A DNA stretch of 63,487 nt, the filler included, from Bigelowiella natans CCMP2755 (lineage: Eukaryota > Protista > Cercozoa): the NCBI GenBank assembly GCA_000320545.1. It is 6 parts of 6 records of this genome, joined end to end, with 100 filler letters (N's around TTAATTAATTAA, not from the genome) between each part and the next. Parts side by side here need not be neighbours in the genome. Positions count along the whole stretch, not along the records: positions 1 to 17,128 come from ADNK01000509.1; 5 more parts are not named here. The stretch is one strand, 5' to 3'. Shown here piece after piece: positions 1-63,487 of this stretch (within the stretch, counting starts at the first letter, position 1; every line of letters begins with the position of its first letter). The translations under genes were made by a program, and so were the position numbers. The notes below the pieces were generated by a model. The model saw only the letters and a list, made by a program, of their open reading frames with translations. It did no database searches and was not told where the DNA came from.

Positions 1-19
1 CGTGATACTAACGCACCTT

Positions 20-3017
20 GAACACCATGCGCTCCCACAGCAGCGACTGACTTTCATGGACCTGTCAATGGGAGGAGGAGGGGAGGAGGAGGGGAGGAGG
101 AGGAGGAGGGCGATGATGATGATGATGATAAACAACAACGATGACGATGACGACGGCGAAAACGACGATCTCCATCACATACTCATGTGTGCACGCTTGC
201 TTTCTTATGATGTGTTAATGCTGCTTGGTGGTTCTCCCATCAAAATTTCATACCCCCATGGACAGCGCACGTGATACGGGAAGATCCTATCATCAGAGGC
301 GAGTGTATTAGGATATTATAAACAAAGTAAGAGAATGAGCTGGTGCGGAAACACTGAGGAGGAGGAGGAGGAGGAGGAGGAGAAGGAGGAGGAGACGTAG
401 TTAACTATTCTCATTGTAGTAGCACCTGCTGCAGCTGTGAGCGTCCTTGCTCATAGAGAGCATGCCCTACTTCGTGGATCTGCAACATGATGGTTGTTCT
501 TAAACATCGTAATGATTATAATAACAATTATAATGATAATAATCATAATAGTGATGATCTCTTGACGATGCGATGATAACTATCATGACTCTATTACTAC
601 TACTACTACTACTCCTACTACTACTGCTATACACAACTATTTATTTTACTGTGCCGCCGATTCCCTCCATCCAGTTCTTCTCGTTGTATCTCGTCGTAAT
701 ACGAACATCGCTGGGTCCCACCTACGGTAGTGGTAGCAGTGATAGTATTAGTAGTAGTAGTTGTTGTTGTTGTTGTTGCTGTTGTTGTGGCCAAAATAGT
801 AATGATAAGTTTCATCAAAGGTCAACAAAGGTTGCACTTGCTTGCAAGACCAACTGCTGATTCGAAGTGTCATCATCATCACTCACCCCTCCAGTGAATG
901 GATGCACAGATACGTCGAAACGGCCTCTTTCTGTATCAAATCCTGTAGGTAGGTAGGTAGGTAGGTAGGTAGGTTGGTAAGCATGCAGGAGGAGAGGATG
1001 CAGAAGGAAAGAAGAGAATCGTTGGAATAAGAAGAAGACGTCACTGACTGCGACTACCCAAATCCTTAGCGATCTCCAAACACAGCTCTGCTTGTGTGTC
1101 AACAGGCCATGCAGCGTCTGTGAGAGCTGCTGGCAGCTTCATATCGCCTGCATCGATCACTGACTTTACCAGGGGAACAAGATCCTAGTTGTACGGGTAG
1201 GGAAGAAGAGGAGGAGGAGGAGGAGGGGAGGAGATAAGAGCAGCCGTGGAAGAGGGGAGTATGGCTGTTTAAAAGATGAATCGAATCGCTACCACTACTA
1301 CCTTCTTGAGCTCTCCGAAGATGTCATCAAGTCGTGTGGAAGGCATTCCTCTCTCAAATGCGTCTAGAGCGCCTGCATCAATCAATATCCATAAAATAAT
1401 GTGTGAAACCATTACTCTCCAACAACGCTACCAATTATCTTCCCTGAGGGTGTTAATCCGCCTTCATCAACCTCCCACTACCCCTCCTCCCCCATTCTCT
1501 CTCCCCCTTCTCTCTCTGACCATCATAAATCGGAAGATGAGGCCTCGTCAACTTCGCAACCTAAGTGGGAGAAAACTCTACAATATTAGCTGCTCATTAG
1601 TTTTTTTATCGATTGGATATTTTCTTGCGACAAATTGCAGTACTACTAGAGAGTAACTGCTAGGAAGGAAACAAGTGTACCTCTTTCTTAAGCTGAAACA
1701 TCTCTTTCAACTTTGGCTCGAAGCCGTTGAAATCGTCGTCCTGCGAGGGATATGATTCAGTTATTCACTGGGCTCTTGCATTTGATTCGATATTTGAATG
1801 ATGATCTTCACAACTCTCTCAATAGCACGTCTCATGTTGCTTTGAATTATGTGGTAGTAACATACACACATCTGTCGAATAGGATTATGACACCTTTCTT
1901 GCCTGGACCCACGCGTTAAACGATTCCGCCTCAAGTTCAGCTTCTCTCTGTTGTCAACATAACCATCAACATCATCTCATTCTCGTCATCATTGCCTTAT
2001 CTTTACAATCGTCATCGATGTCATTCTTCAATAAGAACATATGAGTCAGAGTATCGTCGAGAGGACGAGCGAAGTTTTGGCAATCAAAGAGATCTCCACG
2101 TGTTAGCAGTACCCTGGCAATTTCCTTCGACTTAGCAGTCTCGAGCTTGTAATCTCTCTGCGCATCACGGCAGTTTGCACGTGCAAAATCGCATTCCAAT
2201 TCCTCACCACCCTTAATGTCCTACCGAAAGGCCAAAGAGGTTAATAGCATCAATAGTTTCCGACGTTCTTGACTGTTGAATCCGGGTATTATTTACGGCT
2301 CACACCGATGTTTTCTGTGTTTGCAAAATTGGTGTTGAGATACAATCCACTCGTGTATTATCTCCACCGATGATTCTCAAAATATCTCTATTTTATTTAA
2401 ATGAATATCCCATACACAAGCCTAGCTTTCAGCTTCGTCTTCGTAGTTGCAACAAAATATACGCAGGAAACTCGTAAATATCAAAATGATGTATTTTACA
2501 ACCTCCAGGAGTTGACCGAGGGCAGGGTCAGTTTGTTCTCGTGGATTACTGCTGCAAGGACCGACTTTGCTGTCCCCTAGTTCTGCTGCGCCGGAAGGCA
2601 TCATCGTCTGCTCATCCCACCTAGAGGACATGATTCAACCGTCAAAGCAGCCATAGCGGCAAAGAGGGGCGGCTGAAGCAATGAATCAACAACATCACGA
2701 ACCATAAAATTAAGTGTACAAAACTATATATTTGATACTTCACCCTAGGATGGAGGAGACTCCAGAGAGTTGGTTGATTTCCTTGAGCCTTTCACAAAGT
2801 TTCCCGTACGTTGCCACAGCGGTCGGCGTACCTGCGATGGCGGCTGTCGAGACTGTGGCGCGAGCTTTCGCAAGCGGGGATCGAAGCAAACTTGCAGGGG
2901 ATCTTGATGAAGATCGAAAGAAAAGCATCATTACTGCAGATAAGGCTAGGAAAGTGACAGCGGCTAATGTGCGGAACGATGATGCGGCGCGTCTACGTCC
3001 CAAAGGTCCCTAACCAT
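20..3017 (-). CDS. Metallocarboxypeptidase, family M32 (carboxypeptidase Taq-like); about 13 exons visible, 3' part runs off the window start; N-terminal signal plus transit-like leader
   Basis: Manually spliced GT-AG exons give YGKLCERLKEINQLSGVSSILG-WDEQTMMP, ANCRDAQRDY, AWVQARK-DDDF, ALDAFERGMPSTRLDDIFGELKK, GFDTERGRFDVSVHPFTGG, DVRITTRY, IHEVGHALYEQG (HEXXH at 462-476) and VHESQSLLWER (47-58), all typical M32 motifs. Apparent single-base losses near the 5' end (see findings). Confidence 0.92.
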
Positions 3018-3715
3018 ACACATGAATTTTTATGGTCGAATCGGAGATGTGCCCCTCGCACACACAAAAAAAATGATACATTTCGTTGCCTAAATGATCG
3101 CACACATCAACCCCTCCTACCCCACCCCTCCCTTTGCCCCATCTCTCCTCTGTCCCCAAAAGACACGTCGTCCACCATTCTCTGGTTGTGGAGTATTCGC
3201 TGCTGTTGTTATGAAGTTGTTGGCAACAATATAATCTGATAATTCAGATATATTCCGCATGAAATCTTATCCATTATGATGGAGCTCTGTATTTTTTACA
3301 TTGAGACACACGCTAGATCAAGTCGCATGACGAAAGACGGAGACAACAATCACATTTCGAAATAGCGCCATGATTTCGGGGTTGTCGCAGGGATAAAATC
3401 CAGACCATCTCTCGATCGTTCAATCGATAACGAGTTCGGTTATCATTTAGGCTATCCTCCCCCAAAAGGGAGTACGAGTAGCAGTGGTAGTAGCAGTGGT
3501 AGTCCAAGGTACTAGCGTGCTGCATTCTGAATCACGAGCGAAGAAGAGGGGTCTGTTGCACTGGGCTCTATTGAATTAACGTGTGTTTGCTGCTATTACC
3601 TAACCCACACTTATGTTCGCTTGTATTCGTACATGGGTTCTGACTGACAACGGGGATAGAAAATACTCCCTCCCCCCTCTACACACACACACACACACAC
3701 ACAAACACACAAATA

Positions 3716-4706
3716 GGTTACTTACAAAGGGTTTCTATCAACGATATGAAGAGAATCAAGACTCTCACAGGAGATGAGAAGCATAGGTCAAGAACAGTTC
3801 TGGATCGTGCGAACAATCAGACAAGACGGTAGTAGATTGGGGAGGAATTTATCCCCAACACATCCACCGATACATAGTACTTTCTCACTTATACCTTCCC
3901 CTCATTCCCCCTCCCCCCCCCCCTCTTCTCTTTCTCGGGATGTGTATGTGATGTATGATTTGAATCTGTTGTCGTTTTCTCAGGGGCGTAGTTGGAGATT
4001 GGGTACGTTCTTTCACTCTCACAATAAGTTATGAATGCACTCCTTGTAAACATCGTACATGTTTGTATGATAAAAATGAAAATTTGACCAAATATAAAAT
4101 TATACAGGTTTTCAGTTTATTTTCTGGATGTTTTTGTAATGTTGTGGTTCATACCGTTGTAGATGAAATCGAAAACCGGGTATAATAGAAATCTTACTCG
4201 ATTACCAACTTCCATAAAAGCAAGTATTGATCGTGGCAACTGGATCACTAAGGTGGATAAACTGCATTCATAATCACGAAATATATTTACGCACACAAAC
4301 ACACACAGAGAGAGACCACGCCATACAGTATTTTTTGCACTCTTTTCACAGTACCTCTGTTGCTGCTTCCGGAGATCAGACAGTACCATCAGCGAGATAC
4401 AGGTCTTTCTACTGACCTTTTAAAGAAAATTATCTGAATAACTTGAGTATATTTGTAATATTTGATTATATGCAGTTTATTGTATGATCTAGTATTTTGT
4501 GAGCGTGTAAATAATTCTCTCAGGAGGCGCTGAGAGGGCTGAATCTGAGTCTCTACGAGCTAGAATACCTCAACATGTCAACATCTTTTACTGAAGTAAT
4601 CTCTTACTTAATGCTAATAAAGACGTTAAATATCTCGTCCGCTTTTAAAGAGTAGAGAAAGAATACTCACAAATATACATACTAAAACCATCTAGTAGAT
4701 AATGGT

Positions 4707-4746
<40 letters not shown>

Positions 4747-5062
4747 AGCACCCCATCTTCTGTCCGAATCTTCCGTCCCACATCGTTGCAATCGTCATCA
4801 CAATATTATCAACCTTTTCACCATCATCATTTTCGTTTATTAGCCGGAAATCGTGCTGCTCGCAAGGCAGTACCATCACCTGGACTTGAACAGGGACGGC
4901 GTTGTAAGCTCCGATGAGCTGGTTGCTGCAACGAATATCCTAGCCATCAAATTTCCCAAATAAGATTCACACATACGTGCACGCACATACACGCACGCAC
5001 GCACACACACTAATAACATCGGAGACGAGCTTGAGAAAGGCAAACCATCACATATGTGTTTG

Positions 5063-5100
<38 letters not shown>

Positions 5101-5323
5101 TGTTTGTGAACGTGCATGCGTTGTTCGTGTTGCTTAGATCCAACTGCCCGAATTCCGGAGAAACCCCATGAAACATAGATTGAAGGTAAAAAGTAGTTTG
5201 ACAGTAGAGAAGATTCATCTTTGCTAAATGTATACATGTGTATGCGCGCGCGTGTGTGTGTGTGTGTACATAAATGTTTGTGGTTGAAATTTGTTTTCTA
5301 TGTTGCATTCATGTGTACGGTTG

Positions 5324-5366
<43 letters not shown>

Positions 5367-6860
5367 ATATGCTATGTGGTTGCACACATACATGCTCTTG
5401 GTTAGGAATATTTCCAGAATGAAAACGGATCGGAGACATTTTCGATACGACAGTTCATCAAAACGCTGTCTGTTTTCAGTCCGAGATCCCCCATTGTGGA
5501 AAAAGTTAGGTAGATTTATTTTTGATATAATGTGCACAAATGCAATGACGCACACAAATTTTAGATATACTCTTCTTCACACATAGGATACTGAATATAT
5601 CGTGTGAGGTAAGAGAGAATATCTGTATTGATCAGGTTTCTGTTCAACGTGTACGATTGTGACGGAGACGGAATGATCAGCAGAGAGGATCTGAGGAAGA
5701 TTTTAACCATGGTCATGACGATTCATTTGTGACACAAGAGGAATAACAAGAAAGTCCAAAGATGGCCACACTTACTTCGAAGGAAAAAAAAAAAATAAGG
5801 CGACTTAATTGTGTGTATATTAGACTCTTTCGAATAAGATGGAAGCTGAAGACATCGAGAGAGTGGTACGTGAAAAGTGCAAGTTGTTCCTTCAAATCTT
5901 TTCCGAGGAAATTCTCGTGTTTTTTACCGATAAAGTGACGAACACTTAAACGCTAAACACACCACTGCTCTATAGTTTCACCACATGTCTACCCATCTCG
6001 GGCACTCTTAGGTCGAGGAGACTTTCAAGGAATGTGCGAGAAGCGAAGCGAATTCATTTGTAATTCAAAAATGTGAATAATTTCTGTATGTTGTATGATC
6101 TTGGTACACATTTTGTCGAGGATCTATCTCGATTCTATCTCTCATCCCATTCCGCCCCTTTGCTAATCGCTAATCAAACTCCCTTCGGATTGACGAGAAA
6201 TGTCTCATGAGATGATCAAGAACGCTACTGTAGGTACCTACAAAGCACCAAAAGGTTCAAGATTTCATCACATACAAGAATTTCCGTGAAGTATTGGCGA
6301 ACACCGATGTTGGTTCTAAGGTAATCATATTCGTTTATTGTCTGGCCATCCCTCGACTCAAAAACAACGCTGTCACCTCAGGATGTGTTGCTCAAACGTC
6401 CATGCACACGTTTATTCTCTTGTTGGTTTTTACTGCGCTGCTACTGATGTGATTGCCTCGATTGACTTTGTTGTTGGATGATGAACATCATTCCTCAATA
6501 TTGCAGGTAAGCATCGATTTAGAGAGATTAGCAAGATCAAAACAGCTAGTCAAAATTGGGAGATCGACGACGAGTTTCCCAAACATCTCGGATAAAAAGC
6601 TAGAGATGAAGAAAATGAAGAAGGCGGAGAAGAGGGAGAAGGAAAGTAAACAGGTGGAGGATTTAAATAATAGCAAGCCGTCCACACCAGATGAGAAAGA
6701 TAGACAAGGGGAAAAGGAACCTAATTCCAGTAAGAGAGATAGGCATCGAATGAAAAAACAGAAGACTCGCAGATCTAAAAAGAAAAGCTTAGAGAAAAGG
6801 GGAAAGGGAGAGACGAAGCTATCCCGAATAGCGAGGAACTCATCAAGATCTAAATTCTAG
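3716..6860 (+). CDS. Calcineurin B / CHP-like EF-hand protein with N-terminal extension (CCC motif) and probable basic C-terminal tail; multi-exon, start not resolved
   Basis: Spliced exons: YLCCCFRRSDSTISEIQ-EALRGLNLSLYELEYLNMSTSFTE-PEIVLLARQYHHLDLNRDGVVSSDEL-IQLPEFRRNPMKHRLK-EYFQ..IRQFIKTLSVFSPRSPIVEKVR-FLFNVYDCDGDGMISREDLRKILTMV..FITYKNFREVLANTDVGSK, following the CNB/CHP pattern. Last exon (about 6507-6860) is inferred. Confidence 0.78.
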
Positions 6861-7735
6861 AATTGTTCAAATGAAAATGAACAACATGCTGTGCACGTGT
6901 GTTCAATTAGTGGCATGTTAGCGTGAATGACTACATGGCTAGGCGAGTGCATTGAGAGGCCTGCAAGGCAGTGTTTACGCAAATTGTGCGCAAGACGATG
7001 ACGTGGCATGCTAGCATGCAGTACACATCATTGTAATAATGACAACGCGCTCGCATCGCAGCGCGTGCCACGCATGCTAGCATGCTAGCACAGGCCGGCG
7101 CGCGACAAAAAGACCGCATGCATGCGACGAATGTGATGAATAAACAAATCATGCACAAAACATGGAAACCCTAGCCTGCGCTGACCGTCGTGGTTGTGCA
7201 TGGAAATTAAGTCTATATGCGTATACATGCGCGTGTAACACATATGCCCCAAATGTCTTCACATATGATTTATTTGAGTACATTTAATCTTTCATAATAT
7301 TTCATTTCTATACATTAAGTCTCTATAGTTGCAGACGATGTGATGCAACAGCCCCGTGCATGACGTCTTGTAACCTGGCTAGCTGGCACGCTGGCATCAC
7401 ACTCGTGAGGTGGGAGTTTACTGTCAAATCAAGAGGGTCTTATCTAATCTAGGATGAAGATGGACATTCCCCAAGCCTTTGGCACATCGTCGGTTGATGT
7501 CCCCGTTTGCTTTTCTCTTTCCCCTTCAAGACACATGCATTCTTGGAAGACATTGAACAGATGAATGAATGAAGATGCGAAATTCCGCCGCTAAAAGCTC
7601 ATCGCCAGTTGAAAGTAGGACTAACTCAAATTCAAATTTATAGAATGATGCCTCTCGTCTTTTTTGCATTTCTCACTTCGATAGTGTTCTTTGCTATGGG
7701 CTTAAAATTCGTTAAACCTGTCTTTATTTTTCTCT

Positions 7736-8286
7736 TTAAAAAGCAGAGCCTCTTGTTTTCATGGGGACGGACTTTGACATTGTTAATCCAGGAGGCTCAG
7801 GACTACTCCTCTTCATTACTTGAGGCAAATTGAAAGAATCCAGTTCTTTTTCCTTATTCGTAAGCTCGTCAATTATCTTCTTGCGTAGCTTTGGAGTTGA
7901 AATCGTATCCAACTTATCTCGCAGCTCTTCAGTCCTCCTTTCAAGATCAACAAGCTGTCCAAATGCTCCGTCAGCAACAGTTATATTCCTGAAAAATTCT
8001 TTATAGCTGATGATGCCTTTTTGATCGGCTAAGCTTCCCACTATAGACCCCATTTCTTTCGTTGTTAATGCAATATCTGGGTACACCTTGGCGAACGACA
8101 TAAGTCCCAGGTGAAATTCTTCAGTTGAAAGCTTTCCATCACCATCGTAGTCGAAATATCTAAATAGAGATTCTATATTCCTCACCCCGCTCCTATCTGC
8201 AGCCTCCAACAGATTTCCTAACAATTGATTCAGATGTTTATCCCCTTCTTCCCCTGCTTTGTTATCATTGCCCTCTTCGTTGTCTT

Positions 8287-8325
<39 letters not shown>

Positions 8326-10384
8326 CGCCCTGCTGCTGCTGTTTGGTCTTCTTTTTCTCATCTAATTCCGAGATTTCTTCCCTGAGATGTCTATACAATG
8401 GTGTGAAACGCGACAAGAATTCCACATAGTCCAAAGGTCCTCTGAAGCTCCCATTCACTCCATACGCAGGAACACCTAGCATTTCTTGGAAAGATAGCCA
8501 CGGGATACTAACACCAATTATCTTATTCAAGCCTGCTTTCCATTGTGTGCGGGTTACGTAGCCTTTTCCTAACCCTCCTCCATTCTTTGATGAAGACACT
8601 TTGTCGAAATGATGAATCAACTTCAATCGGCACTTGGAAATGTGTTTAATCATCAGAGTAAGCACCTTGTTTTCCTTGGCACCATATCTCAAGCAAAAAT
8701 TATGGGAATTCTTGGCATGTCTTTTCTTAGCCTCGTATTGAATAAATCGGTATTGTAGCTTCTTCGTCTCTCCAAATTCAGCACCACCCTGATAATCATA
8801 GTATGATGATGTCGTCTTCTTTGTATCCTGGTCAGGTAGCAATTTCTTCTTCTTTTCCTTCTCGCTGCTGCCTTTGGTCGAGATTAACATCACAGAACCG
8901 AGATTATCATCATCTCCTGTGTATCGTGAAGCAGAGAATACCGTTACCATCTTATTGTCGAAATTCCACTCATAGCCAGCGTGTACACACTCATGGGACC
9001 GAACGACCAAAGACAACTTGTTTTTGGCCATAAATGTGTCAACCACATCTTCTCCAAATACGCACCCTGCATTTCGTTCTGAATTATGGCGCCTCCCTCG
9101 AAATGGTCTCCCTGTGTCCCAATCTGACTTAGGGTCTGACCACAGAAGGTCCTCCATGATTGTTTCGTAGGGGGTGGAGAGATGGTGTCGGTCTACATCC
9201 AGGATGTCTTTTATGGTGATATCGTGCCAACTGAGACCTCCATACACCACAAAAATCTCGTCTTGTACCACTGATGCAAGAGGTAAATGCTGAAAAGCAT
9301 CCGAAAATTTATTCCACATATCTCGATTATATTTCCGGATACATTCATCGAAGAATCCAAAGTCCGCGTTCATGTCAGTAGCTTCATGATTACCACGATT
9401 CAAGAATACAGATTCTGGATATAAGATCTTCAAAGCGAATAATATCAACACAACCTCGCACGAGTTCTGGCCTCTATCTACAAAATCCCCATTGAAGATA
9501 TACTTGTTGCGGCTGAAAGGCAGTCCATGCAAGGTAAAAATGTGGATAAGATCGTCCAATTGACCATGCAGGTCACCGACAATCACACATCGAGCTCCTT
9601 TTGGAAGTGCAACATCCTTCACATTTGTCTCACTGATAAGAACATCTTCTGCTTCTTTAATCAACCTCAATGCTGTTTTTTCGTCCAAGATTTCCCCAGC
9701 CTTAAATCTGTCCATCATTGCAGTGACAAAATCCAAATTGATCTGCTCTGAGCTGCGTAGATTTTTACCTGGGGTCGAATCAGCATTCACAAGTGGAGGA
9801 GCAGAAATCGAAAGGTGGCGATGATGCTCGTTATCTCCCTCCTCCCCTTGCTGGATATCATCATCATCATCATCATCATTTTGATGTGCTGCTGCTGCTG
9901 CTTTTTCACTGATGTCGTCGTCGTCGTCGTCTTCGTTGGCTTTCCTTCCTCTGTTTTTCTGTTCTCCCCCCCCCTTCGCTGCCTTCGTTGCCTTCGCTAC
10001 TGATGCTGCAATTTGTCTCTTCTCCTTTTCTGTCCATTTTTTGGCCAAATCCACTGCGTTGAAATCAGAGTGTCCTCCGGAGAGTGGCGGAGGAGATTCC
10101 GGTAAAACCTCCTGCTGCCGAAATCTTGATTTGCTATCACCACTCTTCTCGTTGGTGCGTAGGAGATCACGACGGATAGCCTCGATCTTCTTCTTAAAAT
10201 CCTTTCTGGCTTCTACAAGTTTCTTCCGCGAAAACACTACCTCTCTCTCTTCCAAGAGGTCAAATTGTCTTGCAGCATGGCGAAGTCTCATTCGTTTGAA
10301 TTTTGATCTTGCCATCGCACCTCTGAAGAGGCTCTGAATCTTAACAGCAGCAATCCCATGAAACTTTTTCTTATTGCCACTCAC
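7736..10384 (-). CDS. PPEF: PPEF/RdgC-type Ser/Thr phosphatase (IQ motif + PPP domain + EF-hands), one 882-codon open frame; start uncertain (GTG)
   Basis: IQ motif IQSLFRGAMAR; PPP motifs GDLHGQ, GDFVDRG, RGNHE, LLWSDP, RSHE, TVFSASRY; C-terminal EF-hand DYDGDGKLSTEEF. The HGG motif reads YGG. Confidence 0.92.
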
Positions 10385-10529
10385 ATTAGCAAAAAGTTGT
10401 TCCAGATTGTTATCTGTTGTGCGACTGACGATCCTCCAACGTTGATGCTTTTTCTTTTGCCACTCATATGAGTAAAGAGTGTAGTTCCAGATTGGTATCT
10501 GTTCCTAATGATCCTCCAGCATTGATGCT
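10365..10529. repeat. Diverged tandem duplication (two copies of about 80-85 bp) across the PPEF start
   Basis: tttttcttattgccactcacattagcaaaaagttgttccagattgttatctg..gatcctccaacgttgatgc is followed by tttttcttttgccactcatatgagtaaagagtgtagttccagattggtatctg..gatcctccagcattgatgc. Confidence 0.85.
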
Positions 10530-10974
10530 GCAGGAAGCGCCAATCGATACTCCAAGGAGAAAGTCTTAATGCCAGGCATTTACGAAGTACCTATTCCACA
10601 AATAAAAGGGGCATTATTACGTATTATCCTTAATAATTTGTCGTAGTAAATAAAATAGGGTATTCGATTTGGAATTTGATTATTTGTTATATCTCACAGA
10701 TAGGGAGTTACATATCGAAAGCACTAAAGCTACAAACAAGTTACCCCTTCCCAAGGTAAGAAACACAGTATCAAAGTGAGCATCCCTCATCCAGCGTAGC
10801 ATCAATTCACAAGAATCCCTACAAAATCGAACTGCCTCAATTGCAAAAGATAAATTGGGTTTTAAGAATTTGGATTTATTTAACATTCTAATAATTCGTG
10901 TTTCTCACCGATACTCGCAAAAATGAATAGCAGTGGTCCTTTCGGTCGGAGTCTTGCAAAATCTACCTCAAGAT

Positions 10975-11188
10975 ATGGATAAGTGAGTAAAATGTTACTA
11001 GCTAACCGAAGATCTTGCCTAACGTTTTCATATCGAATTCAGAGTAAAGCTTAGTTCCCGTGCAGTGAAGGTTTGCAAATAAGCTCATCTAGAGTTGTTC
11101 TTAGCATCCTAACGAAAAAATTCACCTGTTTGATAATGTAGAGCACAGATAATGGATCTACGAGGAGGAGGTAACCACACACACACAC

Positions 11189-11231
<43 letters not shown>

Positions 11232-11296
11232 TATTATGCATTATAATATCTGTGTGTGTAAATTATATGTAATATATCATAAATATATGTACATAT

Positions 11297-11328
<32 letters not shown>

Positions 11329-12506
11329 CATATTCTGAGAAAATGGTTTTTGTTCACAGTTCACGGGCACAACTGTCCAGGTTACTACTTCCGTCTAAGA
11401 GATTTTGTTGAGGTTGCGTTTATTTTTGCATAACACGGATTGCTGGGCCTCTTTCAGGGCTGCTGGGGATATGGCCACACCACCAGGGAACGACGTTCCT
11501 AAAGAAGGAAGACTTGGAAGAAGACGGTATGGTTCCTTCGAACAATAAATGACATGGATACAATGACGAGAAGTGATAACCGAATTGACGTGTGAACTGT
11601 TGTGAAACATTTCGGACCATAAACGTGCAGGCTACTTCGAGAACCCAATAAAGCACGTGCTCCTGTCTTGGCTGGTTCGCCCAGTCTCCTGAACCGAAGG
11701 TTTTAACTGTGGCTTTTCTTCACTTACCATTGAACTCATTCAAAATTCGAAATTTGTCAGATTGGAACAGCCAGGCCAAAACCTAATGAAGAATCCAAAC
11801 AATGAAAAAAGCAACTTGAGGAAGCAGTAATTTTTAACATATCAAAACTGTTTGTGAAAATGCCTCAACAAGAAATCGTAAAATAGTTCTTGAATAATCT
11901 GTATCAGAATGATCCATGGCAATATGGACGATGGGAAAAATCTTGCCTCCACTCCAACGATGCCTTCGAGGGTTGTGTAAGATGTGAAGAAAGAAAAAAT
12001 ACAACACAATATCATGATGCTCCTTGTTTTAAGTGGTGATTCAAACGTGTTCGTGTTGTTTCGGCATCTGCAGGACATCTCTGGTGGCTTGGGCACCGTT
12101 GGAGACGTAACATGCACAAACAGCTTTCCATGCTAAAAGATGTAGGGCTAAGCCATTTTCCCAACGTGATTTTTATACAGGTGATGGATTGCACACTAGG
12201 CTTGAATTTTCGAGAGAAGTACAATAAACTAAAAGCAGAGGAAGACAAAAAAAAGGTGATTCAATGATAATTCTTGTGCCCCTCCCTTTAATTGATATGA
12301 TTACAATGATAAATGCGTGTGTTGATAATGGCATGTATGAACACTAGGGAGGCCTTGCTGACTCGCCTGAACAAGAGGTGAGGCACATTTCGACACTCAG
12401 TTCTAGAAATAAAGGAGGCGGCTTCAGAGCGCAAAGCAAATCGAATAAATCCCTTTCTAGCGTTTCCACTCGAGACAGTCAAAAAAAAAGCAAATGGTTC
12501 AAATGA
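10975..12506 (+). CDS. Unknown multi-exon protein
   Basis: A chain of short GT-AG exons can be joined: MDK-VKLSSRAVK-IMDLRGG-VHGHNCPG-LLGIWPHHQGTTFLKKEDLEED-GYFENPIKH..DISGGLGTVGD-VMDCTLGLNFREKYNKLKAEEDKKK-GGLADSPEQE..KKSKWFK*. No family recognised; some phases are ambiguous. Confidence 0.45.
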
Positions 12507-12989
12507 GGTACTTCTCGATCACACTTCATTCTTCAAATTGAAAATTTTCAAAGCTTCAACAATCATGTGTCGTAAGAGAGGGATGTTCTTTCATGCCATT
12601 GGTGTACAAGTAAATCATGTCATCACCTACTCGCCATTTGAGATGCCGCAAAATGTTTTCGAGCGCCACGTTTCTGTAGGTGCACATGCACGCATGCTCT
12701 CCATTTCATTAGCGGAGTAACAGTCAGTCACAAAAAGGCACCACACTGACAAAATTTCATGCGACATGCACGTGAGGACGATAGCATGCGATTGCTGCCT
12801 GAACATCTTTCTAGCTGTGCTCCAATCCGTCTAGCCGTCTGCACACAGAAACGGTCACACATGGTGCAGCAGCCAAGCTCACAGCATGCATGCATGAATC
12901 ATCGCTGACGAGCGCGTCGACTGGAAATGGAACGTGCGTGGAAGATCAACGAAGCCCACATCATAGAATCGAGGGAACAAAGGCCGTGC

Positions 12990-13441
12990 ATTTGAAAAAT
13001 CTTGGTTTCATGCCTGGCTCTCGCACAACAGGAATCACATTGAAGCTGCCAAGCATCGCCACATCATGGATGCGCGCCATCTGTGGTGTTGGCAACCTTG
13101 GAACTTTTTTGCTGTCCAGAGGACAACGAACAAAATTGGAAGCAATGTGTGACACATGCAACACATTGCAAGACATGGACCACATTCTGCAATGCAGAAA
13201 GCACGGACCACAGAGACTCAGACTCAACAAACAATTGACGGCCATCATGGATCGCAACGATGAGACTGCGCGTCTCACAACCGCAGAAAAAACCACTCGC
13301 AAAGCTGCGCGCAAAGCGCGACATGCTAGACCAAATCATGATGCATTTTCATGCATGCAACATGCAACCAAGGAAACAAACAGACACAACATTAGCGCTG
13401 TAGCCGCTGCATTGCACAGCTGCATTGTGCAATCAGGATGA
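12990..13441 (+). mobile_element. 5'-truncated non-LTR retrotransposon (LINE ORF2 C-terminal zinc-binding region)
   Basis: ORF 12890-13441 contains MRAICGVGNLGTFLLSRG..CDTCNTLQDMDHILQCRKHGPQRLRL, matching the C-x2-C..H..C..R motif at the end of LINE ORF2. No RT domain present. Confidence 0.6.
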
Positions 13442-13902
13442 CCATTGAAAAAATTTAAACATTTCATTGCATCCGTCTCACATCACAGAATCGCAACCAT
13501 CGATCACGACGCAAAGTTGCGAGATGTCATCGTGTCGATGGCTTGTGGCGCGCACGCTTAGTTTTAGCTAGCCGTTGCGACATCACTCAAATGCACATGC
13601 TTGTTGCTGGCGCACATTTGTCTCAGAATGTGCATTGCACATTCCAGGCGCGCACACTGCGTTTCAAAATCATTCATCACAATTCACACAGACACACAAC
13701 AGTCCATTGGCGCGCAATTGCAACCGCTGCAGCGCTGGGCTGCGCATCACAGGCGCGTGCACATTCTGGACATTGCTTGCCAAGCTGCAATGAGCGCAGC
13801 TGAAACAACGTGCCATTGCATGCACCGCATGCACGCACTGCTAGACTGTTCACTGCCGGCATGGACACACACCACATCGGAGGCTGTCCACAAGCCAGCA
13901 AG

Positions 13903-14296
13903 TGTTGCATGATTTGCCCGCTCTAGCGCTTGACTGTGGTGTCCAGACGTTGGTGCAACGCACGGCACCATGTAGCGCGTACCACTACGCGGGCACAAGT
14001 CACGTGCGACAACAAAGGGGTTGTCGCGGATATAGAATATAGATAACGTAGATATTAATACAGCATAGGCACGTGGGTTCCGGCGGGACTCATGGCAGCA
14101 CACCGGAAGTGTGCTGCCCCACGTGCGGCGGCATTCGCGAAAGCTTCGCGAATGATTACGCAGTGCACGATTTAATAAAAATATAATCTTTAATAAAAAT
14201 AAACACAACTCTTCAAAAGGAAGCAAACGTGCCTTTCCCCCCCCCTGCCTACTTGTGCACGTAGCGCCTCGGCCTGTGAACACCTTACGCGCAACA
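13903..14296 (+). mobile_element. LTR (394 bp), oriented on + by TATA, poly(A) and PBS order
   Basis: Termini TGTTGC (13903) and GCAACA (14296) are inverted repeats. TATA-like tract about 14030-14060, AATAAA at 14174, 14192 and 14198, then 5 nt (acctt) and a TGG-starting PBS at 14302. No second LTR is visible because of the gap. Confidence 0.75.
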
Positions 14297-17128
14297 ACCT
14301 TTGGCTTCCACGCGGGGAATCGAACCCCGATCTTGGGAGTGAAAATCCCATATCCTCCCCTTCCTCTCGGTAACCTTTGCAACGCCACCCCAGAAGGGGT
14401 CTTGTTTATTTCTCGATCTCAGATTTACCTTGGCCCTAACATACTGTCCTTCCTTTAGAACTCGGCCATCGTACGGGACCTTCTCGTCTTCGCTCTCGGT
14501 ATCGTCGTCGTTGTCGTCGCCTTCTTCCCTCTCCTTATCCTTGATACCTCCCCCAGACGTGAAGGTGTCGTTTACTAACCCTTGTATCTTGTCTGGTGTG
14601 GTGCTATTTATCCTGCTTAGGTTGGCCAAGGTGCGGTGGAGTCGCTCTACCTTGGAGTTGGACTGGGCATAGTATACAGGTGAGGCATCAATATTAGGGT
14701 GTGGTAGCTGTAGAAGAGAGGTCTCATTATCCACATGTAACTTCTTTGGTATCTTGTTTATGCTAACTTCATCAGGGATAGCCTGGAGCTCAGACTCCCA
14801 GGTACGGTAGCAGTTAGTAAGCCTCTGCTTATATAAGCCTTTGTTCTTCTTAGCAACGTTGACCTTGATAATCTTTTTAACCCAGCACTTTCCAGTGGCC
14901 ACATCAACGAAGGTAAGGTAGTGATAGCCATCGTACTTATAAACATCAATTTGCACGATATCTAAGAAGTTCCTTGCTTTGATTTTCTTAGATGCACGGC
15001 TCTTGCTGGACTCCTTGGTGGCGACGCCTGCCGCCTTCAAGCTGGAGCACCTGCAGCCACGCAGGTATGTCCTTATCTCTTTTAGCTTGTAGGGCCAGTA
15101 GTAATGGTAGAGTAGAGCAGTGATATGGTTTTCTCCTACGTGTGCAGGTCCATGGGCGGTAAAGAGAAGGGCTCCCCTGGTCCGCCGTGGCACGTAGGTA
15201 CGCCTAACATTATTAGTGTATACATATATCCTATCACTAAGTACCTCATGCTTGTGTTTGTATTTATCCAGGTGTTCTTGAAGGTGCTGGAGCTCCTCTG
15301 GCTCAGGCAGGAAGTCGCCGTCCTCGAAGGTAATCGCGTTAACCATAGGGGTGACCTGGGTAGGGACTTTCTTTTCGAACAGCCTGCTGAAATAGTCAGC
15401 AAGCTGCTTGTCTCCTGGTGCGTAGACCACTGTCCTCTTGTCCCTAAACTCTTCCGTGTCCGCCCTCATAGCTGCATACTCATCGTTAGGCGCTTCGAGC
15501 TTGCGGTCGATGCCTAGGAGGGGCTTGTGGTCAGTCATTAAGGTGAAGCTGGGCACCGACAGCAGGTAGTATCTTAGTTTCCTCTGCGCCTCAGTCATGG
15601 CTTTATACTCTCCTTTTGTAGGGCTGTACTTGGCCTCAGCTGCTGTGCAGGCCCTGCCCCACACCCGTATGATCTGCTGGTCTTGGGTAAGTACAGCAGC
15701 CATACCTAGCTTAGACCAGTCTGTCCATAGGGTAGCTGGTCTAGTAGTGTCTAGCTTAGCATTCAATAGGGTGTTGCTGCATAACTTTATTAGGTTATCG
15801 AAGTGGGCATCAAGGCCAGCCTTGGCCCACACCTTAGCGAAGCTGAGGCCTACAGAGTTCTCCTTCCGGTAAGCAGTAGTAAAAGCAGCTGCAGTCCTAG
15901 CGTAGGTAGGGGAGAACCTACGTAGTATCCAAGCTGCAGTCTGCAAGAATGACTTTAACTCCTTTGCATTCTTAGGTTTAGGGGCTTGCTGTAGTGCTGC
16001 TACTTTCTCGGGGTTTGGGGTGATGCGGCCTTGCTCCAGGTAATATCCACACCACTTGATTCTTGTAGCTAGGAATGTACACTTCTGCAGTCTAATAGTA
16101 AAACCGAAGTGTGCAAACCTAATAAATATATTTTCCAGGAGGAAGATCTGAGCGACGACTGTGTTGGTACATATTATGTCATCATCCACATACACAAACA
16201 CAAACACCCACAACACAGACGCCATCCCATCATGTGTGTATGCCCTGTAGTTCTGACTACTGAACGCATCCCCTGATATGCTTAGGCCGTAAGGGAATAC
16301 GACGAAGTGCCACTTCCTGTGCCTGCTGGAGAACGCGGTAATGGGGCGGGAGGTTTTGTGGATGGGTGTCTGCATGTATGATTCATTTTTATCTAGGGAA
16401 GAGTAGTATTTGTATCCTATGACGTGTTCAATAACGTCATCTATCCTTGGTGTAGGTGTCTGGATCCTCTTTATTACTCGGTTGTGGCGGATGAAGTTGT
16501 GCGCCAGGCGGAAGAAAGGGTAAGTAGGTTTCTTAGCTAGCACATGTCTCACGTTCCATGGTGAGTTGCTTGGCTCTATCTTCCCTTCCTTTGCCCATTC
16601 ATTGATCTGCCACTCTATCTTTTCCCAGTCCGCTTCCGGTCGCCTATGTTCTGGGTCATTGATGATGCACTCTTCGTATCCCTTCTTTAGCTCGATCTTT
16701 ACTGGGGTAAGCTTGCTGGAGGGCTTCGTCGTCGGCTTGGTGATGTCAGAGTACTTCTCGTTTAATATTTTATTAATGTACTTTTTGCCTTTGTCGATAT
16801 CCCAATCATCAGCTGGGGGGGTCTTGTCCAGTAGCTCCGTTATCTGTCGGATGGTCTTGCCGGGGTTCTTCTTCCGTAGCTCGGTAGGTGTAGGTAGCTT
16901 GTTGTCCGCTAGGTCCATAAACTCTAACGCATTAACGCTTGACTCAGAGGTCCACTCGTCAAGCCGTATCATGTTCTGGCTGATGGTCCTGCCTGACTTC
17001 TTTGGCAACTTAGCAAAGTATATCTTGTGATTGTAGAATGATATGATCCCCCCTAATTTTTCTAGGGCATCCTGTCCGAGGAGTAGTTCCATGGATAAAG
17101 TCATGGCTACTCGGGTCTTGATTTGGGT
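14285..17128 (-). mobile_element. Ty3/Gypsy (Metaviridae) pol: protease end, RT, RNase H, integrase; uninterrupted frame running into the gap
   Basis: LLGQDAL (protease end); LDKNESYMQ, PYGLS, YVDD at 16181-16192 (RT); TDWSKLGMAAVLTQ and TDHKPL (RNase H); H-H-C-C then D (VQIDVY), D (HVDNE), E (KVERLH) (integrase). RT-RH-IN order indicates Gypsy. Confidence 0.95.
14302..14356 (-). tRNA. tRNA-Glu(TTC) 3' fragment (about nt 21-76) with encoded CCA; extended primer-binding site, not a functional tRNA gene
   Basis: Minus strand reads AGGATA TGGGA-TTTTCAC-TCCCA AGAT CGGGG-TTCGATT-CCCCG CGTGGAA G CCA: perfect anticodon and T stems, TTC anticodon, 4-nt variable loop. The 5' acceptor strand (TTCCACG) is absent. 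Confidence 0.88.
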
Positions 17129-17228
17129 NNNNNNNNNNNNNNNNNNNNNNNNNNNNNNNNNNNNNNNNNNNNTTAATTAATTAANNNNNNNNNNNNNNNN
17201 NNNNNNNNNNNNNNNNNNNNNNNNNNNN
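17129..17228. other. Scaffold gap with artificial TTAATTAATTAA linker (also 24660-24759, 44435-44534, 51282-51381, 60460-60559)
   Basis: Identical N44-TTAATTAATTAA-N44 layout five times; genes on each side are truncated, so true gap sizes are unknown. Confidence 0.97.
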
Positions 17229-17426
17229 GTTGCTTTTTTTCTCCCTTCCCCCCCCCCCCGCGTGGGCGGGGGGGACGCGCCCTCCCAACCCCCTTGTGTT
17301 TTTACCCCCCGCTAGAATAAAAAACTCTCTCTCTCTCTCTCTCCCTCCCCCTCCCCCCCCCCCCTCCCCCAACCCCCTTCCCCTTTTTTTTTGGCTCCCT
17401 ATTCATTGTTGGGGACGGCAAGTTAC

Positions 17427-17513
17427 ATTAATTTGCGTATAGTTGTTTTCTTTCGAGGGGAGCCCCAGCCAAAATCTAGCAAGGGGAGTGGAGGAGGAGG
17501 AGGAGGAGGAGGG

Positions 17514-17555
<42 letters not shown>

Positions 17556-18310
17556 TCCTAACCAGCTCCAAACACAAACACAAGTTATACGAACGCCTAC
17601 CCACACGCACACACGCCGCACGGACAAGTCAGGAAAACAGCAAACTTGACGAGGTGCTTGTTGTCACATCCTCCTATGCAGCAGCATCGCTCATCTTCTC
17701 TCATCATCATCATCGTCGTTGTTGCTCCTTACAGTTCCACTGTCGCGACGGAAGTCATCATCTCTGAGGGAATTGCCGCATGAAAACCAGCCACAAAGAG
17801 AATCAGCGATAAGGATTAAGGAGGGCAATACATATACATGAATATACTTATGTATATGCACCACAGACAATGTGAAATCAGTGAAACAAACGCAATGCGT
17901 ACCTGCCTGAGGCATGGCGCCCATGTTAGCCCCTTAGAGAGGAAGAAGAAGAAGAAGAAGAAGAAGAAGAAGAAAGAAGAGAGGAGGACGGGGGGAGAAT
18001 GAGGTAGAAGAAGCGGGAGGAGAGAGTATGATGATAAGGCGTCGTTTTCTACAACACGGAGGGAAAGCGATAGATGGCGAGGACAGATACAATGTGATAA
18101 GGAATGAGGGTGAGGCAGCAGTTGACGATGACGGCAGTATTGGCCAAGAAAATACTGGCCAAGAAACAACACAACAAGCAAGCAAGCACCCCAAGCTCGT
18201 AGCAGCTCCTTCTTATCGACCTGCACAGATCGCCAACACCACAGAAAATCACAACACACGCCTAGTGTAAGTAACTTCACACACACGCACACACACACTA
18301 AGTATATAAA

Positions 18311-18349
<39 letters not shown>

Positions 18350-18522
18350 TTAAATTATGTAGCAAGCGGGTACTACGAATCCAAAGCAGTTGTTGCAGCA
18401 GCGCACCACGACCTTCTTCCCAACGTCATAATAGTCTCTTAGAGCTCTGAAAAGCACGTCTGAGAACTCAAATCTGGCATTGTCGGGGATCTGAGGAACA
18501 GGGAGATAGGGAACATCATACA

Positions 18523-18566
<44 letters not shown>

Positions 18567-18638
18567 AACACACGCTCAAACACACACACACACAAGCACA
18601 CACAGGCAGTCATCGTCTCAGTTTCTACCCAAGGGTCA

Positions 18639-18670
<32 letters not shown>

Positions 18671-18675
18671 TTTAC

Positions 18676-18713
<38 letters not shown>

Positions 18714-19705
18714 TCGTCATCTCATTATTCTCATTCATACGCATTAGCATTCTATTGTCTTCTCGAACAAACCCTGATTGAATGTTCCGTCACTGGTTCA
18801 TCATCGTCCGCAGGAATCTTGACGTAGGAGAACACCATTGGCCTGTTCTTCGGCGGTGCTTCTGCTCAAAAGAAAATCAATGACGACGACGCCAAGAATG
18901 CAGTACCAGTATTTCAATCAAGATCATGCCGCATGGCCAAAGTCAATATGTAAGCGGGGCACTAGACAACGCTGCGAACTATCCCCCCCTCCCTCCTTCA
19001 CAGAAATCTTGATCACAGTGCTGTACAAATTGAGGCAGTCATAAAACCTCTGGCCTCGATCTGATTCTCTCGCTCCTCTTCCTGTTGTTCCATCGCCTAA
19101 TGTGATAAAAAGGGGCGGGGGGCGAGGTGTGTGAAGGCCTCATTAGGGAAGGACCGATTACAGGAAACGGAAATACGCAGAAAGAAAATATGCAGGGAAT
19201 GGCAAAGGGGTGGGGGGGAGGGGTGGGCGGCGTCACGTACCCCGACCATTTCCTCGTTGATAGATTCCCGTTTCAATCTGGCTTGCTCGGAAGGAAATTC
19301 ACCCGGCAGCTCCTCCTCCTCTTCCTCTTCCTCTTCCTCAATGCCCCCCTGTTGCTGGACCTGTGGTTCCGCTGCTTGACCCCCCCTGAGATGGCGAGCG
19401 AGGGGGTAGATGGTGGAGGAGGGGCGTGCAGCTCTCGCTGCGAAAGCAGGTCTCGATAGCGGCTTACTATATGTCTGTGAATCCTCCCTCGCCACCCCCC
19501 CGGCGAGTGATATTCCAACTGTCAGAGGCTGCGAGGTGAAAAGGGGGATGGCGCGAAGTGTGGCTGCTGGAAGCAACACAGCAGTCATCGAAACAAGCGA
19601 GAGCGCCAGGGTTCGCAACCGGCACGGCGGCCCCGCGAGCGCTCCACCAGGCCGGGGGGCGGGCGCGTGTGGCTGCGCACGTGCGATGCGGATATTGCTC
19701 TCCAT
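17427..19705 (-). CDS. Conserved-looking protist protein (FSYVKIPADDDEP domain) with signal peptide and leader ending in HLRGG; 3' end in gap
   Basis: Exons: MESNIRI..RTLALSLVSMTAVLLPAATLRAIPLF..RHLRGG..; EAPPKNRPMVFSYVKIPADDDEPVTEHSIR; IPDNARFEFSDVLFRALRDYYDVGK..; VDKKELLRAW; GANMGAMPQA; EMMTSVATVEL; FWLGLPSKENNYTQIN. I recall this kind of N-terminal domain from protist CS/MYND-associated proteins (from memory, unverified). Confidence 0.6.
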
Positions 19706-20654
19706 CAGCAGTGTCTTGCCCGGAGCGCTGCCTCTCTGTTTCTTCCGGCGCCGGCCTTGCGAGCGTTAGGCATTCGTGGCGGCTCCCTGTTTGTATCTGC
19801 CTATCGTCGGCTGGTGTATCTGCAGTCTTCGGCGCACAGAGGGATTTATTATCAACACATCCTATCGTCGGGGATTCACCGGCAGTACCACCGAACAAAT
19901 CTTGCCAGGAGTTAAGCAGTAATTTTGAGCCAAGAACATCCCATGCGGAGTGGCGGCTGTGGACGGGAATGCACCGCTCCGGCTCGGCTTGTGGGCCGCC
20001 AACCGCCCGCTGGAAGAAATGGGGGGCAAATTCTCCGATGTTCGACCGATAGGAAAAAGCCGGATCGATTGGAACTCATCGAAAGAATCGAATCGAAAAG
20101 GGACGGAAATTCGGGAACCCAAGGGGAAGAACGTTCGCGGAACCCGGAACCCAGGACCGGCGATTAATTTCTGCGGCGACCGAAACCGCAGCGCGTTGCA
20201 CACATTGCGACAAGGCTTTTCAGGCTACCGATCCTTCTTAACCCGAAATCCCGGCCCAGCCAAGAAGGGCAAGATGTGCTATAATTTATCATTGCGACAA
20301 CAAAATTGTTTGTCTCTTATTGAAAACGTGCTCTGGTAAGGGGCCTACCCAATCGACAGAGAAGGAAAACACACGGAAGGGGGGGGGGAATAGACACAAT
20401 AAACCACGTCCTCGAACCTCCGCTATCCATAGAATCTGCTACCTCCTGTGTTAGCAAGACATTGCGCGCGTCAAGGTCTTCTGCTACTGGCGTGGAGCCG
20501 CGCGGTTGAGAAGCGCATCCACCTGCTGGAAGGTTCTCCTTGCGCGCAGAAAGCAGCTGACTTCCGATCTCGAGAAGAGAAACGGAGGTGAGGTGGAGCA
20601 GAAAAGGAAATCAAGACTAAGAATAATCTTGAGTTCATTCGATAGATAGGGAAA

Positions 20655-21616
20655 ATGAGCCGCAGGTGCGTACTGTCAAAACCCTCTTGCGAAACCTTTT
20701 GAGATGCGTCTTATTCTCTTTCTACAATGGTTGAATGTGTCATTGTTTCCCGGCCTCAGATCACAACTCACGTTCATGGGGATTCTACTATCCTGGTCGG
20801 TGCTGCTCTCGCCGGCTCAGAGCAAAGAGGCTGTTAGAAATGACACGACAGCGGTAACACCGAGCACCGAGTCGATAAGCAGCGGGGGGGGCACCGACCA
20901 GTCTTCACTTGAGGATCGTTTCGAAGAGTGGGCGGTGAAGTTTAACAAAGAATACAAGAATCAGGTAGTTTATCTCCGCCCACCATCGAGTGCGAAGAAT
21001 GACACGAATCATCATGCACAGGAGGAAAGAGCGAGCAGATTTGCGATATGGGCCGAAAATTACCGCCACATCCAAGCTGAGAACTCAAAGAATCAAACGT
21101 AGCACTCCGCCCCCTCCCCCTTCCCCGTTCACAATAACTACCAATAGAAACAACAGCAGGAAAAATAATGATGACATAGACAACGAGAACATGAATTCAC
21201 CATTGCAGAAGATGAAGCCAACAGCTACTAGCACTAAAAAGCATACACATACTACGCACCCAACTAGCAATGCAGAAAACGGGGGGGGGGGGGCAAGAGA
21301 ATCTTAAACTAGAACTAGAAATATATTCAAGCGCAGCCAAAAAATAGACACATACACATAAGTAGATTCACACGCACATCTCTATCAATCATCGCCCATC
21401 TTCCCCCTCCCACGCTAGATTTAATATCATTAGCTTCTTCCTCTTTATCATCATCATCATCATCACCATCATCATCCTAATTCCCCTCGTTTCTTCTCTT
21501 TTCCCTATCATCATTCAGATTCAGATTAGGTATGAACGCTTTCGGTGACATGACGCCAGACGAGTTCCGCCACAACGTTCTAATGTGAGTAGTAGGGGAA
21601 AGCCGTTTCCTCAGCT

Positions 21617-21653
<37 letters not shown>

Positions 21654-21676
21654 GCGCGCACGTTCTCAATAGAGAA

Positions 21677-21715
<39 letters not shown>

Positions 21716-22260
21716 GAGTGAAGAGACTATGCTTTCCTTGTCCACTCATCATCGGGAGGGGGCCTATAGTTGCTGCTATTACTACTTCTACGACTACTAC
21801 TACTACTACTACTACCACAACTGCCAATATTACTACTTCTCCAGCTATCCTCTCATCCCATATCATCATCGTTTGTAGGTCTCCGACGACGACGACAAAT
21901 CCTGCTGCTGTTGCGGAAGAAGAGGGGAATCTGAGGAGCAAGGGTCAGTGGCCGCACAACAGCAGCGCAAGATATAGGAACTACTACAGAGGCGAGAATG
22001 GTGTTGACGAGAACACGGGGGGGGGCGGGTTCTTTGGCGGAAGTGGCGGGTCTTCGCTCGGAGACGCGTTGGAGAATGGCGATTCCTCCTCCTCCTCCTC
22101 CTCCTCCTCCTCCTCTTCCTGGTGGACAGCGCTGTCAGATGGTGCTTTCAACATGCTAGGGGATGTGCTCCGTGCTATTCTTGGAATCCGCCCGCCTCCA
22201 GTTCTAGGTGAATAATAATAGTGCTGCTGCTGTATGCACGAATGCATCTTGCGCACGCTA

Positions 22261-22292
<32 letters not shown>

Positions 22293-22348
22293 GCACACAC
22301 AAACACAAACGCAAACACTGACTGACAACTAGAAGTAAGTAGTAGATA

Positions 22349-22380
<32 letters not shown>

Positions 22381-22456
22381 GTGAGTATGTGTTTGACGAC
22401 GACGACGACTCCCAGCAACGATTGCAATAATAACGGCATGAACGACGTTCATATAT

Positions 22457-22492
<36 letters not shown>

Positions 22493-23341
22493 GGGGCTCC
22501 GCGGCCTACCAAGCTCGATGCTTCCTCACTGCCAAAATGTAGTAGCCTTCTTTTGTATTGATGTTTGATGAAGTAATGTTGTGATGATGATGATGGTGAT
22601 GATTCATCTTCTGTGCTGCTGCAAGCTTGCTACTACTAATACGACTATAAAGCTTTTACACAAACAAACACTACATTTTACATATCTGTGTGAGCGTGAA
22701 TGGTATGGCTCTTGCTCTGTTGGTATCCCCCATCCACACAACCCACACGCACACACGCACAAGCGTGTAGAAATAGCCAAACGACGACGACGACGACGAC
22801 GACAGAACGCACGAACATCGGTCCGTCACTACTATTTACTGCCACAACATACAGCCGTTGACTGGGAGAAGGCCGGAGCAACATCAGTACCAATTATGCA
22901 GGTTTTAGAGTCCTCGTTCCCCCCTCCCATACTGAGACAGCGATAAGCGATCGCAAATAATCGTGAATCCAAAAATCTACACGTATACATATGATCGTAA
23001 TAATAATAACAGTGACTGTCGCAAAACACACAATTGCTGGTTATTCTCAGGGTCCCTGTGGCGCCTGCTACGCCTTCGCCTCTGTCGCAGCAATAGAAGC
23101 ACTTGAGTTCCAACAAACGGGTTACCTCATCCCGCGGTAAGTAAGTAAGGAAGTGTTTATAATAGTAGTAGTAGTAGTAGTAGTAGCAGCAGCAGCTTCA
23201 TTGGTGGAGTAACAGAAACGCACTGATTCTGCCCCTTTATATCCTCCGAGTAGTCTTTTTTTCATTCTTCTTCTTCTTCTTCTTCTTCTTCTTTAGCATC
23301 TTTAGCTTGCTCAGCAGCTGCTTGACCCTATTATGCTACTC

Positions 23342-23377
<36 letters not shown>

Positions 23378-23405
23378 CATTGTCGTCATTGTTGTCGTTG
23401 TTGTA

Positions 23406-23442
<37 letters not shown>

Positions 23443-23777
23443 GGAACAGGAGCGTCCATCAAATGGTCGCATGCTCTTTTAAGACAGGGAATGCGGGCTG
23501 CACTGGTATTATGATGTTGTTGCTGCTAATGATTAGTCGAGTACCGCGCGATGGTATTGACGACGACGATGATGATGATAGTTCTGACGGTGGTGGTAAT
23601 GATGATGATGAAGATGAAGAAGACGAAGGGAGATCGTAGGATATAGTCATGGACCGTCATCGTGTGTGTGTGGGGGGGGGTGTTTGTGCGTGTTTCAGTT
23701 GCCACACTCTGAATGCATTCTCCATGGAAGTACAATATGAGCGTGCTATATACACATAAGACTACTACATCCTAGTG

Positions 23778-23817
<40 letters not shown>

Positions 23818-23996
23818 CGCGCGCACGACAATATCATCACCACCATCATCATCGCCATCTCTACCACCGCCAGGCGGTCAGTTCGCCCCCGCCTTTAAAT
23901 ACGCAATGCAGCAGGTTGGTTAAGTTGCTGGTGCTGAATTGTGGTGCTCACATGGGCAAATTAGAAGCAGGAAGAAGAAATTACCATTAACCCATC

Positions 23997-24043
<47 letters not shown>

Positions 24044-24133
24044 TCCGACGTATCCGAAGAGGCAGCCTGGTTGTTGCCTGACATGCTATTGCTACTCGCA
24101 TTTTGTCATCATCACTTCGTCGTCGTTCTAATG

Positions 24134-24169
<36 letters not shown>

Positions 24170-24568
24170 GACCCTTCAGCCTCTCTGCCAATCGGATGCG
24201 CTTCATTATACCCTAGAGACTCGTAAACTGGCGCCCGAAGTTGACGTTCAGTGCCGAGATGTGAGAGCTCTTCCATCACAAACAACACCCACACTAAGGG
24301 GGGGGGGAGGGAGGGAGAGAGAGAAGTAGAGACGGCCTTCCCAATTGGTGGTGTGAGATGCATTTGTGTGTGTGTATGTGTTTACTAAACATGTACACGC
24401 CGCACAACGCTAAACAATGTGTAGATGACACACCTCATTGTCATCATCCTCTCTTTCAACCCTCCCCCCCCTTCCCTCCCTGGATGAAATAAATAGGGCA
24501 TCCGCATCAACGGTTACTCGGTCGTGGCGGAAAATAATGAGGAGCAGCTCATGGCCGCGGTAGCAAAG
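20655..24568 (+). CDS. Papain-family (C1A) cathepsin-L-like cysteine protease with I29 propeptide; C-terminus in gap
   Basis: Signal peptide; ERFNIN motif ERASRFAIWAENYRHIQAEN; GMNAFGD (GNFD); VDWEKAGA; Q-GPCGACYAF with catalytic Cys at 23066-23068; GNAGCTG; GIRINGYSVVAENNEEQLMAAVAK. Confidence 0.9.
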
Positions 24569-24759
24569 GTACCTCCTCCTCCTCCTCAATCTAATACACG
24601 CATACATGTGTGCCACTGGGAGAATAATGAATGACAAAAAAGGGGGGGGGGGGGGGGGGNNNNNNNNNNNNNNNNNNNNNNNNNNNNNNNNNNNNNNNNN
24701 NNNTTAATTAATTAANNNNNNNNNNNNNNNNNNNNNNNNNNNNNNNNNNNNNNNNNNNN

Positions 24760-24894
24760 TTGTATAAAATCGGGGAGAGAACGAAGTTAGCAACCTATCA
24801 GAAACAAACACTTGATGTTCATCAAGCTTGATGTTAATCAATATTTTACGTCGTATTTCCTGTTTTCCCTCATTCTTCATTTAAATATTACAAT

Positions 24895-24925
<31 letters not shown>

Positions 24926-25718
24926 TATAAAATATATGTATATGTATAAATATTAACGTTCAAGCGTGTGTGCGTGCGTGGTTGGTAGTCGCCACATCGT
25001 ATGCGCAAATAGCCCGTTGTTCTTCTTCGGTCGTCGTCGTCGTTATCATCATCATCATCATCATCATCGAAACTTTACCGATCCTAGCCGAAGAAAGCCG
25101 TTGGTGAGACCAGAGAGCAACGAATATCTACACACGCGGAAGGAAGAAACAGATGATGATGATGATGATGATTATGATGATTATCTTGATAATGATGATG
25201 GCTGATAGACGAATGAAGGACGATGTGATCAGGGCTCTGCCTTAAGGTAATACGCGCTGCGAGATCATCCTCTCATAGCAGCAGCATCCATTTGTTACGA
25301 ATATCTGCCACGCTCCTCCCCTAGTTTACCTCTTCGTGAAGAACGGCACGGTGATAGGAATGGTGGCGGTGTCAATGGCTTCGTAGAACACCCCGGTCAG
25401 CTGTGTAGGATGACGGAAATAATGGCGGTTATGATGATGATGATGATGATGATGATTATTAATTTGCTTCAGATTTTGGTTTCGTCTACTACCGCTCGAG
25501 ACGTGATGAGAATTGGAAGACAATGCAGGGAGCACCTAGAAACAGAGGCAATAGCAGCAATAATAGCAGTACTATCATTATTATTACTATTATTATTAAT
25601 AGTAGTAGTAGTAGTAGTAGACACATGCAGATAGATGAATCGGTGGTATATGCGATCTATCCTGACTATGGACGGAGCACGAATAGAAATGCCCAATAAC
25701 TCGCGCACGTTCGAAACA

Positions 25719-25757
<39 letters not shown>

Positions 25758-26948
25758 GCACACATACACACACATACGCACACTCGATTCTCTATTATTT
25801 ATTAATAAACCCGATCCCAAAGCCGATTTGCGTGATGGCGGAGAGAAACACCACAATTCTGGACAAAAATAGCAAGTCAGAAAAATAGAGCAATAGCCTA
25901 CAATGAAGAGAAGGGTAGGGGGGGGGGATTTCAAGATTTTAATCGGGAAGGAACATAACCAATTTCAATCAATATGTTTTGACGTTAGCAATTATTTTGT
26001 CTAAGCTCACAAGAAGACGATGGTAGCGTCGTAGGTATCCTGCAAAATGCCCATCACGATCTGCAAAGACGTCAGACCGACAATATAGCATAAGCACTCA
26101 TGACAAGTAGGTTTGATTTTGTTTTGCAGATATAGCCCGATGAAATATGTTACTCCCTCCCACGTGTGCTGCTGCGTCTTGCCGGGCCAAAGTGCAGCCA
26201 CGCACGGAAAAGCCAAGAAAAAAAGCAGCTCGCATGTTGTACCGGGGATATTATATTGGGTAGGAAGAAGAGCGAGTTCAGAAGTCCAAAGGAGAACGGG
26301 CTCATGGGAATGTCCTGTTGATGATTTGTGATGACGGAGTGATTCTCTTACCACTCACAATATGATCGAATATCATGCATGATCGGTATTATAAAGTCTG
26401 GAGAATCCAAACGCCTCTAAGACTAACGGTGCTCCTTCGACCACCACTACCACCACCACTACCACCACCACTACCACTACCACCACCACCACCACCACCA
26501 CCACCACCACCACTACCGATTCCAACTCCGTCTGCAGGGCACCTGTAACATCTCTGCAACGTCCAAAGGAGGGGGGGGGGGGGATTACGCTATTCAATGA
26601 ATTGCAACCTTTGAATAGCAGTCACTAGAAAATTCAAATCGCAGTGTGATTAATGTAGAAACCCCGGAAAGAGCTCATATTGATGGTTGAGCAAAGGGGG
26701 GGAGTGGGGGGTCATGGCTGCTCTTGTTACTACCGATTATAATGGTTCGCAAACAAAATTAACGCCGCAAATGCACCAATAAGCCACGCAGAAACGGAGG
26801 GCTCCTGAGAATAAGATAGAGAATGATGCAAGTCACATCAGCCAGCACATTCAGTGTGGTCAGTCTGCCGTAATGCTAAGTTTGAGGACGACGCATAGAC
26901 CTCCTCATCATTAACGGTAACAACCTTCGCATCGTTGGAACCTATGTC
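24760..26948 (-). CDS. MFS transporter, MFSD1-like; start unresolved, 3' part in gap
   Basis: Exons: EPSVSAWLIGAFAALILFANHYNR-DVTGALQTELES-DIPMSPFSFGLLNSLFFLPNIISP-IVMGILQDTYDATIVFL-IVVFLSAITQIGFGIG..LTGVFYEAIDTATIPITVPFFTKR-YSLLSGLTNGFLRLGS-VANFVLSPILY, following the N-terminal helices of MFSD1-type carriers. Confidence 0.75.
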
Positions 26949-27960
26949 TTCCTCTCTCCCCATCGATCAGTCCACGTCCAACACCTCCTTCTCATGGATC
27001 AAATTGTCCAAGGGGGGGGGAAGTCACAGACACACGTCGTCAGCCATAGAGCGAGTTCTTAGGAAGCAGAAACTCTCTCCCTCAATTTCTCCACTGTCAC
27101 ACAGCAGCCCCCAGTCGATTGTTCATTCTTATTCGGCAAAAAAAATCCGCAATAATTCTTCCCTCTCTCCCTATCCCCCCCTTCTCCACGAGCACGATCA
27201 CCGCTCCTCCACGAGGTCGGAAGCGGCAGAGCCAGTGCTAAAGTTCGCCTCTGTCTCTTTTTCATACCAGATATATCTAAGATTAAGTTTTATTTTCGGA
27301 TAAATTTTATTACCTAAATAGTCTCGATGTTCTTCGTATATAAAATTGTCTACTTGAGACTACCGCCACAGACGAGCTTTGTGCATCCTCTCGTACTCCC
27401 GAACACATGCTTTGCCTTTCTGACTACGAGTGTGTCATTTAAATTGTCGCACCGAGAAAACACAGGTGTTTTTGTCATTACGCCAAATTATTCACAGGAA
27501 AACTACGAGTCGTTGTGTTATGTACAGTATCTTCCTACGTAGATGTAGGGCATTTCACGTAGTTGCAAGCGAATACTCATTATTTTATTGATAAATCCAG
27601 GCGGTTTTTTAGGATATCTCGATCAAATCAAAGCGCTCCACAGAAACGAGAATGCAGTTCCATTCGAACGAGCTCGCGAACTAATTCTCCAGACGTGCCC
27701 CCCCCCCGGTCAAAATGATAGCCTGGAGTAAAGGGGCACCACACACCAAGCGCGTCTTCATTTTCGCAAGTATATTGCTAATCTCCGCAGGATTGTAAGA
27801 CACCGATACTGAGCGCTATTGTAACGCTGAGTTCGAATGAAATCAAGGTATTATGACTTCTAATCCTCTCCCTTGGAGACGAATTAAGCCTCCCAATGAT
27901 TGACCCCTGTCGTTTCTTCCACACCGATTCGTTCGCTTTGTTGCAGTTAAGATTATAACT

Positions 27961-30900
27961 TTGTTTATCTTTCACAGAAGTTGCCATCAGTCTGTCTTGG
28001 GTAGGGTATGTTTCGCTGGGATTGCTTTGGTCACCACTCTCCTCGTCCTTCTCACTCCTCTACCCCCGACAAGGAGGGATCCTAGTGTGCAAAGAAGCAT
28101 ATTTGCCTTGTACAGAATTCGAGATCAGAGTTCATCATCATTGCAAAGAGCTTCTTCACCCTCCGCGCTCAGATTTGACCCTCTGCTGTGGAGTAGACGT
28201 TCGGCAAGTTCCAGATCCTTGGAAGGGGGGGGGGGGAGACTTCGGAGGAAAAACGAATACCCACCACAGAATAGAGAGGATAGGTCTTACCATCGTGAGG
28301 AAGATGCCGATAACCGCCCTGGACTGGTAGCGACAAATGCTTCACCAACAGCAGCAGTGAACAACCGTCAGAGACGCAAAAAGCAAGTGCTGAAAGCGTT
28401 GGGTGTGGCATCTGTGATTTCCTTTCTCATTGGGATCGGAGGGGCATATGTTGCGAAGGGCTTTGAACCCGCACCGCCTCCTCCAGATGTATATCTACCA
28501 GCGATTTCTTTTCTCCAACACTCGATGATGGGCACTCCGCCGACGACGCATAAGCGTTCCACGAACTCGCATTATTCCGGGCACAAAGTGAATGATGGGC
28601 GTATCACTGTCGGTATCGGCGCTGGAGGAGGAGGAGGAGGAGGAGGAGGAGGAGGAGGAGGAGGTGGTGGTGGTGGGAACAACGGGAACAATGACAAACA
28701 AGACGGTCATGCGAAAGCTAATCATCGAAGCGATGAGCACCGTAGCTTCTGGAGAGGACGAAGAGCACACAAAGAGAAGGACGGGGGAGTCTTCCTACCG
28801 TGGGAGAAGATTTTCAAATACATCTTCGTGATTTCGGGGACAATGATGGCAGTGCTGGGAGTCTTAGCTATTGAACTGGTCCTTCTGGCTATCAGTCGAC
28901 GAAACCCAGCTGCTGCCGGTAAACGAGCAAAAGAGGAGAAAAAGGCGGGATATCTGCAACCCAAAAAAACAGATTCACCGGTTGCTGGCGCTGTTTCTTC
29001 GAACGAGGCTGATACGCACCACCGCCGACACCACCAAGAGCAGCAGATGAAAACGACTTCAGAAAATCAGAATAAGAGCGGTAATGGCCAGCAGGCTGAT
29101 GTCGCGCAACAGGAGGATTACAAGAAGGGGAGGAATGATGCAGCGATTGCCGCCATACCACCCGAGAGCGCGTCGTCACTCTCATCGTCAGGAGGGACTG
29201 CCGAGAATGGAGGCGGCTACGATCCAAGTATCACCACCAAAACTAGCGCGACCGACGACGGTAACATCAATCGCAATGGCAGAGAACTACCCAGGAACAG
29301 CCAGGGTGAAGAAGACACGAAACAGCAGGGAGGAGAAGGAGTACATGCTGCTACTAATATGGCGGCTGAAGAACGGGAAGAAGCTAAAATTGATCACGGA
29401 AGAGGAGGCCACGCCAGCAGCAGCAGCGACCACGAGAATAGCCACGACAGTAAAATCAGGGAAGATTCCGACAACAGGATACCCAAAAATGGAGGTGCCG
29501 TTGAAGCTGCAGCGAGCGGAGGGGGGGGGGATGTTGGCGTAGATCCCAACAAAAACGCAGGAAGCTGCCAGACTTCTCCGACCTCGGTCCCATCACCTTC
29601 GAGGCGATATGATTACCATGAAAACAACCTAGTAGAGGTTCAAGAGAAGCAACGATACGACAGGAAATCAAGCGGCGTCACACGTACTAATGACGACAGC
29701 AGCAGTTATATCACTAGTAGCAACGACGACAACAACAGCAGCAACAACAACAACAACAACAATAGAGACAATAATGACAATAACAATAATGACCATACCA
29801 AGAAAATGAGACACGCTAATTACTGGGGAATATCCCCGCTGAAGCCCCGGACGAGGCCGATGGATGGCAAGATGATGTCGGGCAGATCGAGGAGCTACTC
29901 CCCTTCCTACCGACGTGTATATAAAGCTGAGAACCCCATTACGTTCCGAGCGCCAGAAGGAGAGGGGGGGGATGCGGTAGAAAAGGGGAAGAGGAGGAGG
30001 AGGGGGGGGAGAACGCCCTCACCATTGTCACGCTCATCGAGCAGGCACGACGGCAGTGATACGCATAGTGAGATGAGTGGCTATGAGACGCCCAGGGACT
30101 ACATAGAACTGCTGCCGCTGACAAGAAAAGGAAGCTTCGATGACCTCGATGATGCTGCTAAAGCAACGGATTCAACCAACAGCATCCAGGGCGATATCAC
30201 CGCCGAAAGGGGTGTTGCGACGCCTCCGGTTACCCCCCCTCCAAGAAGGCCAGCGCCCCTTTATCGAAGACGTAGCAGCAGGATACTAGGTAATGATGGG
30301 CGAGGATTCCGATGACGATGATGATGGCGGATTTTATATGATGATGATGATGATGATGATGATGACAATGATGATAATGATGATGGTGTGATTCGTAGGC
30401 TTCAAGAACCAGGACCAGCTCGGGGATGACCTCGACGAGCAGAAGCATGTGCTGGTCCTCTCACCTTTGCTCAGCGATCGCAGCGAGGGGAGGGAAGGCA
30501 AACACGGCAATAGCGTCCGGCCGCGATTACAGAGGGGGCTAACCACTCGAACGATCAAGGCCTGGGAGAAGATGCAGAAAGACCAATATCTACACTCGCC
30601 GAGCCTCTATCATATCTTCTCCACGTACGATAAGGACAACGACGGTTACCTAGGGCGCATGGACTTCCAGCAGCTGTACGCAACCATGGCCAAGACGGGA
30701 CGGGCGATGGTCCGAGAGATGTGTCAGGAGTTTGAATGGAAGCTGACGCATCGAGTTGGCTTTGCAGAGTTTAGAGAAGTGGCCAGGACGAAGTTTCAAA
30801 AGCTCATTCTAGGGCAGCTGGTGTCGGACTATGCGGCCTTTCCAAAAGACGACGAGGGCACCATTAGCGTCGAAGAGCTCGTTCAGGTCATCCTCCACTC

Positions 30901-31168
30901 GGACCAGTTCGTCGAGATGCGTTTCGATGAGGTGGATCAAGACGACGATGGCTACATCGACTTCCGGGAGTACTGCCGCCTGATGAAGGTGCTCTACGAG
31001 AAGTACCACGTGCACATCGAGAAGCGGACGGTGGCGTCGTTCGTGAAGAAAAAACATCTGCTCTCCCATATCTTGCAGCTGCGAACGCTCTACCCACAAG
31101 CCAAGCAGCGTGGGACCTCTATCCCCGTCATTGAGCGCCTCGTGTCCGCCCCCCTGCTAGCCTGCTAG
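27961..31168 (+). CDS. Large membrane protein (about 1000 aa): N-terminal hydrophobic leader, two TM segments, long disordered region, C-terminal EF-hands
   Basis: ORF 27961-30289 joins in phase across a GT-AG intron (30290-30398) to exon 30399-31168. TM-like VLKALGVASVISFLIGIGGAYVA and IFVISGTMMAVLGVLAIELVLLAI; EF loops DKDNDGYLGRMDF and DQDDDGYIDFREY. True start probably lies in an upstream exon. Confidence 0.75.
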
Positions 31169-32062
31169 CCTGTACGGAGCTGTTGCGTCGCTCAAGGCCC
31201 GAGCCCACCTGTCCATTGCAGAGACAATGCACCTCAGGGGTTTTTGATGCGTGATGAATGATGACATGCACTGTGTCGACTCCATTTTGGGCGACAATGC
31301 TTCTGGAATGATTGCATTTTGTGTGAGAGCAAGATCGTGTGAAGTGACATCGACAGCCATATGTTCATTGGATGCATCATGCACTTTCAAATATTTCATC
31401 GCTGTGCATGCCGTCGCGCGTCAGGTTTGCTAGTTTGACAAATCAGCAGTTCATTTGTTCATAGCATGCTTCGAGCTCTAGCGCTGTCTGTTGTTGTGCT
31501 GAAAATACACGACGACTTGCATGGAGCGCACTATGGACAAAGTCCACATTGCCGTGTGTGCATCATAGCATGTCCAGTGTGAGCAATGCTATGGCGGAAA
31601 TGCTGCACCAGGGAGCAAATTAATGCATCAAGGAAAAGGGGACAAACATTCACGTGTGCTAATCACCATGTTGCAGAAAACGTGACATCATCATGCACAA
31701 GCGTTCGCATGCAGCACGGCGCATGATGATCGTTGCATTTCGTATATTGTGTGGATGTTGTGTGCTGCGGTGCTTCCAAAATTGTGAGCACACGCACGCT
31801 CCACTTTGTTTGCACGTCTTGTGCTAGACGTGTGCCATCAAATACATTCCACTTGATATCGATTCAATTTGTTTCGTAGGTAGGGAGGACCGAGCAGCGC
31901 AAATGCCAGTCGATGATGTTTAACTACAAACTTAATCGCTAATGGAGACTATTACATTTTGCGAAGTATCATAACACAAATGCCACAATGTTTTGATTTG
32001 CTCGTGCATCCTCGCGTCGAAACTGAGATCGTGATGTGCTTTGTGTCGTCCTCCTCTTAGCC

Positions 32063-32845
32063 TCAGATATATGGAGACCAACCAATCCACATCCTGCCCA
32101 GAAGCACCTTATCCGTGGCCAAATCCACCAGTAATTCGACCTGGTCACTGGCCTTCTCACATGGGGCGAAGTTTCCCTTCGCCGAGCGCAGCCTTTCCTC
32201 TCTTCCTGGCACGCTATACTTCCCGTACAGAAGCCTATGGACAAGGGCAGTTTGGCACGCCATTGTGAGGATGGCTCACTTCAGTAAATGTATTCAAGAA
32301 TAACGAGGATAGACTACGGGTTACTATACGCGCGTCGCTGGGATCTATATGCTTAATCTGATCTTCACCGCATATGAATGCATCATACCTCCTGACTGTG
32401 TTTTGGAACTTCATCCCTTTTCTCCACCTCGCGTTCTGCTCGATGTCCTTGAGCATCACGACGGAGGGGTGCACACCCTCTAGCTTCATCTTTGCCACGC
32501 GCACCTTCTTCTTCGGTAGCCTGAGGGAGCGGGAGGGGGAGGGACGGGGGACGTGGGGCGAGGAGATCGGGGGGAAATAGAAAATTACACGCCGTTCTTG
32601 AGGAAGAGAAATAATGAACAGTCGGGTAGGAAAAATAATGATGATCGACGACCATTTCGTGTCGTCGCCCTTCTTCGTCATCTCCATTTGCCACTCCAGC
32701 AGCCTGAATCATGTTGGGGGAGAGAGAGAGAGAGAGGGGGGGGGGGGGGGGGAGATGTGTGAGTAACTAGCAAGAAAAGGGGACCATACATACTGACGAC
32801 GTTTGGCAGAAAACATGATGTTTTCGACATCGCGTGCATCCCCTC

Positions 32846-32877
<32 letters not shown>

Positions 32878-33211
32878 GTTGTCATTATCACGACGCATCG
32901 TCGTTCATACGGTTCCTGGACGAAGACTTCTAGCACGCTCAGAAGCACGTCCCGGTGAGCTCGTAGCTCTTGGAGTATCAGAGTCATGTCCTGTTTGATC
33001 AAGCCTTCACAACAACACCACCACCACCACCACCAACAACAACAACAAGGAGGAGGAGGAGGAGACAACGACTTAGCGGTAGCAGCAGTGGTAGTAGGAG
33101 CAGAAGAAGCTCGAGCCAAAAGCAATCTCAATTCAGATCATCGTGTGCAACGTTCACTTTGTATGTACAGCACAGAGGGAGAGGGAGGGAGAGGGAGAGA
33201 GAGAGAGAGAA

Positions 33212-33247
<36 letters not shown>

Positions 33248-33487
33248 ATGAAGGCACCGTCGCTATCCAGCGGGCGAAGGAGACTCGAGAATTGACGTGT
33301 CATCCTGAACGGAACGAGCTCTGGAATTCGCAGAACAGCCCTGTGCAGTAGCGGCAGCAGCAGTAGTAGAAGAAGAAATACGTGGTATAAAAAACAACAA
33401 AGTGAAGAAAAGGGGGTACATGTATGAAGACAGTTAGCTGAATAAAGTAAGTGAAATGCACTCGCGAGAGAAGGAAAAAATGAGGGG

Positions 33488-33532
<45 letters not shown>

Positions 33533-33953
33533 AGAGAAAAGGAGTGAGGAGATTGTTGCGAGAGAGCACAACCCTTGGCCGAAAGAGTATCCGAAGTCTA
33601 TCCCAACGATAGCCCCATCGGACGTACTCAAGAGGTAGTTCATCAAGTGCCTTGCACACACACACACATACACACACACACACACACACAATAACAATGA
33701 GATGTGTTTTTGTTTCCTCCCCTCCAACCTTCTATATGAACTTCCTTTTCTCTCGCAAAGTTGCTGTCTTCTCGTTCCTCTCCCTCTTTCTCTCTCCCCC
33801 CCCCCACCACTGCTACTCCTACTAACTACCGATCTCCTATGCCAAGGATGTATCCTCCTATGTTGAACGCTGCATAACTCTTCGCGAACCTCGAACGCAC
33901 TAAAATGTACGCCTGAAGACAGGGGTGGGGGGGGGGGGGCAAACAATTTGATA

Positions 33954-33992
<39 letters not shown>

Positions 33993-35485
33993 TAATATGC
34001 GTTGATTTACCTCCGGGGAGTCGCACAAGCGTCGAATGGCAGAGCACAGCAATTCCTCTGGGAGCATGCTTTCCGTTTGCTCCACCTATGCGAAAGAGGA
34101 GGGGAAGACAAAAGAAGGGGGGGGATGGGGGGGGGGGGATATCACCATAAGCATCGATTTCCGAGTTGAGTACTAAGCAGCAGGCAGAGGACGTCGCGCT
34201 CCAATTTTCAATGCGCTCTCTCCGTTCTTTATTCAAAGTTGATGGATATTGTTTTTGCGTTCGTCATTTTTCCAATGGCCGACGACCATCTTCAGAATGT
34301 CTTCGTCCTTGGTGTTCTCGAGCAGCTCGATCCACCTGCGACCATATTATTACTACATGATGAAGAAGAGGATGATGCAGCTGCCAACAGCTTCGCAGTG
34401 AGTAGTTGTGTATATGCGAGTGTGTGTGTGTGAGAGTGTGTGTGTGTTTGTTAAGAGTCAGTACAGAGGGGGGGGAGGGTTGTTCAATGCAAGAATTGTC
34501 TTTTGCGATGTCGGACCATTGGGCAGCTTTGTCTTCGGAATACTGCTTTCCTTTTTTCGCCCTTTGCAGCTGCGAGAAAACGAGGAACATACGAAGGTAA
34601 ATGGAGTATTGATGCTATATTCAGTTAGTGTGCGTGCGTGTGTGTGTGTGTGTGTGTGTCCTGTTTGTTAGTATGCTGGTCTTGTGGAATTCTGCTAAAA
34701 CCAAAAAACTTTTCCAAAAGGTGGAAGGCTGGGGTGGGGAGGGGGTCCTCCTAGGAACATCGATGCTCAATTTTCACCGCTCGCTTCGCGCCCTTGATAT
34801 AGTTCCCCTGGACATCCGAGAAGTGTTTCCTTTCACAAACATTGTCAATGCACCAAGAAATCCAAGTATCACAAGAGCACGCTAGCGAAGACCCTCCTCT
34901 GTACACGCTTCCTACTCCCTCCCCCGCCCACTCCCTCCCCCCCCCCCCCCCTCACATTAAAAATTCACTGGATGCAGGGGGGCCTCGCGACACCGACAGG
35001 TCTTGTCGCAAAATAGCGGCAAAACTAACGATCGGCGTCAGAGGGACAAAAAACGCTATGCTTTTTAATTTCACACAATCGTTCGTCGTTCGTGCAGGTT
35101 CCCTGCGATACTGTCTCATGCGCTGAGCTGCTGCTTACTTCTGCTTGTCCTCGGTGGCGTTCTCCCGACGGCACCATTCCTTGCAGAGTGCCTCTCTGAT
35201 TGGCACGGAGTTGGCTACCCATTGGCATATCCCCACTTGCTCGGTCATCGGAATAACGTCGTATGTGCGCAGATACCTGCATCGATCGAGCGGGGGGGGA
35301 AGGATACGTGAGCAAGCACGCGAAAGGAGGAGAGTAATATGTACATATCTTATAAAATTCGCAGCTCATGGTGATGTGTGTGTGTACGTGTGTGTGTTTG
35401 GCATAGCATCGTTTAAAGTATCACAGAGTACAAAATATTTAATTTCTTGGAATATTAACCGATCCATCGCTACCATCCCCACTCA

Positions 35486-35519
<34 letters not shown>

Positions 35520-35839
35520 ATCATCGTCATCATCATCATCATCATCATCATCAATACGCACAGATCTCTCTCCATGCACTGAGGATTTGTGCGGAGGATT
35601 TGGTTCATCACTCGGAACAGCTGCTGGATGCCTGCGATGTTTTAAGTAGTAGTAGTAGTAGGAGTAGTAGTAGTTGGAGGAGGAACAGGAGGAGGAGGAG
35701 TTGTTGTCGTGGTAGCAATTTGACAAAATAGCTGGGAAGGCCAAACTTTGTATATTTTAGGGCACACTCGTACAAGAACACAGCAACAGAACTTATTTAC
35801 ATATTTTATATCTCATAAAATATAAACAAACAATATAAT

Positions 35840-35874
<35 letters not shown>

Positions 35875-36024
35875 TTTCATTTTGTGCAGCTACTATGTAT
35901 CTGTGTACGATATACTGCAACATGTCGTGCCATTCTCGATTCTCCTCCTCCTCCTCCTCCTCCTCCTCCTCCTCCTCCTTCCGTAATTAATCGCTAGTTC
36001 TCTCTATCGCTTTTTCTTTCTTCT

Positions 36025-36071
<47 letters not shown>

Positions 36072-37446
36072 GCTGATCTAATCTGAGATCCTCCCCGCCC
36101 TTGACAAGGAAGGCGTAGTCTCGCTCATCATTCCCATGGACGATGAGTCTCTTGGGCCGCTGCTTGGAAGCTAGGACCAAGACCTTCGCCCCAAAGCTCA
36201 CGATGCGCACGTGGCGTTCTGGCTGCGGCTGCTCCTCGCCGCTGTATTGCCCGGGAATTTCCAGGTATTCCTGCTCGTTGCTCGTGAATTTCTCGAAGTC
36301 GGCGAGCCATGGGGAGAAGTAAGCAAGGTCGGAGCTCTTGACCTTTCGCGCCTTTCCGGCGGCCGTGGCCACGGCGAGCTTGCTCTGGCGGATGAAGGTG
36401 TTCAGCTTCATGTCCGCAATCTTCGTGTCGCGGGAGCCCCCTTGGCCAAACTTGGGAACGATGATCTTCCACAGAACCTTCGCGAAGTCGGTGGCTTCGC
36501 GCGAGCCGTGCGCGCGCAGCAGCGGGTGCTTTCCGGTACCGTACTCGCGCAGGAAGCTCGAGTAGAGATTCTGCGCTTGCTTGCGGGAGTCTCGCGTGTC
36601 CTTCCTGAGCTGCTGCTCGATCAGCTTGAACCGCTCCTCCACGAAGACCTTGGGGTACGTCATCTGGTCCAGCGCGGCGATGAACATGTCCACGAGCTTG
36701 CTGTTGAGCAGGGCAGCCATGTCGTCCAGGTGCTTGCTCATGCGCGCGTTTCCGGCGACGGCCGCGCGCAGCTGGCGCTGGCTGATCCGAAACGGAAAGT
36801 ACATCGCCTGCGGGTATTTACTGGCGATGCGCTTCAGCAGTGGCGCGATCTGCTCCACCGTGCTCTCATCCGAGAGGGTGGCCAGCATCTGCGACACCCA
36901 CTTGATGTACCGCCAGCACGGAATGGCCCTGGCGTAGCACGTGAACGCCTCGAGCGCCTCCGCGTCGCCGCGCATCATCTCCGTCACCTTTGGAAAGTAC
37001 ATCGACGCCCCGCGCGCGCCGTACCGGATGGCCTGCAGCACGCTGTCTACGAAGTGCCGGCGAAACATCCCCAGCCGCTCGTCGTCGGGGAATGCTATGG
37101 CGGAGGCGTGTTGCTGGAGTCGTCGTCGTCGTCGTCGTCGTTTATCCGCCGGTGCTTGCTCTTCTGCTCTTCGCCTTGAGTGCTTCGAGGCGTCGTTCGT
37201 ACTGCGCTTTGCAGAATTGGGAGTACCTCATAAAACTCTGCGCCACGTAGCGGGTGTTCTGGACGGAGGTCAGCTTGTGGGAGGAGGAGGAGGAGGAGGA
37301 GGAGGAGGAGGAGGAGGAGGAGATCGGAGCATACCGACGACGACGGCGGCGCGCGGATGAGGACGACTTGCCTATAAATACATTGAGATTGTTTTGTGAC
37401 ACAGCAGACAATGATCATTCGAGAAGTAACACCCACCACTGGCACT

Positions 37447-37481
<35 letters not shown>

Positions 37482-37659
37482 GTATTGCTACTACTACTTC
37501 TTTTCTTCTTCTTCTTCTTCTTTTACAGGTTGTTGTTGTTGTTGTCGTTCGTTCTGTATCCAGTTCTCCCGCTAACCCTCTATACCAGGCGTCGACAAGA
37601 CGACGAACGACGACGCAGAATGCTCCGTACATGTGTATTTTATGGGGTGGTGATGGCTT

Positions 37660-37695
<36 letters not shown>

Positions 37696-40600
37696 CGTGG
37701 TAGGATGACGCAATCGCGTGCCCTTTCTCCTCTTCTCTCTCCTTGATGCGCAGGAACGTTTTGCAGTTGTTCTCGAAGTGCACACGCGATTTCTCGAATA
37801 TTTCGTCCGGTTTCAGCCCACCCAGATGCCTGCAGAAAGGGATGGTTATGATACTAATCATGATGCTGACAGTGATGACGACGATAGCACGTTATATGTG
37901 GACAAGAAATCCCCAACACAGAGCCAGGATCATTCGAAAACCGCGAAATCAGTTGTTCTGCCGTATGGCCTGGACAAATAATATCATGGCTTTGCCAGTA
38001 GCATTCCAAAAAATAAGAGAATCTCATACGGACTTGGCCATCTTTTGCGCTCCTTCGTCATCCTCCAGCGCCACTCGAGTAGCGATATCATTGAGCACTT
38101 CCCCGTGCAGACTGTGGAGGTTGTAGTAAAGGTGGAGGTCGGTGCCGAGTTCCTTCTCCTCCTCTGAAATCATCGATAAGGCATCATTTCCGTGTGTTGG
38201 CGAAACAAGAAAAGATAATTGGCACATGACCAACAACAAAAAGGAAGGACAAGTATCACGGACGCTTACACGTTCAGTGGGCATAGATGTGAGGGGGGGG
38301 GGGGTGGGGACAATAGCGTACGCAAGAGACACAACATAGCATTCTGTCTGCTATCACCGTCGTCCTCCTCCTCATCGTCATCTCCCTGCGGCATCTGTTT
38401 CTCCGAGCCCCCCCCCATCATCATCTTCCTCTGTATACCGTCGAGTCGCTTATTCAGCTGGAAAAGCTTAGCAATGGTGCCGATGACAGCTTGGCTGCTG
38501 CTGCCACCACTTCCTCCCTTGCCATCATCAAAGGAGGACTTCGCGATGATCTTCTTCCTGAATTGGTTGTGCCGGATCGCAGCCCTCGTGAGCTTGAGCG
38601 CACACTCAACTGCCAGAAGGCCCTTTAAGCTTAACGTATCGGGGGATTTCTCCTCCCCTTCCATTTCTGTCTTATCATTGCTCTGACTCTCGCCCCCCGT
38701 CTTCTTCTTGCTGCGCCTCCTCTTCCTCTCCGCCTCCTCGTCCTCCTTCGCAAGGGTACGGAGGCGGGCGAGGTAGGATTCGCACTTGTTGATGTACAGA
38801 TCGGCAGCTTTGTAGTTGCCCTGTGAGCACATCGTGGCTGCTGCCTTTCGCAGAGAGTCGATGACGGTTTGGCTGATCTCCTTCTCGAGCGTAGCAATGG
38901 CGGATAGGTCTCGTTTATGCTCTGCCGCTTCTAGTTGTGTGCCTTCCTTTGATTTCACATCGTCGCTTGATGCCTCGGCCCCTCTTGCACTTCCATGATC
39001 TGCTTTCTCTGCTTTACTACTTCCGGCGCCACCGTCTGGCGCTTGCTGCTGCTGCTGCGTCGGGGCGATCATTTGCGGTGGGATTTTGGTCTGCAACAGC
39101 TTCTTCGCCTTGGCGAGCACGTTATTGAGGAAGTGCGTGCGATTGGAGACAACTTCATCCCAAACACCGTTCGGATCGTTTGACGATGGGTAACGATGCT
39201 GCCACCTGTTGATAGTGCAGCATTGAAACATGTTGTTTTGTGCATGTGTATGCATGCTCTTGCGTGTGCCTGCCCTCCCCCCCCCCCCTTCCCTGTTGCT
39301 CTCCTTGCTCTGCGAGTAGCTACCGTGCGATGAGGCGCCTGGCGCTGTGGATAAGCTGCCCTGGAACGGAACGACCCACTCGCTTCGCAATACGCTCGGA
39401 GAGGTTCTTGGGTGAAATGATGTTGAGGTACTCATTGATTTCATTCAGCGGCTGCAACGTGTGCAGAACTAGCTGACGTGGGCCTGTCATACAATATACA
39501 AGTGGAGAAGGGGGGAGAAGGGAGGAGGAGGAGGTGAAGGAGGAGAAGGAGGAGGAGGAGGCGTGTGAATAACACCAACTTTTCTAGCGCAGTTTGTGTT
39601 CTCCTGGCACATGTAGTGCGCGCATTACACCCAACCTTTATCGAGGGTGGGGAGCCGCTCCCAGTGCTTCTGGAATTGCCGGAAGTGCTGCCGCAGGTAA
39701 AACGCCGCGCGCGACGGCGAGCCGCTGATGGCGTGCAGCGCTGCGAGGTCCCCGCAGTAGCGGGACTCGATGATCCTCCTCTGCGCCTCCACCTTGCACG
39801 AATTCTTGACGAATTTGAGCAGCTCTTCCTGCTTCCCGTCCAGCCGCATACATGCCTTCATGTAGTGGTCGAGATAGTTGAGGCGGAGGTACTGCTCCTC
39901 CTTCATTTTAAGCAGGAGAAGAGGGGAGGACGAAATGCCGTATTCCTCGCCGCCCACGCCTCCGGTAGAAAGCTTGAGCTGTATGCCTACGGAAGGGCGT
40001 GCAGAGAGGGGTGAGGAAGGGTAAGTCGAGGGACAGAGAAGATAGCACGATTGAGGAATGTGATACTGAAGAGATTGGATGAGGAGAGAAAAGGGGTTAA
40101 GTTAGGGAATCGCTCTCGGCGATGCAGCATTTGTTCGGAAGATGCTGCGTGTTTCATTGTGTGAGTTTTCTTCGTATCGTTGTTGAGTTCTGTGATCATC
40201 ATGTTTTTTCTCACTATCGAGCACGCTGCTTCCTCCTTCCATTGCTACTGCCGACAGGGAGCTGCTGCTGCTGCGCGCATCCTGCATCTCCATCATCATC
40301 TGCTTGAACTCCGGCTTCCACTCCCACAGCTTCGAGGTGTCGTTGTCGATGTCCACCATCACATTGTCGTACACGCCCTGCCAATTGCCGGACTGCCGCA
40401 TGCACTCGAGCCACTCATCGAACCTGATGAGGGTTATGGAGAAGGATGAGGAGGAGGATGATAATGAAATGCTAGGTGATGAAGGCGGTAAAGGGTGACG
40501 ACATCTCATCATGATATTTCATTCCTTCTCTATATTGTTCGGAACATCCCGACTATGGCCGTGTCTAGTCTTATCCCCCCTTCTCCTCATTCCTTTTCCC

Positions 40601-43600
40601 CCCCCCCCTCTACTACTGCACCATAGCTCTGTTTCTATCTCAGAGGGTTCTTGGCCTGCTTCCCACGGTTCTTCGTTATCCTGGTGCTCCAGGGCGCGAT
40701 CAAACTCATCTCCAGCTGTGTCGTAATCATAGTCCTGACGGAAACACCTCGCTCACGTATCATCATCATCACACTCATCGTCATCATCATGATTTGCCGC
40801 CAACCGCCAATTCATCCACCCTCGCGGAGCCGCTAACCCACACCAACATCCACAGCAACACCACCACCTCCCACATCTACCAGGAGCGCCATTATCGCCC
40901 TCTCCGTGTAGCCCTGTCGGCAGAATTTCAGGTAAAGAGCCAGCGCGATGTCGTTGGCGCCAAGCTTTCGATAAAGAACAGCCAACTGATACCACACCTC
41001 CGAAGTGCATTTCAAGCGCTGATCATCCGATATCTTGGCCCTCCTGCGCTTGTGGCGCAGCTGCTTCGCGTCGCCGTCGCCACCGTCATCCAGGAGCCTC
41101 TGCAGATCGCGGTTCTTGTCGTCGTTGAGCAGCAGGTCCTCCAGCAGCAGAATGGCCGAGTGGTAGCTGTAGGACTTCAAGGCGGAGCGCCCCACCTGTT
41201 TGAGGGGAGGAAGAGTGAGAAAGGAGAGCAAGAAGAAGGAGAAGAAGGAGACGAAGAAGAAGAAAAAGGGGAGGTGGACGTGAAATCCGAGAAAAATCAA
41301 GGGCCTGACTCGAAAAACAAAATGGAGCATCCGCATTCCCTTACCGCCTCGCAGATTGATTCCTACTACTAAAAACCGATTTTCTGCAGGAGAATACGAG
41401 GCATTAGTGAGCCACCTCTTTCGGCGAAACAGAGACCGTCGGGCATTTGAGGCAGGCCATATGCAGGCAGAAGACGAATGCCGCGTCTCCTCGGGTCTCC
41501 TGCATGAGGTAGGCAAGCGCAGCGGAGATGTTCCTCTTGAGCTCGCTGGCCTCCCCAGGCTTGTAGCACTTGTCGATTGCGGAGAAGATCGACGTGAAGA
41601 ACATCAGGAAGAGCTCTCCGCGCCAGCGTGGGGTCAACGTGGAGGTGCTGCAGGGGAAGGAGGATGTCCTTGAAAGGGATGCAAATGTCCGGAAGTTCGC
41701 CCTGGCGGTACCGCCGGTACAGCGGCACCTGCGCCGGCTTTGCCATCCTCATCCGCTCGTCCCACATCTGCTGTACGCGCAGGCTGCGCTGGAAATATCT
41801 GATAGCGATGACGCCAACGACGACGACGACGACGACACAATATCGGATGGAGACAAAGGAAGATCATTATGATGATTATGATGATGGATATGATTGCGAC
41901 TGAGGGAAAAAGAGGGGCAACGCAACCGCTGTTGTTGCTCTTAACATAGAAGATCAGTTGTTGGTGAGGAGGAGGAGGAGGAGGAGGAGGAGGAGACTTA
42001 TAATCCAGGGAGGAGGGAGCACCCACCTAAATCCTCATGATCCCCATCATCATTCATAAATATTTTACTATTATATCATTATCGATATCGTTACTTGATT
42101 CCTGCTGATTCCTGCTCGGATCGTGTCTTCGTGTGAAAGCGGCGGCGCATATCCCGCCTTGCGAGAGGATTGATCTGACTGCCAAGGACCACGCGCGCCG
42201 CTCTCCTCCTTTTCCGCCTGAGGGGGAAAGGAGAATAGGATGAGAGTAAGAGAAGGGAGGGGGGAGACAATCGAAAAGGCGTGCTGCACGTCATAGTATG
42301 TAGCTTTACTTTTGTCCGACGGCTCTGCCCCTCGATTTCGCCCCGCCGGCTCTGTACTTATAGTCGTAGGGCGCGAGGCTTCCCATGACAATGCTCGGCC
42401 CCACTGCTCCGCCTCCGCCCCCGCCGTAGTAACCACCTCCTCCAGCTGTGACCGACCCACCTGCGAGGAGGGGAGAATGAAGGAGGAGTTTATCTTCTGC
42501 TCGTGCATCGTGAAGTCGACGAAGGACTCTTCATCCATCGAGATCAAGGCCCCACCGCCACCTCGGCCTCCCCCGGCTTGGGTGGGTGCGAAGCTGAGAT
42601 TCTGAGCAGTTGCGCGCACGTAACCAGTCCCTCCGGCCGCCGATCCTTCCGTGTCGTCGTTACCGTCGAATGAAAAGCGCAAGGAGAGGAGGAGGTGGTG
42701 GAGGAGGAGGAGGAGGAAGAGGAGAATGAGAAGCAACACGTGGAAATACATCAGAAAAGAGATCTCTCGTTTTGCGAAACGGAGATAACAAGTGTCTGGA
42801 GGCGTATGGCACACTTGCGCAGGTTGGGTCCTCACCACCATCATCACCATTGCTTTCGAACAAACACACCACACTATTAAAAAAAAAAAATGCACCGGTT
42901 GCTGAAGAGCTGGCAGCTCCAGAGCCGCCTGCAGGCCCACCCCCCCTCTGCGAATCATAACCCACCCTTGCCTCGTTAATGGAAGCCTGGATCTCCTGCT
43001 CCAGCTGCGATTGCGACGAGAACAGCGGTGCGAAGGAGTTGGTCTGGAACCACGTCGTGTTGATGCTGTAGTCGTCGAATTTGCAGTCGGCAAGAGGCAC
43101 TGGGGAGATCGCCTGCTTGTAATCGGCGCTGCGGTGCGTGGGCTGTATGAGGAAGTACGTGACGTAGTGCACCCATTGCGCCTCCGCGTCAGGGTGGTAA
43201 AGAACCCGCAGGCAGTCGTACAGCCGCTCGCCGAGGTCAGCATGCAGACGCCTCTTGTCGTTCCAGAACTCGACGAGCTTGTTGCGGATGTCAGGGCTGC
43301 GGTCCATCAGGCCGCCTAGCAGCGCACCGCGGACAAATTCCTGCAGGTTTTTCATCAGGCGCATCTCCGCGTCGCCGTCGTCATCACCGCCGCCGTGCTT
43401 GCTATCGAAGGTGCCCCCGCCGATGTGGTGGGTCCTTCTCCTCGACGATGAGGAGGCGCCGCTAGCGCTGCTACTGCGCGCCTCGCAGTTCTCGTACACC
43501 CACATCAGCAGACGGTAGAGGAGACTGCGGCATCTTACGTTAGGACTGTTCTTAAAGGCGCGTGCTAGCCGTCGGACCAATGGCGAGTACTTGTTTGGCG

Positions 43601-44094
43601 GCAGCGCCTTGGTCGCCCGGATGAGGATCATCAGGAGGATCTCTTGTGCCTTGATGTTCGATCCGGCGAGAATAGGCTCCAGCACCGGATTCACCTGAAG
43701 AGATGAGGGCGGAAAGACGATGGTGGTGATGATGATGATGATAATGATGATGACTACCACAACATTGAATAAATCGCCAATGTGCCTGTTTTCTAGTGCG
43801 CTGTCGTTGTTGTTGTTGTTGTTGCTGCTGCTGCTGCTGCTGCACGAATGGATGATTGAAAGGGAGCGAAGCAGCGGCTGGTAGCGATATTACATGCGCG
43901 AGGAGCTCATCAGGCGTGACGAAGTCCGAGCTCCAGAGGATGAGCATGAGGAGGATCGCGTAGTGCTTGCCGTGCTGGGTTTTACGGATATCATCGCGGC
44001 CGAGAAGAGCAATCAGCTTCCGCGTGATCGAGGTGTGCTTCAAGATGATCTGGTAGTGCTTCGCCAGGGCAACGGCAGTTTCTAAGAACCTGGT
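32063..44094 (-). CDS. PRKDC: DNA-dependent protein kinase catalytic subunit, C-terminal portion (phospho-cluster, FAT, kinase, FATC); N-terminal portion in gap
   Basis: GYVRATAQNLSFAPTQ and SSQSQ (ABCDE-like S/TQ cluster); [126 protein letters not shown]. Confidence 0.95.
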
Positions 44095-44317
44095 CATTTA
44101 TCAGAGGACGACCGTGAATGTTGCTGTAATGTTGTCGTGCGCAGGGTGTGGAAGGTTGTAACGATTCTGGGATGGGGATACAGCTTTATCTGGCTTCGAC
44201 CTTTGTATATTTCCTATCAGTCTGTCCTCTTAAAAGTCGTGTTGCGTTATGTTGCGTTGCGTTGTGTTGTGTTGTGTTGTAATGTGTTGTCCGTGTGTGT
44301 GTTAGTGTGTGTATGTA

Positions 44318-44380
<63 letters not shown>

Positions 44381-44534
44381 GGAGGGGGAGGGGGAGGGAG
44401 GAGAGAGTACGTACGGTTACCGGTTACGGTAGTANNNNNNNNNNNNNNNNNNNNNNNNNNNNNNNNNNNNNNNNNNNNTTAATTAATTAANNNNNNNNNN
44501 NNNNNNNNNNNNNNNNNNNNNNNNNNNNNNNNNN

Positions 44535-45232
44535 GCTTACCCCTTCCCCCCTTATTGTTTTTACGTGGAACCCACCTCCCAGTTGCGAGATGTTAAGGGA
44601 GTCAATCCCAGTCTCCATCCCCAGGTTTCCAACCAGCTTCTCGGAGAGCTCCTTCCTCCACTTCTCATCCTCCGCCCTAGCCCCCCTCCCCGACAGGGGG
44701 GGGGGCTGCCTCAGCATTTCCGCGACTCCGGACACCATTGAGTAGAGCTCGCGGAAAAAGTCGTCCTATATGCATATGTTAATGATGAGAATGTATATGT
44801 ATGGGAAGAGGGGAGAGGCGGAGCGCTCTCTCTCACTCTCTCTCACTCTTTCTCTCTCTCCCTCCCCCCCCCCCATCTTTCTCTTGCTTTCCGAAACCGA
44901 GGCTTCCTGGGCATAGAGCAGCGAGTGAATCTTTCCGTTGGGGATGAGGTACTGGGTCGGCACCGATGAGAGCTCGGGGACCTATATTATTAGTAGCAGT
45001 CGCAGTAATTAGTACTACTACTACTACTACTATCAGATGGAAGGGAGGGGGGGAAGGGGGAGGAGGAGTGTAGTGCGAACACGGTGACGATTATGTATAC
45101 GAGTAAATAAACTGAATGATGAGCCTGGAACAGTAGCTCGCGGTGGTGGAAGATGAAAACAACGATAATACACACACACACTCACACACACACACACACA
45201 TACACACACTCACACTTATTATATATGCATTA

Positions 45233-45263
<31 letters not shown>

Positions 45264-45873
45264 GTAATAACCTTCAGCAAGATGCGCAGGGCCGTGTTAA
45301 TGTCCTGGGCAATGGCACGAGGGGGCGGGGAGAGGAGAAGGGAGAGCAGAAAGCTCTTGCACAGAGCTGGTGAGTGAGAGGACACCAGCGACTGCGCGAG
45401 GGGAACGATGCCACGTGTGGGGTATAAGCCGAGGTTGGAGGCAGTCGAATCGCTGATGGGTTGAGTTGTGTTGATGTGTAAAAGAACAGGGGTGAAAATC
45501 GAGTCATTGCTTGCGTGTGTGTGTGTGTGTGTGTGTGCGTGTGTGTGTGTATGTGTGTGTGTGTGTGCGCGCGTGCATGCTTCGCAACAAGTACGTACAC
45601 GACGCATGGCCTGCTTTGTCCAGCCCCCTCCCCTGCCACTTGGATATCAACATGCGTCTGGATCTCGACGTCTTCTGGGAGGCCAAGGTCCCTCCTGATG
45701 TGCGCCAGGAACCCTAGCTTCACGTCCTTGGCGGTGAAAGCCCTCACATCGCTCACGAGCCCCTCGAGCCCAACCATCCTCCGCATCCTGACCGTGTAAT
45801 AATAAATGCCAAGATTTAAGCTGCTGCCAGCTCTACTTTCGTCACGATTCGGACAGGAGATAAGAGGATAATA

Positions 45874-45913
<40 letters not shown>

Positions 45914-47041
45914 AATTGATATCTTAGGGGAGGGGGAGCTGATAGAAAATCGAATCCAAAGCTGCTTCTTCTAGATTCTCCTGCTGCATGCCATGTCACC
46001 CCCACCTAGCCTCCCATTTGGCCTCCACCGACGACGAAGCAGACGAGGACGCCGATGAGGACCCCCCACCCGACGACACAGAGGCTGGAGACCGATGGAG
46101 CAAGAGCTGGGAGGGGGGAGAGCTCTTGAGAAAGAGCTCAACGAAGTCTTCGGTGACGCCCTCTGCCAGCGCGAGACGGCGCTCATCAGCATAGTATCTC
46201 AGTAGTGTGCACCCCGAGACGCCACGCGCCAGCCCTGCAATTGGCGCTGCAACGCGAAAGCTTTCCACGCCCCCCCCCCCCCTCCGCCTCCAGTCGGCCG
46301 AAGAGGTAGTTGGGGAAGCCAGGGGTGACGATCTGCGCCAGAAATCGCGTCTTGCGGAGCCCCCCCGTCGCCCCCCCCCCTGATGAAGACGAGGACGCCG
46401 GCGAGGAGGGTCGCTCCTCGTAGACCGCAGCAGAGAGACCAGCGTTTGTGAGGTCGTCGAGCGTGCGCTGGATGTTTTGCTTCGGGCACCCGGCCCTAGG
46501 GGGGTTGGAGGGATTTCCCATGGGATTGAGGCTAGCATGCTGCACCAGCATGATCGCGTCGATGCCCTGGTATACAACGAGCGGAAATGGTGATTAGGAG
46601 TAGTAGTAGTAGTAATGATGTCAAAAAAGAAAGACTAGCGTTAATGGCTGCGTCAATGTTGTTTGTTAAAAGCATCATGCGAGCGTGTGCATTGCCCGCA
46701 GCGGGTACGTGATCCATCAAGGGGACCAAGCCGCTTCTTGGAAGTGATAACAAAGGGCATTCAAGCACACGATGCCACAAACCTGCGTCTCATAAAACTC
46801 TCCGACTCGCACCAACAGCACGTGGCGTGGATGCTGCTTCTTCCACTTCACGAAATCACGATGAAGTGCGGGGGCCTTGATCCGCTTGGTGGTAGGGGTA
46901 GTGGCAGAGCTGCGCCCTGATCGCTTTGGCTGCTGCTTAATCGTGATTCCAAGTGGCACCGATGGATCGACAAATTCGATTAGGTTCTTGGCGCTGGGCC
47001 TATCTACGAAGCTCAGTGCATGCTCCCAGTATCTGATGGCA

Positions 47042-47073
<32 letters not shown>

Positions 47074-47676
47074 AGTAGTATCAGTAGCGGTGACATGGCA
47101 TAGTGGAAGGAGGAGAAGGAGGAGATGAAGAAGAAGAAAAAGAAGAATCATGACGACGTGATCGATTCGCCGTTCATTCAAGTAATGGCAGCGTAGTACG
47201 TCATTGTTACAAGCAAGCGCAGCATCATCTACAATTGCCACCACCACCACCACCACCACCACCACCGTCCTCTTATGTGAAATGGCTCACTACCTGACAT
47301 CCTCAGGGTCCATCTGATCCGATGCAGAAGCAGAGGTTATATGCAGGTCGCCCCTCGTCACCGCGCTGCTGCTGCTGCTGCTAGCCAATCTTGACGCCAT
47401 TGCAGGTTGGAGAAACATTCCCCGACAGCAGGCCGGGTTGTATGGCCCGCACGGGATGGAGGGGGAGAGCACATATCGGTTGAACGGAAGTCGCGTGTGC
47501 CTTGGAATCCTCCCGCTTTGGCTCTTCCGGGCATGCTTCAGATGCGCGTGTAGGGATGTGATTCTCCGAGGGGCTGATTCCATGCGCCCCCTCCCATTCC
47601 TCCCCCTCGCTCGCAGAATCATGCTCACAACAGTGGCGACGGCAAGACCAGTGAGCACAAACGACCGATAGGGCAT
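44535..47676 (-). CDS. MSH1: Plant-type organellar MutS homolog MSH1, N-terminal part, with signal plus transit-like leader; ATPase and GIY-YIG part would be in the gap
   Basis: YWEHALSFVDRPSAKNLI..KWKKQHPRHVLLVRVGEFYET; GIDAIMLVQHASLNPMG..PRAGCPKQNIQRTLDDLTNAGLSAAVYEE; RFLAQIVTPGFPNYLFG; PISDSTASNLGLYPTRGIVPL; LLLSPPPRAIA. These are collinear with plant MSH1 motifs such as VLLCRVGEFYE, AGLNP, AGCP..TLDDLT and LLLNPP. Confidence 0.88.
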
Positions 47677-48141
47677 GACTTGCCGCCCCGCGGCGGCTGT
47701 TGGAGGTGAGTGGGGGTGGGGGGGGAGGGCGGGCGGGCGGCGGGTTCAGCGATCAGCGTTCCCTGCTGCGTTAATTACGGATCATCACGGCAAACATCGG
47801 AGAAGAAAGGGAGCGAAAGGTCAACCGCCGTTCTTTTCGGTCGAAACTGCTCTTTGAAGTGTTGTCGCATGTCGTAAACGGCAGGTAATCTGCGCGTAAA
47901 ATGGGGTATTTTCGAAGCCTCTCGGATCTTAATCGCACACATCGACACCAGGCCACGTTACCAGGCCTTCCCCCCGAGAAGCTACTCACTACTCATAAGC
48001 ATAAGCCCGGCAAGGGCTTCATCGATGAGGCCTCGGTAGGGATCGAACTAGCGTGAGGCGGGGCAGGGAAAGAATCGACGGTGGTGGGAGGAAAGGGAAG
48101 GGGGAGGGTCTAGAATGGGTCGGGTAGTTGCGGCGATTAAC

Positions 48142-49763
48142 ATGCGCTCAAATCTCTCTTTCAGATGGCTGTACTTCGCCCTGTTTGTTGTTTACACCTC
48201 GGCAGGAAGGTACTGTTCTCTTCCCACCATCTTTTCGAATCTCAAAAAATCGATTGTTTTCGCCCCCTCCCTACCTGCCCCCTCCCCTGGCCACCCCCCC
48301 CTACCATATCGTGCTGAGTATACTCTCTCTGTCTCTCTCCCTCCCTCCCTCCCTCTTCAATGAACCAGGTTTATGGCTATCTTCCTTTCTGAGCGGGTTC
48401 GTTAAGACTAAACAACAGCGCTGGGCAATTTATGCAAGAAGCAGCACATGCACTGTCATTGCCTCTCGATTCTTCTTCTTCTTCTTCTTCTTCTTCTTCT
48501 TCTTCTTCTTCTTCCTGAGAGATGTATCACCGTCACCATTGCGCTCGTTTCTTATGCAGGGCCTGACGAACGCCCAGATTGGCTGGGTTTTAGGAACACG
48601 AGCATTGGTCGATATGATACGCTACGATAGGATACGTTATGCTATGCAGTAGCAGTTTCAGCGGGAGGAGTTGAAACATTTGAAGATATCTTGTCGAATC
48701 TCCGAATGCTCATGCATTCCTCTGCCCTCACTCTTCATGCATGCAGTTCTCTCACCCTAACCTGCACTTGAGGCGGCGTGCTCATACACCATTCACTCCT
48801 TACCGAAATCACCATTTAGCTCAACGCCTTGGTTGTGCCTGGATTTACTGCGCTGGCAGACAAGATCCGCTCGCAGAGAACGGTGCGGTCATCGTTGTCT
48901 CATTTCGTTTCATTCCGTGTGGTTTCACACCCTCTATAGGCCATGCAATTTCGCGCGAACGGTGTTTGGCAAACCGCCGCAAAGCGCATAACACCGTCCT
49001 TCCCTCCTACTTGCACGGAGCCCTGCTGATCTGACCCTAGTTACCTTCTTATCAACAGATTCTGCTGTTCGTGGTGCCGCTCATTGCGTTGGCCTACTCT
49101 GCCTATAGCATTTTCATTATTCCTTCTTTCACGCCGCGATTGGGTGAGGCGGTGATAAAATAGTAGCGGCGGCCACAACACTAGGAATAACCAATCGAAG
49201 CTGTCAATAAATACTCACACTTGTATCCCGGCGATATCGCCTGCTTCCTTTAGTTGATTTCTGGCATCGGCCTTTTGTTGGCCGTACTTTGTGGAATGAC
49301 TGAATGAATCCGGCGATCGATTGCCGTCGTTCGGTCGTTGTCTCAGGAAATCTAGGCCGGTTTGCTGTGTGCTGGGCGATCTATGTAGCCACGGCGTTCT
49401 TCATGGCGCCTACCAGCTCTCTCGTCGGTAAGAGTTTGTGCAACGCTGCGATGATTAGAAAACATATATGTATATATTCTATATATGTATTATATGTATA
49501 TGTATGTATATATATGATACGTGCTCTGTTTGCTGTGCCGACATTATCAATGAACACCGACTTTTCCAATTCCCCCCGGGGCTAGCTGCTGTGTGGATGT
49601 ACTTGAGCACACACACACACGCACACACAGAGAGAGAGAGAGGCAGACAGACAGACAACTGTTTGATAATCCTACTATTCTCAGACGCCATGTGCCTCAA
49701 GTGGCTAGAAGTCAATGAAGGTGGTGGTCACAGAAGACCTAGTCGTAGCAGCGAGCATTTCAT

Positions 49764-49799
<36 letters not shown>

Positions 49800-50734
49800 A
49801 GCACACATAAGCACATATAAGCACACGCTTGCAGGCCAGGCAGACGCTGATCTACTTCTTCTCCTCAATCTGACGCATGAGAACAATGCTGCAATAGAAT
49901 TACTTATGATCGTATTGTTTTTATTCACACCACCGTTGCAATCACCACCACCACCATCATAATCATCATCATCATCCTTTCTATGCCAACATCGTAGGCG
50001 AGGAGGGGAAAAACAGTACGGAAGAGAGCGTGTTTGGGTCATTGCGCACAGCTAAAAGCAACACGCGCTTCTTCCTTCTCTTCGCTCTCGTCGTTCTCTT
50101 CCTCTTTTTCTTTACTGTCTCAATCTCATGATCGTTGAGAAGGGACGAGGAGCTTGCAGCACTGCACCGCGCACAGCACACACAACACGCACGCATAGCA
50201 TCATCGATTCATTACGCAAAGCACACGGCGATTAGTAGCATCATCATCTTCCCGGATGCTCCTGCCCATTTGCTTTTACGAGCCTGTACTCACTACACCA
50301 TCACCAGTGCTGTCTCCATAATGGCCTCCTTTTACATGTGCTGCGTTTCTTCCTTCGTCGTGGTTAGGGGGCTGTGAGCTGGGGGATTTTCAACCTTGCG
50401 ATCGGAGCATTAATGGACCAAACGGGAACGTGCGTGCAACCCTCGATTATCACCATCATCATCATCATCGTTTTTCATGTGCTGCTGGTGGAGAGAGAGA
50501 GGGGGAGAGAGAGTATAGCAGAGGGCTCGTGCGGATATTATCATAACCCCCTCCCCCCCCCCCCCCCCCGAAGTAGGGCGTTTTGTCTTCCAGTGGTGGT
50601 TGTGTGTCTATGCATTTAACTTCTCGGCTGCTATGATGGTTGTGCTCAGTTGGGTGATGGTGGTGCTGATGGCCTTTTCCACAATGGCTCTGTGGGTCAT
50701 ATTATACATGGTAACCCGTCTCAAACACACACAC

Positions 50735-50782
<48 letters not shown>

Positions 50783-51110
50783 CACGATATACAGATGCAC
50801 GCATTCCAAGCATACGCACGCACACGCGCTCAGGGTTCATGGGAATCCCCAGGAAGTTTCGGGCACAAGATTCTGCCCACCAACGTCGCCGAGGTGGAGT
50901 CCGAGCTCGAGCTCTCCAGCCTCGACATCGATCGGTTTGACACCGATGTAGATACAAAGATTGCTACAGGAGAGGGAAGAGGGGGGGAAGAGGAGGAGGA
51001 GGATTATGGAGACATCTTAAGAGGGGGAGAGCCCATCGGGGAGGAGGAGGAGGAGGAGGAGATGCAAGATAGAGGGGGGCAGAAGGGAGAATGGAAGTGC
51101 CGTGAAGCTT
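48142..51110 (+). CDS. MFS transporter, MFS_1_like/MFSD6 type; 3' part in gap
   Basis: MRSNLSFRWLYFALFVVYTSAG..GLTNAQIGWVLG..FAVCWAIYVATAFFMAPTSSLV-DAMCL..QYGRERVW-GAVSWGIFNLAIGALMD; the YGR.R.WGAVSWG signature is characteristic. Confidence 0.8.
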
Positions 51111-51449
51111 TCGGTAACTACCAAACACACTTGCTGTAGCATTAGCGGTAGCAGCAGCAGAGTCATCCGTGAATATGATGCCACACACTCCAACGATGAT
51201 ATCTCCCTTATGATGAGGATGATGGTGATGATGATGATGATGATGATGATGATGGTGATGATGGTGATGAAGAAGAAGAAGNNNNNNNNNNNNNNNNNNN
51301 NNNNNNNNNNNNNNNNNNNNNNNNNTTAATTAATTAANNNNNNNNNNNNNNNNNNNNNNNNNNNNNNNNNNNNNNNNNNNNTCCACCATCAAGCCATGCT
51401 TGGCCCGGGGGGGGGGGGGGGGTGGTATCATGATTGGTTGGAAGGTATA

Positions 51450-51988
51450 AATCCTCAAAATAGTGATGAGAACCTCCAGAAAAACCTCACATCTGGAAAG
51501 AGGGCAGAATGATACAAAGCTATAGCTTTCACCCCCGCGGTCACCATAAGGCCGTTTCGCTCGATACGGAGCGACACCAGCGATGTGCTCAGTGAGCATT
51601 GCAAAACTAAAAACTGCTCTATTCTCCAAAGCCTACCGAAGTTGCCCGTGCACACTGCCAGCTTGAGCGTGGTAAATGCGACGCACGCGAACGCACTTTT
51701 GTCGTGCAGGAACAGTGCGCGCTTCTCCTTGACCCAAACTCCTTCCACGACGCTGAGACCCTGCGAGGGGCGATGATGGAGGGGATCGATGTTAGTAGCT
51801 CATCATTGGGATTGGAGCTTCTCAGCAGCATTCGGTGTGGATACAAGTGCGGGTGAAATCAATGGCAGAGCACCTTATCGAATTGACGTAGATGGATGTA
51901 GGCGTTGGCGATGTTGTAGCTCAACAAGGCTCGGGACTGAACGCGGCGTTTTGCGCATATTTTTTGTGTAATACAACATAGTATGAAC

Positions 51989-52030
<42 letters not shown>

Positions 52031-52080
52031 CAAGGACGGGGCACATGAGGGATGCGCGTGTAATTCTTATGGATGGAAGA

Positions 52081-52113
<33 letters not shown>

Positions 52114-52908
52114 TAGAAAGAGGGGGGGAGCGAGAGAAATTGCCTTAAAAACAATGGCAAATATTCATTAATTTGGAGCTGTTCAGTGATCACTTTTGTT
52201 GCATCATATGGATGATTCCATGGGGGCGGGGGAGGGTTGATTTCTTAAAAAGAATGAACGCATGATAAGTAGAAACACCTTAATGCTTTCCTCCCCGGTG
52301 GCCTTCTCACGCAGCTTTTCGAGCTCTTCCACCGTCTTCAGGTACCGTTGTCGTTCGGCGGCGCCCATGGACGACGCGGTATCCTTCTGCTTCTTGTCCG
52401 GAGAAGGAGGGGCAGCACTCTTTTTCTGGCTATCGATCGCATGCTGGCAGAGCAGGATGTTATGAAGCACTACGGATGGGGGGGAGCGGTTCCTGTAAGC
52501 CCCTCTGCGGCAGAAGAAGGGGCAACGTGTAAGAAACAAATGTGTTTTTCAATGAAGCGCGGGATTACGGGGAAACCGCACGAGGACATGGCTTGGTTTG
52601 ATCACAGGCTATCTTTCAAAAAACGGGGCATGAAATTTGCCTCGGAGCCCCGCTCGGCCGAACACCCGAACGAGAATCGCTCTCGCTCTCGTTGCGAAAG
52701 CAATGTGTTGACCGGGATGGAACTACTGAGGTTGTTTTACGCTATCCGAAGCTCATTGCTTCCTTCCCCCTCCCCACTCAAGATCATCAGTGCCATGTGG
52801 CCATGCGTACCGTAGCTGCTCCAAAGTTTTGAGTGCTTGCGTATATTTCTTCTTGTGATACAACGCCTGTGCCTTAGCTAGGGCCTCATTCGCGCCGAGG
52901 TTCTCCAT
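51450..52908 (-). CDS. CNOT10: CCR4-NOT subunit 10-like TPR protein, N-terminal part; rest in gap
   Basis: MENLGANEALAKAQALYHKKKYTQALKTLEQLR..VVLHNILLCQH..ALLSYNIANAYIHLRQFDK-GLSVVEGVW..ACVAFTTLKLAV, which parallels the CNOT10 segment LYYNQAVILYHLRQY..AVCFLLVDL. Confidence 0.7.
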
Positions 52909-53404
52909 TGGCTCGAGCTGGCCTGGCCGAGGGGGATTCTTAGTGCCTCGATGAATTTCGATTCTACGTCGAGTAAATATCCTTGTCGCCTGTGTTAAAC
53001 TCCATTCATTTTGACCAATATCAGATAAGTTCTTGGGAATAAATAGTAGGTTATTTTATCGTCTTCGAAAAGTCCTAGCTCGATTGGATCGAGAGGCGGC
53101 GAGAGGCGCAAATCGCTCTTTGCGCTGAAACAGCGAAGGAAATTGATCCGAAATATATCCGGAAAATATTTACCAGTCTCTTCGGGCCGGCCGAGGATTT
53201 CCACGGCATCGTCGAAGTATTTCACGTGAAAGAGGATGGTTTTCGTATCACTTCGTTTAAATTTCAAGTCGCATTGTCATTTTATCATGCGTTTTATGAT
53301 TTTTAGGGGGAATGGTGCTGCAGAGATATCTTATATTATTCTGCAGCCTATCCTCTTCGCAGGGACGCGCATAGCACAAACGCCACTCCTCCCCTTCACC
53401 GACA
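52909..53404. promoter_or_regulatory. Probable bidirectional promoter, CNOT10/DDX23 (about 500 bp)
   Basis: Two start codons face away from each other across a short, CpG-containing, microsatellite-free spacer. Function is inferred from position only. Confidence 0.5.
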
Positions 53405-56096
53405 ATGGCCAGATCACGCTCCCGTGAGAGGGAGAGACGTAGAAGGTGGGATTTTTTGAAGCGATTTTTTAAAGAATATTGCTTTTTTCATGAGGGAAAG
53501 AGGGGGGTGGGGGATGCGTAGTCAAAGGCGGCTGCTTTGACGTATAAGGATAGAAATCATGCACAGTAGGTGTTAGCTCGCAATATTTTTCTTACCATGT
53601 TTGAGTGTTAGAATCGCGGATTATGGTATTGATTTTATGAGAAAGATAATTCGCTATTACGAGCAAATTGCCATTATTTCCGCCTCCTTCCCGCCCGCCC
53701 GTCCGCGCTTGTTCTTCTTCTACCCTCCTGTAATTATTTCTCTTCACAGGGATAGGTCGCGGTCGCGCTCCCGCTCCCGCGATCGCCGGCGCCGAAGACG
53801 CGATCGAAGCCGGGACAGAGACAGAAGGAGGCGTCGCAGGAGCGATAGTCGTGAAAATGACCGGGAGCGCGGGCGAGAGCGTGAGCCCGAGCCAGCACAG
53901 GAGTCCTCGGATTCCGAGGACTACATGATGTCATCCGCAGCCATTGCCGCAAAGAGCAGGCGGCCGGCTCGCGAGGCCCGCGAGGACTTCCAGTCTTTCC
54001 AGAAGGCGCTTGCGATGCACAAGTCGGCGAGGGACGAGAACCAGCGTAAGAAGGAGGAACTCGAGAAGGCGCTCAAGAAGCGGAACCGCAGGCCTCCCAT
54101 CTCCATCTCCGATCTTACGAAAATCGCGAAGCAGAAGGCCGAGAAGGCGGATCGCGAAGCCAAGCCCGTCTTCAAGACCAAGAAGCAGAGGCAGCAGGAG
54201 GCCCTGAACAAGCTGAAGTCGAAGAAAAAGGAGGCCGACGAGGTGCGACAAGGCGTGGTGGGCATGGATTGGACGAACCCGGAACGCCGCGGCCGCGTGA
54301 GTGGGGGTCGCAGCGAGGACACTTCATCAGGAGGGCGTCTTGACCGACGGCAGCGAGAGGACGATAAGCTGCTCCAGCAGATCAAAAACCAGTACCTCGG
54401 AGTGAAGAAACCTAAGAAGAAAATCATTCCCCCCTCCCAAAAATTCAAGTTTTCGTTCGATTGGGATGCGCAGGACGACACGAGCATTGACTCCAACCCT
54501 CTCTACAAGAACAAGATGACCGGAGCTCTTCTCTTCGGCCGTGGCTTCATGGCCGGCGTGGATAGGCGTATGCAGCGTAAGCAGATGACCTTCTACGACG
54601 ACCTCGTCGAGCAGCGCGAGCGCGGCGCCGAAGTGAAGGTGATGGACCTTCGCGACCAGGACAAGGTCAAGGAGCGCGAGGCCAAGGAAAAGGCCAAGGC
54701 CAAGATCAAGAAGATGCAAAACCGCCACTGGTCCAAGAAGCAGCTCGACGAGATGTCCCCGAGAGACTGGCGCATCTTCCGGGAGGACTTCAACATCTCC
54801 ACGCGCGGCACGAAGGTGCCCGACCCCATCCGCTTCTGGAAGGAGTCGGGGCTCTCCGACACGCTCCTCAAGACCCTCGATCGCGTCGGCTACGAGAAGC
54901 CGTCGCCAATTCAGCGGTGTGCCATCCCCATCGGCCTCCAGAACCGAGATATGGTGGGCATTGCGCAGACAGGCTCGGGGAAAACAGCCGCGTTTTTGCT
55001 GCCCTTGTTGACGTATATTGATAAGCTGCCTCGGCTTACGCCGCAGCTGGCGCAGGACGGACCCTATGCTGTCGTGCTCGCCCCCTCGCGCGAGCTCGCG
55101 CAGCAGATATCCGGCGAGGCTGATAAGCTTTCTCGCAATCTGAAGATTCGCAATGTGGCCATCGTGGGCGGGCTTTCCATCCAGGACCAAGGATTCTTCA
55201 TCCGCGAGGGAGCGGAGATCTGCATCGCCACCCCCGGCCGCCTCTTCGACTGCATCGAGCGGCGCTACCTGGTGCTGAACCAGTGCAACTACTTCATCCT
55301 GGACGAGGCCGACCGCATGATCGACATGAACTTCGAGCCGCAGATCGTGAAGATCATCGAGGCGATGCCGGCCAGCAACCTGCGCCCCATGGATGAGACC
55401 GCGTGGGACGAGAACAAGGTGTACCGCCAAACCACTATGTTCTCCGCGACCATGCCACTGAAGGTGGAGCTGCTGGCCAAGAAGTACCTCAGGAACCCCA
55501 TCTTCATCTCCATCGGGGACCGGGCGGGGAATGCCGCCAAGACGGTCACGCAGGAGGTCATTTGGAGCACCTCTGAAAACCAGAAGCGCACGCGCATACA
55601 GTCGATCCTGAGCGAGCAGGAGCCGCCCGTCATCGTGTTCTGCAACCAGAAGGGCACATGCGACCAGGTGGCCAAATGGCTCGATTCCATCGGCCATTCC
55701 GCGAGCGTCATCCACGGCTCGAAGGTGCAGGAGCAGCGCATGGAGAACCTCAACTTGTTTAAGGACGGGCTCGTCGATATCCTCGTCGCCACGGACGTCG
55801 TGGGGCGAGGTATTGACATTTCCGGCGTGAAGCTGGTGATCAACTATGACCTGCCCTCCTCCATCCAGCGCTACACCCACCGAATCGGCCGGACGGGGCG
55901 GGCAGGGTTGAAGGGAAAGGCCATCTCCTTCCTCACCCCCCAAGACACGGAGATCATGTTTGACCTCAAGGAGATGCTGGAGAGTGCGAAGCAGATCGTG
56001 CCGCAGGAGCTCGCTCGCCACCCCGACGCCAAGCAGAAGCCCGGGGGGGTCAACCAGAAGAGGAGGAGGGATACGGTTATCTTTGCGAAGCACTAA
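53405..56096 (+). CDS. DDX23: DEAD-box helicase DDX23/Prp28 (U5 snRNP); exon 1 53405-53445, exon 2 53750-56096
   Basis: RS-rich N-terminus; FKFSFDWDAQDDTS; HWSKKQLDEMSPRDWRIFREDFNI; AQTGSGKT, PSRELA, DEAD, SAT, RGID, HRIGRTGRAG. The ORF-track start at 53601 is intronic. Confidence 0.96.
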
Positions 56097-57487
56097 CTTG
56101 GAGGGTGAGGAGGTTGGATGCTAGCGAGCGAGTGAGCTGCAGAAGGGGCCATTGCGGTCGCGAGTATTCGAAGCAAATTACGTACGCGACATCGCTATAC
56201 GTAAGTATATGCGCAGCGTCGTCTCCGTTCAGCGCCCCCCCCCCCCCACCACGCCTTATCATCTTTTTTTTTTTTAAGGCTCAAGAATGCGTCCTTGATA
56301 TGTCTGTCACTGATGATCATTCGTTACAGTCGTTCATTGTTACCATAACGCGATCAAGGCCACAAGCCTGCTGTGTACATATTTGTACATGTGTATCTAG
56401 CTTTTACTGCGCGATGTACGTAGTCACACATATGTGTATGTAAATGCATTTGAACAAGATGGGCGGCATGAATAAGCGCGGCGCATTCTAGCATGCACCC
56501 GCTACGTCGTCGCTGTACGTGAATCCGCAGCTGCGCTTACATATTAATTGCGAATAACTCGCCGCGCTCGCTATAAAGCTAGAAAGTTTTCATGGTATAT
56601 ATATAACCGTGCATGCTAGCATGTACGTAGCGCTGGGTATAATAGACACAGCAATACACTATATATATATTATATATATTGTGTATTGCATGTATATATA
56701 TATTATATATATTGTGTATTGCATGTCTATCATGGGTGATATAATTGTAGATAGCTAAGACTGCTTACTTTCTGCTAGCTTTGACCCTATAATAATGTCG
56801 CGCACGCACATTGCATTGCACCATCTAGCTAGCTAGCTATCTAGCTATGGCTGTCACCTCATTTCGATTTTGTTAGTAGCATCTGCTATTTGCTATGCTA
56901 GTATGCTAACCCATGTCGTGTGCCATCGACGATCTATATTCATCTGCATACACAAACGCTGGCGCTGAAAGTCAGCGAGATCGACGCGCTGTCTCGCCTT
57001 ACGATAGACCTCGATTTGGCTGGCGAATATGAAAGCAGGCTTGATCGAAATGTTACAAGTTTTATTACATGCAAAATATTCTAGCATTGCAGCGTACTAT
57101 AGCGTGGCGCGCATGCTGCACAAGTATTTGGAGCAGGCTAGCGGGTGGAAATAAAGCGATGACTATCGATGCAGTTATGGGCCTGGCAGCATATTGCACA
57201 GCGATATATAACGGTGACCATGCGCCATCCAACAACTGCTCAATTGATTGGTAAGCAGAATTTATTTGAGAGTAACGGTCGTCTTATTCAAATTGAACAT
57301 CGTGATCGATCGTGCAGGATACGAGCATCATTTAAGATGATTATCACGGCACATGTTTCGATCTGCTGTGCACTTGTCGCAGAGACTAAACTACACTTTC
57401 TCATCACTTTTCCAGTAGTTTTTCCCATTCAACACAACCACCCATTCAGCCGCATGTCGGCGTGTAAACAAGCCCGATGTGCGGACA

Positions 57488-59092
<1,605 letters not shown>

Positions 59093-59873
59093 TTGGGTCG
59101 CCGTCGAAGCTCGATCGAGCGGCACCGAAATCGGAGCGCTATTTTAGAAACATGACATCGTGAAATGCGGTTACTCGGCTTAGATTCAAATGGAACTACA
59201 ACACAGTTTCCTCAGCGGAGATTATGATATATTCACAGGGCAAGAATGTCAGCTACCTCATTCTATCTTGATATTCGGACATGGAACAACACGAGCTGGA
59301 GTGGGCTGGTTGTTTCGCTCAGATTCAAGCTGTGTGATCAAAGAAAGCACCCATTATTCTTGGCTCATCAAGTGGAAAGTGTGGACCTCTTAAGTAGAAA
59401 TTATGCCTGAGTCACCATTGTAATTTAGAATAACCTTGCAGGTATGTGGTAAGATGTAGATCTTCTCTGCTGGCTAATGCTCCATTCCTCGTCAGGGGGG
59501 AGAGAGCTGAAACCGTCGAAGAGAGTCAGTTGATTATTTATCGTGTGCGACAAGGATAATTATCAATTTTTACCTTCGGAACGCCTGAGATTCGCAATGA
59601 TTTCTGTGCTTCACCAAAAACAGCATGTTTTTCCATAGTGCGACAACAATTGCTATTCCTTGTTGCAACTGAGAAACTATCTAGTACGTGGATTTAGGAT
59701 AATAAATGTGCGAGAAACATCTTAGAGTAGAACGAGATAGCGTTTCTGTTTTTTTACATGACATTTTCGTATGGAAATTTGCATATTCATTTGTCGCAGT
59801 AGCATAAACCGCAAACCGAATCCTTCTGGCCCCTCTCGGGCCTTGATAAAGCATGGGCGCCTCTCCGTAGAGA

Positions 59874-60326
59874 ATGGGCTCTTGGCTGCTGCTTTACTGT
59901 AGCGTTGCAGCCACATGCCTACCTCCAGGTGAACCGGTCCGTGATGCCCGGTGGTTGTCACGCAGCAAGCGGAGGCTTTTGAGGCTGAGGGCCGGGAGCA
60001 ATGGCGGCGGAGAAGAAGGCAACGTCGAGGGCAAGGGTAAAAACGCAGGTTTGTTTGATGGCATGAATCTACCCGGACAGGCCGCCAAGAGCCAGCGGAG
60101 GAGAGGTCCCGTGTATCACGAGAGCAGTGGCGAAACTCTGTCCGAGATCTTGTTGGACGATGCGGGGTCGGTGGCCTCTGGTGCTTCCTCGACGTATCGA
60201 AAGCTCTCCAGCCAAATGCCTCTCTCTCCGAAAATGCTCCGGTCGCGTGTCGGCACTCCGGCGGAGGTTTCTCCCGTTGATGCTAGTGCATCTGGGAGAC
60301 GTGAAAGACTACGTCGCCATGAGGGG
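59874..60326 (+). CDS. First exon of an unknown protein with signal-like N-terminus and LRLRAG motif
   Basis: ATG at 59874: MGSWLLLYCSVAATCLP..RSKRRLLRLRAGSNGGG..; putative GT donor near 60327 ahead of a microsatellite and the gap. Confidence 0.5.
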
Positions 60327-60357
60327 GTACTCCCTCTATCTCTATCTCTTTCTCCCT

Positions 60358-60413
<56 letters not shown>

Positions 60414-60568
60414 ACTACTTACTCTACTCTACTCTCTACTTCTTCTCTCTCTACTCTCTNNNNNNNNNNNNNNNNNNNNNNNNNNNNNNNNNNNNNNNNN
60501 NNNTTAATTAATTAANNNNNNNNNNNNNNNNNNNNNNNNNNNNNNNNNNNNNNNNNNNNAGACATGGA

Positions 60569-60738
60569 ATCGTGCCTCAAGAGGCGCAGAGTCTCTTCGT
60601 GGGGGGAGAGGGGATATTGCGTTTCTCTCGTGAATAAGTGATGACCTGCGGCGTACACCATTCCTCGCCTTTGGCAATGTACCAAATAATGCTTTTTTCC
60701 CTACATTCACGTGTTATCGAGTTAGTGCAACTCTCTCT

Positions 60739-60783
<45 letters not shown>

Positions 60784-60887
60784 AGATGTGTGCATATCTG
60801 CAGGCTCGCATGTGAAAGTTCCATATGGGTAGTGTGAGAGATGTAGATCATGCTTAGGGCTTGCTGCTCTCCCCGATTTGCAAATAT

Positions 60888-60941
<54 letters not shown>

Positions 60942-61075
60942 GTATATATGTGTGTGTGTGTGTGTGTGTGTATTATTGCAAATCGGGGAGAGCAGTAAGC
61001 TCTAAGCATGATCTACATCTCTCACACAACCCATATGGAACTTTCACATGCAAGCCTGCAGATATGCACACATCT

Positions 61076-61120
<45 letters not shown>

Positions 61121-61289
61121 AGAGAGAGTTGCACTAACTCGATAACACGTGAATGTAGGGAAAAAAGCATTATTTGGTACATTGCCAAAGGCGAGGAATG
61201 GTGTCCGCCGCAGGTCATCACTTATTCACGAGAGAAACGCAATATCCCCTTCCCCCCACGAAGAGACTCTGCGCCTCTTGAGGCACGAT
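60569..61289. repeat. About 720-bp near-perfect palindrome centred on a (CA)n(TA)n(TG)n tract
   Basis: Left arm atcgtgcctcaagaggcgcagagtctc.. is the reverse complement of right arm ..gagactctgcgcctcttgaggcacgat; arms of about 320 bp with roughly 7-8 differences by manual count. Confidence 0.93.
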
Positions 61290-61797
61290 CGATCTTCCTC
61301 GTCCAAATTTAACGCAAGCGCATTTTGGCACCTCGTCAAAGTGTGTGGTGCATCTTGCCTTTGATTGACTGGTTTACGAGGAGGGGTTATTGGGGGGGGT
61401 TCTACCGAATCGTCGTCGTCATCATCCTTGTATGACCGCGCCATTCCCCCGCCGCACGTTATCATCAGACTGGCTGGTATAATCGTACAAAGAGCGAGCC
61501 CCGAATGCGCCTCGTTGTGAAAAGGGCTGCCAACAATAGCGACTCTAGAGTAAGCGAGCAAAGCCATTCCTAACTGACTCGAGCTCACCGGGATTTAACA
61601 AAACTGCTGTGTCATCTCAGGTGCTTTTCGGATATGAATACAAAAGTAAGGATTTTCTGCCTGAATCGATGCTCGTCGGCTTCGAAGACGATAAGAACAA
61701 CGGTGACGGAAAGGGTGGCGCTGGGAGTCGCGACGACCGGAATGAGCGCTACTCTCAAAGTAGAGATCGAAAGACGAATAGCAACAGAGGATTTTAG
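61159..61797 (+). CDS. Last exons of an unknown + strand protein (possibly the same gene as 59874)
   Basis: In-phase exons EKSIIWYIAKGEEWCPPQVITYSREKRNIPFPPRRDSAPLE-TGWYNRTKSEPRMRLVVKRAANNSDSR-VLFGYEYKSKDFLPESMLVGFEDDK..RGF*. Confidence 0.5.
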
Positions 61798-61876
61798 CTT
61801 GAAAGGTCAAATGTGTAGGACTCACAGCGAATGAGGACCATGTGCGGCACATCTGGCACGATTTCACATAGCACGC

Positions 61877-62136
61877 CTGGTCAAAACTGGTCACACTGGC
61901 AGTTTTGAGCCTTAGTGTGACCAGTTTTGAGCCTTTTGGTTCAGCTGCAGGCCGCAAAAATGAGAGTTGGACCTTGAAACCAGGCGCATTGTTGTGTCCA
62001 GCACGCTGAACTGCATGCACATGCCTCGTGAAAATTTCAAAAAAAAAATTGATTGAAACAATTGCAATTTTCCATGAAATTTTGCCCATTTTCGCGACGC
62101 TTGGATGCTGGAAAGTGTGACCGGGTTTTGACCAGG
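61877..62136. mobile_element. MITE-like element (260 bp) with about 22-bp terminal inverted repeats
   Basis: cctggtcaaaactggtcacact (61877) versus agtgtgaccgggttttgaccagg (62114-62136); a third inverted copy at 61914-61930; A/T-run interior. No clear TSD. Confidence 0.45.
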
Positions 62137-62723
62137 TGTACGTGAGTTGACATCGACATGTAGACATCCACAGTCGGTCGTTTCCGACACACCTAGACAC
62201 GCTCGCTGCATTCCATACAGCTGCATGCCAGCATGTGTCTGCGCATGCTGCATTGGCCATCTTCCCAAACTCAAGTCTGGCAGTCCTGTTCGTTGCAATT
62301 GTGTCACATCAGGCATGCTAGCGTGCTGCTCTATACTGCATGCCTAGATGCCTAGATCTGGGGACACGATTTGCACCACATATTATTATTACCCATGCAT
62401 GTTTTGGTTGTGGCGCGCGCATTCTGGCATTGTTTCTGGCATGTCTGATGTGTGCATGTCGCACATCCATCTGACAACTGCAAGCCACATGGACGTTTGT
62501 CTTGCGTACATATGTGGTGCAAAAGCATGCCCATGTCTAGATGTGCGTAGCTGGCAGGCCACTCGGACTGCATGCTCGTCACGTACACATAGCCATGAAT
62601 GATGCAAATGACTATTAGGCGATCTGTTGCCATTGCTAGATTGCATGCAATGATTGAAACCATTACATTTGTCATAGAACGGTCCCAAAATAGAGCTACA
62701 TCTTTAATCTTTTGCATGACTCC

Positions 62724-62879
62724 TCACCATTCGTTTACAAAATGCCCTCTACTTCCTTCCTTGAGCATAGTCTTTCTAATTTCGTTTAAGTCGTTGCTGC
62801 GAATACGAATTCCTACACACACACGCGCAATCAGAAAAAAGACGCCACATGATAATTTACAGTTTGCGGGAGAAACAGC

Positions 62880-62926
<47 letters not shown>

Positions 62927-63487
62927 TATACACACACTACACACACTCCCCCCCCCACCCCGTGATCTCGTCTCAATTGAGCAACCTTCGGCTGCTGCAA
63001 CAAGTGTTTCAGGGTCGATGCTCACTGGAGCTTCCTTCAATGTCTTCAAGATCCCCGCGAACGAAGATGCGAGCAATGGGCGCTGCAAGATCTTAACAAT
63101 GGCAATCGCCGCCTTGTGGACGAATATCTCCCCATGAGTGAAGTACATGTCCCACAAACGCCCTGCGGTGTCCAGCCTCAGGCGACGGCAGAACAAGGTT
63201 ATCAGCCACTCGAGAAGATACATATCGCCCTTTTGGAATGGGAAAACGGAAGAAAAGAGGGAGGCGTGAGGGGGGGGGAGAAAGAGAAGCGGAGCACAGG
63301 ACGGGGGGAGACTCTCAACTCGTAATCCATCACTAAATTGTGTGCTTTTTATGCATATACATGAACGCAATTAGGCAAAAATGCAGACGGCAAACACAAA
63401 CACACACACACACAAAACCACTTAGACATCCTAAAAGAGCAGGGCAATGATAGACGATGAAGCTATGATCTTCGCGCCAACCCCCCC
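62724..63487 (-). CDS. TBC-domain Rab GAP (TBC1D12/14-like), C-terminal exons
   Basis: GDMYLLEWLITLFCRRLRLDTAGRLWDMYFTHGEIFVHKAAIAIVKILQRPLL.. then GIRIRSNDLNEIRK..EW*; matches the TBC C-terminal helices. Confidence 0.85.

Follow-up and report, generated by a model that had tools for sequence, protein, structure and literature searches.

A primer-tRNA copy joined to inverted pol in a Ty3/gypsy element of Bigelowiella natans: the probable record of a reverse-transcription accident

In the genome of Bigelowiella natans, an LTR and a copy of tRNA-Glu lie directly beside a pol reading frame on the opposite strand, which raises the question of whether this locus represents a new kind of retroelement or an ordinary one that replicated wrongly. 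This part of the window (the whole stretch of DNA that was analysed, 63,487 nucleotides with filler included) had been read both ways in the original prediction: as an integrated aberrant product of reverse transcription, or as a family with an architecture of its own. Our conclusion is that the locus is the fossil of a replication accident in an ordinary active element and not a new retroelement design. Specifically, we give a probability of about 0.8 to the reading that plus-strand strong-stop DNA read through into the primer tRNA, underwent serial template switches and was then integrated.

The locus and its family

The core of the original prediction, in which an LTR, ACCTT and a tRNA-Glu copy stand next to opposite-strand pol, holds, but its LTR bounds, PBS length and integrase C-terminus do not. 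The features are as follows, with coordinates counted along the window.

13484-13970, no strand: unique host DNA left of the insertion; beyond 13483 the only match in the genome is to itself
13967-13970, no strand: left TSD copy, ACCA, found again after the right LTR in C3227
13971-14296, plus: left (5') LTR, 326 bp, TGTAGCGCG..CGCGCAACA, from sequence comparison
14031-14046, plus: TATA-like tract, from sequence
14051-14055, plus: GATAT, LTR positions 81-85, where the antisense copy in C3227 ends
14174-14179 and 14192-14197, plus: two AATAAA signals, from sequence
Near 14218, plus: poly(A) site, R/U5 boundary, with 13,527 RNA reads A-tailed after 14218
14297-14301, plus: ACCTT spacer between LTR and PBS, found in every copy
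14302-14356, plus: PBS and read-through copy, complement of mature tRNA-Glu(UUC) nt 76 to 21, from tRNA comparison
14353-14356, no strand: TCCT, 4-nt microhomology at junction J1, common to the tRNA copy (AGGA, nt 21-24) and pol
14357-17128, minus: antisense gag-pol fragment with RT, RNase H and most of integrase, reference positions 4865 down to 2094
14285-17104, minus: chimeric 939-aa ORF, in which pol is cut after ..ERKGR and 26 junction residues follow

The LTR had been placed at 13903-14296; its first 68 positions as then drawn, 13903-13970, are unique host DNA. In Logan contigs from three DNA runs, 13458-13995 is covered at single-copy depth and the host/LTR junction is confirmed. The left LTR is identical to the right LTR of the insertion (100% over 326 nt) and to the LTRs of normal copies, and its predicted plus-strand sense agrees with both AATAAA signals and with the polyadenylated RNA reads. 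Judged from the sequence and from junction mapping, GATAT at 14051-14055 is probably the U3/R boundary, that is, the 5' end of the genomic RNA.

The family itself is a 5.7-kb Ty3/gypsy element present in hundreds of near-identical copies: there are 694 candidate matches genome-wide, copies are 98-100% identical, and 978 nt of pol are 100% identical across the 40 scored copies. The normal order, all on a single strand, is LTR, 10-nt PBS, 1657-aa gag-pol ORF, PPT and LTR, with 4-bp TSDs (AACA, CCCA, TGAT, GTGC, TGCA and ACCA are recorded); the 326-bp LTRs are direct repeats with TG..CA ends and no mismatches within a pair, and the PPT, GGGGGAGG, abuts the 3' LTR. The PBS, TGGCTTCCAC, pairs with nt 67-76 of tRNA-Glu(UUC), including G73 and the CCA, and beyond it normal copies carry a degenerate tRNA-like stretch; the 18-nt canonical PBS that had been read at 14302-14319 is therefore too long, the normal one having only 10 nt. 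In the polyprotein, Pfam finds gag-asp_proteas (513-599, weak), RVT_1 (798-939), RT_RNaseH (1036-1118) and Integrase_H2C2 (1222-1269, weak), giving the domain order protease, RT, RNase H, integrase. The integrase core, rve, has no Pfam match there, and D, D and E motifs were recognised by eye after Integrase_H2C2. Likewise, the polyprotein gives no match at E<=0.01 to the chromodomain (PF00385), the criterion for a chromovirus, and the closest relatives also lack one. The nearest relatives are environmental contigs with just 38-45% identity over RT, RNase H and integrase, and an exact-protein look-up of the 1657-aa polyprotein returned no match. The family resembles other Ty3/gypsy elements (Metaviridae) in its TG..CA LTRs, tRNA-complementary PBS, PPT, single gag-pol ORF and 4-bp TSDs, but differs from them in an exact PBS of only 10 nt and an rve domain undetected by Pfam. 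It is young, high-copy and transcribed, and it is primed by a tRNA-Glu(UUC) isodecoder with G73. As a separate observation, this family breaks the genome assembly and contaminates gene models.

Against this background the opposite-strand ORF can be interpreted. As predicted, it runs through the tRNA copy into the LTR (939 aa), but the proposal that the tRNA copy supplies the integrase C-terminus fails: pol in intact copies goes on ..ERKGRKQYYIYDG.. for another 157 aa past the junction, and the last 26 residues of the 939-aa ORF are a reading of tRNA copy, spacer and LTR. This end is a junction artefact and not the native C-terminus. Exact-protein look-ups of the 939-aa ORF and of a junction-spanning 213-aa ORF returned no match, nor did metagenome scans with the host flank and with the junction sequence. 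The antisense fragment at 14357-17128 is 99.96-100% identical to normal copies and has Pfam matches to RVT_1, RT_RNaseH and Integrase_H2C2; it is cut by the contig end.

These comparisons bear directly on the idea of a new design, in which a tRNA-like structure would precede the 3' LTR of pol-sense RNA, or pol would be natively antisense. The window locus does have the sense 3' part of a tRNA between pol and an inverted LTR, as such a design would have it. Every other copy examined, however, has the ordinary layout; in more than 40 scored copies the LTR, PBS and gag-pol share a strand and an ordinary PPT precedes the 3' LTR, none of the 40 scored pol copies crosses the junction, and a search that covered these copies and 305 candidates found the antisense junction at the window locus only, where the new design had called for an architecture recurring across copies. 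In element coordinates the junction lies ~520 bp upstream of the 3' LTR and therefore not at the PPT position, and intact pol extends well past it. The comparisons refute this reading, and we give it almost no weight.

The tRNA copy and its four integrated occurrences

The plus strand at 14302-14356 is exactly complementary to tRNA-Glu(UUC) from A21 through the 3' end and the CCA, in agreement with the original description of a copy of nt ~21-76. The 55-nt length given there needs one qualification: the last 4 nt of the copy, TCCT, are common to pol, so that at this locus it is 51-55 nt long. Rfam reports a minus-strand tRNA at 14305-14372 (24.7 bits, E 0.019, below gathering); as the copy is without the 5' third, ARAGORN makes no tRNA call in the window. 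Host tRNA-Glu(UUC) genes identical to the copy were found, and none encodes the CCA (the C2833 gene reads ..GGAAG and then acc); the copy therefore stems from mature tRNA. Among these genes, G73, which the PBS needs, is present only in that of C2833.

The 45 nt beyond the 10-nt PBS occur in just four copies genome-wide. Because the tRNA copy is identical at these four loci and a control pattern gave 0 matches, it is not a product of chance. Two other origins were rejected, namely targeting of a tRNA gene and a tRNA-derived SINE: the copy has the CCA, is without nt 1-20 and always lies exactly at the PBS.

It is informative to compare the four. The tRNA copy ends at A21 in two of the other loci and at G22 or A21 in the third, and what follows differs in every case: it is joined to antisense 4869 at the window locus, to position 346 in C197, to position 353 in C2143 and to LTR position 15-17 in C2666, which yields LTR-tRNA-LTR. 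Both C2143 and C2666 are full-length: the 1657-aa ORF is intact, the two LTRs of each element are identical, and the TSDs are TGAT and GTGC; therefore the element's own route integrates read-through products.

The composite insertion and its junctions

The window contains the left part of one ~11.2 kb composite insertion with ACCA on either side, the remainder lying in the adjoining contig C3227. In the coordinates of the intact reference copy at C1193, its parts are, from left to right:

Part 1: ACCA left TSD, LTR, ACCTT spacer, complement of tRNA nt 76 to 21
Part 2: antisense 4869 to 81 (pol, gag, leader, normal PBS, U5-R of the LTR)
Part 3: antisense 4939 to 4924 (16-nt templated insert)
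Part 4: sense 4749 to 5392 (pol end, PPT, first 2 nt of U3)
Part 5: sense 353 to 5716 (leader, 1656-aa gag-pol ORF, PPT, LTR), then ACCA right TSD

Inverted LTRs had been predicted for an aberrant reverse-transcription product, and such an LTR is present in C3227, in antisense from position 326 down to 81. Colinearity holds between the antisense segments of the two contigs (2094, gap, 1005), and the right flank in C3227 is unique. The C3228-C3227 link spans an unassembled gap of ~1.09 kb and rests on contig order, TSD match and colinearity. Contigs were ordered by the rule that the start of each contig n lies next to the end of contig n+1, and the rule held, by TSDs, for two other split elements, C537 to C536 (TGCA) and C2924 to C2923 (ACCA); C3229 contains no element sequence. 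In pattern searches for the right end, ACCA after an inverted U3 tip had no match, and ACCA after a U5 tip had five, C3227 among them. One of these, C2923, was rejected as the right end, as its U5 tip and ACCA are accounted for by C2924, the partner contig of that split element. When the empty site was reconstructed, no ORF of evident meaning was seen to cross it. Between the antisense and the sense segments the only difference is one 3-nt indel, which is too little to show two parental RNAs.

Could the 14356/14357 junction, or the C3228-C3227 link, be absent from the genome and have arisen in assembly or cloning? The family is 100% identical over dozens of copies and contigs break inside the element; the read continuations listed at 14356/14357 are canonical and tRNA-gene ones only, with no bridging contig displayed; and C3227, when aligned to the reference copy, shows many small gaps near its start, a hint of low quality. 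Yet a false join by the assembler is impossible from a 4-nt overlap. One sequenced molecule or more must contain the junction sequence, which begins precisely at the tRNA endpoint of three other loci. Furthermore, the host/LTR junction confirmed in the three runs is only 386 bp away, and TSD, orientation and colinearity agree between both contigs. An artefact is thus very unlikely.

The internal junctions are themselves instructive. Each has microhomology of 1-5 nt (4, 5 [ATATC], 2 [TA] and 1 [G]), and five of the eight junction ends fall at landmarks of reverse transcription: tRNA A21, an internal purine run, LTR 81-85 after the TATA-like tract, the PPT/U3 boundary (PPT+2), and position 353, a site shared with the independent C2143 copy. 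The purine run is that of J1, where TCCT corresponds in pol to reference positions 4866-4869 within an 18-nt all-purine run. The other three ends (4939, 4924 and 4749) are off landmarks, all in pol within ~200 nt of J1.

This anatomy speaks to autointegration, in which integrase would have put a cDNA end into the element's own body and left an inverted internal segment beside an LTR. Inversion circles that place an LTR directly beside inverted sequence of the element are documented for LTR elements (PMC7197481, citing Garfinkel 2006). However, autointegration joins the terminal CA of the LTR to its target, whereas here the LTR runs on through spacer, PBS and 45 extra tRNA nt, so that the joint lies 60 nt past the LTR end and not at its tip; no internal 4-bp duplication marks the joints, and the product is chromosomal with a TSD. 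Autointegration is accordingly an extremely improbable source.

Post-integration rearrangement deserves more consideration, although we regard it as improbable. A tRNA-extended element like C2143 would have inserted at ACCA, and host replication or repair, through microhomology-mediated break-induced replication or end joining, would later have given rise to the inverted duplication together with the small templated inserts. Replication-based events, too, typically leave microhomologies as short as these of 1-5 nt and templated inserts like the one of 16 nt, three breakpoints cluster at reference positions 4749-4939, and the sense segment restarts at 353 exactly like C2143. On the other hand, this route needs one breakpoint precisely at the end of the tRNA copy, a second where the PPT meets U3 and a third directly after the TATA-like tract, and the other three tRNA-extended loci show the same 3' end to be the reactive species. 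In addition, the segments are ~100% identical to the family and both LTRs are identical.

A reverse-transcription accident and what it may mean

The reading we prefer, a reverse-transcription accident, agrees in substance with the first of the two possibilities originally raised, read-through followed by mispriming on a pol-sense template. The order and templates of the switches are a proposal worked back from the end product. Plus-strand strong-stop DNA would have passed the T-arm and copied the primer tRNA to A21, halting just short of the two uridines in the D-loop. The unpaired ..TCCT at the 3' end of this DNA would then have annealed to AGGA in the polypurine run of a pol-sense template, most likely a co-packaged genomic RNA, and been extended up to the 5' end of that RNA at LTR position 81-85; J1 could equally have arisen if two 3' ends paired and each primed synthesis on the other. 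Three further switches, via ATATC, TA and G, would have followed. The third segment would have been copied on minus-strand DNA to the PPT/U3 boundary, that strand's own 5' end, and the last switch, onto minus-strand DNA at 353 just past the PBS-like region, would have allowed synthesis to run to the normal U5 end. The resulting double-stranded DNA, with proper U3 and U5 tips, would have been inserted by integrase with a 4-bp duplication. The composite does have proper U3 and U5 tips, and a single TSD, ACCA, surrounds the whole.

It is worth considering these events beside known systems. When reverse transcriptase does not stop at m1A58 or m5Um54, plus-strand synthesis enters the tRNA and its product mismatches the minus strand (PMC8599865). 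HIV-1 in TRMT6-mutant cells is alike in that DNA synthesis passes the PBS-complementary part and leaves an unmatched 3' tail, but that work expects non-integrable products, whereas in B. natans four are integrated, two of them as intact full-length elements; moreover, read-through here reaches A21 in the D-loop and arose naturally in an alga (PMC8599865). Abnormal template switching is known to yield large complex insertions of LTR elements (Sabot and Schulman 2007, PMC1950507), and there too a large composite daughter, fused from parental sequences, is inserted as one unit. The B. natans composite differs in its inverted near-full-length segment, its 55-nt primer-tRNA copy at the first switch and its landmark ends at five of eight positions; to our knowledge, these three features have not been reported together. 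Helenus TRIMs likewise have tRNA-derived sequence within an LTR element, but theirs is a heritable, gene-derived Pol III promoter in the LTR, whereas the B. natans sequence is an antisense copy of the 3' part of a mature tRNA with CCA, at the PBS and in four copies only (PMC10886601).

Two further readings are unlikely, and we offer them tentatively. In the composite, antisense 81-4869 and sense 353-5716 face each other as an inverted repeat of ~4.5 kb, with an intact and strongly used LTR promoter upstream. Transcription of this repeat could yield a long hairpin RNA that would serve as a natural trigger for silencing the very active family to which the element belongs, in the way that Mu killer acts in maize. 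Also, the primer tRNA-Glu(UUC) may be without an effective T-arm stop, in which case read-through to the D-loop is recurrent. If so, the 55-nt PBS variants in C2143, C2666 and C197 would be heritable and replication-competent, and LTR elements would have a natural route to lengthen or renew the PBS and to capture tRNA sequence.

A false lead is thereby removed, as there is no new retroelement architecture at the window locus; what takes its place is a rare natural record of reverse transcription failing and then being rescued. In this unstudied family, the composite's breakpoints point to candidate positions of the PPT/U3 border, of an internal purine tract and of the 5' end of the RNA. Under the preferred reading, plus-strand strong-stop DNA in vivo can copy the primer tRNA up to A21, read-through products can be completed by microhomology jumps and integrated, sometimes as intact elements, and a single accident can build an 11-kb inverted composite.

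The normal element and its expression

Matches to 13903-14460 elsewhere in the B. natans genome (at least 40 scored, from 694 candidates, at 98-100% identity) start only at ~13966-13971, and the LTR is thus shorter than originally predicted, when its start was placed at 13903. The surrounding features are as follows.

Features of the window
7736-10384, minus strand: 882-aa single-exon ORF with IQ, PPP5-like, calcineurin-like phosphoesterase and EF-hand domains; from these it looks like a host gene for a PPEF/RdgC-type Ser/Thr phosphatase
12860-13483, plus strand: 3′ terminus of a non-LTR retrotransposon from an older family; 53 genomic matches at 70-100% identity (most 84-93%), among 1188 candidates
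12890-13441: 183-aa ORF of the non-LTR element, with a C-terminal Cys/His motif
13484-13970: unique host DNA
13971-14296, plus strand: LTR, 326 bp, TGTAGCGCG..CGCGCAACA
14132-14155: perfect 10-bp palindrome CATTCGCGAA..TTCGCGAATG within R of the LTR; Rfam lists it below threshold, for both strands, as a miRNA-like hairpin, possibly a structural element there

The ruler for the reference positions below is an intact natural copy (C1193, locus L032, element 171-5886), the layout of which is LTR, ACCTT, TGGCTTCCAC, a degenerate tRNA-like stretch, a single ORF of 1657 aa, and GGGGGAGG abutting the 3′ LTR, with CCCA as target-site duplication (TSD). Normal copies match the tRNA over the 10 nt of TGGCTTCCAC only, and not over a canonical 18-nt PBS as had been supposed. 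They also keep, 3′ of this exact PBS, a degenerate match to tRNA nt 66-55 (L032 502-524, reference positions 332-354), suggesting an ancestral PBS of ~22 nt that would have reached the position before T54, where complementarity to the primer tRNA also stops in HIV-type genomes (PMC8599865).

Pfam matches follow the Ty3/gypsy order of protease (weak), RT, RNase H and integrase zinc domain. No Pfam match to the integrase core (rve) was found in the polyprotein (L032:536-5506) or in its six closest relatives; the D, D and E motifs of the core are visible by eye in this polyprotein, and the core seems to be divergent across the element's clade. The nearest foreign relatives share 38-45% identity in protein comparison. 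Along 978 nt of pol, at least 40 copies match the window without a single difference (100% identity). Several jgi/Bigna1 gene models include pieces of the element at 100% identity.

Sense transcription is very heavy, and the LTR must be plus-sense, since 13,527 RNA reads have poly(A) added after 14218. An ordinary high-copy family with this LTR sense disposes of the idea of a new design, with a tRNA-like structure at the PPT position or a natively antisense pol; normal copies simply run LTR, PBS, ORF, GGGGGAGG, LTR. In one RNA-seq run (X21), 27 reads connect 14269 back to 13971, a joint between LTRs without the last 27 nt of U5, and several reads contain opposite-strand joints inside U3 (within 13971-14344). 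Minus-direction depth in this run is up to 1815 in 14180-14344 versus 18 further right.

The tRNA copy and its four loci

After CGCGCAACA at 14296 come ACCTT and then, at 14302-14356, a 55-nt reverse complement of the 3′ part of a tRNA ending in CCA. Rfam places a minus-strand tRNA at 14305-14372 with a score below gathering (24.7 bits, E 0.019) because the 5′ third is absent, and ARAGORN called no tRNA in the window. A host tRNA-Glu(UUC) match, sought as the original prediction proposed, was found by pattern search of the B. natans genome in four genes (one on contig C2833, two on C2427, one on C2811). None of the four encodes CCA, and the C2833 gene alone has the discriminator G of the copy. 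The D-loop of the tRNA gene is AACGGTTA, and the copy therefore spans A21 to CCA, ending just short of two uridines. Its template was the mature tRNA, copied by reverse transcription. A D-loop modification such as dihydrouridine is a candidate block to synthesis at U20/U20a and would fit the end of the copy.

A 54-55-nt tRNA copy follows the LTR at only four loci in the genome. When their junctions are compared, again as proposed, the endpoint is the same in all four and the downstream sequence differs.

Sequence joined to the tRNA copy at each locus
C197: leader, reference position 346
C2143: leader, position 353
C2666: second LTR from its position 15-17, in the order LTR, tRNA copy, LTR, normal PBS
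Window: antisense pol

The C2143 and C2666 elements are full-length, with identical LTR pairs, intact 1657-aa ORFs and TSDs (TGAT and GTGC, respectively). The second LTR in the tandem 5′ end of the latter (locus L035, C2666:23900-33800, element 180-6265) lacks its first 14-16 nt; this tandem has the look of strong-stop synthesis that started again on the minus strand. All four loci share a free 3′ end at tRNA A21, in other words plus-strand strong-stop DNA extended past its usual stop. According to Fukuda et al., synthesis enters the tRNA without the m1A58 and m5Um54 stops, and the product, which mismatches the other strand, was expected not to integrate (PMC8599865); in B. natans, by contrast, read-through products did integrate.

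The composite insertion

As judged from sequence, the window copy belongs to a larger composite, of which it makes up one end. Its antisense part corresponds to reference positions 4869 down to 2094 (99.96-100% identity), overlaps the tRNA copy by its last 4 nt (TCCT/AGGA), and runs to the contig end (C3228) at 17128. In normal copies 157 aa of intact pol lie beyond this joint, so that the integrase C-terminus previously read in frame across the tRNA copy arose by accident. A genome search for an LTR tip with ACCA next to it matched C3227, the numerical neighbour of the window contig. In two other split elements the higher-numbered contig runs, at its end, into the start of the contig numbered one lower (C537 into C536 with TGCA at both flanks; C2924 into C2923 with ACCA at both), which places the C3228 end beside the C3227 start. 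The two agree in orientation, colinearity (2094, gap ~1.09 kb, 1005), identical LTRs and ACCA at both ends.

Composite in C3227, in order (reference positions)
Antisense 1005 down to 81: gag, leader, normal PBS, antisense LTR 326 to 81
Antisense 4939-4924
Sense 4749-5392: pol end, PPT, TG
Sense 353-5716: 1656-aa ORF, LTR
Right flank: ACCA, then unique host DNA

The start of C3227 (L060 1-924) has nine small gaps relative to the reference copy within 929 nt, which suggests that this contig-end sequence is of low quality and its fine details unreliable. The composite lies ~490 bp downstream of the non-LTR element. It contains an inverted repeat of ~4.5 kb (window 14357-17128 plus L060 1577-6937) downstream of an intact LTR promoter and could give rise to hairpin RNA; plus-direction (antisense-pol) RNA depth over it is ~1-4 versus 3-45 for sense.

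Junctions and their origin

Internal junctions of the composite, with microhomology
J1: tRNA A21 to position 4869, in an 18-nt all-purine run; AGGA, 4 nt; as assembled
J2: LTR position 81-85, a few nt past the TATA-like tract, to 4939; GATAT, 5 nt
J3: 4924 to 4749, with strand change; TA, 2 nt
J4: 5392 (PPT plus first 2 nt of U3) to 353, also the rejoining point in C2143; G, 1 nt

That J1 is a misassembly at 14356/14357 is improbable: a 4-nt overlap cannot produce one, and three runs bear out the host-LTR junction, 386 bp off, with single-copy depth. From the junctions we infer, with a probability of about 80%, read-through of plus-strand strong-stop DNA, serial template switches and then integration. 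The following route is the simplest for a single DNA strand as it grows. Strong-stop DNA would have read through the tRNA to A21 and misprimed on pol-sense genomic RNA, copying it up to the capped 5′ end; a start at U3 position 1 would be expected had a DNA plus strand been copied. After two short switches, synthesis would have continued on minus-strand DNA until the PPT/U3 border, where the strand's own 5′ end is annealed, and a last jump to the minus-strand 3′ region at position 353 would have permitted normal completion. Copying of the aberrant plus strand by the minus strand, as far as the U3 tip, would then have yielded linear DNA with correct ends that integrated with a 4-bp TSD. Large composite insertions that result from abnormal template switching are documented in Triticeae (PMC1950507).

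Rearrangement after integration would account equally well for the microhomology and the 16-nt templated insert, but its breakpoints must then coincide by chance with several replication landmarks, and we regard it as unlikely. Autointegration, which predicts a joint at the LTR tip where the composite has none, has hardly any probability. The original prediction of an integrated aberrant reverse-transcription product was right in essence, and the inverted LTR that it foresaw is the antisense one in C3227. The arrangement it described (plus-strand LTR, ACCTT, tRNA copy with CCA, antisense pol) also largely stands, save for the LTR start, the length of the family's normal PBS and the integrase C-terminus. 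For a defective copy of what is otherwise an ordinary and very active Ty3/gypsy element, the locus is unusually informative.
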